DNA from: an uncultured Sphaerochaeta sp.
GTDB taxonomy: Bacteria > Spirochaetota > Spirochaetia > Sphaerochaetales > Sphaerochaetaceae
NCBI GenBank assembly: GCA_964407735.1
Contig: CAYOWS010000012.1
Span: forward strand, 28,853 to 92,852
DNA: 64,000 nt
Direction of reading: 5' to 3'
Position 1 is the stretch's first letter; each line of letters opens with the position of its first letter. Position numbers and translations under genes: made by a program. Below the pieces are notes generated by a model that saw only the letters and a list, made by a program, of their open reading frames with translations, did not search any database and was not told the origin of the DNA. This document shows positions 1-64,000 of this stretch, piece after piece.

Positions 1-193
1 TGCCGCCGCGGTGGACGTGGTCTCCACCGAGCCGATCAAAGGGGACAATCCCTTGCTCAAGGCCCGAAACTGTTTCATTTCACCCCATATCAGCTGGGCT
101 CCCAAAGAGAGCCGGCAACGGCTGATGGATATCGCAGTGGACAATCTGAGGAAATTTTTGGAAGGGACGCCCGTGAACATAGTCAATCCCTAG
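1..193 (+). CDS. D-isomer-specific 2-hydroxyacid dehydrogenase family protein, C-terminal end (5' part outside window)
   Basis: The reading frame is open to the window edge. The C-terminus NCFISPHISWAPKESRQRL...NLRKFLEGTPVNIV matches the conserved tail of glycerate/D-2-hydroxyacid dehydrogenases. Confidence 0.75.
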   Translation, partial: AAAVDVVSTEPIKGDNPLLKARNCFISPHISWAPKESRQRLMDIAVDNLRKFLEGTPVNIVNP

Positions 194-1152
194 TGGCTGA
201 CGTCTGGGCTTCTGTGATCCGGGCTCTCAGCCTTCTGCTTCGCCACCTGGGTTACGTCGGCCTGGGAGGCGAGCGCCGCTTTCGCGATCGGGGTGAATCC
301 TTCCCCCAGCACCTGGTACGCTTCCTGCACGATCATGAACGCCTTCTCATCTATCTCATGGACGATATTCGTCAGTCTCGATATTTTCTGGTTCGGTACC
401 ACGGTCATGATCACGGTCCTGTCGCTTCCTGTATACATGCCCGTCGCATGGAGCAATGTTCCGCCGTGCCCAAGCTCTTTCATGATCGCCTGGCTGATCT
501 GCTCCCGCTGGTCGCTGATGATATATACCGTCTTCGCATATCTTGTTCCCATGGAGAGCACTACTTTGTCGATCACCAACCCCGTGATATATACGGTGAT
601 GATGGCGTACATGGCGCTTTCAATGCCGAAAGTGAACGCGGACGCGAGTATGATGACGGCGTCGACCAAAAACAGCGAGGTTCCCAACGTCAGCCTGGTA
701 TAGCGGGCGATGATCTGGGCGACGATGTCGGTGCCACCTGTGTTCGATCCGCTTTTCATGACCAGTCCGATGCCGGTCCCCATGAAAACGCCGCCGAACA
801 AGGCTGAAAGCAGTACATTCATCTGATGATCATAGTTGAGGATGCCGTCGTAACCGATCACCAGACATATCCCGCTGGTGAAAACGGAAAGCAAGAGCGT
901 GCCGAGCAAGGATTTCAGTCCGTATTGCGCCCCGAATATCTTCATCCCTATCAGGAACAGCGGGAAGCTCTGGACCAGGATCATCAGACCGGGATCCCAT
1001 CCGAAGGAATGGTAGAGGATGGTCGCGATACCGCTGACGCCTCCACTGGCGATCTTGGCGGGGTTCGTGAATACGGCGACCCCAATGGCGGTAATGAACG
1101 AACCGACCGCTATGTAGAAATATTCTATGACCTTGTGCCGTTTGATTTCCAT
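190..1152 (-). CDS. YitT-family integral membrane protein (DUF2179-type C-terminal domain)
   Basis: The N-terminal half is multi-TM (ASGGVSGIATILYH, GGTDIVAQIIAR) and the C-terminal domain is soluble. I prefer the start at MEIKRH. Upstream in-frame ATGs extend to 1227. Confidence 0.8.
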   Translation of the reverse strand: MEIKRHKVIEYFYIAVGSFITAIGVAVFTNPAKIASGGVSGIATILYHSFGWDPGLMILVQSFPLFLIGMKIFGAQYGLKSLLGTLLLSVFTSGICLVIGYDGILNYDHQMNVLLSALFGGVFMGTGIGLVMKSGSNTGGTDIVAQIIARYTRLTLGTSLFLVDAVIILASAFTFGIESAMYAIITVYITGLVIDKVVLSMGTRYAKTVYIISDQREQISQAIMKELGHGGTLLHATGMYTGSDRTVIMTVVPNQKISRLTNIVHEIDEKAFMIVQEAYQVLGEGFTPIAKAALASQADVTQVAKQKAESPDHRSPDVSH

Positions 1153-1248
1153 ATGGCCAGTATACATCAACCTGTTCCGATAGACCACACCTTGACCGCT
1201 TGGGGACCGGGGATGGTCTGTACGCACCGGGCGAATGACCTCCGGGTA

Positions 1249-1824
1249 TCAGATCTTCTCAGGCAAGGCTACTTCCTGCTTCCGCATCCGTTCAAGCAAC
1301 CGTATCGGGTCGTCATCGACCAGCAGTGAATCGAGTACGAAGGGTTTGATGAATCCCGCTTCGCTGCTGTGCCTGAGGAAGTCGATCAATCCATCGTAGA
1401 ATCCCGCGATATTCAGGAGCGCTACCGGCTTTGAATGATACCGCAGTTGCTGCCAGGTGAAAATCTCCAGAATTTCCTCGAACGTTCCGATCCCTCCCGG
1501 TAAGGCTATGAACCCATCCGCGCGACGGTACATCTCAGCCTTTCGCTGATGCATATCCCCCACGACGACCAGTTCGTCATGTACGACCTTGTTGCAGATT
1601 TTCGGGAGATGGAGTTTTTCGGGGATGACCCCTACGACGGCTCCACCCTGATCATGGATCGTGTCGGCTATCTTTCCCATCAACCCGATGTTGCCTCCGC
1701 CATAGACCAGTCCGATCCCCTGTTCCACCATGGCTTCCGCCAAATCCGTGGCGGCTTTGACATACCGTTCATCGTTGCCGAGCGAAGAGCCACAGAATAC
1801 CGCGATCCGTTCAAGTCTGCCCAT
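1249..1824 (-). CDS. LOG family protein (TIGR00730-type nucleotide 5'-monophosphate nucleosidase)
   Basis: 191 aa with VYGGGNIGLMG and PGGIGTFEEILE, the two LOG/lysine-decarboxylase-like signature motifs. Confidence 0.9.
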   Translation of the reverse strand: MGRLERIAVFCGSSLGNDERYVKAATDLAEAMVEQGIGLVYGGGNIGLMGKIADTIHDQGGAVVGVIPEKLHLPKICNKVVHDELVVVGDMHQRKAEMYRRADGFIALPGGIGTFEEILEIFTWQQLRYHSKPVALLNIAGFYDGLIDFLRHSSEAGFIKPFVLDSLLVDDDPIRLLERMRKQEVALPEKI

Positions 1825-2061
1825 TTCAATCTCCTCAGGAAGTATGCGGAACAGACTATCACATTGAGGGGGAGCGTGATAAGAGTTGCCTGTGCGTGGC
1901 GTTTCTGAACCGTATTTGAGGTTTTTTGCAAAGAATGGTGTTACCTGAAGAAAGTTTGTTTGTTGTCATATAGAATTGTGTTATAGTATACTACATCTGA
2001 TTTGGTCGAGATTGCCGTCAAGGTTTGATATAGGCACTTGTTCCGATATAGGAGAGAAATT

Positions 2062-3219
2062 ATGAATATGAACAACGGTATGAAGAAAGTGATCGCGGTT
2101 CTGTTGGCTTTGCTGGTGTTTATACCCGCTAGCCTGTTCGCGGTTCCCGTCGTAGTCACGTGGGAATGGCTGGTGGAAGATCCAGATGTGACGGCGTTCC
2201 GCTATCAGGTCGATGGCGAAGACCCCGCCGCATGGACTGTGGTCGATTCCAGTATCACAAGCTATACAGTTGAAGGGATCGAGGGTTCCGTTACCCATTC
2301 TTTGTATCTTCAGCAGTCCTATGATGGTGAGAATTGGAGCGTAAGTGCTATTTCTCTCGTTGAACCGCTGGTGGTAGAACCTGCTGTGGAGCCTGTCGCT
2401 GAACCTGCCGTTCCAGAAGAAGCGGCCATTGAGGCCTCCATTGTCGAGCCCGTCGCCGAACCCGTCGCAGAGGTCAGCGTGGAGCCTGTAGCGGAACCGG
2501 AACCTGTAGCGGAGCCTGTTGAAGAGCCCGCCGCTGAACCGGTCGTCGAAGCTGAAGCCGTCGTGGTCGAGGAACCTGTGGTTGAACCGACTCCGATCGT
2601 AGCGGCGCCCGCACCGATCGCTGTTCCTGTTCCCGTCAAGGCGGCAAAGCCGGCGTACAATGATTTCTCCTTCGGCCTCGACTTGTCTTTCGGCGCCATG
2701 GTGAACAGATGGATGCCTGAGGTAAAAGGTTCCTCAACCGCTTACCTGTCTCTTGCCGATCTCTCTCCCGCGGCATCCTTGGGCTTCAAGTTCAATAATA
2801 TCGTCGGATTCGGAAACAGCTTCGGTGTCGGTCTTCGTGTCGACGCTGGTTATATGATGATGATTGACGGCGGATGGGGCTCCTTCTTCAAGGATCTCTT
2901 CAGCTCCAAGTTCGGCAGCACCTTGAAGGGCGCTACCCACGTGGGTACTGTAAGCCTGATGCCTAAGCTGGACATCGCGTTCGGCAGCAAGGCCGGCATG
3001 GCCATTGAAGCCGGTGCGGAGGCTTTCTTCTCCCATCAGCCGCTCAAGGTCGCTGACGCGGGCAAGAAGATCGGTATTGACTGGGGTCTTGCGGCCGGCG
3101 TCCAGTTCGACTTCATGTTGAACGACTGGTTCTCCTTGGGCCTCAACGCCCGTTACCACTATATCTGGGATTATCGGCATTATGTCGACGGCAGATTGGT
3201 TCTGGGGTTCCATTTCTAA
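2062..3219 (+). CDS. Secreted protein: FN3-like N-domain, Pro/Glu/Val-rich repeat linker and C-terminal beta-barrel-like domain ending in Phe
   Basis: SD ggagag lies before the ATG at 2062. Signal peptide is MKKVIAVLLALLVFIPASLFA. The C-terminal part has alternating hydrophobic residues and ends ...RLVLGFHF, which is typical of OM barrels. Confidence 0.7.
   Translation: MNMNNGMKKVIAVLLALLVFIPASLFAVPVVVTWEWLVEDPDVTAFRYQVDGEDPAAWTVVDSSITSYTVEGIEGSVTHSLYLQQSYDGENWSVSAISLVEPLVVEPAVEPVAEPAVPEEAAIEASIVEPVAEPVAEVSVEPVAEPEPVAEPVEEPAAEPVVEAEAVVVEEPVVEPTPIVAAPAPIAVPVPVKAAKPAYNDFSFGLDLSFGAMVNRWMPEVKGSSTAYLSLADLSPAASLGFKFNNIVGFGNSFGVGLRVDAGYMMMIDGGWGSFFKDLFSSKFGSTLKGATHVGTVSLMPKLDIAFGSKAGMAIEAGAEAFFSHQPLKVADAGKKIGIDWGLAAGVQFDFMLNDWFSLGLNARYHYIWDYRHYVDGRLVLGFHF
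2359..2640 (+). repeat. In-frame degenerate repeat encoding a (V/A)EP(V/A)-type linker
   Basis: Reiterated gagcctgt(a/c)gc(g/t)gaacc units translate to VEPAVEPVAEPAVPEE...VAEPVAEVSVEPVAEPEPVAEPVEEPAAEPVVE. Confidence 0.85.
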
Positions 3220-3246
3220 ACTGCGGTCTGGTTTCATTGATATCCA

Positions 3247-3293
3247 GGGAATGTCGCGAAAGTCGGAAGGCTGAAGCGGCGTTCCCTTTTTTT
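3247..3293 (+). terminator. Rho-independent terminator
   Basis: GGGAATG (3247-3253) pairs with CGTTCCC (3280-3286) and is followed by T7, 28 nt after the stop at 3219. Confidence 0.7.
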
Positions 3294-3665
3294 GTATGTT
3301 TCTATAAAAACAAGCCTGTTAACCGTGAGTTCCGAATATTTATTTATACTGTATGGTGTCGCATCGATTTTCCGCGGCGGACTTCATTGCGACTTCATCG
3401 CCGCTTGGTGGAGACTTCGTTTTTGACGCGGTGGCGATGTCTTGGGAATCAGGAGCGTCAGGATATCAACCGCCTCCATAGCTCGCAGTTCTTGGACGTT
3501 TTTGGCGTTGATGTGTTTCAGCTGAACAGTTGGTGGCCCGTATGTCCATATACTGTCATTTGTTACATCGTTTGCATATTGTCGGTAGACATATTGGTGC
3601 TTACAATACAAATAGTCCTGTAAAGCGACATGCTGTTCAATACAGGAAAGGAGTATGTAGCGTCC

Positions 3666-4673
3666 ATGCAGAAACTTTATATCGTAACCGGTGCGAACGG
3701 GCATCTCGGCAACACGATCATCAGGAAACTGAAGAGAAGCAAGGCGTTGGTACGGGGACTGATACTTCCTTTCGAACAAGGACGGTCTCTGTCCAATGTC
3801 ACGTATTTCAAAGGGGATGTCCGCGACAAGGCATCTCTGGAACCGTTGTTCTCCCATACCGAAGGGTTGGAGGTCGTTATGATCCATACCGCCGGTATCA
3901 TAGATATCTCCGAAGATGTATCGCCCTCCATGTATGATGTGAATGTAGAAGGGACGCGAAACATCGTTGAACTCTGCAAAGAGCATGAAGTGCGCCGTCT
4001 GCTCTATGTGAGTTCCGTCCATGCAATTCCAGAGAAAAACAAGCTTCAGGTACTTGAGGAAGTAGATCATTTTTCCGCCGATGAAGTTGTCGGGGGGTAC
4101 GCGAAGACAAAGGCCGAAGCGACACAGCTCGTGCTCGATGCCGTCCAGGACGGGCTTGACGCCGTCATCGTCCATCCTTCGGGCATTCTCGGACCGTATG
4201 ATTCTTCCCATAACCATCTTGTGCAACTGGTCAGTGATTATATCCATGGCAGGCTTCCTGCCTGTGTCAACGGAGGCTATGATTTCGTCGATGTCCGGGA
4301 TGTTGCCGACGGTTGCCTCTCCGCGATAGAGAAGGGGACTCCAGGAGAATGTTTCATCCTGTCGAACCGTCATTATGAGATCAAGGACGTCCTGAAAATG
4401 GTGAAGTCGATCCAGGGGGGCAAGAAACTTCCCGTGCTCCCCATGTGGATGGCGAGAGCTTTCGCTCCGTTGTTCGAGTGGTTCGCCCATCTGAGAAAAA
4501 AGCGACCGCTCTACACCAAGTATTCCCTCTATACGCTGAAAAGCAATGACAAGTTCTCCCATGACAAGGCGACACGAGAACTCGGGTATCGCCCGAGGGA
4601 TCTGTATCAGACCATCTTGGATACGGTGGCCTGGGTGACGAAGAAACCGAGGAAGAAACCCCGGTTTGCCTAA
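3666..4673 (+). CDS. NAD(P)-dependent epimerase/dehydratase, extended SDR (dihydroflavonol-reductase-like)
   Basis: N-terminal Rossmann motif IVTGANGHLGNTIIRKL, a YAKTK catalytic YxxxK motif, and about 335 aa. The long antisense ORF 3384..4562 is a shadow. Confidence 0.85.
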   Translation: MQKLYIVTGANGHLGNTIIRKLKRSKALVRGLILPFEQGRSLSNVTYFKGDVRDKASLEPLFSHTEGLEVVMIHTAGIIDISEDVSPSMYDVNVEGTRNIVELCKEHEVRRLLYVSSVHAIPEKNKLQVLEEVDHFSADEVVGGYAKTKAEATQLVLDAVQDGLDAVIVHPSGILGPYDSSHNHLVQLVSDYIHGRLPACVNGGYDFVDVRDVADGCLSAIEKGTPGECFILSNRHYEIKDVLKMVKSIQGGKKLPVLPMWMARAFAPLFEWFAHLRKKRPLYTKYSLYTLKSNDKFSHDKATRELGYRPRDLYQTILDTVAWVTKKPRKKPRFA

Positions 4674-4837
4674 AATATAATCAGAAGTATATAAATCACT
4701 TCTATCTGTAACATTATCGCTTGTGCTTTGTTATAATAGTAACAGAATGGGGAACTCGCATGGAAGGGAAGGTTCATGTGAGTCTGTTACATGTCGACAT
4801 TGCTCCTCTAGTATAACATTTCATTGGGGGATTCAGT

Positions 4838-6193
4838 ATGAAGAAGCATCATGTTCTCTTTGGCTTTGCTATGCTTACGTGCATTGCATTGTTCATATTC
4901 GTTGGTTGTGATAATGCAGGGACTACTGCGAAAGATGTCAAAATCCAGGTTATGGGAAAAGCTGTGTCTACAGGTTCAAGGGCTGTATCACCGGATTTCA
5001 GCCTTGCCTCTGGTGGTCTCGCTGTCAATGATATACCTGTGGATCTGCAATGGGTGGATTCGTCCGCTAATTCCAACAACGCTGAGTTTGAGGCTACGGT
5101 TACGGTCGAGGTTCCTGTCAAGAATCCCAAAATCAGACTTTCGGCAACTCCTAAAGCCGGTTTCGTCTTTGATGAATGGAGAGTTGACAAAAAAACCGCG
5201 AAAACCGACGGAGTGTGGAAAAAGGTGAAGTTGACCGATTCCCAGGAGGAAAGCTTCACGATTGAGATCGACCCGGATCACGCGAAATACTATACCGCTA
5301 CGTTCGAACCGGGGTTTTATGTCGATCTTGAAAATGGGGATGACACTGCCGTTGGCAGCTATAGACATCCGTTCAAGACCATCGACCAGGCCATGCAGGC
5401 CGTTTCTACGGCAATTGACACAGGAAAAGAGACTGCGGATTATGAAGATGACGACTTTGATGAATTCGTGCTGATCGTTTCCGGCACATCTTCTGAAAAA
5501 GTTGTCATTGCCCAGGAGGTCGGCATCAGTATCAAAGGCGGCTATGCCTCCGACTGGTCCGCAGGAGGACCCGCCGCTCTTGGTGCTGTCGAGATCACTA
5601 GTTCCTCCAAGGCCGAGGATATCGAGATTTCGAATGTAAAGATAGATTCCCTTACCTTCGCGGAACCTCTGGATGAATTGACCGGCTGTGAAATCGGTAC
5701 GCTGACCTATAACGGTTCAGGAGCTGTAGTTGTCGCCAACACAAAGATCACTGGGCAGATCAAAGTACCCCAAGGTTCTACGTTCGTCAATTGCATCTTG
5801 GTCGGAGCCAGTTTTGGAATTTCTACCGATTGTAACTTCTATCATTGCCTGATGCCCAAGGCTTTGTTGCTGCCAGAGGCTGCTGGCACAGCGAAGAACA
5901 ATATTGTTGTCGGTTCAACTGTTGAGTCTGAAGGTGTAACTGGTGCGAATTATTTGCTTACGGATACGGCCAAGTTCACAATCGGAGGTTATCGGACCGA
6001 TGACAGTGCCCTTGTCGCGGCGTTGAAGCTAGCGTCGGGTTTCACCGAGGCTGAAATTGAGGACTTGGAAGATCCGGCAGGGATCGACGATGATTTCCTT
6101 GAAGAGGATATTACAGGCTTCGAACGTCCCGAACTTGAACAGGGCCAAGCGGGCAATTGGTCTTTCGGCCCATATGAATATATCGGGCGTTGA
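4838..6193 (+). CDS. Lipoprotein with DUF1565/right-handed beta-helix-like region
   Basis: Lipobox ...LFIFVGC|D. The motif GSYRHPFKTIDQAMQAV resembles the N-cap motif of DUF1565/pectate-lyase-fold proteins. Confidence 0.7.
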   Translation: MKKHHVLFGFAMLTCIALFIFVGCDNAGTTAKDVKIQVMGKAVSTGSRAVSPDFSLASGGLAVNDIPVDLQWVDSSANSNNAEFEATVTVEVPVKNPKIRLSATPKAGFVFDEWRVDKKTAKTDGVWKKVKLTDSQEESFTIEIDPDHAKYYTATFEPGFYVDLENGDDTAVGSYRHPFKTIDQAMQAVSTAIDTGKETADYEDDDFDEFVLIVSGTSSEKVVIAQEVGISIKGGYASDWSAGGPAALGAVEITSSSKAEDIEISNVKIDSLTFAEPLDELTGCEIGTLTYNGSGAVVVANTKITGQIKVPQGSTFVNCILVGASFGISTDCNFYHCLMPKALLLPEAAGTAKNNIVVGSTVESEGVTGANYLLTDTAKFTIGGYRTDDSALVAALKLASGFTEAEIEDLEDPAGIDDDFLEEDITGFERPELEQGQAGNWSFGPYEYIGR

Positions 6194-6217
6194 TCATTGA
6201 CCGGTATCAAGGTTTTG

Positions 6218-6246
6218 AAAGCGGAGCTTCGGCTCCGCTTTTCTTC
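6218..6246 (+). terminator. Rho-independent terminator
   Basis: aaagcggagc-ttcg-gctccgcttt followed by a T-rich tail, 25 nt after the stop at 6193. Confidence 0.85.
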
Positions 6247-6294
6247 AAGCATATCCCTTGACCAGTCTCGCCCGCTATAGGTATCATTGATCGT

Positions 6295-6639
6295 ATGAAA
6301 CAGGAAACACTGGATGCGATCCGTGTGTTCCGCGATGAGCGGAACTGGCGACGGTTCCATACGGCGAAGGATCTGGCGATATCAATATCGCTGGAGGCTT
6401 CGGAGTTGCTGGAGTTGTTCCAATGGGTCGATTCCAAGGAGGCTGTCGCTCACGACAAGGCCGAAATGGCCGATGAGCTGGCCGATGTCCTGATTTACAT
6501 TGTTCAGTTCGCCGATCTTCTTGATCTCGATCTCGACACTGTAGTCATGGACAAACTCCGTAAGGCGGCTGTGAATTATCCGGTGGATGCGGTGAAGGCA
6601 TGTCGGGACAAGTACAATCTTTCCCCATGCCCCCAATGA
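6295..6639 (+). CDS. MazG-like nucleotide pyrophosphohydrolase (small all-alpha NTP-PPase)
   Basis: 114 aa. FRDERNWRRFHTAKDLAISISLEASELLELFQW and ELADVLIYIVQFADLLDLDL match the EExxE/ExxD helices of the MazG-like family. Confidence 0.85.
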   Translation: MKQETLDAIRVFRDERNWRRFHTAKDLAISISLEASELLELFQWVDSKEAVAHDKAEMADELADVLIYIVQFADLLDLDLDTVVMDKLRKAAVNYPVDAVKACRDKYNLSPCPQ

Positions 6640-6658
6640 AAAGGACGGTGATGGCGTA

Positions 6659-7420
6659 ATGAAATCGAGCCGAATGCAAGCGTGCATCGACTATATCAGG
6701 TTCAATCAGGAAGCCGAAGGCTTCGCTCTGGAAGAGTCGGAGGAAGATGTCTTACGGGAGGTCCTCGACGAGGACCGTACCGCGGATGACGCGACAGAGG
6801 CTCTGGTCGAGGAGCTGAGGCTCCCCGCGGAATATGATCCTCCCGCCGATGATGGGGATGTCTACCCCGGAACCGGTTGCCTGGTCAATTTCTTCAACAT
6901 CAAGGACCGGGACCGGCTTCGTGAAGTCGAAGCGAGATTCGTCAACATCAGGACCGCGGAAGTCCTTCTGGCACCTATCGACACCAAGTTTGACTTTGAT
7001 CATCTGAAGGCGATCCATGAGAAGCTGTTCGGTGACATCTATCCCAGCAGCGGGCAGATTCGTGAGGTGGCCGCCGCCAAACGGACGGTATTCTGCCAGC
7101 CTGAGTTCATCGACGATATGGCGTCCGAGATTTTCGGGAAACTCCGTAGCGATCATTATCTGAAGAACCTCGGTCGGGATGAGTTCATCAATGATTTCGC
7201 GTTCTACATGGGGGAGGTCGAAGCCTTGCATCCGTTCCGGGACGGCAATGGTCGCTCCGCGCGTTTGTTCTTCTATCAGCTCGCCTTGAACGCAGGCTAT
7301 GATATCGAGTGGTACAAGGTCGATCCCGACCGGATGCTTGAAGCGGATATCTCCGCCATCGACGGAGATTATCAGTTGTTGATCGACGTTTTATCCGAGG
7401 TCGTTGTCTCCCCTTGGTGA
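6659..7420 (+). CDS. Fic family protein with N-terminal VbhA-like inhibitory helix
   Basis: Canonical Fic motif HPFRDGNGRSAR. The N-terminus ACIDYIRFNQEAEGFAL carries an xxxEG inhibitory-type motif (NQEAEG versus SxxxEG). Confidence 0.9.
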   Translation: MKSSRMQACIDYIRFNQEAEGFALEESEEDVLREVLDEDRTADDATEALVEELRLPAEYDPPADDGDVYPGTGCLVNFFNIKDRDRLREVEARFVNIRTAEVLLAPIDTKFDFDHLKAIHEKLFGDIYPSSGQIREVAAAKRTVFCQPEFIDDMASEIFGKLRSDHYLKNLGRDEFINDFAFYMGEVEALHPFRDGNGRSARLFFYQLALNAGYDIEWYKVDPDRMLEADISAIDGDYQLLIDVLSEVVVSPW

Positions 7421-7457
7421 ACATTGTTATCATTTTGTGAATTTTTCGTGTGGTCTA

Positions 7458-7486
7458 TTGACGCTGGATTGTTCTGGCTCTATATT
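7458..7486 (+). promoter_or_regulatory. Sigma-70-type promoter of the tetR-efflux operon
   Basis: TTGACG (7458-7463), 17-nt spacer, TATATT (7481-7486). Confidence 0.5.
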
Positions 7487-7510
7487 TGTTACCGAAAATT
7501 CGGTAACAAA
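7485..7510. promoter_or_regulatory. Perfect 26-bp palindrome, probable TetR operator
   Basis: TTTGTTACCGAA-AA-TTCGGTAACAAA overlaps the -10 element, the predicted TSS and the ATG of the TetR gene. Confidence 0.6.
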
Positions 7511-8712
7511 TGGAGCTGTGTGTGGCACGGGATACAAAAGAGAGGATATTGCGGGAGACCCTGTTTGCTTTCAGTTCGTTGCGTTTTGAGGATATCTCTC
7601 TGGCGGCGATCGCAAAACGGGTAGGGATATCCAAAACAGCTATTTTCCGTCACTTTAAAAACAAGCAGGAACTGTTCGACACCCTCGACGCCCGTGTCTT
7701 GGAGCAGGTCAAAGTATTGCGCAACCAGCTGGTGTCGATCGACAAGTCCTCTTTGTCTGAAGCGGAATATCGTTCAAGGCTGTTCGAGGTCCTGGCCCTT
7801 TTCTTCAGTGAGAAACCTGAACTGTTGCCCTATCTTCTTCAGAAGGCGTTCGCTCCGCAGCCAAGTCTGGTGACGGACACATTGCTTGAAGCCTTCGAAG
7901 CACGGAACGTCCGTTCAATCCAGGACCGTTTCGATATGTCGACGATGTGTTTCTTCCTCATGCAGATGGTCAACGATTATCCGGGCGATACCATCATCAT
8001 CCATCAATACGCCGAGGCGGTGTCCCAGCTCATAGAGTGTGGCTTCGCTTGTTTTGAAGTGCTTTCTGACGAGCGGATGAAAGAACTTGATGAACTGACT
8101 GAGGTCTCTGACAAGGAGACCACCCAGGACCGGTTTTTCATCGCGCTTGAACGTGTCCTCAGCAAGTATGGGCCGTTCGGTATCTCGGTCGAGCGGGTCG
8201 CGGATGAGCTAGGCTTGGCCAATAGCTCCATGTATGCGACCTATGAGAGCAAGGAGACGATGATCCGCCAGACTGTGATCAAGGAGTTCCTCAATTTCGT
8301 CAAGGTCTTGATTCAGCGATTGCCCTTTGCCCGGTCCCTGTCCGAAGCGATCTATATCATCCTTTCCACGGCGTCCTCCTATTGTTCACTGTCCATTCCC
8401 CTTTCCGATTGCATCATCTGCTGGATATGCCTCAACGGCCAGCTTGATTGCAACAGCGATGATTTTGAACGATTCGATTTTTATCCACACCAGAACGCCG
8501 AGTTGGATGCCCTGTATGAACAGTTCCAGGGATATTGCGAGGGGAAGGCTGTGAATCCCAACCTGATTTCGCGGTGGATCATGTTCCTTCCGTTCAATCA
8601 TTTCTTCATGCAGAGACTTTGTCCGGAATCCTGTCTGTCCGACTATTCCGACAAGATCCTCTATCGTCTGATACAGAGTGGGGTAGAAGGAGTCCGCCGG
8701 ATGGATAGCTGA
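7510..8712 (+). CDS. TetR/AcrR-family regulator, tandem (two-module) form
   Basis: 400 aa with two TetR_N-like HTH segments: ISLAAIAKRVGISKTAIFRHFKNKQELF near the N-terminus and ISVERVADELGLANSSMYATYESKETMI near residue 230. Confidence 0.85.
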   Translation: MELCVARDTKERILRETLFAFSSLRFEDISLAAIAKRVGISKTAIFRHFKNKQELFDTLDARVLEQVKVLRNQLVSIDKSSLSEAEYRSRLFEVLALFFSEKPELLPYLLQKAFAPQPSLVTDTLLEAFEARNVRSIQDRFDMSTMCFFLMQMVNDYPGDTIIIHQYAEAVSQLIECGFACFEVLSDERMKELDELTEVSDKETTQDRFFIALERVLSKYGPFGISVERVADELGLANSSMYATYESKETMIRQTVIKEFLNFVKVLIQRLPFARSLSEAIYIILSTASSYCSLSIPLSDCIICWICLNGQLDCNSDDFERFDFYPHQNAELDALYEQFQGYCEGKAVNPNLISRWIMFLPFNHFFMQRLCPESCLSDYSDKILYRLIQSGVEGVRRMDS

Positions 8713-8796
8713 ACAACATTGATACAACTGTACCGGTAGATAATCGTATGTAACTGGATCGTTCCGGTTTGTCATATTTCGTGGAGAAGAAAATTT

Positions 8797-10098
8797 ATGA
8801 AAATAATGAAAAGAACCATTGCTGTACTGTCCATGCTATGCGTCCTGACTTCCGTCTGGGCCATAACGTTGACGGAGAATCAGGCGGTGGAGTATGCGCT
8901 GCAGAACAGCGGCAGTCTGGAGCTTGCGGCCATGGATCTCGCAATGCAGGCGAGGGCCGACAAGAACGGATGGAACGGATTGCTTCCGAACGTCCAGGTT
9001 TCAGCGACGCTGAACCGGAGTAATGAAGTCTCTGCTCCCATGCAGGCTTCTGGCATAAAGGATCCCTATTTTTCCTTTGTAGGAGGGGTGTCAGCCTCAT
9101 GGAACTTCAACCCGGCGTTGATCACCAACATCGACCTCGCCCACAGGCAGTACGAGGCCGGTCTGATCACCTACGAGGAGCAGAAGCAGCAGACGATCCT
9201 CAATGTCCGCAAGATGTTCTATGGCCTGTTGCTCCAGCAGGAGAGCCTGGCGATGCAGCGGGAATCGCTGAAGAATACAGAAGCCAGGGTCTCTCAGGCG
9301 GAAGAGAACTTCACGGCGGGCTATATCCCTGAACTGACGGTCCTTCAGGCCCAGACCAGCTACGACAACGCTGTGTCGAGCTTCCAGAAGCAGGAACAAT
9401 CGTTCGTCCAGCAGAAGCGGACCTTCGCCATGCTGCTCGGTTTGCCTGTCGACGAGGAGCTGACGCTCGAAGGTGAGATCGGAATGGATTTCTACGATAT
9501 CGATACCGCGACCAGCCTGAACTCCCTGGACAACCGTTTCGACATCGCCAAGCTCGGCAAGCAGGCGGAGGTGCTGAAGACCCAGGAGAAGGCGTTGAAG
9601 ATGCAGATCAATGTGCCGACTGTTTCACTGAGTGCATCATATCAGCCTGTCATCGCCGACATCACGAAGGATTGGAACGGGAACAACTACATGGACAACG
9701 GCAGCATGAGCGTGACGGTAGCCATGAACCTGACCAATCTGCTTCCTTGGTCCAGCGCACGGCAAGGATTGAAGGATTTACAGGACAATATCAGCAAGCT
9801 GGCTACCAGTGAGCTCGTGCTGCGTGAAAGTGCGACGGTCGAGATCCTCAACCTGCTCACTACGTTGGAACAGTCGCGTCTGGCGATCGAGAACAGCGAA
9901 CGTAGCATCGCCCTGGCACAGAAGGCCTATGACCTGACCGAGGACTCATACCGGTACGGCTCCACTGAACTGCTGGATGTGCGTGACGCACAGCTGCAGC
10001 TCGACCAAGCGAAGCTTGGCCGGTTGAGCGACCAATACACATACCTGTCGGCGTTGCTTGACCTTGAATACGCGATACAGAGGAGTATCATCAAATGA
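8797..10098 (+). CDS. TolC-family outer membrane efflux protein
   Basis: Signal peptide, and two repeated halves rich in coiled helices (LTLEQAVEYALQNS..., YRYGSTELLDVRDAQLQL). It is the first gene of the RND cluster. Confidence 0.9.
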   Translation: MKIMKRTIAVLSMLCVLTSVWAITLTENQAVEYALQNSGSLELAAMDLAMQARADKNGWNGLLPNVQVSATLNRSNEVSAPMQASGIKDPYFSFVGGVSASWNFNPALITNIDLAHRQYEAGLITYEEQKQQTILNVRKMFYGLLLQQESLAMQRESLKNTEARVSQAEENFTAGYIPELTVLQAQTSYDNAVSSFQKQEQSFVQQKRTFAMLLGLPVDEELTLEGEIGMDFYDIDTATSLNSLDNRFDIAKLGKQAEVLKTQEKALKMQINVPTVSLSASYQPVIADITKDWNGNNYMDNGSMSVTVAMNLTNLLPWSSARQGLKDLQDNISKLATSELVLRESATVEILNLLTTLEQSRLAIENSERSIALAQKAYDLTEDSYRYGSTELLDVRDAQLQLDQAKLGRLSDQYTYLSALLDLEYAIQRSIIK

Positions 10099-11045
10099 AT
10101 AAGATAAAGTACTACAAGGGCACCATCGTGTTCTCTCTCGCAGCCCTGCTGATGCTGGGGGCGTTGATCGGTTGTTCCAAGACGGATGCGACGGCCGCCC
10201 AGAGTTCCGCCGCCCCCGTAGCGGCTGAAACCGTGGCGATCCCTGTCCAGGTCTACAAGACCAGTCCCGAGCCGATCACCTCCTACCTGCGGTTCAGCGG
10301 TGACGTCTCCGCCTCCGTCAGCGTCGATATTCTGCCCGAGCTCTCCGGCAAGGTCTCCAATGTATACGTCGAAGTGGGCGACCGGGTCGCGAAAGACCAG
10401 GTGCTGTTCGATATCGACCCCTCCCGCCCTGGAACGACCTACAACCTCAGTCAGGTGAAAGCGATCAAGGACGGAACCATTACCTCGTTCGCTCCTGTCG
10501 TCGGCGTGACGGTGGCTCCCACCATGTCGCTGGGCAAGATCAGCGATACCGACAACCTGGAGATCTCCTTCAGCGTCGTGGAACGGTACATCTCACAGAT
10601 CCACGAAGGGCAGAAGGCTGAAGTCACATTTACGGCGTATCCTGGAGAGATGTTCTCCGCCACCGTCACGAAAGTCAGCCCCATGCTGGATCCCGCCAGC
10701 CGAACGCTGAAAGTGACCTGTACGCTCGATGAACCGGACGACAGGATCATCATCGGCATGTATGCCAAGATCCAGGTATTCACCGATCATAAGGAAGATT
10801 GCATCATAGTTCCGTACAGCGCCGTACTGACGAGTGACAGGCAGAGCTATGTCTTCGTTGTGAACGACTCGAAGAACCCCTCCGTCGCGGAACGCCGTAA
10901 TGTAACGCTCGGCGTACGGACCGACAATATCGTGGAGGTCCTTGATGGCCTACAGATGGGAGATCAAGTCATAGTCAGAGGGCAGAACCTGCTCGCAGAC
11001 GGCAGTACCGTCAATGTAGCATCCACAGTAGAGGAGATTCGCTGA
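10095..11045 (+). CDS. Efflux RND periplasmic adaptor subunit (HlyD/MFP family), lipoprotein
   Basis: Lipobox LIGC. A lipoyl/beta-barrel pattern is present (GKVSNVYVEVGDRVAKDQVLFDID ... VTLGVRTDNIVEVLDGLQMGDQVIVRG). The start overlaps the upstream stop in ATGA. Confidence 0.9.
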   Translation: MNKIKYYKGTIVFSLAALLMLGALIGCSKTDATAAQSSAAPVAAETVAIPVQVYKTSPEPITSYLRFSGDVSASVSVDILPELSGKVSNVYVEVGDRVAKDQVLFDIDPSRPGTTYNLSQVKAIKDGTITSFAPVVGVTVAPTMSLGKISDTDNLEISFSVVERYISQIHEGQKAEVTFTAYPGEMFSATVTKVSPMLDPASRTLKVTCTLDEPDDRIIIGMYAKIQVFTDHKEDCIIVPYSAVLTSDRQSYVFVVNDSKNPSVAERRNVTLGVRTDNIVEVLDGLQMGDQVIVRGQNLLADGSTVNVASTVEEIR

Positions 11046-14000
11046 TGTCCTTATCAAAAATGGCGGTACGTAAACCTACTACCGTATTGATCATATTCGT
11101 CGTGCTGACGGCGTTAGGCATTTATGCCACGACGCTGTTGCCGATTGATCTGTTCCCGGAGATGGAGATGCCGTACATCATCGTTTCAACGTCGTACAGC
11201 AACGCCAGTCCGGAAGAGGTCGAAGACAAGGTCACACGGACCTTGGAGAGTTCCCTGTCGGGCATATCGGGTCTGAAAACCATGCAGTCGATCTCGGGTC
11301 AAGGGTCCAGCATGATCATGTTGGAATTCTCCGACGGGACCGACTTGGCGGAAGCCACCAACATGGTCCGGGACCGAATCGACCTGATCAGGAACTACCT
11401 CCCGAGTGAAGTCACTTCGCCGATCATCCTGAAGATGGATCCATCAATGATTCCGATCATGACGATCGCTTTGACTGGTGACCGTTCTTTGGAAGAGTTG
11501 AGACAGGTCGCTGAGGATATCGTCCAGCCCCGGTTGGAGCAGATTGAAGGTGTCGCCTCGGTCTCCGTCAGCGGTGGACGCGAGAAAGCGATCAACATCG
11601 ACATTTCCCGTGACAGCCTTGAAGCCTATGGGCTGACGATCACGCAGGTCGGACAGATGCTTGCGGCGCAGAACGTCCGTTCCGCCAGTGGAAGCATCAC
11701 CGAAAGCGGAATTGACTACAGCATCACCACCAGCGGACAGTTCCAGTCGCTTGATGATATCCGCAACACCGTCATCGCCTATAAGCCCGGAACCCCGACC
11801 GCGACCGGTGTCGAAGTCCATCGGATTCTTCTGGGCGATATCGCCGATGTATACGAAGGCTACAAGCCGATCAGCAGCTATGCCTATCTCAACGGTTCGC
11901 CCTGCGTACTTCTGTCCGTTCAGAAGCAGAGCAGCAAGAACTCAGTGCAGACCGTCGAGCAGATCCGCAGGGATATGCCGAGCATCATGGAAAGCCTCCC
12001 CGGGGGTGTCGATCTGGTCGAGACCTCGAATTCCACCGATATCATCAACGAGGCGATCTCCACGGTTCTCGATTCCGCGATCCAGGGAGCCATCCTGGCG
12101 ATCCTTGTGCTGCTGTTCTTCCTGAGAAGTTTCAAGAGTACCGGGATCATCGGCCTGACGATTCCCGTCTCCCTGATCGTTACCTTGGGGATCATGTATT
12201 TCTCAGGCCATACCCTGAACATGATGACCTTGGCAGGTCTCGCATTGGGCGTAGGTATGCTGGTCGACAACTCGATCGTCATATTGGAGAACATCTACAG
12301 CTATCGAGAAAAAGGGGCCAAGGCCGACGTCGCCGCGATCCTCGGGTCGCAGGAAATGACGATGGCGATCACCAGCAGTACGCTGACTACGATCTGTGTA
12401 TTCCTGCCGATGATCATGTTCGGTTCCCGTCTGGGGATGATGAAGCAGGTCTTCATGGGCCTTGCTTTCACCGTCGTCATCTCATTGGTGTGCAGCTTGC
12501 TGTTCGCCATCGTGCTCGTTCCAGTCCTGGCTTCGAAATACCTGCGGCTTGAGAACGTCAAGAAACGTAACAAGAAAGGCTTGAACAAGGTCATGACCCG
12601 TTTCTTCGACGCGGTCGACAACGGATATTCCAAGGCGGTCCGGTTCGCCGTGCGCCACAAGCTGCTGATTATCGCGTTGGTCCTGGTCGCCTTGGTGCTG
12701 AGCGTCATGGCGATACCCCGCATCGGGTTCGTCTATATGCCGGAGCAGGAGGACACGACCCTTACCGTCAATCTGACGATGCCCCAAGGAACCAATGTCG
12801 AGGTCACGAATGAGACGATCCGCACGTTTGAGGAACTTGTTCGTAACAACATCACTGGGGTAAAGGATATTACGGTCTCCGTAGGAGGTTCTTCGATCAT
12901 GGGCGGAGGAACGAACAGCGGCACCATGACGATGTCCTTCTATTCTCCGGCTGAACGGGCCGGCATGGATCCCGCGGAGGTCGCCGCATGGGATACTGTG
13001 AACACTGCGAAGGATAAGATCCGGCCGGTGTTCAACGTCTTCCCTGGCGCTGACTTTACGATCTCCGGTTCTTCAATGATGAGCATCAGCGGCGGTGGCA
13101 TCGACGTAGCGGTCAAAGGCGACGATATGGACGCCGTCCGTTCAATGACCCAGCAGATCAAGACCTTGCTACAGGAGGAAGGCGGCGAGTTCGTCACCGA
13201 TATCGAGACCTCCATGACCGAAGGGCTGCCACAGGTAGACATCGTGATCGATCGCGAACGGATGTACGCCCTCGGTCTGACGATCGCCGGCGTCAACTCC
13301 GAACTCAAGGCGAATATCGACGGCATGACGATCGGCCGATACTACGACAGTGGCGAGGAGACCGACATCATCATCGGCCTGCCTGCCGCGGATAAAGCCC
13401 AGCTGATCGATCTGGAACAGGTCTCCGTGACCAACGCCAACGGTACGAAGATTCCTCTCTCCAACTTCGCCACCTATGTGGAGACGACCTCTCCGACCTC
13501 AATTCTGAGGGAGAACCAGGCGCGCTCGATCCATATCACGGGGACTCCCGTACCTGGCCTGAGCATTGACCAGGTCCAGCGCGGCGTGGAGAACTTGATC
13601 AACACGAGGATCCCCGCCGATGATTCCGTATTCATTACGTTCGGTGGTGACTACGAGATGCTCATGGAGGGGCTGGAGACCTTCTTCCTGATCATCATCA
13701 TGGCGATCATCTTGGTGTTCGCGGTCATGGCCAGCCAGTTCGAGTCCTTCAAGGATCCGTTCATCGTGTTGTTCACCATTCCGCTGTCGATCGTCGGCAT
13801 CGTGATCGTCTATATGCTGATGGGCAAGTCATTGAGCATGATCACCGCGATCGGCGCGTTGATCCTTGTTGGTATCATCGTCAACAACGGTATCGTCCTG
13901 ATCGACTACATGAACCTGTTGCGCAAGCGTGGCTATGGTCTGGAGGACGCCTGCGTCGCGGCTGCGAAGAGCCGTCTCCGCCCGATCCTCATGACTACGC

Positions 14001-14491
14001 TGACCACGGTTCTCGCCCTGGTCCCGATGACCTTCGCCTCCAGCGGCAACGCCGCGCTGGTACAGCCGATCGGCATGACGGTCCTCGGTGGTCTGACCTT
14101 CGGCACCTTGATGACGTTGTTCCTGATGCCCGTACTCTACTACCTGTTCAATCACGGCAAGGACAAACGGATGCAGAAGAAACGGAAGATTCTGGAAGCA
14201 GCCGCTGAAGCCGCGGTCTATGATGTCCTGCGGCCCTCGAATTCCGCGGACACAGTTTCTGAGGATGTCGAAAAAGCGCGGGAGTTCCTGGAAGATGTTC
14301 CCATGGATCCTGCTTCATCGGAAGCGACTGGACCAGTGCAACCGGAACCAGCCGGTGACGACGTTGTTGCGGACGAACCTGAATCTGAAGCCTCTGGACG
14401 TACCGATGAGGCTGATGCAGCCAAGACCACGATCGCCGGACATTCTGTGAAATGGTCCAACATGGGCGACGATGAGGAGGAAAAGCGATGA
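11045..14491 (+). CDS. RND (AcrB/HAE1-type) efflux permease with about 100-aa acidic C-terminal tail
   Basis: 1148 aa with a 12-TM architecture and two large periplasmic loops. It has typical AcrB N-terminus (MAVRKPTTVLIIFVVL) and TM4/TM10 regions. Confidence 0.95.
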   Translation: MSLSKMAVRKPTTVLIIFVVLTALGIYATTLLPIDLFPEMEMPYIIVSTSYSNASPEEVEDKVTRTLESSLSGISGLKTMQSISGQGSSMIMLEFSDGTDLAEATNMVRDRIDLIRNYLPSEVTSPIILKMDPSMIPIMTIALTGDRSLEELRQVAEDIVQPRLEQIEGVASVSVSGGREKAINIDISRDSLEAYGLTITQVGQMLAAQNVRSASGSITESGIDYSITTSGQFQSLDDIRNTVIAYKPGTPTATGVEVHRILLGDIADVYEGYKPISSYAYLNGSPCVLLSVQKQSSKNSVQTVEQIRRDMPSIMESLPGGVDLVETSNSTDIINEAISTVLDSAIQGAILAILVLLFFLRSFKSTGIIGLTIPVSLIVTLGIMYFSGHTLNMMTLAGLALGVGMLVDNSIVILENIYSYREKGAKADVAAILGSQEMTMAITSSTLTTICVFLPMIMFGSRLGMMKQVFMGLAFTVVISLVCSLLFAIVLVPVLASKYLRLENVKKRNKKGLNKVMTRFFDAVDNGYSKAVRFAVRHKLLIIALVLVALVLSVMAIPRIGFVYMPEQEDTTLTVNLTMPQGTNVEVTNETIRTFEELVRNNITGVKDITVSVGGSSIMGGGTNSGTMTMSFYSPAERAGMDPAEVAAWDTVNTAKDKIRPVFNVFPGADFTISGSSMMSISGGGIDVAVKGDDMDAVRSMTQQIKTLLQEEGGEFVTDIETSMTEGLPQVDIVIDRERMYALGLTIAGVNSELKANIDGMTIGRYYDSGEETDIIIGLPAADKAQLIDLEQVSVTNANGTKIPLSNFATYVETTSPTSILRENQARSIHITGTPVPGLSIDQVQRGVENLINTRIPADDSVFITFGGDYEMLMEGLETFFLIIIMAIILVFAVMASQFESFKDPFIVLFTIPLSIVGIVIVYMLMGKSLSMITAIGALILVGIIVNNGIVLIDYMNLLRKRGYGLEDACVAAAKSRLRPILMTTLTTVLALVPMTFASSGNAALVQPIGMTVLGGLTFGTLMTLFLMPVLYYLFNHGKDKRMQKKRKILEAAAEAAVYDVLRPSNSADTVSEDVEKAREFLEDVPMDPASSEATGPVQPEPAGDDVVADEPESEASGRTDEADAAKTTIAGHSVKWSNMGDDEEEKR

Positions 14492-14781
14492 AGATGAAAC
14501 GGATGGATATAGTGCTGAGCCAGGCGCTTGAGGAGGATTTCATCTATCAGTGCCAGTTGCTCCATGTCGCGGACAACTATACGAAGGTCCCCGATGTAAT
14601 GGGACGTGGTTGTAGCAGTCCCAAGATGGGCGACAGCATCTGGCCCCAGCTGAACTCCTGGTTCATGATGGTCGTATCGGAAGACGATGCCTTCAAGTTG
14701 AAGAAGCTGGTCGAAAGTCTCCGGCAGGAATATCCTGACGAGGGTGTCGGATGCTTTGAATCAGAGGTAAATGTATTGTAG
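14488..14781 (+). CDS. Small RND-associated protein (P-II-like / DUF3240- or PG0541-type; tentative)
   Basis: 97 aa, translationally coupled (ATGA overlap) to the RND gene. Size, position and the DIVLSQALEEDF...MMVVSEDDAFKLKKLVESLRQEY pattern fit the small transporter-associated family. The assignment is from memory only. Confidence 0.55.
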   Translation: MKMKRMDIVLSQALEEDFIYQCQLLHVADNYTKVPDVMGRGCSSPKMGDSIWPQLNSWFMMVVSEDDAFKLKKLVESLRQEYPDEGVGCFESEVNVL

Positions 14782-15124
14782 TTCTACATAAGGATTCTGC
14801 ATTGCTTCTATCCTGATGGAAGCAAATGCAGACTAACTGTTATCAGATAGGGCTGTCGCCAAAGCCGAAAGGTTCGGACGATGGCCCTTTATCATGTCAT
14901 TGGATTATGATATATACCTGGGCGATATTTTGATGCAGAATCAAAGGAAAATAATTGAGACAGCCATTCCCAGTTTGATGTCGCTGCCTCTGTAAGATTC
15001 CCTGTCCCAGTATTACCATTGCTTTGTATGGATGTATCCTTCCCCCTATCGAGTTTCCCACTCCGCTAAGTACGTCGTTATCAGAAAATTTACTGATAGC
15101 ATATAGTATTTATTCAATATTTTA

Positions 15125-15152
15125 TTGACAGCGATATTTATTGGCTTAAAAT
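15125..15152 (+). promoter_or_regulatory. Strong sigma-70-type promoter
   Basis: TTGACA (15125-15130), 16-nt spacer, TAAAAT (15147-15152). Confidence 0.55.
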
Positions 15153-15162
15153 AGTATTCACT

Positions 15163-15309
<147 letters not shown>

Positions 15310-15340
15310 AAGTCCATAAACTGATCTCATCGATTACGTC

Positions 15341-15368
15341 ACCCCTACTTCGTGGTAGGGGTGTTTTT
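15341..15368 (+). terminator. Rho-independent terminator
   Basis: acccctac-ttcgtg-gtaggggt followed by gttttt. Confidence 0.7.
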
Positions 15369-15489
15369 GTGTCGTCTGATAGGAGCTGATAGAAGAAAAA
15401 GCAGTAACCAAGGTTTGTAGACAAGGCAGCCTGGGACACTGAAAAAGTTTTGATTGCGATATTTTTTTGTAAGGGAAAAGGAGATGGAA

Positions 15490-17211
15490 ATGAAAAAGAA
15501 CAGATTGTTGACGGTGTCAGCATTCCTCGCTATTACAATGGCGGTTATGCTTGTGTTCACTGGTTGTAATGCGGATATGCAGGAGCCATCCGAAACAGGT
15601 ACATTATCTATGTCAATTAATGATATTGGCCCTCATGCTACAGAGTCTGATACGTATCGAATATCCGTGCGACAAGGTGGTACAGAAAAGTCATATGAGT
15701 TTGCCAAGGCTGGCACATTTGATATTGAAAATCTTGCCCCGGGATCCTATACGGTGATCGTAGAGGCCATCAACAAAGGTGATGAGTCCGACGATGCGGT
15801 CTACAGTGTTGGGATGATGACAAGTGCTACGGTCATAGCTGGTAGCAGAACGCCATGTCCTGTTGATCTGAAAGGTTGCGTGTATATTTCTTCTACTGGA
15901 GCTGATGATGGACCAGGATCTAAAGATTCTCCCTATAAGACTATTGCGAAAGCATTGCAAGCTATCGATACCAGCAATATAGGTACAATCCATATTCTGA
16001 ACGATATCACAGAGGACGTAACGATCAATCAACCAGTAGCGATCGTAGGTTTTGGTGCTGATCCTGTCACAACTGATTTAGATGGATATACCATTTCATC
16101 AGGGGATCCATCTGTTGTTACACTTACAGGCAAACTGACCGTTAATGCTGATGTGGTTCTCAGAAATCTCAAGCTGGTGAGTTCTGATGATCATGCGATA
16201 AAAATCACAAAGGCTAATGGAATTTCTTTTATTGGTAGCCATCTTTACATTGTTCCCGGCTCCAAAAAGAATGGGATCGAGTATTCGGTGAATATGACCG
16301 ATGATGCTTCTATTGTTTTGGACCATTCCATTATCGAACTGACCGGTAACAATGGATATGATCATGTCGGGATCCGTGTCGATGGTACTGGAGCCGCTAT
16401 TCCATATACATCGAAGCTCGGCACAGCAATTGTCTCCATTTGGGATTCTTCGATAAAAGCCTCTCAGGGGCTGGGGATTGACCTGAAGCGTCTTGCGAAA
16501 GCTGACCTGTACCTAGATGGAAGTCATATAGATATCGATACAAACTATTATGCTGTCCGGCTCTATGACGTTGGCAAAGTGGATACACAAAGTACGGCCA
16601 TAGCAAAAAATTCTTTTTTGAAAGGATGGGGCGCATTCTATATTCAGGCGGATTCTTACAACATCCAGTCTACAATTTCAAATTGTATTCTCACTGGATA
16701 TAACAACAATACTGGAGTAACCAACGATTTCAATACAATCCCGCTTGATTCTAGTACAAATTGTGATGCTGTGATTGAGAATTCAACCATTCAATTCGGG
16801 CGTTCCTCAACTGCGGAAGATCAGGCTGCGGCTAAGATCTATTACTATGACAATACAGGAGAAGGACAGAGTACGGTTGAATTTAAGAACAACAAAATAG
16901 AATGGGTGGGAACCGGAACTGAGATGGGTTCCATTGTCTTCTCTGCTGAAACGATAATACAGAAAAATGGAGTAGATACAAATTTTGCACCAAATGAAAT
17001 TATCGTCGATGCGGCTACATTGAAATCCTTGACTGACCAAGGCTATGATGTACATAGGAGTACAGATACTGAATATCTATCGGGGACAAAGCTTGATGGA
17101 AAATGGAATGGACTGATGAATCCCGCAAAAGCGACAGGGACGCGTACAGAAGATTCTACACCATATACTCTGAGCATACAGACCATTTCCTTTGAAAGGC
17201 CGGTTGACTGA
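15490..17211 (+). CDS. Lipoprotein with Ig-like N-domain and DUF1565/beta-helix-like region
   Basis: SD aaaggag lies before the ATG at 15490. Lipobox MLVFTGC|N. GSKDSPYKTIAKALQAI parallels the motif in the 4838 lipoprotein. The gene is AT-rich relative to its neighbours (by eye). Confidence 0.8.
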   Translation: MKKNRLLTVSAFLAITMAVMLVFTGCNADMQEPSETGTLSMSINDIGPHATESDTYRISVRQGGTEKSYEFAKAGTFDIENLAPGSYTVIVEAINKGDESDDAVYSVGMMTSATVIAGSRTPCPVDLKGCVYISSTGADDGPGSKDSPYKTIAKALQAIDTSNIGTIHILNDITEDVTINQPVAIVGFGADPVTTDLDGYTISSGDPSVVTLTGKLTVNADVVLRNLKLVSSDDHAIKITKANGISFIGSHLYIVPGSKKNGIEYSVNMTDDASIVLDHSIIELTGNNGYDHVGIRVDGTGAAIPYTSKLGTAIVSIWDSSIKASQGLGIDLKRLAKADLYLDGSHIDIDTNYYAVRLYDVGKVDTQSTAIAKNSFLKGWGAFYIQADSYNIQSTISNCILTGYNNNTGVTNDFNTIPLDSSTNCDAVIENSTIQFGRSSTAEDQAAAKIYYYDNTGEGQSTVEFKNNKIEWVGTGTEMGSIVFSAETIIQKNGVDTNFAPNEIIVDAATLKSLTDQGYDVHRSTDTEYLSGTKLDGKWNGLMNPAKATGTRTEDSTPYTLSIQTISFERPVD

Positions 17212-17259
17212 TACATCCTATAGATATGGATCAAGGATATCCATATTGACTTTTCAGCT

Positions 17260-17305
17260 AGAGCCCTGCTGGGTATGAACAAGATCGAGCAGGGCTCTGT
17301 TTCTC
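17260..17305. terminator. Stem-loop between convergent genes
   Basis: A perfect 11-bp stem, agagccctgct (17260-17270) with agcagggctct (17288-17298), followed by a weak T tail on the plus strand. Confidence 0.5.
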
Positions 17306-17308
17306 CGA

Positions 17309-17869
17309 TTACCCCAATATCCCCAGATGATCCAGCAGGATCTTGAGTCCCATCAAAATCAGGACGATCCCGCCGAAAAGCTCTGCCTTGGACTTGTATC
17401 TGGAACCGAACACGTTGCCGATCTTGACACCTGCCGCGGAGAACAGAAAGGTGATGACTCCGATCGAACTGACGGCCGAGATGATATCGACCTGGAGGAA
17501 GGCGAAGGATATTCCAACCGCCAGGGCGTCGATGCTGGTGGCTATCGCCAGCGGAAGCATCGTCTTGAAATTGAAGGAGTCGTTACAACATTCCTCTTTT
17601 GACCGTGATTCACGGATCATGTTGAATCCGATCAGGCCAAGCAGCACGAAAGCGATCCAGTGGTCGACGCTGGTGATCAGGGACTGGAACTGGACGCCCA
17701 GAAGGTAGCCCAACGCCGGCATCAACGCCTGGAATCCTCCGAAATAGAGGCCCGCCGTCAGCATATGCCTGATTCCGACTTTCTGAACCGAAAGACCTTT
17801 GCAGATCGAGACCGCGAAGGCATCCATTGACAAACCGACAGCGATGATGATCAGTTCCCAAATTCCCAT
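17309..17869 (-). CDS. mntP: Manganese efflux pump MntP
   Basis: Start at [22 protein letters not shown] with SD aaggag upstream. The duplicated DUF204 halves (SMDAF / SIDAL) are typical of MntP. The longer 253-aa track ORF would run through the riboswitch. Confidence 0.9.
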
Positions 17870-17910
17870 CCTGTCCTCCTTGACGTAGTTTTCCGGCGAC
17901 AGATCGGCAT

Positions 17911-17946
17911 AAAAAAAAGACCCACCTGTCATCCACAGATAAGTCT
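17911..17946 (-). terminator. Intrinsic terminator of the riboswitch leader
   Basis: On the minus strand AGACUUAUCUGU-GGAUG-ACAGGUGGGUCU forms 12 bp (including G-U pairs) followed by a U-run. Its 5' arm reuses the aptamer 3' strand. Confidence 0.7.
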
Positions 17947-18040
17947 CGTCATTTAAAACAAAGCCAGGAAACGGAGATGTTTCCAGTATGTTGACTCCGT
18001 CACGCCGCGAAGCGCTGACTACTCCCTTAACGCACCGTTC
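17911..18040 (-). ncRNA. yybP-ykoY-type manganese riboswitch with terminator expression platform
   Basis: The minus strand reads ...guuaAGGGAGUAGucagcg...ggagUCAACAUACugg...gacGAGACuuauc. These match the conserved GGGGAGUAG, UUGACAUA and AGAGAC strands. The element lies directly upstream of mntP. Confidence 0.75.
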
Positions 18041-18162
18041 TACAATTGCACGCCTGTGTCGGTTTGTCAAGTATTGGATACCTCTCCCTCAGGGGCGGTT
18101 CGTTGTAACTGTTGATAGTACAATGATGATGATGTATATTGTAGTCATCGGTAGGTGATGAT

Positions 18163-18594
18163 ATGAAGATAACATCCAGGTTTTCAGTCGCGGTCCACAC
18201 GTTGCTCGCGATATACACGTTCGGCGGAGAATACAAGACGACCTCTGAGTTCATCGCGTCCAGCGTCAACGTCAATCCGGTCATTATCCGCCGTACCTTG
18301 GGATCGCTGAAAGAGGCTGGGATCGTGGAGGTCAAAGCCGGCAGCGGTGGTGCGACCATCATCAAGCCATTGCGGGATATCTCATTGTTGGATGTCTACA
18401 AGGCGGTGGATAGCGTGGAGGACGATGGTCTGTTCAATTTCCATGACAACCCGAACCCCGCTTGCCCGGTCGGCAGGAACATCCATGCCGTGCTGGATGG
18501 ACATCTGCTCGACGCCCAGCTCGCCATGGAGCGAGAGCTTCAGAAGGTCACGTTCGCGGAACTTGTGGAAGACCTTGGCAGACACCTGAAGTAG
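18163..18594 (+). CDS. Rrf2-family transcriptional regulator
   Basis: 143 aa. MKITSRFSVAVHTLLAI...TSEFIASSVNVNPVIIRRTLGSLKEAGIV is the Rrf2 winged HTH. Confidence 0.9.
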   Translation: MKITSRFSVAVHTLLAIYTFGGEYKTTSEFIASSVNVNPVIIRRTLGSLKEAGIVEVKAGSGGATIIKPLRDISLLDVYKAVDSVEDDGLFNFHDNPNPACPVGRNIHAVLDGHLLDAQLAMERELQKVTFAELVEDLGRHLK

Positions 18595-18617
18595 AGTGGT
18601 TGCCCTCGATATGAGTT

Positions 18618-19718
18618 TTAGGTATCAAGCGTCAGTTCGTAATGCGTTGCCGGACCAGATGATACCTTTTTTAGTAACCCCTTGTCGATCAATGACTTGA
18701 TATCGCGGGATGCAGTATCTTGGCTGCATGCACATATCTTCGCCCATTTTGAGGTAGTCATCGGCCCTTTCCAATCTCCTGCTAGTTTCACAAGGATTTG
18801 TTCTTGACGAGAATTCAGATGTAATGAGTTCGCTTTTTCGAAGAATTTGGCCATTCGTATGGTTTTGTCTATTGTGGATAGAGTTGAATCAATGGATTCC
18901 AACAGGCAACCTAAATACCAGACCAGCCACGATGTTATTTCAAGGTTTCCTGTCTGAGCTTTGTTGAGTTCATCATAATATTGCTTTTGATGTCTCTGTA
19001 AATATACAGAAAGGGAGTATAATCGCGTTACAGAGGAATCTTTACTGAGCACATAGTCTGAAATCGCTCGGGCACATCTCCCGTTGCCATCTTCGAAAGG
19101 ATGGATTGTAACAAACCAAAGGTGTGCTATTGCACTTTTCAGTTTGATTGACAACTCTTCTTTGTCTGTATTAAGCCATTGCATAAAGGCTGCCATTCCA
19201 GACGGTACGTCTTTTGCCTCTGGTGCTTCGAAAACTACCTTGGTTTTTCCTAATGGCCCTTTGACGACTTCCATCGGTTTCTTGCGATATGCTCCCGTTT
19301 GTACCACAAGCCCCCCGCTATATCCGGTGGGAAAGAAATTCCTATGCCATGCGAACAATCGTTGTTCAGTCAATGGCATAGCCGCATTCTCCACAATATC
19401 CATCATGACATCGACAATGCCCTCGATATGGTTTCCAGAAGTCGGATGCGGTATGTTATTTTCAATTTGCAGACGACGGCAAACACTGGAGTACACCATG
19501 AGCTCATCCAGCTTTTCTCCTTCTATGCTCCAAGATTTCTCAATTTCCTGAGTGATTGCTAAAGCCTGTTGATCTTTTGCAATTTGAGGGTCAAGAGTTT
19601 CAATGTACCCTTGGAGTCGCCCCTCTGCATGGGCAATTTCTTCCAGAAGAGGTATGAGTTTTTGTATGTCCCATGAGAAGCAGGGCCAATCCTTACGTTG
19701 CCAGATATACATATTCAT
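18618..19718 (-). CDS. Fic family protein (DUF4172 N-domain, Fic core, C-terminal winged HTH)
   Basis: MNMYIWQRKDWPCFSWD (DUF4172-type), Fic motif HPFEDGNGRCAR, and C-terminal TSKWAKICACSQDTASRDIKSLIDKGLL. I chose the start at 19718 rather than 19859. Confidence 0.9.
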   Translation of the reverse strand: MNMYIWQRKDWPCFSWDIQKLIPLLEEIAHAEGRLQGYIETLDPQIAKDQQALAITQEIEKSWSIEGEKLDELMVYSSVCRRLQIENNIPHPTSGNHIEGIVDVMMDIVENAAMPLTEQRLFAWHRNFFPTGYSGGLVVQTGAYRKKPMEVVKGPLGKTKVVFEAPEAKDVPSGMAAFMQWLNTDKEELSIKLKSAIAHLWFVTIHPFEDGNGRCARAISDYVLSKDSSVTRLYSLSVYLQRHQKQYYDELNKAQTGNLEITSWLVWYLGCLLESIDSTLSTIDKTIRMAKFFEKANSLHLNSRQEQILVKLAGDWKGPMTTSKWAKICACSQDTASRDIKSLIDKGLLKKVSSGPATHYELTLDT

Positions 19719-19739
19719 ATGACACAGTATACAATTTTT

Positions 19740-19811
19740 GCGGAGATAAGCAAGTGTTATCTCCGCATGAAACAGTTTAATTTTGCGGAGATAGTCTCTT
19801 TTTATCTCCGC
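19740..19811. promoter_or_regulatory. Two tandem palindromes sharing the GCGGAGATA arm (putative operators)
   Basis: GCGGAGATAA-7nt-TTATCTCCGC (19740-19766) and GCGGAGATA-9nt-TATCTCCGC (19785-19811). The first overlaps a -35 TTGCTT / -10 TATACT promoter on the minus strand. Confidence 0.5.
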
Positions 19812-20319
19812 ATTTCCTCGTTTTTGGGCATGGGCAATGGAAGAGACTTTTTGTTGCAACTATTGAAATTATTTCAAATGGTGAAGATGTTGGTATCCAT
19901 TCAGGAGGCGGGTATGTCCGATATGATTGTACTGGATAGATTGCTTGTATTGTTGTTCGAGGAACGGGACAAATCTGTTCCTATAGAGCTGTCAAAGCAT
20001 CAGAAGGAGTAATGTTTCCCGGCTTTATACAATAACCTTCACGGAAGAATTCTTGCGGTTACCGGACGAAGATCTTTCCTCCAAGACGCAGGACCGAGGT
20101 ATCATACATCTTGAAGATATTGAATTCACCGACGGTATCGGGCTTAGCTGGGAGATGTTATGCGGCATATTTTTGCGTGAACCAAGGAAAGGCCTTCACA
20201 AATACCTGAACGAGAGAAACGGTTGATTTGCATCAATGAAGGTATCAATGAGGTGACTGGGAGGCTTCATAAGAGATGGTATTGACTATCAACCAATATA
20301 ATATACCGATATAGGACTA

Positions 20320-21264
20320 TTATATGATACTGTTATCTAACAACTGACTATTGCACAGAATCTCGATCTGCATCAGCGAGGGGAGGGACGCCTGGGCTCC
20401 TCCCTTGTGTTGTATGGAGACGGCTGCCGCGGCCTGGGCGAAATAGACGGCATCCTGGACATCGTCTCCACGCCCTACGGCGAAAGCGAAGGCCGCGTTG
20501 AAAATGTCCCCGGCGTCGGTCGTATCCACGACCTTGAGATCCCTGTATGCGCTGAAATGCTGACCACCCTGTCTATCAAAATAGTAGAGCCCCTGTTCGC
20601 CACAAGTCAGGACGACATGCTGTACGCCTTTCTTCTTGAACCATGTCGCCGCACGTTTCGCACTCGCCGTGTCCACGACCTCTATGCCGGTCAGGGCTTT
20701 CGTTTCCTCCTGGTTCGGGGTGATATAGTCGAGCATATCGTAGATCACAGCGGGGTATTTTGTGTTTATGCCAGGGTCAAGGAACACCGTCTTACCTGCT
20801 TTGCGGGTCAGCTCTTTCGCCAGAAGTGCCGTTTCAGCCGGGATATCCCCCTGGAGGAGGAGGTAGTCGCATTGGCGCAGCGTATCGGCATGGAGACTGA
20901 GATAGGCGTCGTCGAGCTTGCCGTTCGCCCCTGCGTACAGGAGTTCGATCTCGTGTCCCGAAGCATCGATGTTGACCAAGGCCATACCTGTGGAGCATTT
21001 CGGTTCAGCTTTTATGTCGGCTACCTGAACTCCGAGTTTCTGGAGTGATTCGATATAGGCTTTGCCGAAACTATCGGAACCGACTTTGCCGATGAAACTG
21101 ACTTTCGCACCGAACTTCGCCAATGCGACGGCTATGTTTCCTCCCTGTCCGCCGAACGACGGTCTGAGGTCGTCAACCTGGATATGGTCCCCCGGCTGGG
21201 GAAAGTCCTTGCATTTGGTGGTCAGGCTGTAATAGAGGCTTCCAATGACACAATACGTACTCAT
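20320..21264 (-). CDS. PfkB-family carbohydrate kinase (ribokinase-like)
   Basis: GGQGGNIAVALAKFG near the N-terminus and the DTTDAGDIFNAAFA anion-hole motif near the C-terminus. Confidence 0.85.
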   Translation of the reverse strand: MSTYCVIGSLYYSLTTKCKDFPQPGDHIQVDDLRPSFGGQGGNIAVALAKFGAKVSFIGKVGSDSFGKAYIESLQKLGVQVADIKAEPKCSTGMALVNIDASGHEIELLYAGANGKLDDAYLSLHADTLRQCDYLLLQGDIPAETALLAKELTRKAGKTVFLDPGINTKYPAVIYDMLDYITPNQEETKALTGIEVVDTASAKRAATWFKKKGVQHVVLTCGEQGLYYFDRQGGQHFSAYRDLKVVDTTDAGDIFNAAFAFAVGRGDDVQDAVYFAQAAAAVSIQHKGGAQASLPSLMQIEILCNSQLLDNSII

Positions 21265-21364
21265 GTCCACGATTCAACAGGAACAGGAAATCTTTGTAAA
21301 GGGCTTTTGCGTCATTCGTGGGCGATAGGCCGGTTTATTTGTATATTTGGTAGGTGAGGAGAAC

Positions 21365-22411
21365 ATGATTATGGATAAAATCAAAGTAGCGTTCTATGAT
21401 ACCAAGCCCTATGACAGGGTATGGTTCGACAAACTCAAGGATCAATACAACCTGGATATTACATATTTTGAGCATAAGCTGAACGCCAATACCGCTGGTA
21501 CGGCAAAGGGGTATGACGTAGTGGTCGCGTTCGTCAATGATACGATCGACGCCGAAGTCGTCGATACCCTGGGCAAGGATGGCGTCAAGTTGCTGGCCAT
21601 GCGCTGCGCAGGATACAACAACATCGATTTCAAGAAGGCTTTCGGCAAGCTTCATATCGTGCGGGTTCCGGCCTATTCACCGTATGCTGTAGCGGAACAT
21701 GCGATGGCGTTGCTGTTGGCCTTGGTCCGTCGTATCCAGCATGCCTATGTTCGGACTCGTGAGTTCAATTTCAGCCTCAATGGCCTGACGGGTTTCGACC
21801 TGCATGGAAAGACCGTGGGTGTGATCGGTACTGGTAAAATCGGGCGGGTGTTCATCGATATTTGCAAAGGGTTTGGAATGAAAGTCGTCGCTTACGATCC
21901 ATATCCTGCGAAGGATCTGGACGTTGAGTATCTCTCCATCGATGAGCTGTGCAAGCGCAGTGATATCATTTCTCTACATTGTCCTCTCACGCCCCAGACC
22001 AAGCATATCATCAATGCGAAGACATTGGCTTTGATGAAACCGAACGTATATATCATCAATACCTCCCGCGGTGCTTTGGTAGATAGCGAAGCTTTGCTTG
22101 AAGCGATCAAGGCAAGGAAGATCGGTGGCGCGGGTCTGGATGTCTATGAAGAGGAGGCCGATCTTTTCTATGAGGATCAGTCCGCGACGATCATCCAGGA
22201 TGATGTGCTCGCCTTGCTGATCGCCATGCCGAACGTGATCGTCACCAGCCACCAGGCGTTCCTGACAGATGAAGCGTTGCACAACATCGCCGATACGACG
22301 GTGGAGAACATCAAGCAGTTCTTTGACGGAGAAGCGATGCCCAATGAGATCTGCTACCAATGCCTTGAGAGCGGAACCTGTCCGAAGGACCATAAGAAGC
22401 GTTGTTTCTAA
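21365..22411 (+). CDS. ldhA: Fermentative D-lactate dehydrogenase
   Basis: Collinear similarity to enterobacterial LdhA from memory (RVPAYSPYAVAEHA, GKTVGVIGTGKIG, SLHCPLTPQT, NTSRGALVDS, TSHQAFLT). SD gaggag lies before the ATG at 21365. There is a short Cys-rich C-terminal extension. Confidence 0.9.
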   Translation: MIMDKIKVAFYDTKPYDRVWFDKLKDQYNLDITYFEHKLNANTAGTAKGYDVVVAFVNDTIDAEVVDTLGKDGVKLLAMRCAGYNNIDFKKAFGKLHIVRVPAYSPYAVAEHAMALLLALVRRIQHAYVRTREFNFSLNGLTGFDLHGKTVGVIGTGKIGRVFIDICKGFGMKVVAYDPYPAKDLDVEYLSIDELCKRSDIISLHCPLTPQTKHIINAKTLALMKPNVYIINTSRGALVDSEALLEAIKARKIGGAGLDVYEEEADLFYEDQSATIIQDDVLALLIAMPNVIVTSHQAFLTDEALHNIADTTVENIKQFFDGEAMPNEICYQCLESGTCPKDHKKRCF

Positions 22412-22630
22412 TGTCCGGGGTGGTAGGTAAGTGATCCTTACTTACTGTTGGACGGCGGAAGTCCCGTCGGTAGGGATTTAAAGTATAATTTGAGGTTATT
22501 TCTAGATAGAGAGAAATGATAGGTAAGTTGATAAGGATTCCGTACTAATTCACTCGTGTGTTGATTGATAAGAGAGAACTAGGGGGTTTTCCGCAGGACT
22601 GCTGAGAATCTTTCAATATCTGGATACCTG

Positions 22631-22684
22631 GGGTTGCCGGTTGCTATGGGCGGTTGTCGTCCATACGCCGGCAACCCATTTTTT
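22631..22684 (+). terminator. Rho-independent terminator (plus-strand polarity)
   Basis: gggttgccgg (22631-22640) pairs with ccggcaaccc (22668-22677), followed by aTTTTTT. It lies 220 nt after the ldhA stop and abuts the stop of the convergent gene. Confidence 0.65.
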
Positions 22685-23753
22685 ATCGGGAACTTCGTAT
22701 GGTTTCTTCAAGCTCCCTTTTGAAGATTTCCAGTTTTCCCCTGAGCTCCGTCAGCCAATCCGGTTCGTCCTGCAATCGTTCATCGATACACGCAAAGATT
22801 CTTGCGTATGCGAAAAGGGTCCCGAACCGGCGCATGACCGTCAGGTGCTGCATCAGCTCTTCCGGACAAGGGTACTCGGACCTGTAGCCAGCGAGAAATT
22901 CAACCTTCGCCTGCTCCGATCTTTCACCGGGGATTTCATCATCCAATGATGCGAATACCCGTTCGATATCGAGTAGGTAGAAGTGGTACATGCCATTGTC
23001 AAAGTCGATGACGGAACAAGTACCTGTACTCTCATCGTAGAATACATTGTCAGGTTCAAAGTCGTAATGCACCAAGCCATAGTTTCCTGTCTCCATCGGC
23101 AATGCGGCGAGTTCTGTCCGAACGGCTTGGAGTTCTTCAAGTGTAAATGGTGGAGCGTCATTTTCTTGCAACATGTTCTCTGTCCATTCCAATGCTTCAA
23201 GGTGCGTCCATTTCTTTATGTTCGGTACAAAGCGTGCGGAAAGCGAATGAAGCCTGCCAAGTGCCGCGCCGTACGCCCGCATGATTTCATCGGTGTAGCC
23301 AGTGTCCTCTATCTGTACTCCAGGAACCCGCTCGAAGGAGCTTGCGTAGTAGGTCCCCCATCGTGTGTCGAGCGTCAGAAGGATTTCCCCCGAGTGTGAT
23401 TCGATGGGTACGAGAGCGGGATAGCCGCTGGCGTTGAGGTATTCGATGAACTCCAATTCGCCAAAAATATTCTTTTCAAGTTTTTCCTCTACCGGGGCCA
23501 ACCTGAGGAAACATATCCTGCCGTTCTGTGAGAACGGATAGATGGCGTTGGATGAAATGCGGAACTTGGACAACAGTTCGTCAAGTCCCTCGGCATCGTG
23601 GTCCCAGTTCTCAAGAGCCTTTTTCGCTAGGTCGTAGTTTTCAAAAAGATGTTTGAATTTCAGCACGTCTTGTTTTCCTTCCCGATTCGGAATCACCTTG
23701 GAAATGATGCTATGGCGGCCGCTCGATACACGGGCGATGTCCCGCCGTATCAT
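22683..23753 (-). CDS. Phosphotransferase-family protein (APH/choline-kinase-like fold)
   Basis: Brenner/catalytic region LVHYDFEPDNVFYDESTGTCSVIDFDNG (HxDxxxxN ... IDFD). An alternative upstream start is at 23819. Confidence 0.85.
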   Translation of the reverse strand: MIRRDIARVSSGRHSIISKVIPNREGKQDVLKFKHLFENYDLAKKALENWDHDAEGLDELLSKFRISSNAIYPFSQNGRICFLRLAPVEEKLEKNIFGELEFIEYLNASGYPALVPIESHSGEILLTLDTRWGTYYASSFERVPGVQIEDTGYTDEIMRAYGAALGRLHSLSARFVPNIKKWTHLEALEWTENMLQENDAPPFTLEELQAVRTELAALPMETGNYGLVHYDFEPDNVFYDESTGTCSVIDFDNGMYHFYLLDIERVFASLDDEIPGERSEQAKVEFLAGYRSEYPCPEELMQHLTVMRRFGTLFAYARIFACIDERLQDEPDWLTELRGKLEIFKRELEETIRSSR

Positions 23754-23844
23754 GAGGCAGATACTCCGCCGACCGACATAAGGCTGATGTAGGGCTAATG
23801 CTAGAGAGGGCGAAAGCACTCTCTGCTTCCGCCCTCTTGATCAC

Positions 23845-24486
23845 TTACTGTAGAGTAGAATGGAAATGAATATAGAATTCTTCCTGACTCGTCTGGTATT
23901 TCTTCTCCAGCTTTTCAAAGCCTTCGTCAAAACGTTCCGCTTCTTGCTCGTCGATTTGCATGACGGGACTATCGTAATAGGTCCACTTTCTCCCGTCCAA
24001 AGCATTTGGCTTCAGCTCTTTTACCATCATCGCAGTCGGATATATTCCATTCTCAAGACAGACATTGTATTTTTTGCAGCTTTTGAAACCGCGGCTCACA
24101 TAGTTGCTCGGATTTCCAAAAATCACGACAACGTCGTAGCCAAGCACGACCGCCTGTTCAAAAGAATGCTCTATCAGCATTTTCCCATAACCCATTCTCT
24201 GGTATTCCGGCAACATGCAGACAGGTCCGAAGGTCAGGACTTCTTTTTCTTTCCCGGACTCATCGACCAACCTTGCTTTTGTATACATGATATTTCCGAT
24301 CACCTGATCGTCAATCTCAATCACAAAATCCAATTCTGGCAAAAAGTCTTTATGCTGACGCATGATATGAACCAGATAGTGTTCAACGCATCCTGGAGCA
24401 TATAGGTTGTAAAAAGCCTTTCTTGTGATTTCCTCTACTGTCCTGTAGTCCGATTTTTCTTCATGCCGAATTTTGATTCGTTTCAC
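23845..24486 (-). CDS. GNAT-family N-acetyltransferase (YhbS-like)
   Basis: Acetyl-CoA motif A QRMGYGKMLIEHSFEQAVVLGY. GTG start preceded by AGGAGG. AT-rich by eye. Confidence 0.9.
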   Translation of the reverse strand: MKRIKIRHEEKSDYRTVEEITRKAFYNLYAPGCVEHYLVHIMRQHKDFLPELDFVIEIDDQVIGNIMYTKARLVDESGKEKEVLTFGPVCMLPEYQRMGYGKMLIEHSFEQAVVLGYDVVVIFGNPSNYVSRGFKSCKKYNVCLENGIYPTAMMVKELKPNALDGRKWTYYDSPVMQIDEQEAERFDEGFEKLEKKYQTSQEEFYIHFHSTLQ

Positions 24487-24520
24487 GATTATTGCCTCCT
24501 AAAAGTAAAATTCAACCTTT

Positions 24521-24562
24521 CGGGAGGTTTGTGTGTAAGATTGTATGTACGCAAACCTCCCG
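24521..24562 (-). promoter_or_regulatory. Leader stem-loop with anti-SD arm
   Basis: A perfect 11-bp stem, cgggaggtttg / caaacctcccg, with a 20-nt loop, 34 nt upstream of the GNAT start codon. The 3' arm CCUCC is complementary to the GNAT SD GGAGG. Confidence 0.45.
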
Positions 24563-24563
24563 G

Positions 24564-24599
24564 TCAGTACACAATCTCCGAAGTAATGTTGTTTTTCAT
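24564..24599 (-). CDS. Putative 11-codon leader peptide (MKNNITSEIVY)
   Basis: GAGGAG lies 7 nt before the ATG (24599). The stop TGA ends 1 nt before the leader stem-loop. Confidence 0.3.
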   Translation of the reverse strand: MKNNITSEIVY

Positions 24600-24707
24600 A
24601 TGGCGTCTCCTCAAGTAATATATTGTGTGAGCAATCTATCACAAAACCATGAATAAATCTACCCAGCGGATTTTTGACGACCACAAGAGCTCTTTCATCA
24701 TCAAAGC

Positions 24708-24750
24708 AAAAAAAAACAGGTGGCTTCGGAGTATGTCCGATACCACCTGT
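24708..24750 (-). terminator. Rho-independent terminator of mscL
   Basis: On the minus strand acaggtgg...ccacctgt is followed by T9, 21 nt after the mscL stop. Confidence 0.85.
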
Positions 24751-24770
24751 CGGGGTTATCTCGTGAAAGG

Positions 24771-25196
24771 TTATTTCCCTTCGCTCTTGAGCAGGTCCCT
24801 GATTTCGGTGAGCAGGGCGATGTCGGCGGGCGGGGCGGGTGGTTCGGCAGGAGCCGCAGGTGCCTCTTCCTTCTTCCTGCGAAGTTTGTTGATGCCCTTG
24901 ACCATCAGGAACACTACAAAGGCGATCAGCAGGAAATTGATGCACTTCTGGATAAACGCTCCGTAATTGAGCGTCACAGCGGCGGCGTCACCGACCGCGG
25001 GTGCGATGACCCATACAAGATCAGCGAAATTGATGCCACCGAGGACCAGACCGATCAGGGGCATGAGCAGGTCGTTGACCATGGACTGTACGATCGCTGT
25101 AAACGCACTTCCTACGATGATACCGACAGCCATATCCATTACGCTGCCACGAGAGATGAATTCCTTGAATTCAGCAAAAAACTTGCCTTTAGCCAT
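24771..25196 (-). CDS. mscL: Large-conductance mechanosensitive channel
   Basis: 141 aa. FKEFISRGSVMDMAVGIIVGSAFTAIVQSMVNDLLMPLIG is the MscL TM1 signature. Confidence 0.95.
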   Translation of the reverse strand: MAKGKFFAEFKEFISRGSVMDMAVGIIVGSAFTAIVQSMVNDLLMPLIGLVLGGINFADLVWVIAPAVGDAAAVTLNYGAFIQKCINFLLIAFVVFLMVKGINKLRRKKEEAPAAPAEPPAPPADIALLTEIRDLLKSEGK

Positions 25197-25549
25197 TAAT
25201 TGTTTCCTCCACGTCGTGTTTACTCAAATATATCAGCGTCGGTATGCTTTGATAAGGGGGTTGCCCCTTTAATTTTACGTAAAGAACAAATTAAAATAGT
25301 AAAGGGAGAGGATCGTGATGGGACACGGTGGGGAAAACCAATAGGACGCAGAAAAGTATCAGCGGCTAGGCACCGATGCAGGGAACTTCCGGCCTGGCCG
25401 ATTGGATTCGGATGTTCGGCTCCCGCCGTTCAGAAGTCTGGAGATTCTTTGGTGACAGAGATCATCGAGGAAGTTGAAGAGGAACTGCGGCCTATTGTGT
25501 TTGATGGCACGGATTGGCCTATCGACTATGTCCGGATACGTCTGAAGGC

Positions 25550-25588
25550 AAAAAAAGCCACGGTTAGCATAATACGTTAACCATGGCT
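25550..25588 (-). terminator. Rho-independent terminator of rlmKL
   Basis: On the minus strand agccatggttaac-loop-ctaaccgtggct is followed by T7, about 27 nt after the stop at 25615. Confidence 0.75.
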
Positions 25589-25614
25589 CATTCATCATCC
25601 AAGGAAAGATTTCC

Positions 25615-27861
25615 TCAATCTAAGGCTTTCTTCAAGACAGCCTTGCGAACGGTCTTTACTTCCGCTACAGCCTTTTTGGGCGTCACTTTTTTGTGCCTGA
25701 TCAAGAAACACTTGTGGATTTTTTCGTCACGCTTGAAGTCATCACCGATAGTTTCCTTGGAGATATCTTCGATATCGAACTGCTCCTCAAGGCGCTCGTC
25801 AAGCTGGAACTTCCTGTAGTTGTTCGAGAAGATGAGCACGCCATCCTTTTCCAGATGCATCATGCAGGCTCTGACCAGCTTTACCTGGTCGCGGTCTACA
25901 TCGAAACTACTGCGGCTTTTGCTATTGCTGAAAGTAGGAGGATCGCAGAAGATCATGTCGAACTTGTCATAGGTGTCGAAGAGCCACTGGATGCAGTCCT
26001 CTTTGTAGAAGAAATGGTTCATGCTGGTAAAGCCGTTGAATTCCATATTCTTCAAACCCCAGTCAAGATAGGTGCTGGAAGCATCTACGCTTACGGTACT
26101 GAGTGCGTTTCCTGCCGCCGCATGGACGGTCGCCGTACATGTATAGCAGAAGAGGTTGAGGAAGCGTTTTCCGTTGGACATCTCTTTGATCATCTTCCGT
26201 ACCGGCCTATGGTCGAGGAAGATTCCCGTATCGAGGTAGTCGGTGAAGTTCACCATGAACTTCAATCCGTTCTCCCTCATGATGAAGAACCTGTTCGAGG
26301 TTCCGAGTTTCTCGTATTGGTTGAGACCCTTCTGCTGGGTACGCTGTTTGACGAAGATCATCTCGCGGTCGATGCCTGTGACCCGTTCAGTCGCGTCGAC
26401 CAGCTCCTCCAGGCGTCTGGCGGCGTCTTCAGGATCAATGGAGGCCGGGGCCACGTATTCCTGGAGTGATATCCATCGGTTTTCGTAGAAGTCTATCGCA
26501 GCCGAATACTCGGGCATGTCTGCGTCGTAGATACGGTAGCTGGACACTTTCTGCTCTTCCATCAGGGGCTTGAGCGCGGCGAGGTTCTTCTTGAGCCTGT
26601 TCGCAGCCATTTCAGCACCGGGGGTAAGCGGTCGTGCCAGCCGTTCCCGGCGTTTCTGCTCCGCCTTGGCGATCATTTCCGCCCGTTCCTCTTCGGTGAA
26701 TACATAGTAATGTGCGACCTGGCAGGAGAGCCCCCCGTTGAACAAGGTGTTCGTCCTGTTCGGCTTCATGTCTACGTAGGAAAGCAGTTGCTGGTCTCCG
26801 CACAGGATGGCGACCCTCCAGCCTGTGAACAGGCTGTTGAACTGTCGTCCCATGGCAATGTAGAGGGATTCAACGCTTTCACCCTCCATCCGTATTCCAT
26901 AGGGGGGATCGGTAACGATATAGCCCCGCTCCGCTGGAACATCCTCCGCTGTGATCGTCTTGATGTCATGCTGGGCGAACTCTATGAAGTTCTCTACACC
27001 GGCGGCCTCCGCATTGACTCTCGCGATATTCACAGCCTCCGGATCCTTGTCCCAGGCATAGATGTGGACATTGCGTTTTCTTCCGGCTTCTTGCCGGGCT
27101 ATCGCCTCATCCAGGATGTCTTCCCAGATATCAGGGTCATGGATCGGCAACCGGAAGAATGCGAATTTGCTCGTGTTGAGCAACCCGGGAGCGGTATCGG
27201 TCGCCATCCAGGCGGCTTCGATACAGATCGTCCCGGAACCGCAGAGCGGATCAAGCAATGGTTCGGGTCCGGTTTCGCTGATCAGCGATTTGTACCAGTC
27301 CGAACGGTAGAGCAGGGCGGAAGCAAGATACTCGGTGAGGATCGCTTCTGTCTGCATCTTTCTGTATCCTCTCTTGTGGAGGGACTTTCCAGAGAAGTCC
27401 ACGTACCAGACCACCCGTTCGCCATCTATGTGGATATGGAATATGATTTCAGGTTTTTCCTTGTCAACGTCCGGTCGCTGGTCTTCGTAATGCTCCCGGA
27501 TACGGTCTACGATCGCATCCTTGACCCGGAGCGCCGCGAAGTGGGAGTTTTTCAGCCACCTACAGTTCGTGACCGTTTCAGAGACGGCGAATGTGGTTTC
27601 CGGCGTGAGCCAGTTCTCCCAAGGGATCTGGATGGAGGATTCGTACAGTTCATCGGTACTGGTGACGACCTCATCCTGGAACAACGCAAGCATCACCCGT
27701 GTGGCCGTCCTCGACCAAAGGCAGAAACGGTATGCGGTCGCGAGGTCCGCCTCGAACTCGACGCCGCCTCCCGTGACATAGACGTCCGTAGAGCCCGCTT
27801 GGCGGGCCTCCATTTCTACGAGATCGTTCTGATTGGCAGAAGCCGTAGCGTAAAATATCAT
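25615..27861 (-). CDS. rlmL: Bifunctional 23S rRNA m2G2445/m7G2069 methyltransferase RlmKL
   Basis: 748 aa. N-terminal THUMP domain plus a SAM methyltransferase (DPLCGSGTICIEAA, VTDPPYG), and a second C-terminal SAM methyltransferase (LNLFCYTCTATVHAA, FCDPPTFS). Confidence 0.9.
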   Translation of the reverse strand: MIFYATASANQNDLVEMEARQAGSTDVYVTGGGVEFEADLATAYRFCLWSRTATRVMLALFQDEVVTSTDELYESSIQIPWENWLTPETTFAVSETVTNCRWLKNSHFAALRVKDAIVDRIREHYEDQRPDVDKEKPEIIFHIHIDGERVVWYVDFSGKSLHKRGYRKMQTEAILTEYLASALLYRSDWYKSLISETGPEPLLDPLCGSGTICIEAAWMATDTAPGLLNTSKFAFFRLPIHDPDIWEDILDEAIARQEAGRKRNVHIYAWDKDPEAVNIARVNAEAAGVENFIEFAQHDIKTITAEDVPAERGYIVTDPPYGIRMEGESVESLYIAMGRQFNSLFTGWRVAILCGDQQLLSYVDMKPNRTNTLFNGGLSCQVAHYYVFTEEERAEMIAKAEQKRRERLARPLTPGAEMAANRLKKNLAALKPLMEEQKVSSYRIYDADMPEYSAAIDFYENRWISLQEYVAPASIDPEDAARRLEELVDATERVTGIDREMIFVKQRTQQKGLNQYEKLGTSNRFFIMRENGLKFMVNFTDYLDTGIFLDHRPVRKMIKEMSNGKRFLNLFCYTCTATVHAAAGNALSTVSVDASSTYLDWGLKNMEFNGFTSMNHFFYKEDCIQWLFDTYDKFDMIFCDPPTFSNSKSRSSFDVDRDQVKLVRACMMHLEKDGVLIFSNNYRKFQLDERLEEQFDIEDISKETIGDDFKRDEKIHKCFLIRHKKVTPKKAVAEVKTVRKAVLKKALD

Positions 27862-27889
27862 CTTCTCTCCCTATTTTGTAAACCAGTAA

Positions 27890-28858
27890 TTATTTTTCGG
27901 TATGATGTCCTGATTCGAACAAAGCCTGCAATTCTTCTTTATTGAAGTCGTATATCGTGCCACAGTTGAAGCATTCAAGCTGCAACGGGAACGGTCCTTC
28001 CTCCATGATGTTCCGCTTCTCTTTTTCAGGCAAGCCTGAAAGGTAGCCTTCGAAATGTTCTCTGCTGCAAGGACACGAAAAACCGATACCCAGATGGGCT
28101 AGGTGTTCAGGTTTTTCGGTCGCGAACTCCTGGAGCACATACTCCTTGATCGTAGTTCCTCCCGCAAGCGTCCTACCGAGGGGGGCGAGCTTCGGAGCCA
28201 GTTCCTGCAACCGCTCGAGGACATCGTCGGGACATCCAGGCATGGCCTGGAGGAACAATCCGCCCGCACCCGCTACGCGCCCTTCCTTGTCGAACTGAAT
28301 GCTCAGGGAAAAGAGGCTGGGGGTCTGTTCTGATTGCTGGTAATACACCGCGAGGTCCTGAGCGAGATTTCCGTATTGGAGCATGACCTGTCCGGTGAAC
28401 GGTTGGCTGCTGCCTTCGATCAACTTCGTGATGGTGAGGAAGCCCGGGCCGTAGAACATGGAGAGGTCGAAATTCTCCAGGGGTTTGTCCACCGGGATCG
28501 GGACGTTCTTCAGATATCCGCGTACCGCGCCGCAAGCCCAGGCTTCGACATATACGCCGCCGATGGGGCCGCCGCACTCGATGGTGAGCTGGATCCTGTC
28601 GTTGCCTTTCACGGTCGATGAAAGGAGCCCCGCCGCGATATAGGCCTGACCGAGGACGACGGTCTCCAGAATCCCCAGGCCGTGGTTTGCCCTCATCTGG
28701 TTGACCATGTGGGTTCCCTGTAAGGCTGTCAGACGGATCTTGCCGTCATCCAAAAGAAATACCTCCCTACCGTCGTCGGGCAAGGAGGCGAGATGGTCTA
28801 CTAATGTTTGATCTTCGATTTTTTTGCGAAACACCTTTGTCTCCGTCGGTAGCGACAA
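27890..28858 (-). CDS. hslO: Hsp33-family redox-regulated chaperone
   Basis: The C-terminal zinc centre CPCSREHF...CFNCGTIY (CxC...CxxC) is present, with an Hsp33 N-domain. Confidence 0.9.
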   Translation of the reverse strand: MSLPTETKVFRKKIEDQTLVDHLASLPDDGREVFLLDDGKIRLTALQGTHMVNQMRANHGLGILETVVLGQAYIAAGLLSSTVKGNDRIQLTIECGGPIGGVYVEAWACGAVRGYLKNVPIPVDKPLENFDLSMFYGPGFLTITKLIEGSSQPFTGQVMLQYGNLAQDLAVYYQQSEQTPSLFSLSIQFDKEGRVAGAGGLFLQAMPGCPDDVLERLQELAPKLAPLGRTLAGGTTIKEYVLQEFATEKPEHLAHLGIGFSCPCSREHFEGYLSGLPEKEKRNIMEEGPFPLQLECFNCGTIYDFNKEELQALFESGHHTEK

Positions 28859-29021
28859 CTGCCCGGTATCATCCCGTCACAGCGCCCAGCGGCTTAATCT
28901 ACGCCCACATGGCGTCGCTACCTGTTCTTCGTATATGCGTTTCCTGACTACGGAACAAGGACGACACGATATCGCATCGCCCCCTTGTCCGCCGTGTCAT
29001 GAAACATTGGCTAGGTGTAGA

Positions 29022-31046
29022 TTAGACAATGACTTCGTTTTTGGCAATAGTTTCGAACTCCGATCCTTCGATTACTTCTTTTTCAAGGAGCTTTACGGTG
29101 ATTTTTTCCAATGCCTCACGATTTTTTACAAGTTTTCCTTTGACGATCTCGTACCGCTCGTTGACGATCCTGGCCGTTTCGGTATCGATGTATTCCTGAG
29201 CCTTCTCCGAATACTCCCTCGATCCCGCGATTCCGGCGATACCGCTTTGCGCACTGGGCAACGTGATGTTCCTGTACTGGTCGCTCATGCCGAATTCGGT
29301 GATCATCCTGCGGACCAGGTCGCTTGCCCGGCTGATATCGTTGCCGGCTCCGGTCGATATCTCTCCGAACACGACCTCTTCGGCAGCACGACCGCCGAGC
29401 AGGGTGTCGATGTTTCCAAGCAGTTCGCTTTGCGACAACAGGAACCGGTCCTCGGTCGGATACTGGAGCGTATAGCCCAAGGCTCCCATGCCCCTGGGGA
29501 TGATCGATATCTTCGATACCGGTTGCGCCCCGGGAGTCATGAAGGCGGTCAAGGCATGGCCTGTCTCATGATAGGCGACCTTCTTCCGCTCGTCTTCGGT
29601 GAGGATCCTGCTCTTGCGCTGGAGTCCTGCGACGGATTTCTCTATGGCTTCCTCAAGGTCGGTCTGCTTGACTTTCTTTCGTCCGGCACGGACTGCCATC
29701 AACGCCGCTTCGTTGGCTATGTTCGCCAGGTCCGCACCTGCGAGCCCCGCGGCCGCCTGGGCGATCTTCCTCAGGTCGACGTCCGGCGCAAGCTTGATGT
29801 TCTTGGTATGGATCTTGAGAATCTCCTCACGTCCGTCAAGGTCAGGTTTGTCGATCAATACCTGTCGGTCGAAACGGCCGGGGCGAAGCAGGGCGGGATC
29901 GAGGATCTCAGGTCTGTTCGTTGCCGCGAGGATGATGACTCCGGTACGGGAGTCGAATCCGTCCATCTCCACCAGCAGCTGGTTGAGGGTCTGTTCCCGT
30001 TCGTCGTTGCCACCGATGCCCGCGGATACGCGTGAGCGGCCTATCGCGTCGATTTCATCGATGAAGATAATACAGGGGGAGTTCTCCCGGGCCTGTCTGA
30101 ACAGGTCCCTGACCCGCGCCGCACCGACGCCCACGAACATCTCCACGAAGTCCGCGCCGCTCATCTTGAAGAACGGGACGCCGGCTTCTCCTGCCACCGC
30201 TTTCGCAAGCAAGGTCTTGCCTGTTCCGGGAGGTCCTACCAACAGGACCCCCTTGGGGATCTTGCCGCCGATCTCGGTATATTTGTCCGGGTGCTTGAGG
30301 AAGTCCACGACTTCTTCGAGTTCATATTTGCTTTCGTCTGCTCCCGCCACGTCGGAGAACCGTACTCCTGTATCACCTTCCGCTACAATCTTCGCCTTGT
30401 TCTGGTTGAACGAGAGGACGCCCTGTCCTCCTCCTTGTCCCATCTTCGCGAACAGGAATCTCCACAGGAGGAAGAAGAGGGCGAAGGGGAGTATCCAGCT
30501 GAGCAACGTGGAGATCAGGCCTGGTCGTGCCGGCGCCGTGGCATAATATTCCACACCCATTTCATCCAATAGCGGGATCAGTGAAGGATCATCCAGCGAA
30601 TAGGTGGAATAGGCCATGGCGACAGGGGCCGTGGAACCTGATGTATTGTTTTGGTTGGTGGTATTGCCGCTGAACAATGAGCTGCGGAAGTCGTCCGTGG
30701 CCTGCCCCCTCGTATACGTGTATCCGACATACTGGTCGCTTTCTATCGCCACCCGTTTGATCGTGCCGTTCTTGATCAGGCTCTTGAACTGGTTGTAGTC
30801 CACGGAGGTCACATTGCTGCTTTGTGAGAAAAAGAAGCTGTTGATCAGCATCAACGCCATGAGGATGACGAAGAAATACCAGAAGGAGAACTTGAACTTT
30901 TTTTTCGTGCCGGGATCTACTCCGTTGCCTCTATGGATGCCAGGTTCTTCAGTGAACTTGTTTTTTTTCTTATCATCCTGTCCGTTTTGGGATGCGTATT
31001 GACGGTCGAGGTTGTCGGCGTCGTTCGGTTTGTTTTCGGTTGCCAT
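29022..31046 (-). CDS. ftsH: ATP-dependent zinc metalloprotease FtsH
   Basis: Walker [24 protein letters not shown], Walker [33 protein letters not shown] and zinc motif HETGHAL. Confidence 0.97.
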
Positions 31047-31149
31047 GTTTCTCCCTTGTCGTCCGTCTGATGATGGACTTCCTCCGAGTATGGGATTTCG
31101 GGGAGGATAGGGAAAATATACTCATAGCGGTGGCAATCGACAATAAATA

Positions 31150-31300
31150 ATACGGGCTGTTGCACGGGTATGGTGGTGCTTGTGCGGTAGACGTGTCACA
31201 TTCGGGGTAGACCTGTCCTGAGAACTGTCCCTGTGGCGGGCAGGCATGCCTATATCCGACCAGTCCTGTCCATAGACTAGCGTACTTGCAGGCGGATGTA
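31150..31300. repeat. Weak array of about 11-bp phased ACGGGT / GGTAGAC / ATAGAC units (same family as 39158, 56801, 58365)
   Basis: tacgggctgtt gcacgggtatg ... gcggtagacgt gtcacattcgg ggtagacctgt ... atagactagcg, read in 11-nt register. Confidence 0.4.
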
Positions 31301-31397
31301 CCTATTTCGCTGGGGGCCCTTTCCTCGCCACTGTATAAACCATATTCAGAAAAAAACATGGTTCAGGCATAGCCGCTGATAGCATTTCACAGTATAT

Positions 31398-31414
31398 TGT
31401 GCAATAATTGCACA
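31398..31414. promoter_or_regulatory. 17-bp perfect palindrome, candidate enhancer-binding-protein site (UAS)
   Basis: TGTGCAAT-A-ATTGCACA lies 162 bp upstream of the -24 element. A half-site TGTGCAA recurs at 31471. Confidence 0.45.
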
Positions 31415-31575
31415 GTGTGCGAGTTTTTCCTGCGGGATTTGGTATCGGCAGAGAGGATCGATGATTCCTGTGTGCAAAAATATACCAGCCCATGGGTAGA
31501 TATTGCCCGACTGATAGCCTGCAATTATGAAGATTGTGTGTATTTTGTGATTTTTCTTCACACTTCGATTGCTGT

Positions 31576-31591
31576 TGGCATGTGTTTTGCA
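31576..31591 (+). promoter_or_regulatory. Sigma-54 (-24/-12) promoter
   Basis: TGGCATgtgttTTGCA against consensus TGGCAC-N5-TTGCW, with exact GG/GC spacing. It lies 34 nt upstream of the TolC-like start codon, with SD gagggga in between. Confidence 0.7.
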
Positions 31592-31624
31592 CATCATGAG
31601 GTACGTATAATGAGGGGAAAATTT

Positions 31625-33082
31625 ATGAATAGATCACCAAAACGCCGATGCATAGGGCTCCTGCTTGTAGCCTGCTGTGCGTTGACTCCGCTGTTCGCGG
31701 TCGAACTTGATCAGCTGATGTCCATGGCGAAGGAGCGAAGCCCGCAGATGCAGGCCTATCTGCTCACCCGTCAAAACAGTGAAATCACCAACACGTTGAC
31801 AGATACGAAGGATTCCCTGGGAATCGCGATAGCTACGGGGAATACGACTGTGGGATATACACAACCTACGACGATAGCGGGTCAGCCCCAGTCCGGCTTC
31901 ATCTCCACATCCGCCAATCCGTCGGTCACCTTCACCCTGCCCAACGATGGCAAGACGAAGATTTCGGTTGGCTCCGGTGCCGGTGTGAATTTTCTTGATA
32001 ACGGGGCTCGAACTTATTCCCTCGATCCTTCCGTCGGCGCCTCACATACGTTCACCTTCGGCGAGACCGGCGACGCCCGTTCCGACCTGCTCTATTCCCA
32101 GAACGTGCTGTTGTCCAGCCAGACCTACTCGAACAACGTGTTGAGCTTCGAGAACCAGGTCTACCAGAAGATATCCTCGATCCTGACGTTGGAACAGCAG
32201 CTTCGCACGACCCAGAAGAATATCGACGACCTGCGGACCACGATGGACAACGCCCTCAAGCTGGGGACGACCACAAAGGATTCCGTGACCTATCGGAATC
32301 AGGAGATACAGTTGGAATCGTATCAGAACAGTCTGGACAACCTCAAGCTGACCTATGACTACAACCTCGACCAGTACAAGGTGCTGACCGGACTCAGTTA
32401 TGAACCTGTGACCGGTATCCGCGAGGTCTCCTTGAACTTCACCCCGTTGTCCGCCGGAAATACCGCGGTGGTCCTCAAGCAGCTCACCTTGCAGGTTGCG
32501 GAAGAGGATCTGAAGATAGAGAAGGCGAAGCAGACCAATACGACGCTGGGTGTCAACGGCTCCATCGGAGTACCTGTCACAAGAAAGAGTGGGGTGAACT
32601 CCTATTCAATCAACGGTTCCGCCGGTGCGACGGTATCCGGGTCGAATTTCTCCGTATCAGCCTCCACAAAGATGGATTATTCCATCACCAATGATACATT
32701 CACTCCGTCCGTCACGGTAGCGGGTTCATGGAACAACAACGCCAGCAAGACTACCGACACCTTGAAACTTCAGCAGTTGGAGAACAAAGCTCTACTTGCA
32801 CAGCTCGACTACAACGACGCCTTGCTCGCCTACCAGTCCAGCGCGATATCGTTGCAGAACGAGGTTCAGAACTGGAACCTCTCCATGGCGCAGCAGAAGA
32901 ATCTGATAGAATATCACAAACAGGTACTGGCACAGAAGGAGACCCTGCTTGAAAAGGGGCTGGGCAAGCAGACTGAAGTCGACGCCGCCAAGTTCACGAT
33001 TGAACAGGATCAATATGATTGGGACAAACTGTTGCTGGACGGACTGGTGTTGGAAAACAAGATCCGCATGATCCAGCTATAA
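31625..33082 (+). CDS. TolC-family outer membrane efflux protein
   Basis: Signal peptide CIGLLLVACCALTPLFA. Repeated coiled halves are present. It is the first gene of the MacAB-type cluster. The upstream part of the 561-aa track ORF is non-coding leader. Confidence 0.85.
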   Translation: MNRSPKRRCIGLLLVACCALTPLFAVELDQLMSMAKERSPQMQAYLLTRQNSEITNTLTDTKDSLGIAIATGNTTVGYTQPTTIAGQPQSGFISTSANPSVTFTLPNDGKTKISVGSGAGVNFLDNGARTYSLDPSVGASHTFTFGETGDARSDLLYSQNVLLSSQTYSNNVLSFENQVYQKISSILTLEQQLRTTQKNIDDLRTTMDNALKLGTTTKDSVTYRNQEIQLESYQNSLDNLKLTYDYNLDQYKVLTGLSYEPVTGIREVSLNFTPLSAGNTAVVLKQLTLQVAEEDLKIEKAKQTNTTLGVNGSIGVPVTRKSGVNSYSINGSAGATVSGSNFSVSASTKMDYSITNDTFTPSVTVAGSWNNNASKTTDTLKLQQLENKALLAQLDYNDALLAYQSSAISLQNEVQNWNLSMAQQKNLIEYHKQVLAQKETLLEKGLGKQTEVDAAKFTIEQDQYDWDKLLLDGLVLENKIRMIQL

Positions 33083-33105
33083 AACCAAGGAGCAGATGAA
33101 AGACT

Positions 33106-34251
33106 ATGGCTAAGAATAAAGAGAAAAACAACGCGCCTATTTCCACCGAGGATCAGGTCCGCAGTACTTTGCGCCGCCGCATGGCTCGCAAACGGGTGAA
33201 AAATATCGTTGTCTGGATCATCGTGATCGCCGTGATCATCGGGGGCTATTCCCTCTATAATTTCTATAAGCAGAACGGACGGATGCCTTGGTCGCCCGCA
33301 AGACAGGTCCTTTCGGGGGATACGACGGTCGAGGAGAAGGTCTATGAAAGTACGTACAACACCACCATCGACCTCTCCGGCTATGTCGCTCCGTTCGATG
33401 AACAGAAGGTGAACTTCCGTTCTACCGGCGCTATCACCGGGGTGTACGTAGAGGAAGGGCAGCCGGTCAAGAAGGGTGATCTGCTCGTGACGATCGACGA
33501 TACCAGCCAGCAGTATGCGTTGGCCAACTTTGAGGCGCAGATCGAACAGGCGGAGATCGAGGGCAGCGCCCGTTCCCTGCGGTTGTTGCAGCTCCAGAAG
33601 AAGACCGCCGAGAACAACCTGGACTACACCCGGTCATACGCCAATTTTGACGGCGTGGTAGCTTCCGTCTCTGTTTCTGTCGGCGACTACTTCGAGGCCG
33701 GTTCCTCGGCCATGACGGTCATCGACCGCAGCAAGCTCAAGGCGACGGTCGAGATCGATGAGATCGACATGCAGTATGTTCAGCTTGGGCAGAAGGCCGA
33801 ACTGACGTTTGATGCCCTGCCGGGCGTGGTTGTACCAGCTGTCGTGTCGTATATCCCCATGATAGGCCGCTATACGAACCAGGGCATCGGTGTCATGGAT
33901 GTTGAGATCACTATCGACGATCCCCCCGTGGGACTCGCCCCTGGCTATACCTTCGAAGGTACGATCAATGTTGAAGGCGAGATAACGATGGTCCTCGTCC
34001 CCCAGTCCGCGGTCACCACCCGCAGAGGTGTCAGCACCGTTGAGAAGAAGATGCCCGATGGATCTACCAGGACCACCACCGTTACGATCAAATACCTCGG
34101 TGAGGGGATCTGCCAGATCCTTGGCGGTGACCTGAAGGTCGGTGATACGGTCGTCGTCAGAAAATCCATGCTCCCGTCTGACACCGCTTCCTCCATGATG
34201 GTTTCCGTTGGTGGCGGTGGTGGGGCTGCGAGTGGACCCGGCCCTCGGTAG
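33106..34251 (+). CDS. Efflux periplasmic adaptor (HlyD/MacA-like)
   Basis: N-terminal TM anchor, a lipoyl motif GAITGVYVEEGQPVKKGDLLVTIDD, a coiled hairpin and a beta-barrel domain. Confidence 0.85.
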   Translation: MAKNKEKNNAPISTEDQVRSTLRRRMARKRVKNIVVWIIVIAVIIGGYSLYNFYKQNGRMPWSPARQVLSGDTTVEEKVYESTYNTTIDLSGYVAPFDEQKVNFRSTGAITGVYVEEGQPVKKGDLLVTIDDTSQQYALANFEAQIEQAEIEGSARSLRLLQLQKKTAENNLDYTRSYANFDGVVASVSVSVGDYFEAGSSAMTVIDRSKLKATVEIDEIDMQYVQLGQKAELTFDALPGVVVPAVVSYIPMIGRYTNQGIGVMDVEITIDDPPVGLAPGYTFEGTINVEGEITMVLVPQSAVTTRRGVSTVEKKMPDGSTRTTTVTIKYLGEGICQILGGDLKVGDTVVVRKSMLPSDTASSMMVSVGGGGGAASGPGPR

Positions 34252-34263
34252 GAGAGAGCGGAA

Positions 34264-35031
34264 ATGAGTGAAAGTACAATGGGTACCTTGCAGTCCCGAT
34301 CATACGCGGCCCAGTCTGACGGCACCATAGTGGTGCCGGGGGTGGAGCAGCCTCATGTGGGCAAAGCGGTCATCACGCTGAGGGACATCAAACGATATTT
34401 TATCGTAGGCGATTTCGTCGTCAAGGCGTTGGACGGGGTATCCCTGGATATCCTGAAAGGCGATTTCACGGCGATCATGGGGCCGTCCGGATCGGGCAAA
34501 TCGACCATGATGAACCTGATCGGCTGTCTCGATACGCCGACCAGTGGAGACATTCGGATAGATGGCGAAGATACTTCGGGTCTGAACGAGGCGGAGCTCG
34601 CGTTCATCCGTAACCAGAAGGTCGGTTTCGTGTTCCAGCAGTTCAACCTACTGGGCAAGCTGACCGCGCTGGAGAATGTCATCACCCCTCTGTTGTATGC
34701 GGGAGTGTCGGTGAGGGACCGGAGGGAACGGGCCGTCACGGCTTTGGAGCGCGTCGGACTGGCGGACCGGATGAAACACCGTCCGAATGAACTGTCCGGT
34801 GGACAGAAACAGCGAGTAGCCATCGCCCGTGCCTTGGTGAACAATCCTGCGATCCTGCTGGCCGATGAACCTACCGGTGCATTGGATTCGAATACCGGCA
34901 ACCAGATCATGGAACTGTTCGAGGAACTGAACAGCGAAGGACGTACCGTCGTCATCGTCACCCATGACCGGGAACTGGGGATGCGTTGTCCCCGACAGGT
35001 ACGAATACGCGACGGAAGGTTGGAGGAGTAG
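34264..35031 (+). CDS. ABC transporter ATP-binding protein (MacB/LolD type)
   Basis: Walker [10 protein letters not shown], signature [15 protein letters not shown] and Walker [13 protein letters not shown]. Confidence 0.95.
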
Positions 35032-35032
35032 C

Positions 35033-36214
35033 ATGTTCATAGAGAATATCAAGCTGGCGTTCGCCGCTATGCGCGGCAACAAGCTGCGGACCGTGCTCTC
35101 CCTGTTGGGAATCATTATCGGCGTAGGTTCCGTCGTCGCCATCCTGACCCTCGGTCAGAGCGCTACGGAAAGCATCACCGATTCGATCTCCTCCGGCGGC
35201 CTGAACATGGTCTCCATCTATCCCGTGTCGAACCAGAAGACCACGGCGGTGTTCACCGAGGACTTCGGCGATACGCTGATGCGCAATGTCGAGGGGATAG
35301 GGTCGGTATTGCCTCAGGTGAACAGCAACGCCTATGTCCGTAACGGGCAGGATCGGATGAACGTGACCGTCAACGGTGTCCTTTCGACCTATGCCGACGT
35401 TCAGAACTATGAGCCGGAAGAGGGCGAGTTCTTCAGCAGCATGGATAACATCAACCGCCGGCAGGTGATCGTGCTCGGTTCCAAGGTCGCCGAAGAGCTG
35501 TTCCCCTATGGGGATGCGGTAGGTCAGTATGTCAGTCTGTTCCGCACCCAGGCGAAGAGCTATCTGGTGGTCGGCGTCATGAAGGCCAAGGACGCTTCGT
35601 TCAGCGGTTCGTATGATTCGAGCGTATACATTCCATACAACACCTATCAGCAGCGGTTCCGCCGTACCAATACGGTAGGGTCCTATGTCGTGCAGGTCAA
35701 TGATGACGCCGATACCATCGCAGTGTCGGACAACATCACCCTGTATCTCGACAATCTGGTGGGATCCGACGCCTACGGGATCTTCTCGCCCGCCACGCTG
35801 GCGGAGATGGCCCAGCAGATCACCGGGACGTTCAGTTCCTTCCTCGCGGCTATCGCGGCGATATCCTTGCTGGTCGGTGGAATCGGCATCATGAACATCA
35901 TGCTGGTGTCGGTCGCGGAACGTACGAAGGAGATCGGAATCCGTAAGGCTCTTGGAGCTTCCCCCTCTACGATCAGGGGGCAGTTCTTGACTGAGGCGAT
36001 CACCCTGACGCTGATAGGCGGCGTGCTGGGCATCGTCCTTGGATCGGGTCTCAGCATCGCCTTGACGAATCTCGTCGGATGGTCGTTGCACCTGTCCTAT
36101 TTCTCGTTCGTGTTCGCCATGGGCTTCTCGATGTGCGTAGGTGTCTTCTTTGGATGGTATCCTGCCATGAAGGCTTCGAAGCTCGATCCGATTGAAGCGC
36201 TGAACTACGAATAA
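35033..36214 (+). CDS. ABC transporter permease (MacB/FtsX type with periplasmic domain)
   Basis: MFIENIKLAFAAMRGNKLRTVLSLLGIIIGV N-terminus. The C-terminal FtsX 3-TM bundle carries ERTKEIGIRKALGA. Confidence 0.9.
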   Translation: MFIENIKLAFAAMRGNKLRTVLSLLGIIIGVGSVVAILTLGQSATESITDSISSGGLNMVSIYPVSNQKTTAVFTEDFGDTLMRNVEGIGSVLPQVNSNAYVRNGQDRMNVTVNGVLSTYADVQNYEPEEGEFFSSMDNINRRQVIVLGSKVAEELFPYGDAVGQYVSLFRTQAKSYLVVGVMKAKDASFSGSYDSSVYIPYNTYQQRFRRTNTVGSYVVQVNDDADTIAVSDNITLYLDNLVGSDAYGIFSPATLAEMAQQITGTFSSFLAAIAAISLLVGGIGIMNIMLVSVAERTKEIGIRKALGASPSTIRGQFLTEAITLTLIGGVLGIVLGSGLSIALTNLVGWSLHLSYFSFVFAMGFSMCVGVFFGWYPAMKASKLDPIEALNYE

Positions 36215-36267
36215 CGCAGGGTTCCATATTTCATTGCTGACAATACAAGGGAAGGAAGATATCGATT

Positions 36268-37626
36268 GTGAAAAAGAGGGAAATGAAACGGAGGTGGTCG
36301 ATCGCCGACGGCAAGGAGCCGATATTCGTTATTTCGGGTCTCGTGTTCGCGTTTCTGCTTCTTATCTGTCTGGTGCTGTTCCTATCGTACAACATCATCG
36401 AGACGGAGAACAAAAATATCCAGTTGGCCGCTGAACGTGCGTTCAACTCGGTATATATCACGCTGTCGACGATGACCGGCGGGTCTTCATATGCCAATAC
36501 CGCGTTCGATACGTATGCCATCTCCAAAGCGACACGGGTCATGCAGGAGGAGGGGGTGAAGGCGATAGGGATATACGAGGACAACGGAAGGTTCAGCTTT
36601 GGGTTGGGTTCCGCACCATATGCCCTCTCGCTGGAGCATCTGAACATTCTCCGTGACCATGGTGATGATACGCAGTCCGGCATTCTGACCTACAACAAGG
36701 AGACGGGAATGATCGAATATCTCCGTTTCTCCCGTCAGATCCTGCTCGATATCGGAACATTCAGTTTTTCCGACAACAGTCTGGTCAGCAATCCGGTCGA
36801 TTTCCCGAATATCCTCTACATTCTGTTCGATGGTCAGGCATTCCAACGACGTCTGACCATGGTCAAGGCCTTTTCGTTCTTCACGATCATGGCGATCGGG
36901 GTGTTTTTCCTGATGGTTGTGAACATCTATCAGAACAACAGACAGTACCGAGTGACCTTGGCGAAGCAGGAGAGTCTTGTGAATCTCGGACAGGCGGCCC
37001 GGACGTTGACCCATGAAATCAAGAATCCGTTGAGTGCCATCACCATCCAGATAGCATTGCTGAAGAAGATGCTGCCGCCGGAACACAAAGAAGACCTTCA
37101 GGTCGTGGACCTCGAGGTGCAGCGGTTGATCCAGCTTACCAACAAGGTCAGTGATTTCCTGCGCAATCCTCTGGGTACACCGGAGACAGTGGATCTGCCG
37201 CCGTTCATTGAGACGATCTCCCAGCGGTTCTCGATACCTGTGACCTTTATCCCTGGGAGCCTGGATCATGTGACCATCGACTTCGACACCGACCGTGCCC
37301 GTTCCGTGTTCGAGAATCTGCTCAAGAACGCGATGGAGAGCTGCCAAGGGCGAGATCCATTGGTTGAAGTCGAGATCACTTTGGACAAACGGGATCATGT
37401 CCATGTCTATGTGCGCGATCGTGGCGATGGCATTCCAGAGGGTGGCGAAAAGAAGATCTTCGATCCGTTTTTTACGACGAAGATCCATGGTTCCGGCATA
37501 GGCTTGTCCATTTCCCGGCAGTTTGTAAAAGCGCGTGGCGGCAATATCAAGCTCTACCCGCGGGAGGGCGGGGGTACTGTGGCCGAGGTCGTTCTCCCCA
37601 GGTCTTTGCATAGACTGAAGGACTAG
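36268..37626 (+). CDS. Sensor histidine kinase (two TM segments flanking an extracytoplasmic domain of about 170 aa)
   Basis: H-box LTHEIKNPLSAI, N-box LLKNAMES, and G-boxes DRGDGIP / GSGIGLSISR. Confidence 0.9.
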   Translation: MKKREMKRRWSIADGKEPIFVISGLVFAFLLLICLVLFLSYNIIETENKNIQLAAERAFNSVYITLSTMTGGSSYANTAFDTYAISKATRVMQEEGVKAIGIYEDNGRFSFGLGSAPYALSLEHLNILRDHGDDTQSGILTYNKETGMIEYLRFSRQILLDIGTFSFSDNSLVSNPVDFPNILYILFDGQAFQRRLTMVKAFSFFTIMAIGVFFLMVVNIYQNNRQYRVTLAKQESLVNLGQAARTLTHEIKNPLSAITIQIALLKKMLPPEHKEDLQVVDLEVQRLIQLTNKVSDFLRNPLGTPETVDLPPFIETISQRFSIPVTFIPGSLDHVTIDFDTDRARSVFENLLKNAMESCQGRDPLVEVEITLDKRDHVHVYVRDRGDGIPEGGEKKIFDPFFTTKIHGSGIGLSISRQFVKARGGNIKLYPREGGGTVAEVVLPRSLHRLKD

Positions 37627-37686
37627 ACAGGAGCGCGGCGCCGCATCGACCGTACAGACCGTATAGAAGAGAAAAAGGAATGAAGT

Positions 37687-39054
37687 ATGAAGATATTGAT
37701 TGTTGATGACGAACCGAACATCAGAGAACTCATGAGGAAGTATCTTGGTCTTGAAGGGATCGACAGCGATGGAGCGGAGAACGGATTCTCCGCGCAGCGT
37801 CTGCTGAAAGAGACTCCCTACGATGCCTGTCTGGTCGATTTGAAGATGCCGGGGATGGATGGTTTGCAGCTGATCATGTGGTTGCGTCAGGAGGGCTTCC
37901 GTATGCCCGTCATCATGATTTCCGCCCATGGCGAGATCAACGACGCCGTTTCCGCTTTGAAGGAAGGGGCCCAGGACTATATCGTGAAACCGTTTGATCC
38001 TGAGGAGCTGACCATCAGGCTGAAGAAGCTGGTCGAGGCCCAGAACCTGCGCAATCTGGTTGAATCGGAGTCCCGTGCCAATGAAGATGGCGGGCAGAGC
38101 GGTTTCATCGGGGATTCCCTGCCGATCAGAAAGATCAAGGAAGTGATCAGCCGCATAGCCGATAGTCCCGCGACGGTGTTGATCACCGGTGAAAGCGGTA
38201 CAGGCAAGGAGGTCGTCGCCCGGGCGATCCATGCTTCTTCGTTGTTGAAGGATGGCCCTTTCGTCGCGATCAATATCGGTGGTGTACCTGAGAATCTGTT
38301 GGAGAGCGAGTTGTTCGGATATGAGAAGGGCGCTTTCACCGGTGCTACGAGCCGCAAGCCGGGCATGTTCGAACTCGCTTCGGGAGGGACCTTGTTCCTC
38401 GATGAGATAGGTGATATGCCTCTGTCCCTTCAAGTGAAGATCCTTCGTGTATTGCAGGACCACAAGATCACCCGGTTGGGTGGAACGACTCCGATTCCTA
38501 TCAACGCAAGGATCATCGCGGCGACCAACAAGAATCTGGAGGACATGGTCCGTCAGGGGAAGTTCCGGGAGGATCTTTTCTATCGGCTGAACGTCGTGCG
38601 CATTGAGATTCCGCCGTTGAGGGACCGCAAGGATGATATCCCGACGCTTGTAGCGGGCATCATCCGCCGTTTGAACCGCCAGATGGGGCACAAGATCGAG
38701 GGGCTGTCCCCCGATGCCTTGGAGCTGCTCAAGCATCATAATTTCTACGGCAATGTCCGCGAGCTGGAAAACATTCTGGAACGGGCTGTCATTTTCGCCG
38801 ATGGTTCGCTGATCCGGGCCGATGACTTGGACCTGAGGGGTAGCGTTTCCCGTCCGGATAGTCAGTCATCTACGAATGTCGTCTACGCTGACTCCGCATC
38901 CAGTGACGCCCGCAGTCTCAAGGAGATGGAGGAGGATGCGATCATCCGGGCTCTGCATCGCTGGGAGGGGAACAGGACCCGTGCCGCGGAGGAACTCGGG
39001 ATCAGCCGCCGTACCTTGATCAACAAGATCGCTGAATACGAGCTCGACTTGTAG
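37687..39054 (+). CDS. Sigma-54-dependent response regulator (NtrC family)
   Basis: Receiver domain (ILIVDDEP...DLKMPGMDG), AAA+ core GESGTGKEVVA, the sigma-54 contact loop GAFTGA, and a C-terminal Fis-type HTH. Confidence 0.95.
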   Translation: MKILIVDDEPNIRELMRKYLGLEGIDSDGAENGFSAQRLLKETPYDACLVDLKMPGMDGLQLIMWLRQEGFRMPVIMISAHGEINDAVSALKEGAQDYIVKPFDPEELTIRLKKLVEAQNLRNLVESESRANEDGGQSGFIGDSLPIRKIKEVISRIADSPATVLITGESGTGKEVVARAIHASSLLKDGPFVAINIGGVPENLLESELFGYEKGAFTGATSRKPGMFELASGGTLFLDEIGDMPLSLQVKILRVLQDHKITRLGGTTPIPINARIIAATNKNLEDMVRQGKFREDLFYRLNVVRIEIPPLRDRKDDIPTLVAGIIRRLNRQMGHKIEGLSPDALELLKHHNFYGNVRELENILERAVIFADGSLIRADDLDLRGSVSRPDSQSSTNVVYADSASSDARSLKEMEEDAIIRALHRWEGNRTRAAEELGISRRTLINKIAEYELDL

Positions 39055-39157
39055 ATTTTGGGGGGAGGATTTTCCCTGTTATGCCAGGCCGCCGGTTTCC
39101 GACTGCCAGATACTGATAGTGCGGGAGCTGATCCTTGCGCTATCGGTTTTTTTGTGG

Positions 39158-39380
39158 TGACGAGTAGGAGTCGGCGTCAGGGTGGGCGTATGACGTAGAG
39201 GTGGAGATACGCCTGACATAGACCCACACAGAGACCCAGATATAGGGACATAGGGAGATACGCCTGACATAGACCCGGACATAGACCCAGAGATAGGGAC
39301 ATAAGGACATACGCCTGACATAGACCCAGACAGAGAAACGCACTTACAGCCATCTCGCTGACATATGGGCACATGGATGA
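39158..39380. repeat. Non-coding array of about 10-11-bp phased GACRTAG units; three copies of a 51-bp higher-order repeat
   Basis: ga(g/c)atacgcctgacatagaccc occurs at 39204, 39255 and 39306. All plus frames are closed by TAG and all minus frames are open. Confidence 0.85.
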
Positions 39381-39434
39381 CTTGCTGAACCTTTGCTGGT
39401 GACGTAGCTGTAGATTTCAACTGTTACCAGTCGA

Positions 39435-39502
39435 ATCAGCAAAAATACGTAAAAAAGTACTGCAAAAACACGTAAAAATAATCAGCAAAAACACGTAAAA
39501 AA
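39435..39502. repeat. Three direct repeats of about 22 bp (ATCAGCAAAAAYACGTAAAAAA)
   Basis: Copies at 39435-39456, 39459-39480 (variant ACTGCAAAAACACGTAAAAATA) and 39481-39502, immediately upstream of the ATPase gene leader. Confidence 0.85.
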
Positions 39503-39578
39503 TTGTATTCCATTGGTGGAAAATACGCTATAGTATGTGTATGTATGGAATTCAGTTTTCCATACGGAGGAACCTGCA

Positions 39579-40838
39579 ATGTACTTACCAAGATTGATAG
39601 ACACAATTATTCCGGACTATCTGGAGGCTTTCGGTGCTATTAGTATTCGTGGGCCAAAATGGTGTGGAAAGACAACCACTGCTTCTATGTTTTCGAAAAG
39701 CATGATTCAACTGCAAAGTTCCTCATATACGATGGACGATTTAAAAAATCCCGAGTTGATCATTCCTGTCGCATTGAGTGGTGAGCATCCACGTCTTATT
39801 GATGAATGGCAGACGCTGCCAGGTATCTGGGATGCAGTCAGAACAAAAATTGATACTGATCGTTTAAAAGGCGGATATATATTGACTGGTTCCGCAGTAC
39901 CTGCTGATGACGGCTATTTTCATAGCGGAATCGGGCGAATAGCAAGGTTGACCATGTATCCGATGAGCCTTTTCGAATCGCAAGATTCCAATGGGCAAAT
40001 ATCACTGATGGATTTGTTCAACGGAAAGACAGACTTTTCTGGTAACGTTTCCACACTATCCATCGCCCAACTTGCGTATGTCATTTGTCGTGGTGGATGG
40101 CCAAATACAACGGAACTCAAAGAACATCTCGCGTTATTGACTGCCCAGGAATATTACGCAGGGCTTTGCGAAAGTGATGTTTCCCGGGTGGATGGAGTCA
40201 AACGTAATCCTGAAAGAGTCGATGCAGTTCTTCGGTCTTATGCACGTAATATATCAACCTTTGCCACGAAGGAACTGATATATCAAGATGTATTGGCAAA
40301 TGATGTTACATTGTCTCTGAGTACTTTGAATAATTATATTGATGTGCTGACAAGATTATATGTCATCGAAGATATTCCTGCATGGAATCCCAATGTGCGA
40401 TCAAAAACCTCAATGCGTTCAGGGAACAAAAGAGGGTTTGTAGACCCCTCTCTCGCAGTTGCCGCTTTAGGGCTCAATCCAGACTCTCTCATGGCACAAT
40501 TGCGATATTTTGGTTTTCTCTTTGAGTCCCTTTGTATTCGTGACCTTCGTATTTATGCAATGTGCAATGATGGCCGAATTTCTTACTATCATGATAGGAA
40601 TAATCTAGAATGTGATGTGGTTATCCACCTTCGTGATGGTCGGTATGGCCTCATTGAAATTAAACTTGGTAGTGGTCAGATAGAGGATGGCGCCAGAAAT
40701 TTGACACGGTTGCGAACCCTTTTGATAGATAATGGATTCGAGCCTCCAACGTTCATGATGGTACTGACCGGGGGCCAGTTCGCCTATGAACGTGAGGATG
40801 GTGTGTTGGTCGTGCCTATCGGGTGTCTACGGAATTAG
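39579..40838 (+). CDS. AAA-type ATP-binding protein with DUF4143-like C-terminal domain
   Basis: Walker A GPKWCGKTT, Walker B-like RLIDEWQ, and C-terminal FLFESLCIRDLRIY...ECDVVI (restriction-endonuclease-like DUF4143 pattern). SD ggagg lies before the ATG at 39579. Confidence 0.85.
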   Translation: MYLPRLIDTIIPDYLEAFGAISIRGPKWCGKTTTASMFSKSMIQLQSSSYTMDDLKNPELIIPVALSGEHPRLIDEWQTLPGIWDAVRTKIDTDRLKGGYILTGSAVPADDGYFHSGIGRIARLTMYPMSLFESQDSNGQISLMDLFNGKTDFSGNVSTLSIAQLAYVICRGGWPNTTELKEHLALLTAQEYYAGLCESDVSRVDGVKRNPERVDAVLRSYARNISTFATKELIYQDVLANDVTLSLSTLNNYIDVLTRLYVIEDIPAWNPNVRSKTSMRSGNKRGFVDPSLAVAALGLNPDSLMAQLRYFGFLFESLCIRDLRIYAMCNDGRISYYHDRNNLECDVVIHLRDGRYGLIEIKLGSGQIEDGARNLTRLRTLLIDNGFEPPTFMMVLTGGQFAYEREDGVLVVPIGCLRN

Positions 40839-40961
40839 CTTCCATCCATGCCAGAGAATCATTCTATCTGTTGACTGGAAAGGACGCTCCCCGTACACTG
40901 ATTCTGCCAGAGCCAGGAAACGTTTCTTCTATCAGGCTTTGACATGAAGGAGTCTATTGAA

Positions 40962-42746
40962 ATGCAGACATTGCCGCGTTGGGACATCACCCCCATCTAC
41001 CCCGGAATCAAAAGTGACGAATTTCTCTCCGACCTCGCCCATATGGGTGAGCTTGCCGCTCAGCTTGACGTGTCGCTGGATGATGAATCCTCCCGTAAGG
41101 GCGACCTGACGAAATGGTTCTCAGAGGTCCTGACGATCTATCAGGACATGCTCGACCATCTGGAGACGCTGAACGCCTATGCCAGCGCCGTGCTTACCAC
41201 CGATACAGCGAATGTCGATGCCATGAACGGCTTGAACAAGGTCGAAGCGGCCGCTTTGCAGGTGCTGGCGGTGGACGTGAAGCTCCTCAATGCCTTGGCT
41301 GGTGAACAGGAGGGTATAGCGCGTTTGCTCAACACCGATGAACGTTTCAAACCGTATGCCTATGTGGTCAATGAATTGTTCAAAGCTCAGAAACACCAGA
41401 TGACGCCCGCGGAAGAGGCGTTGGCCGCCGATCTCAACAGAAGTGGCACCGATGCCTGGAGCCGGTTGCAGGAAGCCGTATCCTCGTCCGCCACCGCCGT
41501 GTGGGATGAATCTACAGGTGAGCGCAAGACGGTGATCCAGCTGCGTGCCATGGCTACCGATGCCGACCGTTCGGTCAGGGAGAAGGCGTATCATAAGGAA
41601 CTTGAAGTCTGGAAAGAACATGAAGTCGATATGGCCTATTCTCTGTGCGGCGTAAAGGGGACGACCATCACCCTTGACGGACGTCGTGGCTGGGCAGATC
41701 CGTTGGACCGCTCCATTTCGCAGGCCCGTATCGACAGAACCGTTCTCGACGCTCTGATACATACGCTGGAAAAAAGCCTGCCGATGTTCCGCAGGTTCCT
41801 CAGAGCCAAGGCCAGACTGCTTGGCGTGGAGCGTTGTGCGTTCTATGATCTGTTCGCTCCTGTGGGGACTTCCACGAAGAAATGGACGTTCGAGGAGGCG
41901 AGGGAGTTCATCATCCGTCAGTTCTCGGCGTTCAGCCCTGCGATGGGCGCGTTCGCGAAATCTGCGTTCGACCGGAACTGGATCGACGCGGAACCGCGGC
42001 CGGGCAAGGTCGGAGGGGCGTATGATACTGCGTTCCCGCTTCGCAAGCAGAGCCGTATCCTTTCCAACTTCGACTATAGTTTCTCTGGTGTCTCGACGTT
42101 GGCCCATGAACTTGGTCACGCCTATCATGACAGCGTCGTGCTCGGATACCCCTCATTGCTCAGGACCTATCCCATGACTTTGGCTGAGACGGCGTCGATC
42201 TTCAGTGAGTTCATCGTGTTCCAAGGTGCGTTGGCGGATAGTGACGAGACAGGCAAGATCACCTTGATAGAACATTTCATACAGGACGCCTGCCAGGTCT
42301 GTGTCGATATCCTCTGCCGTTTCTATTTTGAACGTGCTGTGTTCGCCCGCCGGAAGGAGGGGGATATCATGGCCGATGAATTCTGCTCGATGATGCTTGA
42401 CTGCCAGAAAAAGACTTATGGCGACGGACTCGATCCCGAAGCTTTGCATCCGTACATGTGGGCGGTCAAGGGACACTACTACAGTAGCGACCTCTCTTTC
42501 TACAATTATCCGTATGCGTTCGGACAACTGTTCGGGCTTGGGCTCTTTTCCCGAAGCAAAGGCGATGCTTCCTTCCCGGAAAACTATGTGAAGCTGCTAC
42601 GGAAGACAGGAAGCGATAGCGCGGTGAACGTGGCGGCTACCGCCGGTTGCGATATCACCAGCGAAGCTTTCTGGCAGGAGGGAATCGATATCATCACTTC
42701 CTACTGCGATCAATTCTGTGCTTTGGCCGAAGCTCAGGGGCGGTGA
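40962..42746 (+). CDS. pepF: M3B-family oligoendopeptidase F
   Basis: Zinc motif HELGHAYH with downstream ETASIFSE, and a length of about 595 aa. An alternative start at 40944 contains the SD for 40962. Confidence 0.9.
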   Translation: MQTLPRWDITPIYPGIKSDEFLSDLAHMGELAAQLDVSLDDESSRKGDLTKWFSEVLTIYQDMLDHLETLNAYASAVLTTDTANVDAMNGLNKVEAAALQVLAVDVKLLNALAGEQEGIARLLNTDERFKPYAYVVNELFKAQKHQMTPAEEALAADLNRSGTDAWSRLQEAVSSSATAVWDESTGERKTVIQLRAMATDADRSVREKAYHKELEVWKEHEVDMAYSLCGVKGTTITLDGRRGWADPLDRSISQARIDRTVLDALIHTLEKSLPMFRRFLRAKARLLGVERCAFYDLFAPVGTSTKKWTFEEAREFIIRQFSAFSPAMGAFAKSAFDRNWIDAEPRPGKVGGAYDTAFPLRKQSRILSNFDYSFSGVSTLAHELGHAYHDSVVLGYPSLLRTYPMTLAETASIFSEFIVFQGALADSDETGKITLIEHFIQDACQVCVDILCRFYFERAVFARRKEGDIMADEFCSMMLDCQKKTYGDGLDPEALHPYMWAVKGHYYSSDLSFYNYPYAFGQLFGLGLFSRSKGDASFPENYVKLLRKTGSDSAVNVAATAGCDITSEAFWQEGIDIITSYCDQFCALAEAQGR

Positions 42747-43945
42747 TGGATCGTTTCGATATCCGTGTGCGGAAACTGGTCCAAGGGGGTGATGGGTTCG
42801 CCCTCGCTCCCGATGGCCGGGCTGTGTTCATTGAAGGTGCTCTCTCCGATGAACTGGTCTCCTGCAAGGTGATTCAGGAGAAGAAAAGCTTTCTGCGTGC
42901 GGAACTCCTAGAAGTACTGGAACCCTCCCCTGATCGGGTCGTCCCCATCTGTCCCCATTACGGGGTCTGCGGGGGGTGCAATCTCATGCATCTGGCTTCC
43001 TCCGCCCAGGCTTCCGTCAAACGATCCATCGTCTTGGAAAACCTGAAACGCATCGGGGGATTGTCGTTTGATGATGGCCTAATTGTCGAAGAGGGTGCAG
43101 AAAATAACAGTGATAATCGCTATTGGGGATATCGAAGCAGGGTCAGGTTTCATGTTGATATCCAGTCGAAGGCGGTGGGTTTCCTTGGAGCGAAGAGCAA
43201 TGCCTTGGTCGATATACGGCACTGTCCCGTATTGGTCCCCCCGCTGGACGTTTTGTTGGATGAGCGACCGGATCCGCTTGTACGACAGGTCTTGGACCTG
43301 CCTGCCGTTTCTGGTCGTAGTCAGTGTCGCAGCTCACGAAAGGGCTCTGTCGCCCGGTATGCCGAGATACCGGTCCTTGCCGGTGATACAGCGCTGTCGT
43401 TTGGCCCGGAGAGTGTTCAAGTGACGGTTGCCGGGCATGTGTTCCATGTCGATTCCTCTGTGTTCTTCCAATCCAACCGTTTTGTGTTGCCTGAACTGAT
43501 CTCGTTTGTCACCAAGCAGGTGGTTGGGCCCCGTGTCATGGACCTGTATGCCGGGGTGGGTACGTTCAGCGCATTCCTTGAACCGATGGGCTTTGATGTT
43601 GTCGCGGTTGAACGGGACCCCCGTTGCCTTGAACTTGCCCGTCGCAACCTCTCCCGCACCGGTTTCTTTACCGGCGACGTGAAACATTGGGGTGCGGGGA
43701 GGCATATGACGGTGGATACCGTGGTAGTCGATCCTCCACGTGTCGGCTTGGATTCCGGCGTCCCGGAGATGATCGCATCCTGGCATCCCCAAAGGATCGT
43801 CTATGTCTCTTGTGATAGCGTCACGCTTGCCCGAGACTTGCAGAGATTCGTACAACAGGGGTATATTCCAAATAGCGTGAAAGTGTTTGATTTCTATCCG
43901 CAGACGTTCCATCAGGAAACCGTTCTGGTATTGGATAGAAAATAG
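42746..43945 (+). CDS. TRAM-domain 23S rRNA (uracil-C5)-methyltransferase (RlmD/RumA-like)
   Basis: TRAM N-domain, an Fe-S Cys cluster CPHYGVCGGCNLMH, SAM motif DLYAGVGTFS, and C-terminal VDPPRVG...VYVSCD. The start overlaps the pepF stop (TGATG). Confidence 0.85.
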   Translation: MDRFDIRVRKLVQGGDGFALAPDGRAVFIEGALSDELVSCKVIQEKKSFLRAELLEVLEPSPDRVVPICPHYGVCGGCNLMHLASSAQASVKRSIVLENLKRIGGLSFDDGLIVEEGAENNSDNRYWGYRSRVRFHVDIQSKAVGFLGAKSNALVDIRHCPVLVPPLDVLLDERPDPLVRQVLDLPAVSGRSQCRSSRKGSVARYAEIPVLAGDTALSFGPESVQVTVAGHVFHVDSSVFFQSNRFVLPELISFVTKQVVGPRVMDLYAGVGTFSAFLEPMGFDVVAVERDPRCLELARRNLSRTGFFTGDVKHWGAGRHMTVDTVVVDPPRVGLDSGVPEMIASWHPQRIVYVSCDSVTLARDLQRFVQQGYIPNSVKVFDFYPQTFHQETVLVLDRK

Positions 43946-43984
43946 AAGTCTCGCAGGCGCGGGATGGAACAAGCGAGGATTGAG

Positions 43985-45919
43985 ATGAAAGATGGCTTTG
44001 TAAGCTGTGCGGCGGTTTCTCCGAGTATCAAGGTCGCGGATTGTACCTACAATGGATCTCAGATCATGAAGGCTATCGACGCCGCTTGCGACAAGCAGGT
44101 GCGTCTGCTCGTATTTCCAGAACTTGCCGTAACCGGATACACCTGCGCCGACCTGTTCCTGCAACAGACGCTGATACAGTCTGCGGAGCGGACTTTGCTG
44201 AAGATCATCGCCCATACCGAAGGCAAGCAGATGGTCGTTGTCGTCGGTGTCCCTCTCGCCTATGGGGCCAAACTCTATAATTGCGCCGCGGTCGTCTGCG
44301 ACGGTGAACTGCTTGGCGTGGTCCCCAAGACGAATCTTCCCAACTACCAGGAGTTCTATGAACGCCGCTGGTTCAATCCCGCGCCCGCTGAACTTGGAAC
44401 GGTCCTTGTCGGCGGAGTGGAGTTTCCTTTCGGTCGGAACCTGTTGTTCCGTTGCGAGGACATGCCCGGTTTCTGTCTCGCCGTCGAAGTCTGCGAAGAT
44501 CTGTGGGTGCCATGCCCCCCTTCCATTTCCCATGCGCAGGCTGGGGCGACCATCATAGCCAATGTGTCGGCGAGCGACGAGACTGCCGGCAAGGCCGAAT
44601 ACCGAAAAGCCTTGGTCGAAGGGCAGTCCGCCCGTTTGCTTTGCGGATATATATACAGCGATACCGGCGACGGTGAATCCACGACCGACCTGGTGTTCAT
44701 CGGCAACGACCTGATCTGTGAAGACGGCATCTGTCTCGCGGAACACGCCTTGTCTCCCGATGCCTTGCTGATTTCCGAAATAGATGTGCAGAAACTGACA
44801 TTGGAGCGTCGCCGCCTGACGACGTTCGATGAACAGCCTCAGCGTGATGATTATTTTGAGATCGCTTTCAGACTTCCTGTACTGCCATGTCCTTTGACCC
44901 GGACCATCGTGAAGATGCCTTTTGTGCCAGCGGAAGGTTCCGACAGAGCCCGCCGCTGCGAGACGATCCTGACCTTGCAGGCGTTGGGGTTGAAAAAGAG
45001 ACTGGAACATACCAATGCGGAGACCGCTGTGGTCGGACTTTCCGGAGGTCTTGATTCCACGTTGGCGTTGCTGGTCACAGTGAGGGCCTTTGACCTGCTT
45101 GGCTGGGATCGGAGTCGGATCATCGCGATCACGATGCCGGGCTTCGGTACGACGAAACGGACCAAAGGGAACGCCGAGACACTTGCGGAAGCGCTGGGAG
45201 CTACACTGAAGGTCGTGGATATCAGCGAATCAGTCCGTCTCCACTTCTCCGATATCGGGCATGACCCTGAAAAGCTTGACGTGACCTATGAGAACAGCCA
45301 GGCACGGGAGCGTACCCAGGTGCTGATGGATATCGCCAACCAGCGCAACGGTCTGGTGATCGGTACGGGGGACCTTTCCGAACTGGCGTTGGGGTGGGCG
45401 ACCTACAATGGCGATCATATGTCGATGTATGGGGTGAACGCCTCGATACCCAAGACTTTGGTCAGGTACTTGGTCCGTCATGTGGCGGATCTCAGCGCGC
45501 CGGTCTTGAAACAGGTCCTCCATGATATCCTCGATACACCGGTCAGTCCTGAATTGCTCCCCGCCGCGGAAGATGGTACGATCAGCCAGGTGACGGAGGA
45601 TATCGTCGGGCCTTATGAGCTTCACGATTTCTTCCTCTACCAGATCATCAGGTGGGGCTTCTCTCCGGCGAAAGTCCTGCGACTGGCCCTGTATGCATTC
45701 GACGCTGTCTATGACGCCACGACCATCCAGAAATGGTTGAAGAAGTTCTACTGGAGATTCTTCTCCCAGCAGTTCAAGCGTTCCTGCCTGCCTGATGGTC
45801 CGAAAGTGGGTTCGGTGACATTGTCCCCGCGTGGAGATTGGAGAATGCCGAGCGACGCTTCAGTATCTGTATGGATGCAGGAACTTGAGGCCGCATGCTC
45901 CGATTCTGACCCCGCCTGA
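43985..45919 (+). CDS. nadE: Glutamine-dependent NAD+ synthetase
   Basis: N-terminal nitrilase/CN-hydrolase domain (FPELAVTGYTCADLF, EVCEDLW) and a C-terminal NAD synthetase domain with the SGGLDS P-loop. Confidence 0.9.
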   Translation: MKDGFVSCAAVSPSIKVADCTYNGSQIMKAIDAACDKQVRLLVFPELAVTGYTCADLFLQQTLIQSAERTLLKIIAHTEGKQMVVVVGVPLAYGAKLYNCAAVVCDGELLGVVPKTNLPNYQEFYERRWFNPAPAELGTVLVGGVEFPFGRNLLFRCEDMPGFCLAVEVCEDLWVPCPPSISHAQAGATIIANVSASDETAGKAEYRKALVEGQSARLLCGYIYSDTGDGESTTDLVFIGNDLICEDGICLAEHALSPDALLISEIDVQKLTLERRRLTTFDEQPQRDDYFEIAFRLPVLPCPLTRTIVKMPFVPAEGSDRARRCETILTLQALGLKKRLEHTNAETAVVGLSGGLDSTLALLVTVRAFDLLGWDRSRIIAITMPGFGTTKRTKGNAETLAEALGATLKVVDISESVRLHFSDIGHDPEKLDVTYENSQARERTQVLMDIANQRNGLVIGTGDLSELALGWATYNGDHMSMYGVNASIPKTLVRYLVRHVADLSAPVLKQVLHDILDTPVSPELLPAAEDGTISQVTEDIVGPYELHDFFLYQIIRWGFSPAKVLRLALYAFDAVYDATTIQKWLKKFYWRFFSQQFKRSCLPDGPKVGSVTLSPRGDWRMPSDASVSVWMQELEAACSDSDPA

Positions 45920-46127
45920 TGATAGAATCCTTCACTCTTTGACAAGTTTAAAATAAGAGGTTATTCAAGTTCCTGAACAATCTCTCTGAATCTGTCGTTT
46001 TTACTGTATATATCACAAATTCTACCAAAAAGATGTATCCTAATATCTATTCAGATGTTATATAATTACAATATGAGATAGCAATCAGTATTTTCCATAT
46101 GCCTGGTTGCGGGGATAGTTTGACGAT

Positions 46128-46814
46128 ATGAAGAAGACGGCGTTGCTTTTGGCTGCGTTATTGCTGTTGCTGCCTATGGTGCTAGGCGCCCGGGACCTGT
46201 TCGACATGCGTCTCGGTTTTACAGGAATATACGTCGAGCCGACGGTTTCGGTCGATGGGGAAGACCCTGATGGTTTTTTCGAAGGGATCGGAGATGGTAA
46301 GAACTGGGGATTCGGTGGTGAGCTGTCGATGCGGCTTTCCGTGGTCCGCCTGTCCGCGACTTTATTTTCGACGCAGCTTCCGACTCAGGGGAGTGGAGAG
46401 GGCGTGGCCGTCACACAGTCCATGACAAGCGGCATCAGGATGCTGACCACATTGGGAATCAGCCTGCCGATCATCAATAACTATCTGGATCTGGAGGTTG
46501 GAACTGGATTGGGAATGAGATTCATGCTGCCGAAGACTGGCGAGGCCTATTGCGCTTTCCCCGTCTATGGCAGTGACGGTGGCTATGTCAGGATTCCGAT
46601 GTCGTCGGTCACCTTCATGGATGTGCTGAAGAAATCCCCTTGGCATTTCCGTGTCGGATTGGACTTGACTATTGGACCATTTGGTATCGGGGCTTTCTAT
46701 CTGATGGAGACGAAAGCCACGATCGAAGGATTCAGCGCCTCGGGTGGCTGGTCCAGGTTGTTCCAGCAGAATACCGGTTCGTTGGGGGTCGGCATCACGC
46801 TGTCGTTGTTCTAG
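46128..46814 (+). CDS. Small secreted beta-barrel-like protein, paralog 1 of 4
   Basis: Signal peptide MKKTALLLAALLLLLPMVLGA. Shared motifs are NWGFGGELSMRL and GIGAFY, with a C-terminal ...LSLF. Confidence 0.7.
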   Translation: MKKTALLLAALLLLLPMVLGARDLFDMRLGFTGIYVEPTVSVDGEDPDGFFEGIGDGKNWGFGGELSMRLSVVRLSATLFSTQLPTQGSGEGVAVTQSMTSGIRMLTTLGISLPIINNYLDLEVGTGLGMRFMLPKTGEAYCAFPVYGSDGGYVRIPMSSVTFMDVLKKSPWHFRVGLDLTIGPFGIGAFYLMETKATIEGFSASGGWSRLFQQNTGSLGVGITLSLF

Positions 46815-46858
46815 AAAATCACTAACCATCCGTGGATGGATATTTTTAGGAGTTTGAA

Positions 46859-47476
46859 ATGAAAAAGACTTTGATTGTGTTGCTTGTCATGCTGATGATA
46901 CTTCCAGCGGTTGCGTTCGCCGCCAGCGATTGGTATGATATGAGTTTGGGCGCCACCGTCCAGTGGCAGCCGATTCCCAACTACAGCAATTGGGAGGATG
47001 CGAAGGCGGACCTTCTGAAGATCGACAACTGGTCGTTCGGCATTGATTTCCGCAACAGGCTTGCTTTGTTCGAGGTCGATCTGGTAAGCATGTACAACTA
47101 TTCAAAGGTTCTGGATGCCACCACTCATACAATTTCGGTACTCGGAACCGCCGGCCTTGTATTTGATATCTATGATGTCGTTCGTCTGGGCGTCGGCCTT
47201 GGCCCCAGTTTCGACTTTATCATCCGGGACGGCAAGTTGCAGATTCGTGATGCCGCCGGTCTTTTGGTCGACGCAGAAAACATCGGAGAAAGTTTCTCCC
47301 ATGCTCCGCTGAACTATCGCTTGACCGCTGATTTCCTGTTGGGGCCTGTCATGCTCGGCGCGAACTACACCCTGCCTTCCGCTTGGTCCTTCGCTGAACC
47401 TACATGGAAAGGTCTCCTTCCTCCCGACTGGGGCAAGGGAAAGATCGGTGTTTCCGTTTTGTATACGATACTGTAA
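46859..47476 (+). CDS. Small secreted beta-barrel-like protein, paralog 2 of 4
   Basis: Signal peptide ...LPAVAFA. Shared motifs are NWSFGIDFRNRL..EVD, RLGVGLGP and APLNYRLTADFLLGPVMLGANYTLP, with a C-terminal VSVLYTIL. Confidence 0.75.
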   Translation: MKKTLIVLLVMLMILPAVAFAASDWYDMSLGATVQWQPIPNYSNWEDAKADLLKIDNWSFGIDFRNRLALFEVDLVSMYNYSKVLDATTHTISVLGTAGLVFDIYDVVRLGVGLGPSFDFIIRDGKLQIRDAAGLLVDAENIGESFSHAPLNYRLTADFLLGPVMLGANYTLPSAWSFAEPTWKGLLPPDWGKGKIGVSVLYTIL

Positions 47477-47568
47477 AGACGATTTTTCGGTTTTTTTTGG
47501 TTATTACAATGGGCTGCCGGTTTCGACAGCCTATTGTCGTCTAAAAATGGCAAGAGGAGATACATGAA

Positions 47569-48150
47569 ATGAAAAAGAGGGTTTGTATTGTTCTTATCGT
47601 CATCGTACTGCTGGTTCCATCCTTTGCGTTCGCACAGTTGTTCGATGTCAGTCTTGGCGCTACGGCTCAAGTCACAGTACCAAATTATGACAACTTCGAT
47701 TTCGGAGATGTGTTCGGCAAGATCAATAACTATGATTTCGGTGCTGAACTAAGGCTCAAGCTTACGGTCCTTGAGATTGACGCTGTGGCTACATATTCGC
47801 CAAAAGACTTGGGGGGAGGTCATACTGCACATTTTGTGACATTCATGCCGACCGCCGGACTTTCGTTTGATATCGCCAACATCGTCCGGCTTGGTGTTGG
47901 TATGGGACCGAAGATGGTATGGATGTTTAGTGATATCTTGCCAGATTCCAACCAGAGTTTTGGAGACAAGTTTATGACCGCTCCGTTCCAGTATCGTGCG
48001 ACGGTCGACTTCATGGCTGGTCCGGTGTTGATCGGTGTGAACTACGCTGTTCCGACTACCTTCAATATCAAGACGCACCAGGCGGAAGGGCTGAAGCCTG
48101 AGTTCAGAATTGGTACGATTGGTGTTTCCGTCCTCTATTCGTTCTTCTGA
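47569..48150 (+). CDS. Small secreted beta-barrel-like protein, paralog 3 of 4
   Basis: The signal peptide and first strand are almost identical to paralog 4 (LLVPSFAFAQLFDVSLGATAQ). Motifs RLGVGMGP and APFQYRATVDFMAGPVLIGVNYAVP are present. It ends in VSVLYSFF. Confidence 0.75.
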   Translation: MKKRVCIVLIVIVLLVPSFAFAQLFDVSLGATAQVTVPNYDNFDFGDVFGKINNYDFGAELRLKLTVLEIDAVATYSPKDLGGGHTAHFVTFMPTAGLSFDIANIVRLGVGMGPKMVWMFSDILPDSNQSFGDKFMTAPFQYRATVDFMAGPVLIGVNYAVPTTFNIKTHQAEGLKPEFRIGTIGVSVLYSFF

Positions 48151-48374
48151 TTCCAGAAGAACCAGTGAAAACCGTGTGGAGTTCTTCTCTGCGCGGTTTT
48201 TCATGTCCTATGGCCTTTCATCAAGAAGGATCGCATAGAATAAGTCTATTCTATGTACGATGTTACGAAGGATATCTTCCCCACATTTTTTTTGTTTTGT
48301 TTGATAATGAAAGGGTCTGACGCTTGACGTCAGCCGTTTTGTCATTGAACAATGACCATGAGGAGATTCATGAA

Positions 48375-48977
48375 ATGAAAAAGAAGATCTGTATTGTTCT
48401 CGTCGCCATCGCGTTGCTCGTGCCTTCCTTCGCTTTCGCGCAGCTGTTTGATATCAGCCTTGGTGCTACGGCCCAGTTCGGGCAGAATCCTATTACCGAA
48501 GATGGTTGGGATTGGGCAAGCATGGGGAAGATTGAAAGCTGGTCGTTCGGCGGGGAACTCCGGTTGAAGCTGACGATCATTGAAGTCGATGTGATCGGTC
48601 TGTACAACCAGTACAATCTGGCCGGTCAGACGAATCATGTCATTTCCGGCATGTTCACCGGCGGTCTGGCGTTTGATCTGTTCAACTTCATCCGCCTTGG
48701 TGTCGGAATGGGACCTAACATTTCCTGGAACATCACACAGGGAAGCTTCATCATGGGAATACACCAGATTGGAGATTTCGATGATTTTGGAGATGGTTTC
48801 ATGAACGCTCCAATGAACTATCGCGCCACTCTAGACTTCATGCTCGGGCCTGTCATGCTCGGCGTGAACTATACGGTGCCTTCCGCCTTTACATTCAAGA
48901 AACTGGAAGCGAAGGATCTGGCTCCCCAGTGGGACTTTGGCCGTTTCGGTGCTTCCGTGCTGATTTCCTTCTTCTAG
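48375..48977 (+). CDS. Small secreted beta-barrel-like protein, paralog 4 of 4
   Basis: The leader ggagattcatgaaATGaaaaag parallels that of paralog 3. Motifs are SWSFGGELRLKL..EVD, RLGVGMGP and APMNYRATLDFMLGPVMLGVNYTVP. It ends in VLISFF. Confidence 0.75.
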   Translation: MKKKICIVLVAIALLVPSFAFAQLFDISLGATAQFGQNPITEDGWDWASMGKIESWSFGGELRLKLTIIEVDVIGLYNQYNLAGQTNHVISGMFTGGLAFDLFNFIRLGVGMGPNISWNITQGSFIMGIHQIGDFDDFGDGFMNAPMNYRATLDFMLGPVMLGVNYTVPSAFTFKKLEAKDLAPQWDFGRFGASVLISFF

Positions 48978-49099
48978 GACCATCCATGCGGGAGATAGGC
49001 CGTGCGGGAAGGAATTCTCCCTGTGCGGCTTTTTTCATCGCCTAGCCCATAGGGCCGAATTGTGTTAGTATTGGAATATCTTGTATCAGGAGCATCGAC

Positions 49100-49447
49100 A
49101 TGGCGAGACGTGGCTTTTTCGGTTCATTATTTACAGCGTTGATCATTGCAATAGTCGTTTTTCTTTGCCTCTATTTCTTCGTCCCTTCATTCAGCGAACG
49201 ATTTTTCGGTATCAGCTGGAGTTTGCAGCGTAGCGGCCTGACTATTGGTGAGAACGCGGAATTGAAGGAGCTCTCTGGTGATCTTACCGCGTTCATGGAG
49301 GATTCGGGGCTTTCAAAAAGTGAAATGAAACAGCTCCAGAAGACCTTGCAGGACAAAATGAAGTCCGCCGCTTTCCGTGACCAGGTCGCGAACGCCGTAT
49401 CGGCTGGCAAAAGCGCGGTGACCAATCTGTTGGATGAGATGAGGTGA
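49100..49447 (+). CDS. Hypothetical membrane-anchored protein
   Basis: 115 aa with an N-terminal TM segment (LFTALIIAIVVFLCLYFFV) and a charged helical tail. The stop overlaps the next start (GTGA). Confidence 0.6.
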   Translation: MARRGFFGSLFTALIIAIVVFLCLYFFVPSFSERFFGISWSLQRSGLTIGENAELKELSGDLTAFMEDSGLSKSEMKQLQKTLQDKMKSAAFRDQVANAVSAGKSAVTNLLDEMR

Positions 49448-50214
49448 CCGTGGAGGTTTCTTTTCTCGGAACCGGCACAAGTCATGGCGTACCCGTCATA
49501 GGCTGTTCCTGTCCCGTATGTACCTCCTCCGATCCACGGGACCAGAGATACCGCTCCTCCGTTCTGCTCGAAGTAGAGGGAAAGAACATCCTGATAGACA
49601 CCGGACCGGAGTTCCGGTTGCAGGCGATACGCGCCGGCATCAAGCATCTGGATGCGGTCCTGTACACCCACGACCATGCCGACCATCTCAACGGTATCGA
49701 CGATCTCAGGGTGTTCACCCACGATGCTACGCTCCCTGTCTATGGAAACCAGCGTCTTGTCGACTGCATCACCGGGCGATTCGGCTATGTGCTTGGACGA
49801 TGTGAGTTCGCGGGCGGTCTGCCGCATCTTCAGACGGCTGTGCTGGAAAGACCCGTGCCGGTATCAGTCGCGGGTGTCGAGGTCCTGCCGATACCGATTT
49901 TCCATGGCGACCTGACGATATTCGGATACAGGGTAGGCGCGTTCGCATATCTGACGGACTGTAGCGGTATTCCTGATGGATCTTGGGAATTGCTCAGGGA
50001 TCTGGATGTCCTGGTGATCGGAGCTTTGCGCAAGAAACCGCATCCCACCCATTTTTCAATCGATCAGGCGATTGAGGCCGCTGAGAGAATCGGTGCCCGT
50101 ACTACATATCTGACCCATCTGTGTCATGAAACCTTGCATCAGGAACTTGAAGCATCCTTGCCCGAATCAATTCATGTGGCGTATGATATGCTGAAGCTAG
50201 AGGTTTCCCGCTGA
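49444..50214 (+). CDS. MBL-fold metallo-hydrolase (PhnP-like)
   Basis: FLGTGTSHGVP, a Cys motif CSCPVC, and the HxHxDH motif YTHDHADHLNG. Confidence 0.85.
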   Translation: MTVEVSFLGTGTSHGVPVIGCSCPVCTSSDPRDQRYRSSVLLEVEGKNILIDTGPEFRLQAIRAGIKHLDAVLYTHDHADHLNGIDDLRVFTHDATLPVYGNQRLVDCITGRFGYVLGRCEFAGGLPHLQTAVLERPVPVSVAGVEVLPIPIFHGDLTIFGYRVGAFAYLTDCSGIPDGSWELLRDLDVLVIGALRKKPHPTHFSIDQAIEAAERIGARTTYLTHLCHETLHQELEASLPESIHVAYDMLKLEVSR

Positions 50215-50245
50215 TGCCTCCGCATAGGGAAATAAGGAGTTCTGA

Positions 50246-53200
50246 ATGAGTAATGCCGACAATGACTTTGAATTGTTTTCCGAACAGGATTATGACCAGA
50301 CTCCCCGACCGGAGCCTGTACCGTCTGAGGTACCGGAACCAGCCGAGGCGCCGAACGACACCGTACCGTCGGGGCCTGTGGAGGCCGTAGTGGAAGAAAA
50401 GCCTTTGGGCGATATCCTGAAATCGTCAGATACTACATCAAAAGTTATTGATACCGTTGTCCTAGGCGATGATTCCGATTCCCCCAAGTATTCTGCGAAT
50501 CGAAAACGGCTCTATATCATCGATGGCTATGGATTGATCTATAGGTCCTATTTCGCATTCATCAACCGTCCGCTGCGCGATAGCGAGGGGAAGAACGTCT
50601 CCGCCTTGTTCGGCTTCTTCAATACCTTGCTGATGTTGCTTCGGGACTATAGGCCCGATTATCTGGTCGTGGCGATGGATACGCAAGGTCCGACTTTCCG
50701 GCATGAGATGTACGAACCCTATAAGGCGAACCGTGACGCGGCTCCCCCCGACCTGCATGAACAGGTGCCCCGGATCATCGAGGTGCTTGAGGCATTGGGC
50801 ATCCCGCAGATCAGCAAGCAGGGTGTCGAGGCCGACGATATCATTGCCACCCTTTCGGAGAATGCGAAACGATTCGATATAGAGAGTGTCATGGTTACCG
50901 GAGACAAGGATCTCCTGCAACTGGTCGATTCCCATACCTTTGCGTTGCGACCTCCGAAGAAAGGAGAGACCTCCTACAGGTTGTTCGGAGAGAAAGAGGT
51001 CGAGGAGGAGTTCGGTATCACGGCGTCCCAGATCGTCGACTACCTCTCCTTGTTGGGTGATAGTTCCGACAATGTTCCCGGCGTCTCGGGGATCGGGGAG
51101 AAAGGTGCGGCAAAGCTCTTGCAGGAATATGGCGATCTGGACGGAATCTATGCGCATCTGGACTCGTGTGCGAAAGGGGTACGTGCAAAACTGGAGGCAG
51201 GGAAGGAGATGGCCGCGCTCAGCCGAAGCCTGGTCGCGTTGCGCGACGATATCTTCCAGGTGGCCTCCTTCGATACTCCCGAATTCCTTGTAGAGACGGT
51301 CCATTATGATCAGGCGATTCCCCTGTTGGAGAAGGCCAATACCAAGAGCCTCGTCACGAGCATGAAGAGGATGATGGTTTCCGAACCCACGACCTCTTCC
51401 AAACGCAGTGTCGCTGAAGTCCCTGAACTTGCGGAGCCGGATGTCTCGGACGAGGATTCTTCCCTTCCTTTGGAAGATATGGCCTCCTGCGGGTGTTCCT
51501 ATGAATCGGTCGTCTCTCTGGATCGGTTGGAAGAGCTTCTGAAGTTGATGGAGCGGGAAGGCGGCATCGTCGCCTTGGATCTTGAGACTACGAGCATTGA
51601 GACGATGGAAGCAACTCCTGTCGGGTTCTCCTTTACCAACGTAGAGAAGAAAGCCTGGTATGTGCCGCTTGTCGCCGATGGTGTCCGGGTACTGGAAGAT
51701 GAACCGGTAAGGCAGTTGTTGCGGTCGTACCTCGAGACTGGTCGTCTCTCCGTGGTGGGGCAGAACATCAAGTACGACTACAAGGTGCTGTGCCGTTGGG
51801 GCGTCCGCCCGTCAAAGGTGGTCTTCGATACGATGATCGCCGCCTGGTTGTTGGACAGCACGCGAATGTCCTACAACATGGATACGCTCGCGGAGTACCA
51901 TCTCCACTACAAGACGATCCATTATGCCGATGTAGTACCTGCGGGAAAACTTTTCTCCGATGTACCGCTTGATCAGGCCACCTCCTATGGTGCCGAGGAT
52001 TCCGATGTCACCTGGCGTCTCTATCGCCGTTTCGACAAGATGTTGGAGGAGCGGGGGATGTCGAAGCTCCTGTCCGACCTGGAGATGCCTCTGCTGACGA
52101 TTCTCGCCGACATGGAGCTGGCGGGGGTGAAGCTTGATGCCGACCGGCTTTCTTCGTTCGGTGTTGAGGTCGATCAACGGTTGGAGACGATCCAGAAGGA
52201 GATCTTCGACATCTGCGGCCATGAGTTCAACATCAATTCTCCGTTGCAGCTTCAGCAAGTTCTGTTCGTCGAGCGGAATCTCCCCACCGGCAAAAAGACC
52301 AGGACGGGTTTCTCTACAGCGACCGATACCTTGGAGAACCTTGCTGATCTCGACCCGATCCCCGCGTTGATCCTCCAGCATAGGGGCCTCGCGAAACTGA
52401 AGAATACCTATATCGATACCTTGCCGTTGCTGATCGCCCCTGCTACAGGCCGTGTGCATCCCACTTTCATTCAGACGGGAACCGCGACGGGCAGGCTGTC
52501 TTGCCGAAATCCGAATCTCCAGAATATTCCGGTACGCAGTGATGATGGTCGTCGCATCCGTGACGCCTTCATTCCCGCGGAGGGGTGTCGCTTCCTTTCC
52601 GCCGACTATTCCCAGATCGAACTGGTCGTGCTGGCCCATATGGCCGACGATCCCGGACTGAAAGAGGCGTTCCTCTCCGGGATCGACGTACACCGCTATA
52701 CAGCGTCCCTGATCTTCGGCATACCGAGTGACGAAGTGACCGCCGATCAGCGTCGGATCGCCAAGACGATCAACTTCGGGGTGATGTACGGAATGTCCTC
52801 GTTCAGGCTTTCCAATGAGCTGAAGATCAAGCGGGCGGAGGCGCAGGCGTTCATCGACGCCTATTTCTCTCGGTATAGCGGCGTCAGGGCTTTTGTTGAG
52901 AAGACTCGCGCAGAAGCGGAGCGGACGGGCATGGTCAAGACGTTGCTCGGCCATGAGCGTGCCGTCCCTGAGATACGGAGCGCCAACAAGATGGAGAAGG
53001 CGGGGGGCGAACGTGTCGTGGTCAATACGGTCATACAGGGAACCGCCGCCGATATCATGAAGCTGGCGATGCTCCATATCGCCGATCGGATGCATAAAGA
53101 AAAAGTGGAGTCCCGGTTGTTGCTTCAGGTCCATGATGAACTGATCTTCGAGGTTCCTGAGTCTGAACTGGAACAGATGCGTGCGCTTGTCAGCGAGGAG

Positions 53201-53278
53201 ATGGAGCATGCGGTGAGGCTGTCGATTCCCTTGAAGGCGAGCGTTGAGTTCGGCCGTAGCTGGGGGGCGATGCACTGA
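50246..53278 (+). CDS. polA: DNA polymerase I
   Basis: 5'-nuclease domain (LYIIDGYGLIYRSYFAF, GDSSDNVPGVSGIGEKGA), 3'-5' exonuclease domain (ALDLETTS) and polymerase motifs (DYSQIELV, RRIAKTINFGVMYG, LQVHDELIFE). There is an extra acidic/Pro-rich N-terminus of about 90 aa. Confidence 0.97.
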   Translation: MSNADNDFELFSEQDYDQTPRPEPVPSEVPEPAEAPNDTVPSGPVEAVVEEKPLGDILKSSDTTSKVIDTVVLGDDSDSPKYSANRKRLYIIDGYGLIYRSYFAFINRPLRDSEGKNVSALFGFFNTLLMLLRDYRPDYLVVAMDTQGPTFRHEMYEPYKANRDAAPPDLHEQVPRIIEVLEALGIPQISKQGVEADDIIATLSENAKRFDIESVMVTGDKDLLQLVDSHTFALRPPKKGETSYRLFGEKEVEEEFGITASQIVDYLSLLGDSSDNVPGVSGIGEKGAAKLLQEYGDLDGIYAHLDSCAKGVRAKLEAGKEMAALSRSLVALRDDIFQVASFDTPEFLVETVHYDQAIPLLEKANTKSLVTSMKRMMVSEPTTSSKRSVAEVPELAEPDVSDEDSSLPLEDMASCGCSYESVVSLDRLEELLKLMEREGGIVALDLETTSIETMEATPVGFSFTNVEKKAWYVPLVADGVRVLEDEPVRQLLRSYLETGRLSVVGQNIKYDYKVLCRWGVRPSKVVFDTMIAAWLLDSTRMSYNMDTLAEYHLHYKTIHYADVVPAGKLFSDVPLDQATSYGAEDSDVTWRLYRRFDKMLEERGMSKLLSDLEMPLLTILADMELAGVKLDADRLSSFGVEVDQRLETIQKEIFDICGHEFNINSPLQLQQVLFVERNLPTGKKTRTGFSTATDTLENLADLDPIPALILQHRGLAKLKNTYIDTLPLLIAPATGRVHPTFIQTGTATGRLSCRNPNLQNIPVRSDDGRRIRDAFIPAEGCRFLSADYSQIELVVLAHMADDPGLKEAFLSGIDVHRYTASLIFGIPSDEVTADQRRIAKTINFGVMYGMSSFRLSNELKIKRAEAQAFIDAYFSRYSGVRAFVEKTRAEAERTGMVKTLLGHERAVPEIRSANKMEKAGGERVVVNTVIQGTAADIMKLAMLHIADRMHKEKVESRLLLQVHDELIFEVPESELEQMRALVSEEMEHAVRLSIPLKASVEFGRSWGAMH

Positions 53279-53892
53279 TGTTGGTGATCGGACTGACAGG
53301 GCGTTCCTGCGCAGGTAAGAATTGTTTCGCCGATGAATTTTCCTCGCTCGGTATTCCCGTGGTCGATGTCGACCGGCTGGGACATGACGCTTTGGTCGCG
53401 CGATCCAGGTCCGTCGCGGAGGTGTTCGGTTCCGAGATCCTGTCTCCGGATGGCTCTGTCGATAGGAAGGCTCTGGGAAGGATCGTGTTCGGTGATCCTG
53501 GCCAGTTGCGGAGGCTTGAGTCGATCAGCCATCCCTGGATGGTAGAGGAATGCCGCCGGTTGATCGCTGAAGCGAAGGCGTCGGGAGCCCCTGCGATCGT
53601 GCTGAACGCGGCTTTGCTGCATAGGATGCGTCTCGATTCCCTGTGTGATGTCGTCATGTTCGTCAAGGTCCCGTTCTATACGAGATATCGGCGTGCAAAG
53701 GAGCGGGACAAGGTTTCCTGGGAAGGGTTCCGGGATCGGGAGAAGTCCCAGTCTGATATCGACCCAAATGTATTCAAGGGTTCCGTTCCGGTCATCATCG
53801 TAGACAATGACGGTGATCCTGCGTTAATTCATCGACAAGTTATGGAGTTTTGTGATACCATAGGCGAAAGGATGTCCTTATCGCACGAATAG
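53278..53892 (+). CDS. coaE: Dephospho-CoA kinase
   Basis: The start overlaps the polA stop (TGATG). P-loop IGLTGRSCAGKN, and about 200 aa. The usual polA-coaE neighbourhood is present. Confidence 0.85.
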   Translation: MLVIGLTGRSCAGKNCFADEFSSLGIPVVDVDRLGHDALVARSRSVAEVFGSEILSPDGSVDRKALGRIVFGDPGQLRRLESISHPWMVEECRRLIAEAKASGAPAIVLNAALLHRMRLDSLCDVVMFVKVPFYTRYRRAKERDKVSWEGFRDREKSQSDIDPNVFKGSVPVIIVDNDGDPALIHRQVMEFCDTIGERMSLSHE

Positions 53893-53923
53893 TTGTGGTA
53901 TACGATCTGGTTGATGGCGAGAG

Positions 53924-55063
53924 GTGTTGGTTATGACGAGACAAAAATTGATGAATATACTGACTATCACCGTAGTGGTGTCCATATTCTGCTTTGCTGG
54001 GATGAGTTTCATCGGGTATGGGGGTGTGTCCGAAGATCTTCTTGAAACTGCCCGCTCCAGGCAATCTCAGCCGTTGCTGGAGATTCCTGAACCTGAGCGT
54101 GTGAAACCTCAGCCAGCCGAAGCTGTTCCGACCCAGACGGTTACGCCCGCTCCGGTGGCTTCCGTCGATACCGACGCCTTGATGAAGGAACTCCTTCCCA
54201 AGCTGGCCGATGAGCTGACCCCGATCTTGGCTGACCAGCTGAAGACCGATACACAGATAGACCAGGCTCAGCTTGAGGCTGCGTTGCTCACCCAGCTGGA
54301 GCCTCAGCTTGTGACCCGTGCCGAGGAATATCTTCCCGAGCTGGAATCCCTGTTGTTGACCAGGCTTGAACCTCAATTGGTCGCGAAAGCCGAAACGTAT
54401 ATCCCGGAGCTTGAGGCGCTTTTGCTGAAGGATCTCGAACCTCAGCTGGTCGCCAAGGCCGAAACCTATATCCCGCAGCTTGAGGCTGTCCTGCTGGCCG
54501 ATCTTGAGCCTCAGCTGGTCGCGAAAGCGGAAGCGTATATCCCTCAGTTGGTCGATACACTGATCCCTCAACTGGTTCCTCAGGTCGTAGCCGCGCTTGA
54601 AGCGAATCTCGATTCCTACATGCCGACTGTGGCGGAGGCTTTGAAGCCCCATTTCGATTATCTGACGATGGATGATCTGACCGCGGCCTATGAGCAGTAC
54701 AAGCCGCAGATCGTGAAGGACCTTGTCCCCCTGATCGTTCCTGAAGTGTTGGACGCCCTTGAATCCACCTTGGCTTCAACCGTCGCCCAGCCTGCGGCGG
54801 AGCCTGCTGTCGTGAGGACGGCCGAACCTGTCGCGCCTGCGGTCGATGAACTCGCTTCCGCTCCGGCTGTGTCGGCGCAGACTCCTGCGACTCCTGCACC
54901 AGCTTCGGTGCCTGTCGCACCTGTTTCCGTAACCCCGAAATGGTCGATCCCGAATGTGGATGAGGGCTCTTTCACCTATCTCGACCCGGATACCTATGCC
55001 GCTGAACGCGATACAATGCGCCAGCAGGAGATCCAGAAGATCCTGGGCATATTGGAGGACTAG
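53924..55063 (+). CDS. Hypothetical membrane-anchored repeat protein
   Basis: N-terminal TM segment (ILTITVVVSIFCFAGMSFIGY), followed by four 23-aa repeats LEPQLVAKAETYIPELEALLLKD and an Ala/Pro-rich tail. An alternative ATG is at 53933. Confidence 0.65.
   Translation: MLVMTRQKLMNILTITVVVSIFCFAGMSFIGYGGVSEDLLETARSRQSQPLLEIPEPERVKPQPAEAVPTQTVTPAPVASVDTDALMKELLPKLADELTPILADQLKTDTQIDQAQLEAALLTQLEPQLVTRAEEYLPELESLLLTRLEPQLVAKAETYIPELEALLLKDLEPQLVAKAETYIPQLEAVLLADLEPQLVAKAEAYIPQLVDTLIPQLVPQVVAALEANLDSYMPTVAEALKPHFDYLTMDDLTAAYEQYKPQIVKDLVPLIVPEVLDALESTLASTVAQPAAEPAVVRTAEPVAPAVDELASAPAVSAQTPATPAPASVPVAPVSVTPKWSIPNVDEGSFTYLDPDTYAAERDTMRQQEIQKILGILED
54296..54571 (+). repeat. Four in-frame tandem repeats of 69 nt
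   Basis: Repeat starts at 54296, 54365, 54434 and 54503 (ctNgaNcctcaNctNgt...). Confidence 0.9.
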
Positions 55064-55303
55064 TTCTGTTCGTGTCCTGAATATCGGACAAGCAGGCTCG
55101 CAAGGAGGTCGTCGAAAGACGGCCTCTTGTTGTATTCTGAGGTACTGTCGAGGGGAATCCATCCGTCCGTCTCTTTCTTGTTCAACTGCGTCCATTGTAT
55201 ATGACTGGGCGTATGCGGTTGATATCTTGATCGCAATGCAACCGCTTCCCGCTCTTGGTTTTGGTGCCGGAGACAATGGACGTGTCGTAGCTTCCATGTA
55301 CAG

Positions 55304-55338
55304 AAAAAAAGAACCATCACCCGGATGGATGATGGTTC
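55304..55338 (-). terminator. Rho-independent terminator of the MFS gene
   Basis: On the minus strand gaaccatca-loop-tgatggttc is followed by T7. Confidence 0.8.
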
Positions 55339-55360
55339 CCTCATAGCGGAGATATCGTAC

Positions 55361-56674
55361 TTATACTTCCAGATCTACAGGGTCGTCTTCCGGTTCGCCG
55401 CGGTGGACCTTGGACATCAGGAAGAACGCGACCAGCATGCAGGCCGCCGCAAACACGAACAGTGACCGGAATCCGAAGATGTCTATACAGGTACCGGTGA
55501 TCGGAGGGGAGATGATCGAGGCCAACTGCGAGAAGAAGTAGTACAGGCCGGTGTAGATTCCCATCGTCTTGTAGTTCGCCATCTGCCAGAGCATCGGGAA
55601 GCTGTTCGTCACGACCGTCACCCAGAAGATGCCGAAACAGAACAGCATGACCCAGAAGGTGAGCTGCCGTACCAGCGGACTGAATCCTGCGGTGATCGGA
55701 TCATGGAAGAAGATCAGCATCAGGATCGCCACAAGGCAGATCAACGCCCGTCTGATCGTTTTCTTTCGGCCATGCTTGTGGGCTACGATGCCGGAAGGTA
55801 TCGCGAAGATCGCATAGGCGACGCCGACCATGCCGGCCGCCAGGGCCGCCGTACCGGAACTGGTTCCCAGCACGTCGGTAGAATAGAGTCCTACGAACGG
55901 CAGCACGCCTTGATAGGCGATGAACCAGAAGAGCAAGGAGAGCAGGATGTACATCGCGCTCTTGTCCTTTTCGCCGAAGATGTGCTTGATCGACTTGAGG
56001 ATAGGGACTTTTTCTTCCTTTTCATCGGCCTGGTCGTATTTCGACTTGTCCTCTTTGATGAAGACCAGCAACAGCACCGCCGCCAGGATGACGAGCACAC
56101 TCGCCACGGGGAAGGCCAGGATGTTGTTTGTCGGTCCTCTTCCCGGCAGGTTGATGTAGACGTTCATGAGTTGGGCCAGGCCGATGGTCCCGACGATGGT
56201 GGCGATACCGCCCATCGTATTGATGACGCCATTCGCCTCAGAACGCAGTTCTCCGGGAATGATGTCCGGCATGAGTGCAACGACCGGTCCTCTCGCGGCC
56301 TGCTTGAAGATGTTGAGGATGAACACCAACACGATCAGCATCCACAGGGAGTTGAGCGCGCTGAACGGAATCAACCCGAACGCGACCGCCGTAAGTGGCA
56401 GACAGATGATGATGAACGGCATGCGACGTCCGATCGGAGTCCTTGTCCTGTCGCTGATCGCCGAGAAGATCGGAATCAGGAAGATCGCAAGAATGTTGTC
56501 CAGCGTCATGATCGAGCCGATCAAGCCCTTGGAATCTATGAACTTGCTTAGGAATATGGGGACGTAGGTATCGTACAGAGGATCCATCAACCCCATGGTG
56601 AAGAAGCCGAGCCCAATCAGGAAGGTCGTCAGGTAATACCCCTTCAACCCCTTTTTCTTTTTTAGTTCTGCCAT
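55361..56674 (-). CDS. MFS transporter (GPH/SLC45-like sugar-cation symporter type)
   Basis: 12 predicted TM segments and an RxGRR-like loop DRTRTPIGRRMPF after TM2. Start at MAELKKKK with SD gagagg. An upstream GTG is possible. Confidence 0.85.
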   Translation of the reverse strand: MAELKKKKGLKGYYLTTFLIGLGFFTMGLMDPLYDTYVPIFLSKFIDSKGLIGSIMTLDNILAIFLIPIFSAISDRTRTPIGRRMPFIIICLPLTAVAFGLIPFSALNSLWMLIVLVFILNIFKQAARGPVVALMPDIIPGELRSEANGVINTMGGIATIVGTIGLAQLMNVYINLPGRGPTNNILAFPVASVLVILAAVLLLVFIKEDKSKYDQADEKEEKVPILKSIKHIFGEKDKSAMYILLSLLFWFIAYQGVLPFVGLYSTDVLGTSSGTAALAAGMVGVAYAIFAIPSGIVAHKHGRKKTIRRALICLVAILMLIFFHDPITAGFSPLVRQLTFWVMLFCFGIFWVTVVTNSFPMLWQMANYKTMGIYTGLYYFFSQLASIISPPITGTCIDIFGFRSLFVFAAACMLVAFFLMSKVHRGEPEDDPVDLEV

Positions 56675-56800
56675 GAAAAACCTCTCATGTTGTGTTCGAT
56701 ATTCCACAGTGTATCACGTTTTGCATCTTTTTCTACCGTGAACTGATGAGGAAACGGTGAAAATAGCAGATGCGGTTACCTTGAAGGCAATATCTTTGTA

Positions 56801-56877
56801 CTACGTCTCCTCTACGTCCCGTCTACGTTGCGTCTACGTCTCCTATGTCGGCGGTATGTCCGGGTCTATCTCCTTTG
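56801..56877. repeat. Seven tandem 11-nt units (CTACGTCNNNT type)
   Basis: ctacgtctcct ctacgtcccgt ctacgttgcgt ctacgtctcct atgtcggcggt atgtccgggt ctatctcc. Confidence 0.9.
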
Positions 56878-56947
56878 CCAAGAGGTTGCCGTCTGGCAGT
56901 TCCGCCCCCTCTGGACTAGTTGGCATTTTGATGGTACACCTTTGCCC

Positions 56948-58057
56948 ATGACGACGGACAACGACAGCCCAGGTTTTTCCTGCGGTCCAGATACAATTTT
57001 TTCGATGGAACAACTCTCCGGTTTTCTCTCTTTGACGCCGGAAGAACAGGGGTGGGTGGAAAATGGTCTGACCGTTCCGCTCAGAATACCTTCGTACTAT
57101 CTTTCCCTGATCAACCCGTCGGACCCTGCCGACCCTCTGCGAAGGCAGGTCGTACCTACGATATTCGAGGGCTCGTATGATACTGGAGAGACTAAAGATC
57201 CTCAGGATGAGAGCTCCTATTCTGTTACTCCACGTCTGATCCATCGGTATCGCAACCGTGTCGCCTTTTTGGTCACCGATATCTGTCCGATGTATTGCCG
57301 GCACTGTTTTCGCAGGCGGTTCACCGGCAAGCTGGAAGGTCCCGCAAGTCAGGCGGAAATCGAAGAGGCCGCGGTCTATGTCCAAAAGCATCCGGAGATC
57401 AAGGAGATTCTGTTGACCGGCGGGGATCTGCTGACTGTATCCGATGCCCGCCTGGAATCCTTGATACAGGCTTTCCGTACCCGCCGTCCAGATCTTGTCA
57501 TGCGGCTCTGTACGCGAACTCCGGCCTCGCTGCCACAGCGTATCACCGATGACTTGATAGCGATGTTGAAAAGAAACAATACCGCCCCGTATTATCTGAT
57601 GACTCAGTTCAACCATCCCAGGGAGTTGACCTCCCAGGCTGTAGCCGCTGTCGGAAAGTTCATCGACGCCGGTATTCCGGCGATGAACCAGACTGTCTTG
57701 CTTCATGGAGTCAATGACGATCCTGACACGCTTGAGGAACTGTGCAATACGTTGGTAGCCTCGCGGATCAAACCCTACTATCTGTTCCAAGGTGATCTTG
57801 TGTCGGGCACCTCCCATTTCCGGGTACCCCTTGAGAGAGGGTTTGAGCTCGAACAGGAGCTCCGTCGAAGACTGTCAGGACTGGCGATGCCGGTCTATGC
57901 CGTCGATCTGCCGCAGGGTGGGGGAAAAGTGCCTTTGACCCATTGTTATCTACAGGGCAGGGATGCCGATGGAACTTGGGTCTTTTCAACTCCCGATGGG
58001 GAGCTACGGCGGTATCCTGATCCTATGGAGGGTCAGGAAGCGTCGTGCTGCTCTTGA
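56948..58057 (+). CDS. epmB: EF-P beta-lysylation protein EpmB (KamA-family radical SAM lysine 2,3-aminomutase)
   Basis: Radical SAM motif CPMYCRHCFRR, a KamA-like core (LLTGGDLL, HPRELT), and location next to efp and epmA. An alternative start is at 57005. Confidence 0.85.
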   Translation: MTTDNDSPGFSCGPDTIFSMEQLSGFLSLTPEEQGWVENGLTVPLRIPSYYLSLINPSDPADPLRRQVVPTIFEGSYDTGETKDPQDESSYSVTPRLIHRYRNRVAFLVTDICPMYCRHCFRRRFTGKLEGPASQAEIEEAAVYVQKHPEIKEILLTGGDLLTVSDARLESLIQAFRTRRPDLVMRLCTRTPASLPQRITDDLIAMLKRNNTAPYYLMTQFNHPRELTSQAVAAVGKFIDAGIPAMNQTVLLHGVNDDPDTLEELCNTLVASRIKPYYLFQGDLVSGTSHFRVPLERGFELEQELRRRLSGLAMPVYAVDLPQGGGKVPLTHCYLQGRDADGTWVFSTPDGELRRYPDPMEGQEASCCS

Positions 58058-58320
58058 ATCATCGCTTTTCGTAATGCGGCGTCGATACGTGTCTGATAGC
58101 CTTTCTCTCCATCACGTTTGAACCATTTCAGCTATATCGGCATTTGATTTGTGGCTGGATGGATGATTCATACGCCGTTTTGAATGCTTCGGATTCCAAC
58201 TCAGAAAGTCGGGGGGGGCATCGTTGAATGGCGGGACTGACTGTATCGTCCTGAACCCTGTCAAAGAATGGCCGTCCTGGTCAGAAGTAATCGGGCCAGT
58301 CCAGACCCGCGGAAAGCTTG
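58033..58320 (-). pseudogene. Decayed BrnA/DUF4415-type antitoxin gene
   Basis: The minus strand encodes ...LKWFKRDGEKGYQTRIDAALRKAMIQEQ (the BrnA C-terminal signature). It is preceded by in-frame TAG/TGA stops and frame changes, and the upstream fragment LSELESEAFKTA is in another frame. Confidence 0.55.
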
Positions 58321-58364
58321 CGAAAGAAGGCTCCTGTCTATGGACAAGGACTGGGCGCATCAAA

Positions 58365-58428
58365 GGAGACGTAGACGCAACGTAGGGGCGACGTAGGGGT
58401 ACCCGTATTGCACCCGTATTGTACCCGT
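58365..58428. repeat. Six tandem 11-nt units: three GACGTAG-type then three ACCCGTATTGY-type
   Basis: gacgtagacgc aacgtaggggc gacgtaggggt acccgtattgc acccgtattgt acccgtaaaaa. Positions 58365-58385 are the exact reverse complement of 56823-56843. Confidence 0.9.
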
Positions 58429-58458
58429 AAAAAAACGGCAGGACGATGCCTGCCGTTT
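58429..58458 (-). terminator. Rho-independent terminator of efp
   Basis: On the minus strand acggcagg-catcgt-cctgccgt is followed by T7, 22 nt after the efp stop. Confidence 0.85.
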
Positions 58459-58479
58459 CGTGAGAGTACCTTGCTGGAA

Positions 58480-59043
58480 TTAGCTGTTGACTCTTTCCAA
58501 GTACTCCTTGGTCTCGGTGTTGACGCGGATCTTTTCACCCTGCTTGATGAAGATGGGTACGCGGACCTTGAGACCGGTCTCGGTGGTGACATACTTTGTC
58601 GCGCCCTGGACGGTATCGCCCTTGACGGCCTCTTCTGCCTCAGCGACGAGGAAGACGACCTTGCTGGGAACCTGGATGTCGAGGAGCAGATCCTCCCATA
58701 CGGTACAGCGGTAGGTCTCTCCGTCCTTCATGATGTACTGGTAGTCGGGGAAAGAAGCCATGGGGACTTCAATCTGCTCGTAGGTGCCGGTGTTCATCAT
58801 ATGGAAGTTCTCGCCATCATTGTACATGTACTGATAGTCGATGTCCTCGACGGTGATATCCTCGGCGTTGTCCTGGGTTTTCATGGTCTCACTCAGTGAC
58901 TGACCAGTGGAAGGACTCTTGAGCTTGAGACGGACGAACGCGGATCCCTTTCCGGGATTGACGAACTCACGTTCGACACAAACGAAAGGCTGACCCTTAA
59001 TCAGCAAGGCGGTACCTTTCTCAATCTGACCTGCTTTAATCAT
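58480..59043 (-). CDS. efp: Elongation factor P
   Basis: 187 aa. The N-terminus MIKAGQIEKGTALLIKGQPFVCVEREFVNPGKGSAFVRLKLK carries the conserved PGKG loop lysine. Confidence 0.97.
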   Translation of the reverse strand: MIKAGQIEKGTALLIKGQPFVCVEREFVNPGKGSAFVRLKLKSPSTGQSLSETMKTQDNAEDITVEDIDYQYMYNDGENFHMMNTGTYEQIEVPMASFPDYQYIMKDGETYRCTVWEDLLLDIQVPSKVVFLVAEAEEAVKGDTVQGATKYVTTETGLKVRVPIFIKQGEKIRVNTETKEYLERVNS

Positions 59044-59075
59044 TGTATACCTCTAATCTCTTTGAATTGACTATT

Positions 59076-60068
59076 TTACCTGTCGGGCATCATAACAGAA
59101 AAGGGAAAAAGAATCACCCCCTCGATAGATGTTTTTCCGAGCTGTAGCATCAGCATCCGGTCCATACCCATGGCGACTCCTGAACAAGGGGGAAAATCCC
59201 TCTCGAAATAGTCGGCGAACGACAAGTCTATATCAGGTATGACAGTACCTGTTTTCTCCCTCTGGGTGATGAGCGACGCATACTCCTTCCTGTAGTATTC
59301 CCGGATGGTCGAGGCGTCCCGTTCTTCGTCGTAGCAGTTGGCTACTTCGACACCCCCTGCGTACATCTCCCAGCGTTGCCGGTATGGTCTGCCGGGAATC
59401 TTCTTCGCCAGACAGTCGATCTGTGCCGGATACTCCTGAAGCACTAGCGGACGGTCCTGGGGTAGAGCCGGTTCAACGAACGTAAGGAAGATCCGGTTGA
59501 AGGTCGCCTCCCAGCTCTCTGGAGCTTCTGGAACGTGTAGTCCGAGCTTTACCGCCGCCTCCCGCAAAGCCCGCTGGCTCTGGTTCTTGTCGAGATCGAC
59601 ACCCGCATAGACGTTGCAGGCCTCCGAAACGGACATCTTCCTGAACGGGGGAAGCAGGTGTTCGGGGCAGCCGGGCAGGGCGGTCCGTGCGACCAGATCC
59701 TCCGTGATCGCTATGGAATCCTGGTCGTCGGCTCCGACGGTATAGTACTCCAGCATGGTGAACTCGGGGTTGTGGTGTCGCCCCAGCTGCTCGCAGTTGC
59801 GAAAGCAATGTGAGAACTGATAGATGCTTCCCGATCCCTGCGCGATCAGGCGCTTCATATGGACTTCCGGCGACGGGACGAGGTAGAACTCGCGGCTACC
59901 GATGAATTCGTTGGTGAAGGTCGTGGCGAAGTTCTCGATCGTCGGCTCCGGAATCAGGTCGGGGGAGAGTACCGGGGTGTCGACTTCCGTATAGCCGTGT
60001 TCGTCGAAATAACGACGCATGCCGGCGAACAGCTTGCTGCGTCCGATGGATGATGTCATGTCTAGCAT
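59076..60068 (-). CDS. epmA: EF-P lysine aminoacylase EpmA (GenX/PoxA; truncated class II LysRS paralog)
   Basis: 330 aa. Class II aaRS motifs are present (FYLVPSPEVHMKRL, FRNCEQLGRHHNPEFTMLEYY, CSGVAMGMDRMLM). It lacks an anticodon-binding domain and lies adjacent to efp. Confidence 0.9.
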   Translation of the reverse strand: MLDMTSSIGRSKLFAGMRRYFDEHGYTEVDTPVLSPDLIPEPTIENFATTFTNEFIGSREFYLVPSPEVHMKRLIAQGSGSIYQFSHCFRNCEQLGRHHNPEFTMLEYYTVGADDQDSIAITEDLVARTALPGCPEHLLPPFRKMSVSEACNVYAGVDLDKNQSQRALREAAVKLGLHVPEAPESWEATFNRIFLTFVEPALPQDRPLVLQEYPAQIDCLAKKIPGRPYRQRWEMYAGGVEVANCYDEERDASTIREYYRKEYASLITQREKTGTVIPDIDLSFADYFERDFPPCSGVAMGMDRMLMLQLGKTSIEGVILFPFSVMMPDR

Positions 60069-60250
60069 GCGGCCACTATACCATCACCCCGAAGTCCAAG
60101 GCAAGGTTCCTGCTTCGTGGAGACTTCATCACCCCTTCATAGGTATTTCATGGCGAGTTCGTTTTCTCTCCATTTTCCCATCCCTTCCGGCACATCGGTC
60201 CGTCCTTGGTTGTTGCCCAGACCATAGGGTGTACGGTATACTCGGCGGTG

Positions 60251-61606
60251 ATGAATACCGATGATACGATATACGCCCTGGCGACTCCCTGGGCCGAAAG
60301 CGCCTTAGCCGTCATCCGCACCAGCGGGCCTGATGCTATCTCATTGTCCAGTAGATGTTTTTCACGACAGAAATCTCTTGAGAAAGCGACTTCCGCGACA
60401 CTCGTGCATGGATATATCATCGACCCGGCGACGCAGGAACGGATCGATGAAGCCGTCGCGGCCGTCTATAGGAACGGGCATGGATATACAGGGGAGGAAG
60501 CCGTTGAATTCACCTGCCACGGAAGCCTGCCCGGAGTGCGACGTATTCTGGATATCCTGGCCGCCAACGGCTTTCGTGCCGCTGAACCGGGAGAGTTCAC
60601 CTTCCGGGCGTTCATGCACGGGCGACTGGACCTGACCCAGGCCGAGGCGGTGCAGGAATTGGTCGCCGCCCGCAGCTCCGCCTCCCAGAGCCTGGCGTTG
60701 TCCCGGCTGGGCGGAGCGTTGAAGCGGCGGATCGAGGAATTGAAGCAACAGGTTCTGGACGTAGTCAGTTTCGTCGAAGTCCAGCTCGATTATGCGGAGG
60801 ATGAAATCGGCGGAGACACCACCTTTCCCCGTGGCAAACTGGAAGAAGTGGTCGCTTCGCTGGAATCCTTGGCTTCGACCTGGAACACCGGGCGACTGTA
60901 CGGCCAAGGGGCCCGTATGATTCTCGCCGGTGCGACGAACGCCGGCAAGTCCTCCCTGTTCAACCTGTTTCTCAAGGAGGATCGGGCGATAGTGAGCGAC
61001 CGGCATGGAACCACCAGGGACTTCCTGGAGGCCTGGATACAGTTGGAGGGGATTCCCGTCAGACTGTACGACACCGCCGGATTGCGGAACGCGGACGATA
61101 CCATCGAGGCCGAAGGGATTCGCCGGACCGAACATCTGCTGGAGCAGGCCGATATCATCCTCCTGCTGGTGGACGGCTCCCTGGCCGACGCCATCGCCCG
61201 AACGAAGGAGAACGACTCCATCATCGATGATCCCCGTACCCTCGTGGTATGGAACAAGAGCGATCTTTCCTGCCAGGAGCCGCCCGAAGGGGCGTTGGCC
61301 GTCAGTAGCCGGACGGGGAAGGGTATGGACGCCCTGATCGCAGCGCTGGTGGATCGGCTGAAGGAAGGCGTCCACGCCAGTGGTGACGAGCAGTTGGTCA
61401 TTGAGTCGGACCGTCAGCGGGACGGGTTGCTCAAAGCCGCCGAAGCGTTGCGCCGGGCCGATGAACTGGAATCCGGCGGAATACCGTTGGATATCGTCGC
61501 CGTGGAGCTAAACGAAGCCTTGCACGCTTTGGGCGAGCTGACCGGCGAAGTCACCGGAGCCGATATCCTCGACCGGATTTTTTCCGGTTTCTGCGTCGGG
61601 AAATAG
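60251..61606 (+). CDS. mnmE: tRNA modification GTPase MnmE
   Basis: DTIYALATP N-terminus, G-domain motifs GATNAGKSSLFN and DTAGLR, NKSD, and the C-terminal FCVGK tetrapeptide. Confidence 0.95.
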   Translation: MNTDDTIYALATPWAESALAVIRTSGPDAISLSSRCFSRQKSLEKATSATLVHGYIIDPATQERIDEAVAAVYRNGHGYTGEEAVEFTCHGSLPGVRRILDILAANGFRAAEPGEFTFRAFMHGRLDLTQAEAVQELVAARSSASQSLALSRLGGALKRRIEELKQQVLDVVSFVEVQLDYAEDEIGGDTTFPRGKLEEVVASLESLASTWNTGRLYGQGARMILAGATNAGKSSLFNLFLKEDRAIVSDRHGTTRDFLEAWIQLEGIPVRLYDTAGLRNADDTIEAEGIRRTEHLLEQADIILLLVDGSLADAIARTKENDSIIDDPRTLVVWNKSDLSCQEPPEGALAVSSRTGKGMDALIAALVDRLKEGVHASGDEQLVIESDRQRDGLLKAAEALRRADELESGGIPLDIVAVELNEALHALGELTGEVTGADILDRIFSGFCVGK

Positions 61607-61636
61607 TACAAGAGATATGCGAAGGAAATGCGATAG

Positions 61637-63487
61637 ATGGATTATGATGCGATAGTGATAGGGGGTGGGCACGCTGGTATCGAAGCGGCCTTGGCCCTTT
61701 CCCGGATAGGGTTCGAGACCCTCATGGTCACCCAGAATCTCGATGCGATCGGCAGACTCTCCTGCAACCCCGCCGTCGGCGGTCTCGCCAAAGGGAACCT
61801 TGTGCGGGAGGTCGATGCCTTGGGTGGTGAGATGGGGCATCTGATCGACCACTCAATGATTCAGTTCAGGATCCTCAACCGGAGCCGTGGCCCCGCCGTA
61901 CAGGCACCAAGGGCCCAGGCCGACAAGTTCACCTATCATCGGCTGGCGAAGGAGACCATTGAATCACAGGCGCATCTCGCCCTGTTCATGGATACGGTGG
62001 TTGATATCCTATTAGAACCAGATGGGCATAGAATATGTGGTGTAGTCACCGAAAGGGGACATCGAATCTCCTGCAAGGTCGTGGTAATGACCACTGGGAC
62101 CTTCATGGAGGGGCGTATCTTCATCGGTGAGTACGACGCCCCTTCCGGCCGTCTCGGCGAGCCTGCCGCGGTAGGGCTGGGGACGGCCTTGAGGGCAAAG
62201 GGCTTCTCTGTCGGCAGGTTGAAGACCGGCACACCCGCACGGGTGCGCAAAAGCAGCCTCGACCTCGCTTCCATAGAGGAACAGCCGGGCGACGACGAAA
62301 TGCTTCCGTTCTCGTTCGACTATGAAACGGTGGACCGTCCCCAGATGAACTGCTGGATCACCTGGACCAATGACAGGACGCACAGCATCATCAATGACAA
62401 TATCCATCGGTCGCCGCTGTATGGCGGCAAGATCGTCGGGCGTGGGCCGCGCTACTGCCCCTCGATCGAGGACAAGGTGGTACGGTTCCCCGACAGGGAC
62501 CGGCACCAGATCTTCATAGAGCCGGAAGGGGTGGGGACCGAGGAGATGTACCTCAACGGTCTTTCCTCCTCCTTGCCCGAAGACGTCCAGACTGAATTCA
62601 TCCATTCGATCCGCGGTCTTGAGCACGCAGAGATCATGCGTCCTGCGTATGCGGTCGAGTATGACTATCTTGATCCCTTGCAGTTATTTCCCTCGCTTGA
62701 ATCCAAGTTGGTCGACGGGTTGTTCATAGCAGGGCAGACCAACGGGACGAGCGGGTACGAAGAGGCCGCCTGCCAAGGGCTGATGGCCGGTATCAACGCG
62801 GCCCAGAAGCTGAAAGGTGAAACGCCGCTGATCCTCTCCCGCACCGAAGCCTATACCGGCGTGCTGATCGACGACCTCGTGACGAAAGGGACCAAGGAGC
62901 CGTACCGCATGTTCACCAGCCGCGCCGAGTACCGGCTGAACCTCCGCCATGATTCGGCGGACCAGCGCCTCACCCCGAAAGGCTATGCGGTGGGGTTGCA
63001 GACTGCCGGGCATATGGAACGCTTGCAGGCGAAGCTGAATCGGATCGAAGCGATCAAACAGCTTCTGTCCACCCATCGGCTGGAAGGGAAGAGCTGCCTT
63101 GAAGCGTTGAAGCGTCCTGAGATAACGATCGAGTCCCTGACCGCTGAAATTCCTGAGTTGGCCTCCTTTGACGCTCCCGTCCGGTATCAGGCGGAGCTGG
63201 ATGTCAAATATGATGGCTATATCAAGCGACAGGAGCGTCAGGTCGACAGGTTCGCCCAGCTTGAAGAGATGGCGATTCCCACCGGTTTCGATTATGACGG
63301 TATCGACGGCATCTCCGCGGAATCGCGGGAGAAGTTCAAGCAGGTCCGTCCTGTGTCGATCGGGCAGGCGAGCCGTATCAGCGGCGTCCGCAACAGCGAC
63401 GTCGCGATCCTGATGGTTCATATGGGACACGGAGCTCCCCGCCGGGGGACCGACCGAACATCTGAGGAGGCCGGACATGCCGAGTGA
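61637..63487 (+). CDS. mnmG: tRNA uridine 5-carboxymethylaminomethyl modification enzyme MnmG (GidA)
   Basis: FAD motif YDAIVIGGGHAGIEAA, and the conserved GPRYCPSIEDK, FIAGQTNGTSGYEEAA and TSRAEYRL motifs. Confidence 0.97.
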   Translation: MDYDAIVIGGGHAGIEAALALSRIGFETLMVTQNLDAIGRLSCNPAVGGLAKGNLVREVDALGGEMGHLIDHSMIQFRILNRSRGPAVQAPRAQADKFTYHRLAKETIESQAHLALFMDTVVDILLEPDGHRICGVVTERGHRISCKVVVMTTGTFMEGRIFIGEYDAPSGRLGEPAAVGLGTALRAKGFSVGRLKTGTPARVRKSSLDLASIEEQPGDDEMLPFSFDYETVDRPQMNCWITWTNDRTHSIINDNIHRSPLYGGKIVGRGPRYCPSIEDKVVRFPDRDRHQIFIEPEGVGTEEMYLNGLSSSLPEDVQTEFIHSIRGLEHAEIMRPAYAVEYDYLDPLQLFPSLESKLVDGLFIAGQTNGTSGYEEAACQGLMAGINAAQKLKGETPLILSRTEAYTGVLIDDLVTKGTKEPYRMFTSRAEYRLNLRHDSADQRLTPKGYAVGLQTAGHMERLQAKLNRIEAIKQLLSTHRLEGKSCLEALKRPEITIESLTAEIPELASFDAPVRYQAELDVKYDGYIKRQERQVDRFAQLEEMAIPTGFDYDGIDGISAESREKFKQVRPVSIGQASRISGVRNSDVAILMVHMGHGAPRRGTDRTSEEAGHAE

Positions 63488-64000
63488 GCATCTTCGACAG
63501 TTGTGCCGCGATGGCGTCGATGCGATCGGACTCTCCTTTGCTGAGGGTCAGTATCAGCAGCTATTCGCCTATCTCGATGAGATCGAGTTGTGGAATCCCT
63601 CGTATCGGCTGGTTGGCGCGGAGGGCGACGAACTGGTGGTCAAGCACCTGCTGGACAGCCTTTCCGCCGTGCCGACGCTACAGGCCGTGATCCGCCGGAA
63701 GGGCTGGGGAAGCTGCTGTTTCTGCGATGTAGGCTCAGGGGCTGGGCTTCCTGGCATTCCTCTGGCTATCGCCTTTCCCGATATGCCGTTCACGTTGATA
63801 GAACGCATGGGTCGCCGCGCCGGTTTCTTGCGCAATGCCTTGGCTGTCGCACGGTTGTCGCAACGGGTCGAGGTTTTGCAGGCCGATGTCTCCGAAGTGA
63901 AAAAGAAGTTCAATCTTGTAACCTTTCGTGCGTTTCATCCTTTACAGGATGTTATGAGGGAGATTGGATCAATTCTGTCTGACGACGGAGTGGTCTGTGC
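63477..64000 (+). CDS. rsmG: 16S rRNA m7G527 methyltransferase RsmG (GidB), 3' end outside window
   Basis: SD gaggagg lies before the ATG at 63477, which overlaps the mnmG end. My own translation gives ...LWNPSYRLVGAEGDELVVKHLLDSL...DVGSGAGLPGIPLAIAFP. This frame is not in the ORF track because it has no stop within the window. Confidence 0.85.
   Translation, partial: MPSEHLRQLCRDGVDAIGLSFAEGQYQQLFAYLDEIELWNPSYRLVGAEGDELVVKHLLDSLSAVPTLQAVIRRKGWGSCCFCDVGSGAGLPGIPLAIAFPDMPFTLIERMGRRAGFLRNALAVARLSQRVEVLQADVSEVKKKFNLVTFRAFHPLQDVMREIGSILSDDGVVC

Follow-up and report, generated by a model that had tools for sequence, protein, structure and literature searches.

What is the repetitive, apparently non-coding DNA that separates two unrelated genes in this Sphaerochaetaceae chromosome, and does it have a function? 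The window analysed here (the whole stretch of 64,000 nucleotides, within a 96,454-bp NCBI contig) carries at positions 39158-39380 a series of short repeated units, designated array A, that lies between the stop codon of a sigma-54 response-regulator gene (39054) and the ATG of a DUF4143 ATPase gene (39579). An earlier note on this DNA, which placed both gene borders correctly, described the region as a helically phased member of a dispersed intergenic family. In our assessment there is about an even chance (roughly 0.5) that array A and the arrays B, C and E described below form a lineage-specific family of non-coding minisatellites (VNTRs), which would change by unit slippage and by copying between arrays.

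Array A and its surroundings

The regulator gene (37687-39054; Response_reg, Sigma54_activat and HTH_8 domains) is followed on the plus strand by an intrinsic terminator (39112-39154), assigned from a terminator scan and the regulator domains, which comprises a 14-pair stem (39112-39147) and the run TTTTTTT. Array A starts directly after it. The leading units at 39158-39202 (plus strand), parsed from the sequence as GACGAGTAGGA, GTCGGCGTCAGGG, TGGGCGTAT and GACGTAGAGGTG, are degenerate, and they are kept with substitutions in a relative, L202. The core of the array occupies 39203-39336 (plus strand) and was delimited by TRF (period 51, 2.6 copies, 90% matches, score 226), a direct-repeat search, autocorrelation and unit parsing. 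Its 51-bp higher-order unit is composed of 11+12+12+8+8 bp, drawn from three unit types, an 11-mer (GASATACGCCT), a 12-mer (GACATAGACCCR) and an 8-mer (GASATARG), that have the head GA[CG]ATA in common.

The periodic signal survived formal autocorrelation against dinucleotide shuffles, with z values of ~10 at lag 51 and ~5 at lag 12, and the 22-nt block GA(G/C)ATACGCCTGACATAGACCC does start at 39204, 39255 and 39306 with at most one mismatch (chance expectation 0). What had been described as three exact 51-bp repeats is right in its period but not in its exactness: the copies start at 39203, 39254 and 39305, and identity to the first copy falls from 90% in the second to 75% in the third, which is incomplete. 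The core had also been said to recur every 9-12 nt, whereas the heads actually follow one another at 8, 11 or 12 bp. The window contains 28 GACRTAG motifs where 11.2 +/- 3.5 are expected, and they cluster at 39192-39323 (plus), 56801-56849 (minus) and 58368-58396 (plus). Both TRF and autocorrelation place copies of a short unit head-to-tail in tandem, as is expected of a VNTR locus. A CRISPR array, which has repeats of 23-47 bp with unique spacers of similar size, was ruled out since the units here measure only 8-12 bp.

To the right of array A, the direct-repeat search returned the short repeat TTTGCTGGTGACGTAGCTGTAGA (39392-39414, plus strand), of uncertain significance, which has matches on the opposite, left side at 39150-39162 and 39191-39205. 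Array A lies ~240 bp upstream of the ATPase start, and the space between is partly taken up by a 23-bp repeat (AATCAGCAAAAACACGTAAAAAA, 39434-39502, plus strand; TRF and direct-repeat search) situated directly upstream of that gene. This repeat is present in three copies in the window and two in L202, and its A5-6 tracts are alternately 10 and 13 bp apart. In intrinsically curved DNA, A/T tracts are phased at ~10.5 bp, and the 23-bp repeat looks like either such DNA or an operator. The suggestion that array A is itself intrinsically curved was not upheld, since it lacks A-tracts (its plus strand is 11% T) and so is not classic curved DNA.

The ATPase gene (DUF4143/AAA_14, 39579-40838) forms a low-GC patch (0.45), and its best homologue, the source's own copy aside, is only 60% identical. 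In L202 the gene is deleted except for its last ~190 bp (L202 1120-1317). These features suggest that the gene was acquired horizontally and is in the course of being lost. Array A is present in L202 and hence predates the deletion and is independent of the ATPase.

The neighbours of the arrays are the sigma-54 regulator, the DUF4143 ATPase, an M3 peptidase, epmB and efp. Homologues of EpmB assign the window to the Sphaerochaetaceae, in the spirochaete phylum. A Pfam scan of 20 window ORFs identified efflux systems, ftsH, epmB, efp and a class II tRNA-synthetase-like gene (epmA), and the annotation of relatives adds hsp33, rlmL, polA and mnmE/mnmG in the same gene order. Two other repeats were recorded in the window. 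A perfect (CT)21.5 microsatellite at 15255-15297 lies ~150 bp upstream of a low-GC 585-aa ORF (15454-17211) that has no Pfam match, and from its sequence this locus is possibly phase-variable. A 69-bp in-frame repeat of 2.6 copies (54368-54547), also present in the relatives L198 and L199, lies inside a 379-aa ORF, whose L198 orthologue has no recorded Pfam hit.

Related arrays and their variation among relatives

Array B (56801-56877, minus strand; TRF, motif clustering and autocorrelation) occupies the spacer between a divergent MFS transporter gene and epmB and is built of 11-bp units with the head GACGTAG or GACATAG; no promoter could be placed there between the divergent genes. This bears, like the position of array A relative to the ATPase start, on the idea of a phase-variable contingency locus, in which a repeat inside an ORF or core promoter would switch expression through changes of unit number. 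Array C consists of two adjacent parts on the plus strand, namely C1 (58364-58399), with 11-bp ACGTAG units recognised from the sequence and from an inverted-repeat comparison with array B, and C2 (58401-58429; TRF), with 2.6 copies of ACCCGTATTGC, which abuts the U-run of the minus-strand efp terminator. Array E (23779-23802, plus strand; unit GGCTAATGTAG) adjoins a hairpin. A weaker related site at 31176-31232 (plus strand), between ftsH and an outer-membrane gene, has GGTAGACGTGTC and GGTAGACCTGTC ~21 bp apart (autocorrelation lag 20, z 4.5) and is variable in a relative, but no significant alignment of it with arrays A, B or C was found.

The arrays at 56801-56877 and 58365-58428, which the earlier note had linked to array A, are truly related to it: A and B have an exact 15-mer in common, and B and C match over 33 nt at 91%. 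The weaker resemblance claimed for 31150-31300 and ~25510-25545 stands at the motif level, without significant alignment. Within the window, therefore, shared motifs and alignments bear out the proposed dispersed intergenic family as a small one. Its members differ in gene position, array A following a terminator, array B lying between divergent gene starts and array C between convergent gene ends, and a search for flanks or terminal inverted repeats common to the array loci found none.

Arrays B and C1 are also connected by a 39-nt inverted repeat (56809-56847 and 58361-58399, 87% complementary), whose arms are 1513 bp apart and bracket epmB, the EF-P beta-lysylation gene. The repeat could permit inversion or looping of epmB. 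It contains the exact 22-mer CTACGTTGCGTCTACGTCTCCT, which is absent from the relatives, where only ~9 nt are common to the B and C sites. As far as sequence comparison goes, this restriction to the window demonstrates that sequence moves between arrays, since a three-unit block must have been copied from one to the other after the lineages split. The spacer between epmB and efp varies in other ways as well. At 58068-58340 the window has ~260-290 bp that are absent from all close relatives, and in one 80% relative (L126 3059-4453) a MatE transporter gene is inserted between the two genes, which makes the spacer an insertion hot spot.

Relatives at ~94% DNA identity were available as contigs of ENA ERZ23499827 (L198, L202) and as Logan assemblies (L199-L201, L324-L327). 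All four arrays (A, B, C and E) differ among them by whole units, in steps of ~11, 22, 33 or 44 bp. Array B is 22 bp longer in the window than in L124 and L198 and 33 bp longer than in L199-L201, and a further 11-bp indel separates these two groups of relatives. For C1 and C2 combined the window exceeds the relatives by ~44 bp, or four units; in the relatives array C has one ACGTAG unit and two CCCTAG/CCCGTA units. Array E has two units in the window, three in L324-L326 and ~4 in L202. Array A is ~190 bp long with a 51-bp unit in the window, and ~420 bp long in L202 with a 31-bp unit in 4.2 copies (11+12+8, and additionally a 12-mer in 3.2 copies), where it is interrupted by a 142-bp insert carrying a hairpin; its higher-order structure is thus completely different in the two genomes. 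These comparisons (L124, L198-L202 and L324-L326) demonstrate the gain or loss of whole ~11-bp units, or of blocks of such units, between relatives. Whole-unit hypervariability of this kind between close relatives assigns the arrays to the known class of VNTR or minisatellite loci.

Relatives with 77-80% EpmB identity share the gene order but lack GACRTAG arrays at these sites. They carry unrelated perfect 11-mers instead: ATGACCCTGCA, whose copy number is 1.7, 2.7 or 3.7 depending on the strain within one species, and CTAGGCTCAAC, with 3-3.5 copies. Periods were tallied in a small sample of TRF arrays that reached 2.5 copies and 80% matches or more. The Sphaerochaetaceae DNA (98 kb) contained five arrays with a period of 11, representing four independent loci, and a single one with a period of 23, and no other period from 7 to 25 was seen; in 721 kb of unrelated metagenome DNA, period 11 accounted for six of the 62 arrays.

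A separate observation concerns L198, in which a ~300-bp array (20340-20650) lies between ftsK and an aminotransferase gene; in the 77% relatives these genes are only 12 bp apart. Its ~15 cores recur every 12-21 bp as TAGACGTG nine times and then TACACCTG six times, with the spacers of the super-units alike. Such switching of the core between like spacers suggests that the cores are homogenised or under selection.

Origin of the arrays and competing explanations

The minisatellite reading takes the arrays to sit in non-transcribed or 3'-flanking spacers, where slipped-strand mispairing or unequal exchange would be behind the gains and losses of units, and template switching or gene conversion would be the route of sequence between arrays. 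The arrays would have no sequence-specific cellular function, and their effect would probably be limited to changes of spacer length near terminators and promoters. This reading is favoured by the whole-unit length polymorphism among ~94% relatives, by the lack of conservation in the 77-80% relatives with their other 11-mers, by the exact B/C 22-mer that is confined to the window, and by the lack of a common gene position and of any coding, Rfam or RNA-structure signal. Three features fit it less well. Units that were simply duplicated and then mutated at random would not be expected to have invariant heads (6-7 bp) and differing tails (4-5 bp): over the seven units of arrays B and C, columns 1-6 (the heads) are invariant and columns 7-11 (the tails) all vary. 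The preference for an 11-bp period is also left unexplained, slippage alone being insufficient. The block-wise cores of the L198 array described above likewise go beyond a purely neutral model.

Since the short heads are conserved and the tails vary, we retain as the main alternative, doubtful but possible, that the arrays are multimeric sites for a putative sequence-specific DNA-binding protein. Candidate binders would be a winged-helix, ribbon-helix-helix or nucleoid-associated protein arranged head-to-tail once per helical turn, and copy-number change would then tune occupancy. Arrays B and C suit such binding, with a clean 11-bp period (autocorrelation lag 11, z 4.7 and 6.7), a phase resultant of 0.86-0.96, and an inverted arrangement that brackets epmB. 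The array of L198 does so too, its conserved 8-9-bp core being set among variable spacers at ~21 bp and switched block-wise. Array A gives a mixed picture. It averages 10.2-10.3 bp per head, with five heads per 51 bp in the window and three per 31 bp in the relative, but the earlier proposal that all its cores face one side of the DNA fails, because the heads are spaced 11, 12, 12, 8 and 8 bp apart and give a phase resultant of only 0.57 for a 10.5-bp turn. One-face phasing thus holds for arrays B and C and not for array A. Further points weigh against a binding protein. The arrays adjoin unrelated housekeeping genes in every orientation, no partner gene (rep, par or small RHH) was found near them among the 20 window ORFs compared with Pfam, and the heads are not conserved in the 77-80% relatives and are decaying in a 94% relative. 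In the alignment of array B between the window and L198, three of the four substitutions fall in heads, so there is no sign of purifying selection on the motif.

We put forward only tentatively, as a rather unlikely account, that a dedicated process of this clade creates, homogenises and spreads arrays of ~11-bp (or 21-23-bp) units at many intergenic sites. Such a process might consist of a DNA-binding protein that reads the 6-9-bp heads, or of replication-linked copying of units one helical turn or one primer in length. Its attraction is that one cause would cover the period preference, heads that stay invariant beside free tails, the switching of cores in blocks and the 22-mer shared by two arrays.

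That the arrays are remnants or ends of mobile elements, whether subterminal repeats of a transposon or MITE or REP-like sequences recognised through GTAG by a Y1 (RAYT) transposase, appears improbable. Related copies are dispersed, the exact 22-mer occurs inverted at two loci, most heads contain GTAG or ATAG, and some ACGTAG arrays of other phyla adjoin REP-like hairpins or form convergent arrays at many loci. Against this, conserved flanks, terminal inverted repeats and target duplications are absent around the arrays, the repeat search found no palindrome inside them, no transposase was detected among the 20 window ORFs scanned against Pfam, and there was no phage, plasmid or viral-contig match. 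The segment from array B to array C is moreover not an insertion, since every relative has the same gene order around epmB.

Replication and partition sequences were considered and appear unlikely. Plasmid and phage iterons adjoin a replication-initiator gene or an origin, and here no initiator gene or origin is adjacent; GC skew rises monotonically across the window, which places no origin within it, and BLAST of the array region against plasmids and phages gave no match. A type II centromere has two 11-bp iteron clusters flanking the promoter of a parM-parR operon, and a parC-like site of this kind was discarded because the 20 ORFs include neither an actin-like ATPase gene nor a small RHH gene. 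The readings as a Rho-utilisation site, CsrA sponge, G-quadruplex, KOPS/Chi sequence or DnaA box were dropped on inspection, as orientation and composition are inconsistent between arrays.

It is very unlikely that array A gives rise to a small RNA that is structured or sponges a protein such as CsrA. The plus strand does have several GGA motifs, but these are lost in the relative's units (GAGATAACGAGATACGTCA). A terminator precedes the array, and no site resembling a promoter was detected. Rfam gave nothing at the gathering score over the window and nothing even at E<=1 over the array region, and both strands of array A fold no better than shuffles (z -0.85 and -0.52).

We give practically no credence to a repetitive small protein encoded by the 113-aa minus-strand ORF (39079-39420), although all three minus frames are open, as the earlier note had observed, and 51 is a multiple of 3: the openness is explained by the 11% T of the plus strand, on which stops close all three frames, and the 31-bp unit of L202, not being a multiple of 3, splits and frame-shifts the ORF into 56- and 86-aa pieces in different frames. 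No Pfam family matched the ORF, and among 1.8 billion representative proteins it retrieved only four weak multi-stretch matches, in proteins of 257-2251 aa, which we read as low-complexity matches. The original description of array A as non-coding is thereby sustained, and on the present sequence criteria it is neither a gene nor a known RNA.

Wider searches and comparison with known repeats

A scan of a genome collection for three RACGTAG motifs at 11-bp spacing returned at least 119 loci in many phyla; the source genome was absent among the matches listed. In viral contigs, three scrambled heptamers used as controls gave 15, 14 and 20 stretches against 20 for ACGTAG. As the controls were equally frequent, ACGTAG arrays are not special and the matches do not represent a conserved element. 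A cross-phylum ACGTAG family was accordingly rejected, the matches being generic 11-bp tandem repeats and lineage-private families. A scan of metagenomes and viral contigs with GACATAGACCCNNASATA gave chance matches and GACATA/GACACA hexamer microsatellites, with no further members, and nothing specific was found in the literature on Sphaerochaeta repeats and 11-bp VNTRs.

Multi-locus families of ACGTAG-type 11-mer arrays occur in the Bacteroidales MAG CAKVEC01 (L003, L011, L012, L016, L020 and others) and in L007, L010, L014 and L025. One ACGTAG-type family in other phyla has conserved TATGCA-rich flanks, another forms convergent arrays of ~5 direct and then ~4 inverted units, and some proteobacterial arrays (L017, L023, L038) abut REP-like hairpins. 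The 11-mer ACGTAGCTGTA, which occurs once in the right flank of array A (39402-39412), is perfectly repeated 8-10 or more times in the Spirochaetota MAG PPR_0598 (L049, L062, L064, L065, L069), at no fewer than five unrelated intergenic sites and often at contig ends.

Among known systems, 11-bp direct repeats serve as binding arrays in the R1 parC iterons, bound by ParR, and in the Pho-box units bound by PhoB/PhoP. Arrays B and C may be likened to these by analogy, with a ~7-bp core and a ~4-bp variable spacer placed head-to-tail at 11 bp. Unlike them, however, the arrays described here are hypervariable, lie scattered beside unrelated genes and show no conservation across related species, array A is unevenly spaced, and neither parMR genes nor a Pho-type regulatory context accompanies them. 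REP and BIME sequences are imperfect palindromes of 20-40 nt with a GTAG head that are mobilised by RAYT. They resemble the present arrays in being a dispersed intergenic family, often beside terminators, with a GTAG-containing motif. This identity was nevertheless rejected, as the arrays are direct repeats without hairpin potential or an inner inverted repeat and no RAYT was seen.

A closer likeness is to bacterial VNTRs, as used in MLVA typing, and to the long tandem repeats with 6-11-bp units that are enriched between the genes of some prokaryotes (PMC4060949). In both, non-coding tandem units change in copy number by whole units and have no known function. The arrays differ from bacterial VNTRs in that several loci carry related units, even exact 15-22-mers, and in having a higher-order structure (51 bp against 31 bp) and a period of 11 that strongly predominates in the lineage. 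If they are only minisatellites, they would serve to tell Sphaerochaetaceae strains apart at high resolution in metagenomes. They are also probably a source of assembly breaks, similar arrays being found at contig ends in another spirochaete MAG. If instead a binding protein or a special mode of copying is involved, they would offer a tractable system for the origin and spread of short arrays in bacterial chromosomes.

The same question is posed by the short tandemly repeated repetitive (STRR) heptamers of heterocystous cyanobacteria, which were reportedly described by Mazel et al. in 1990. In STRR, tandem copies of one short unit occupy many intergenic sites of a genome (PMC2670836). The family described here differs in its ~11-bp unit against one of 7 bp, in its phylum and in the greater heterogeneity of its units, but it has in common with STRR the amplification of a short unit at multiple intergenic sites of one genome.
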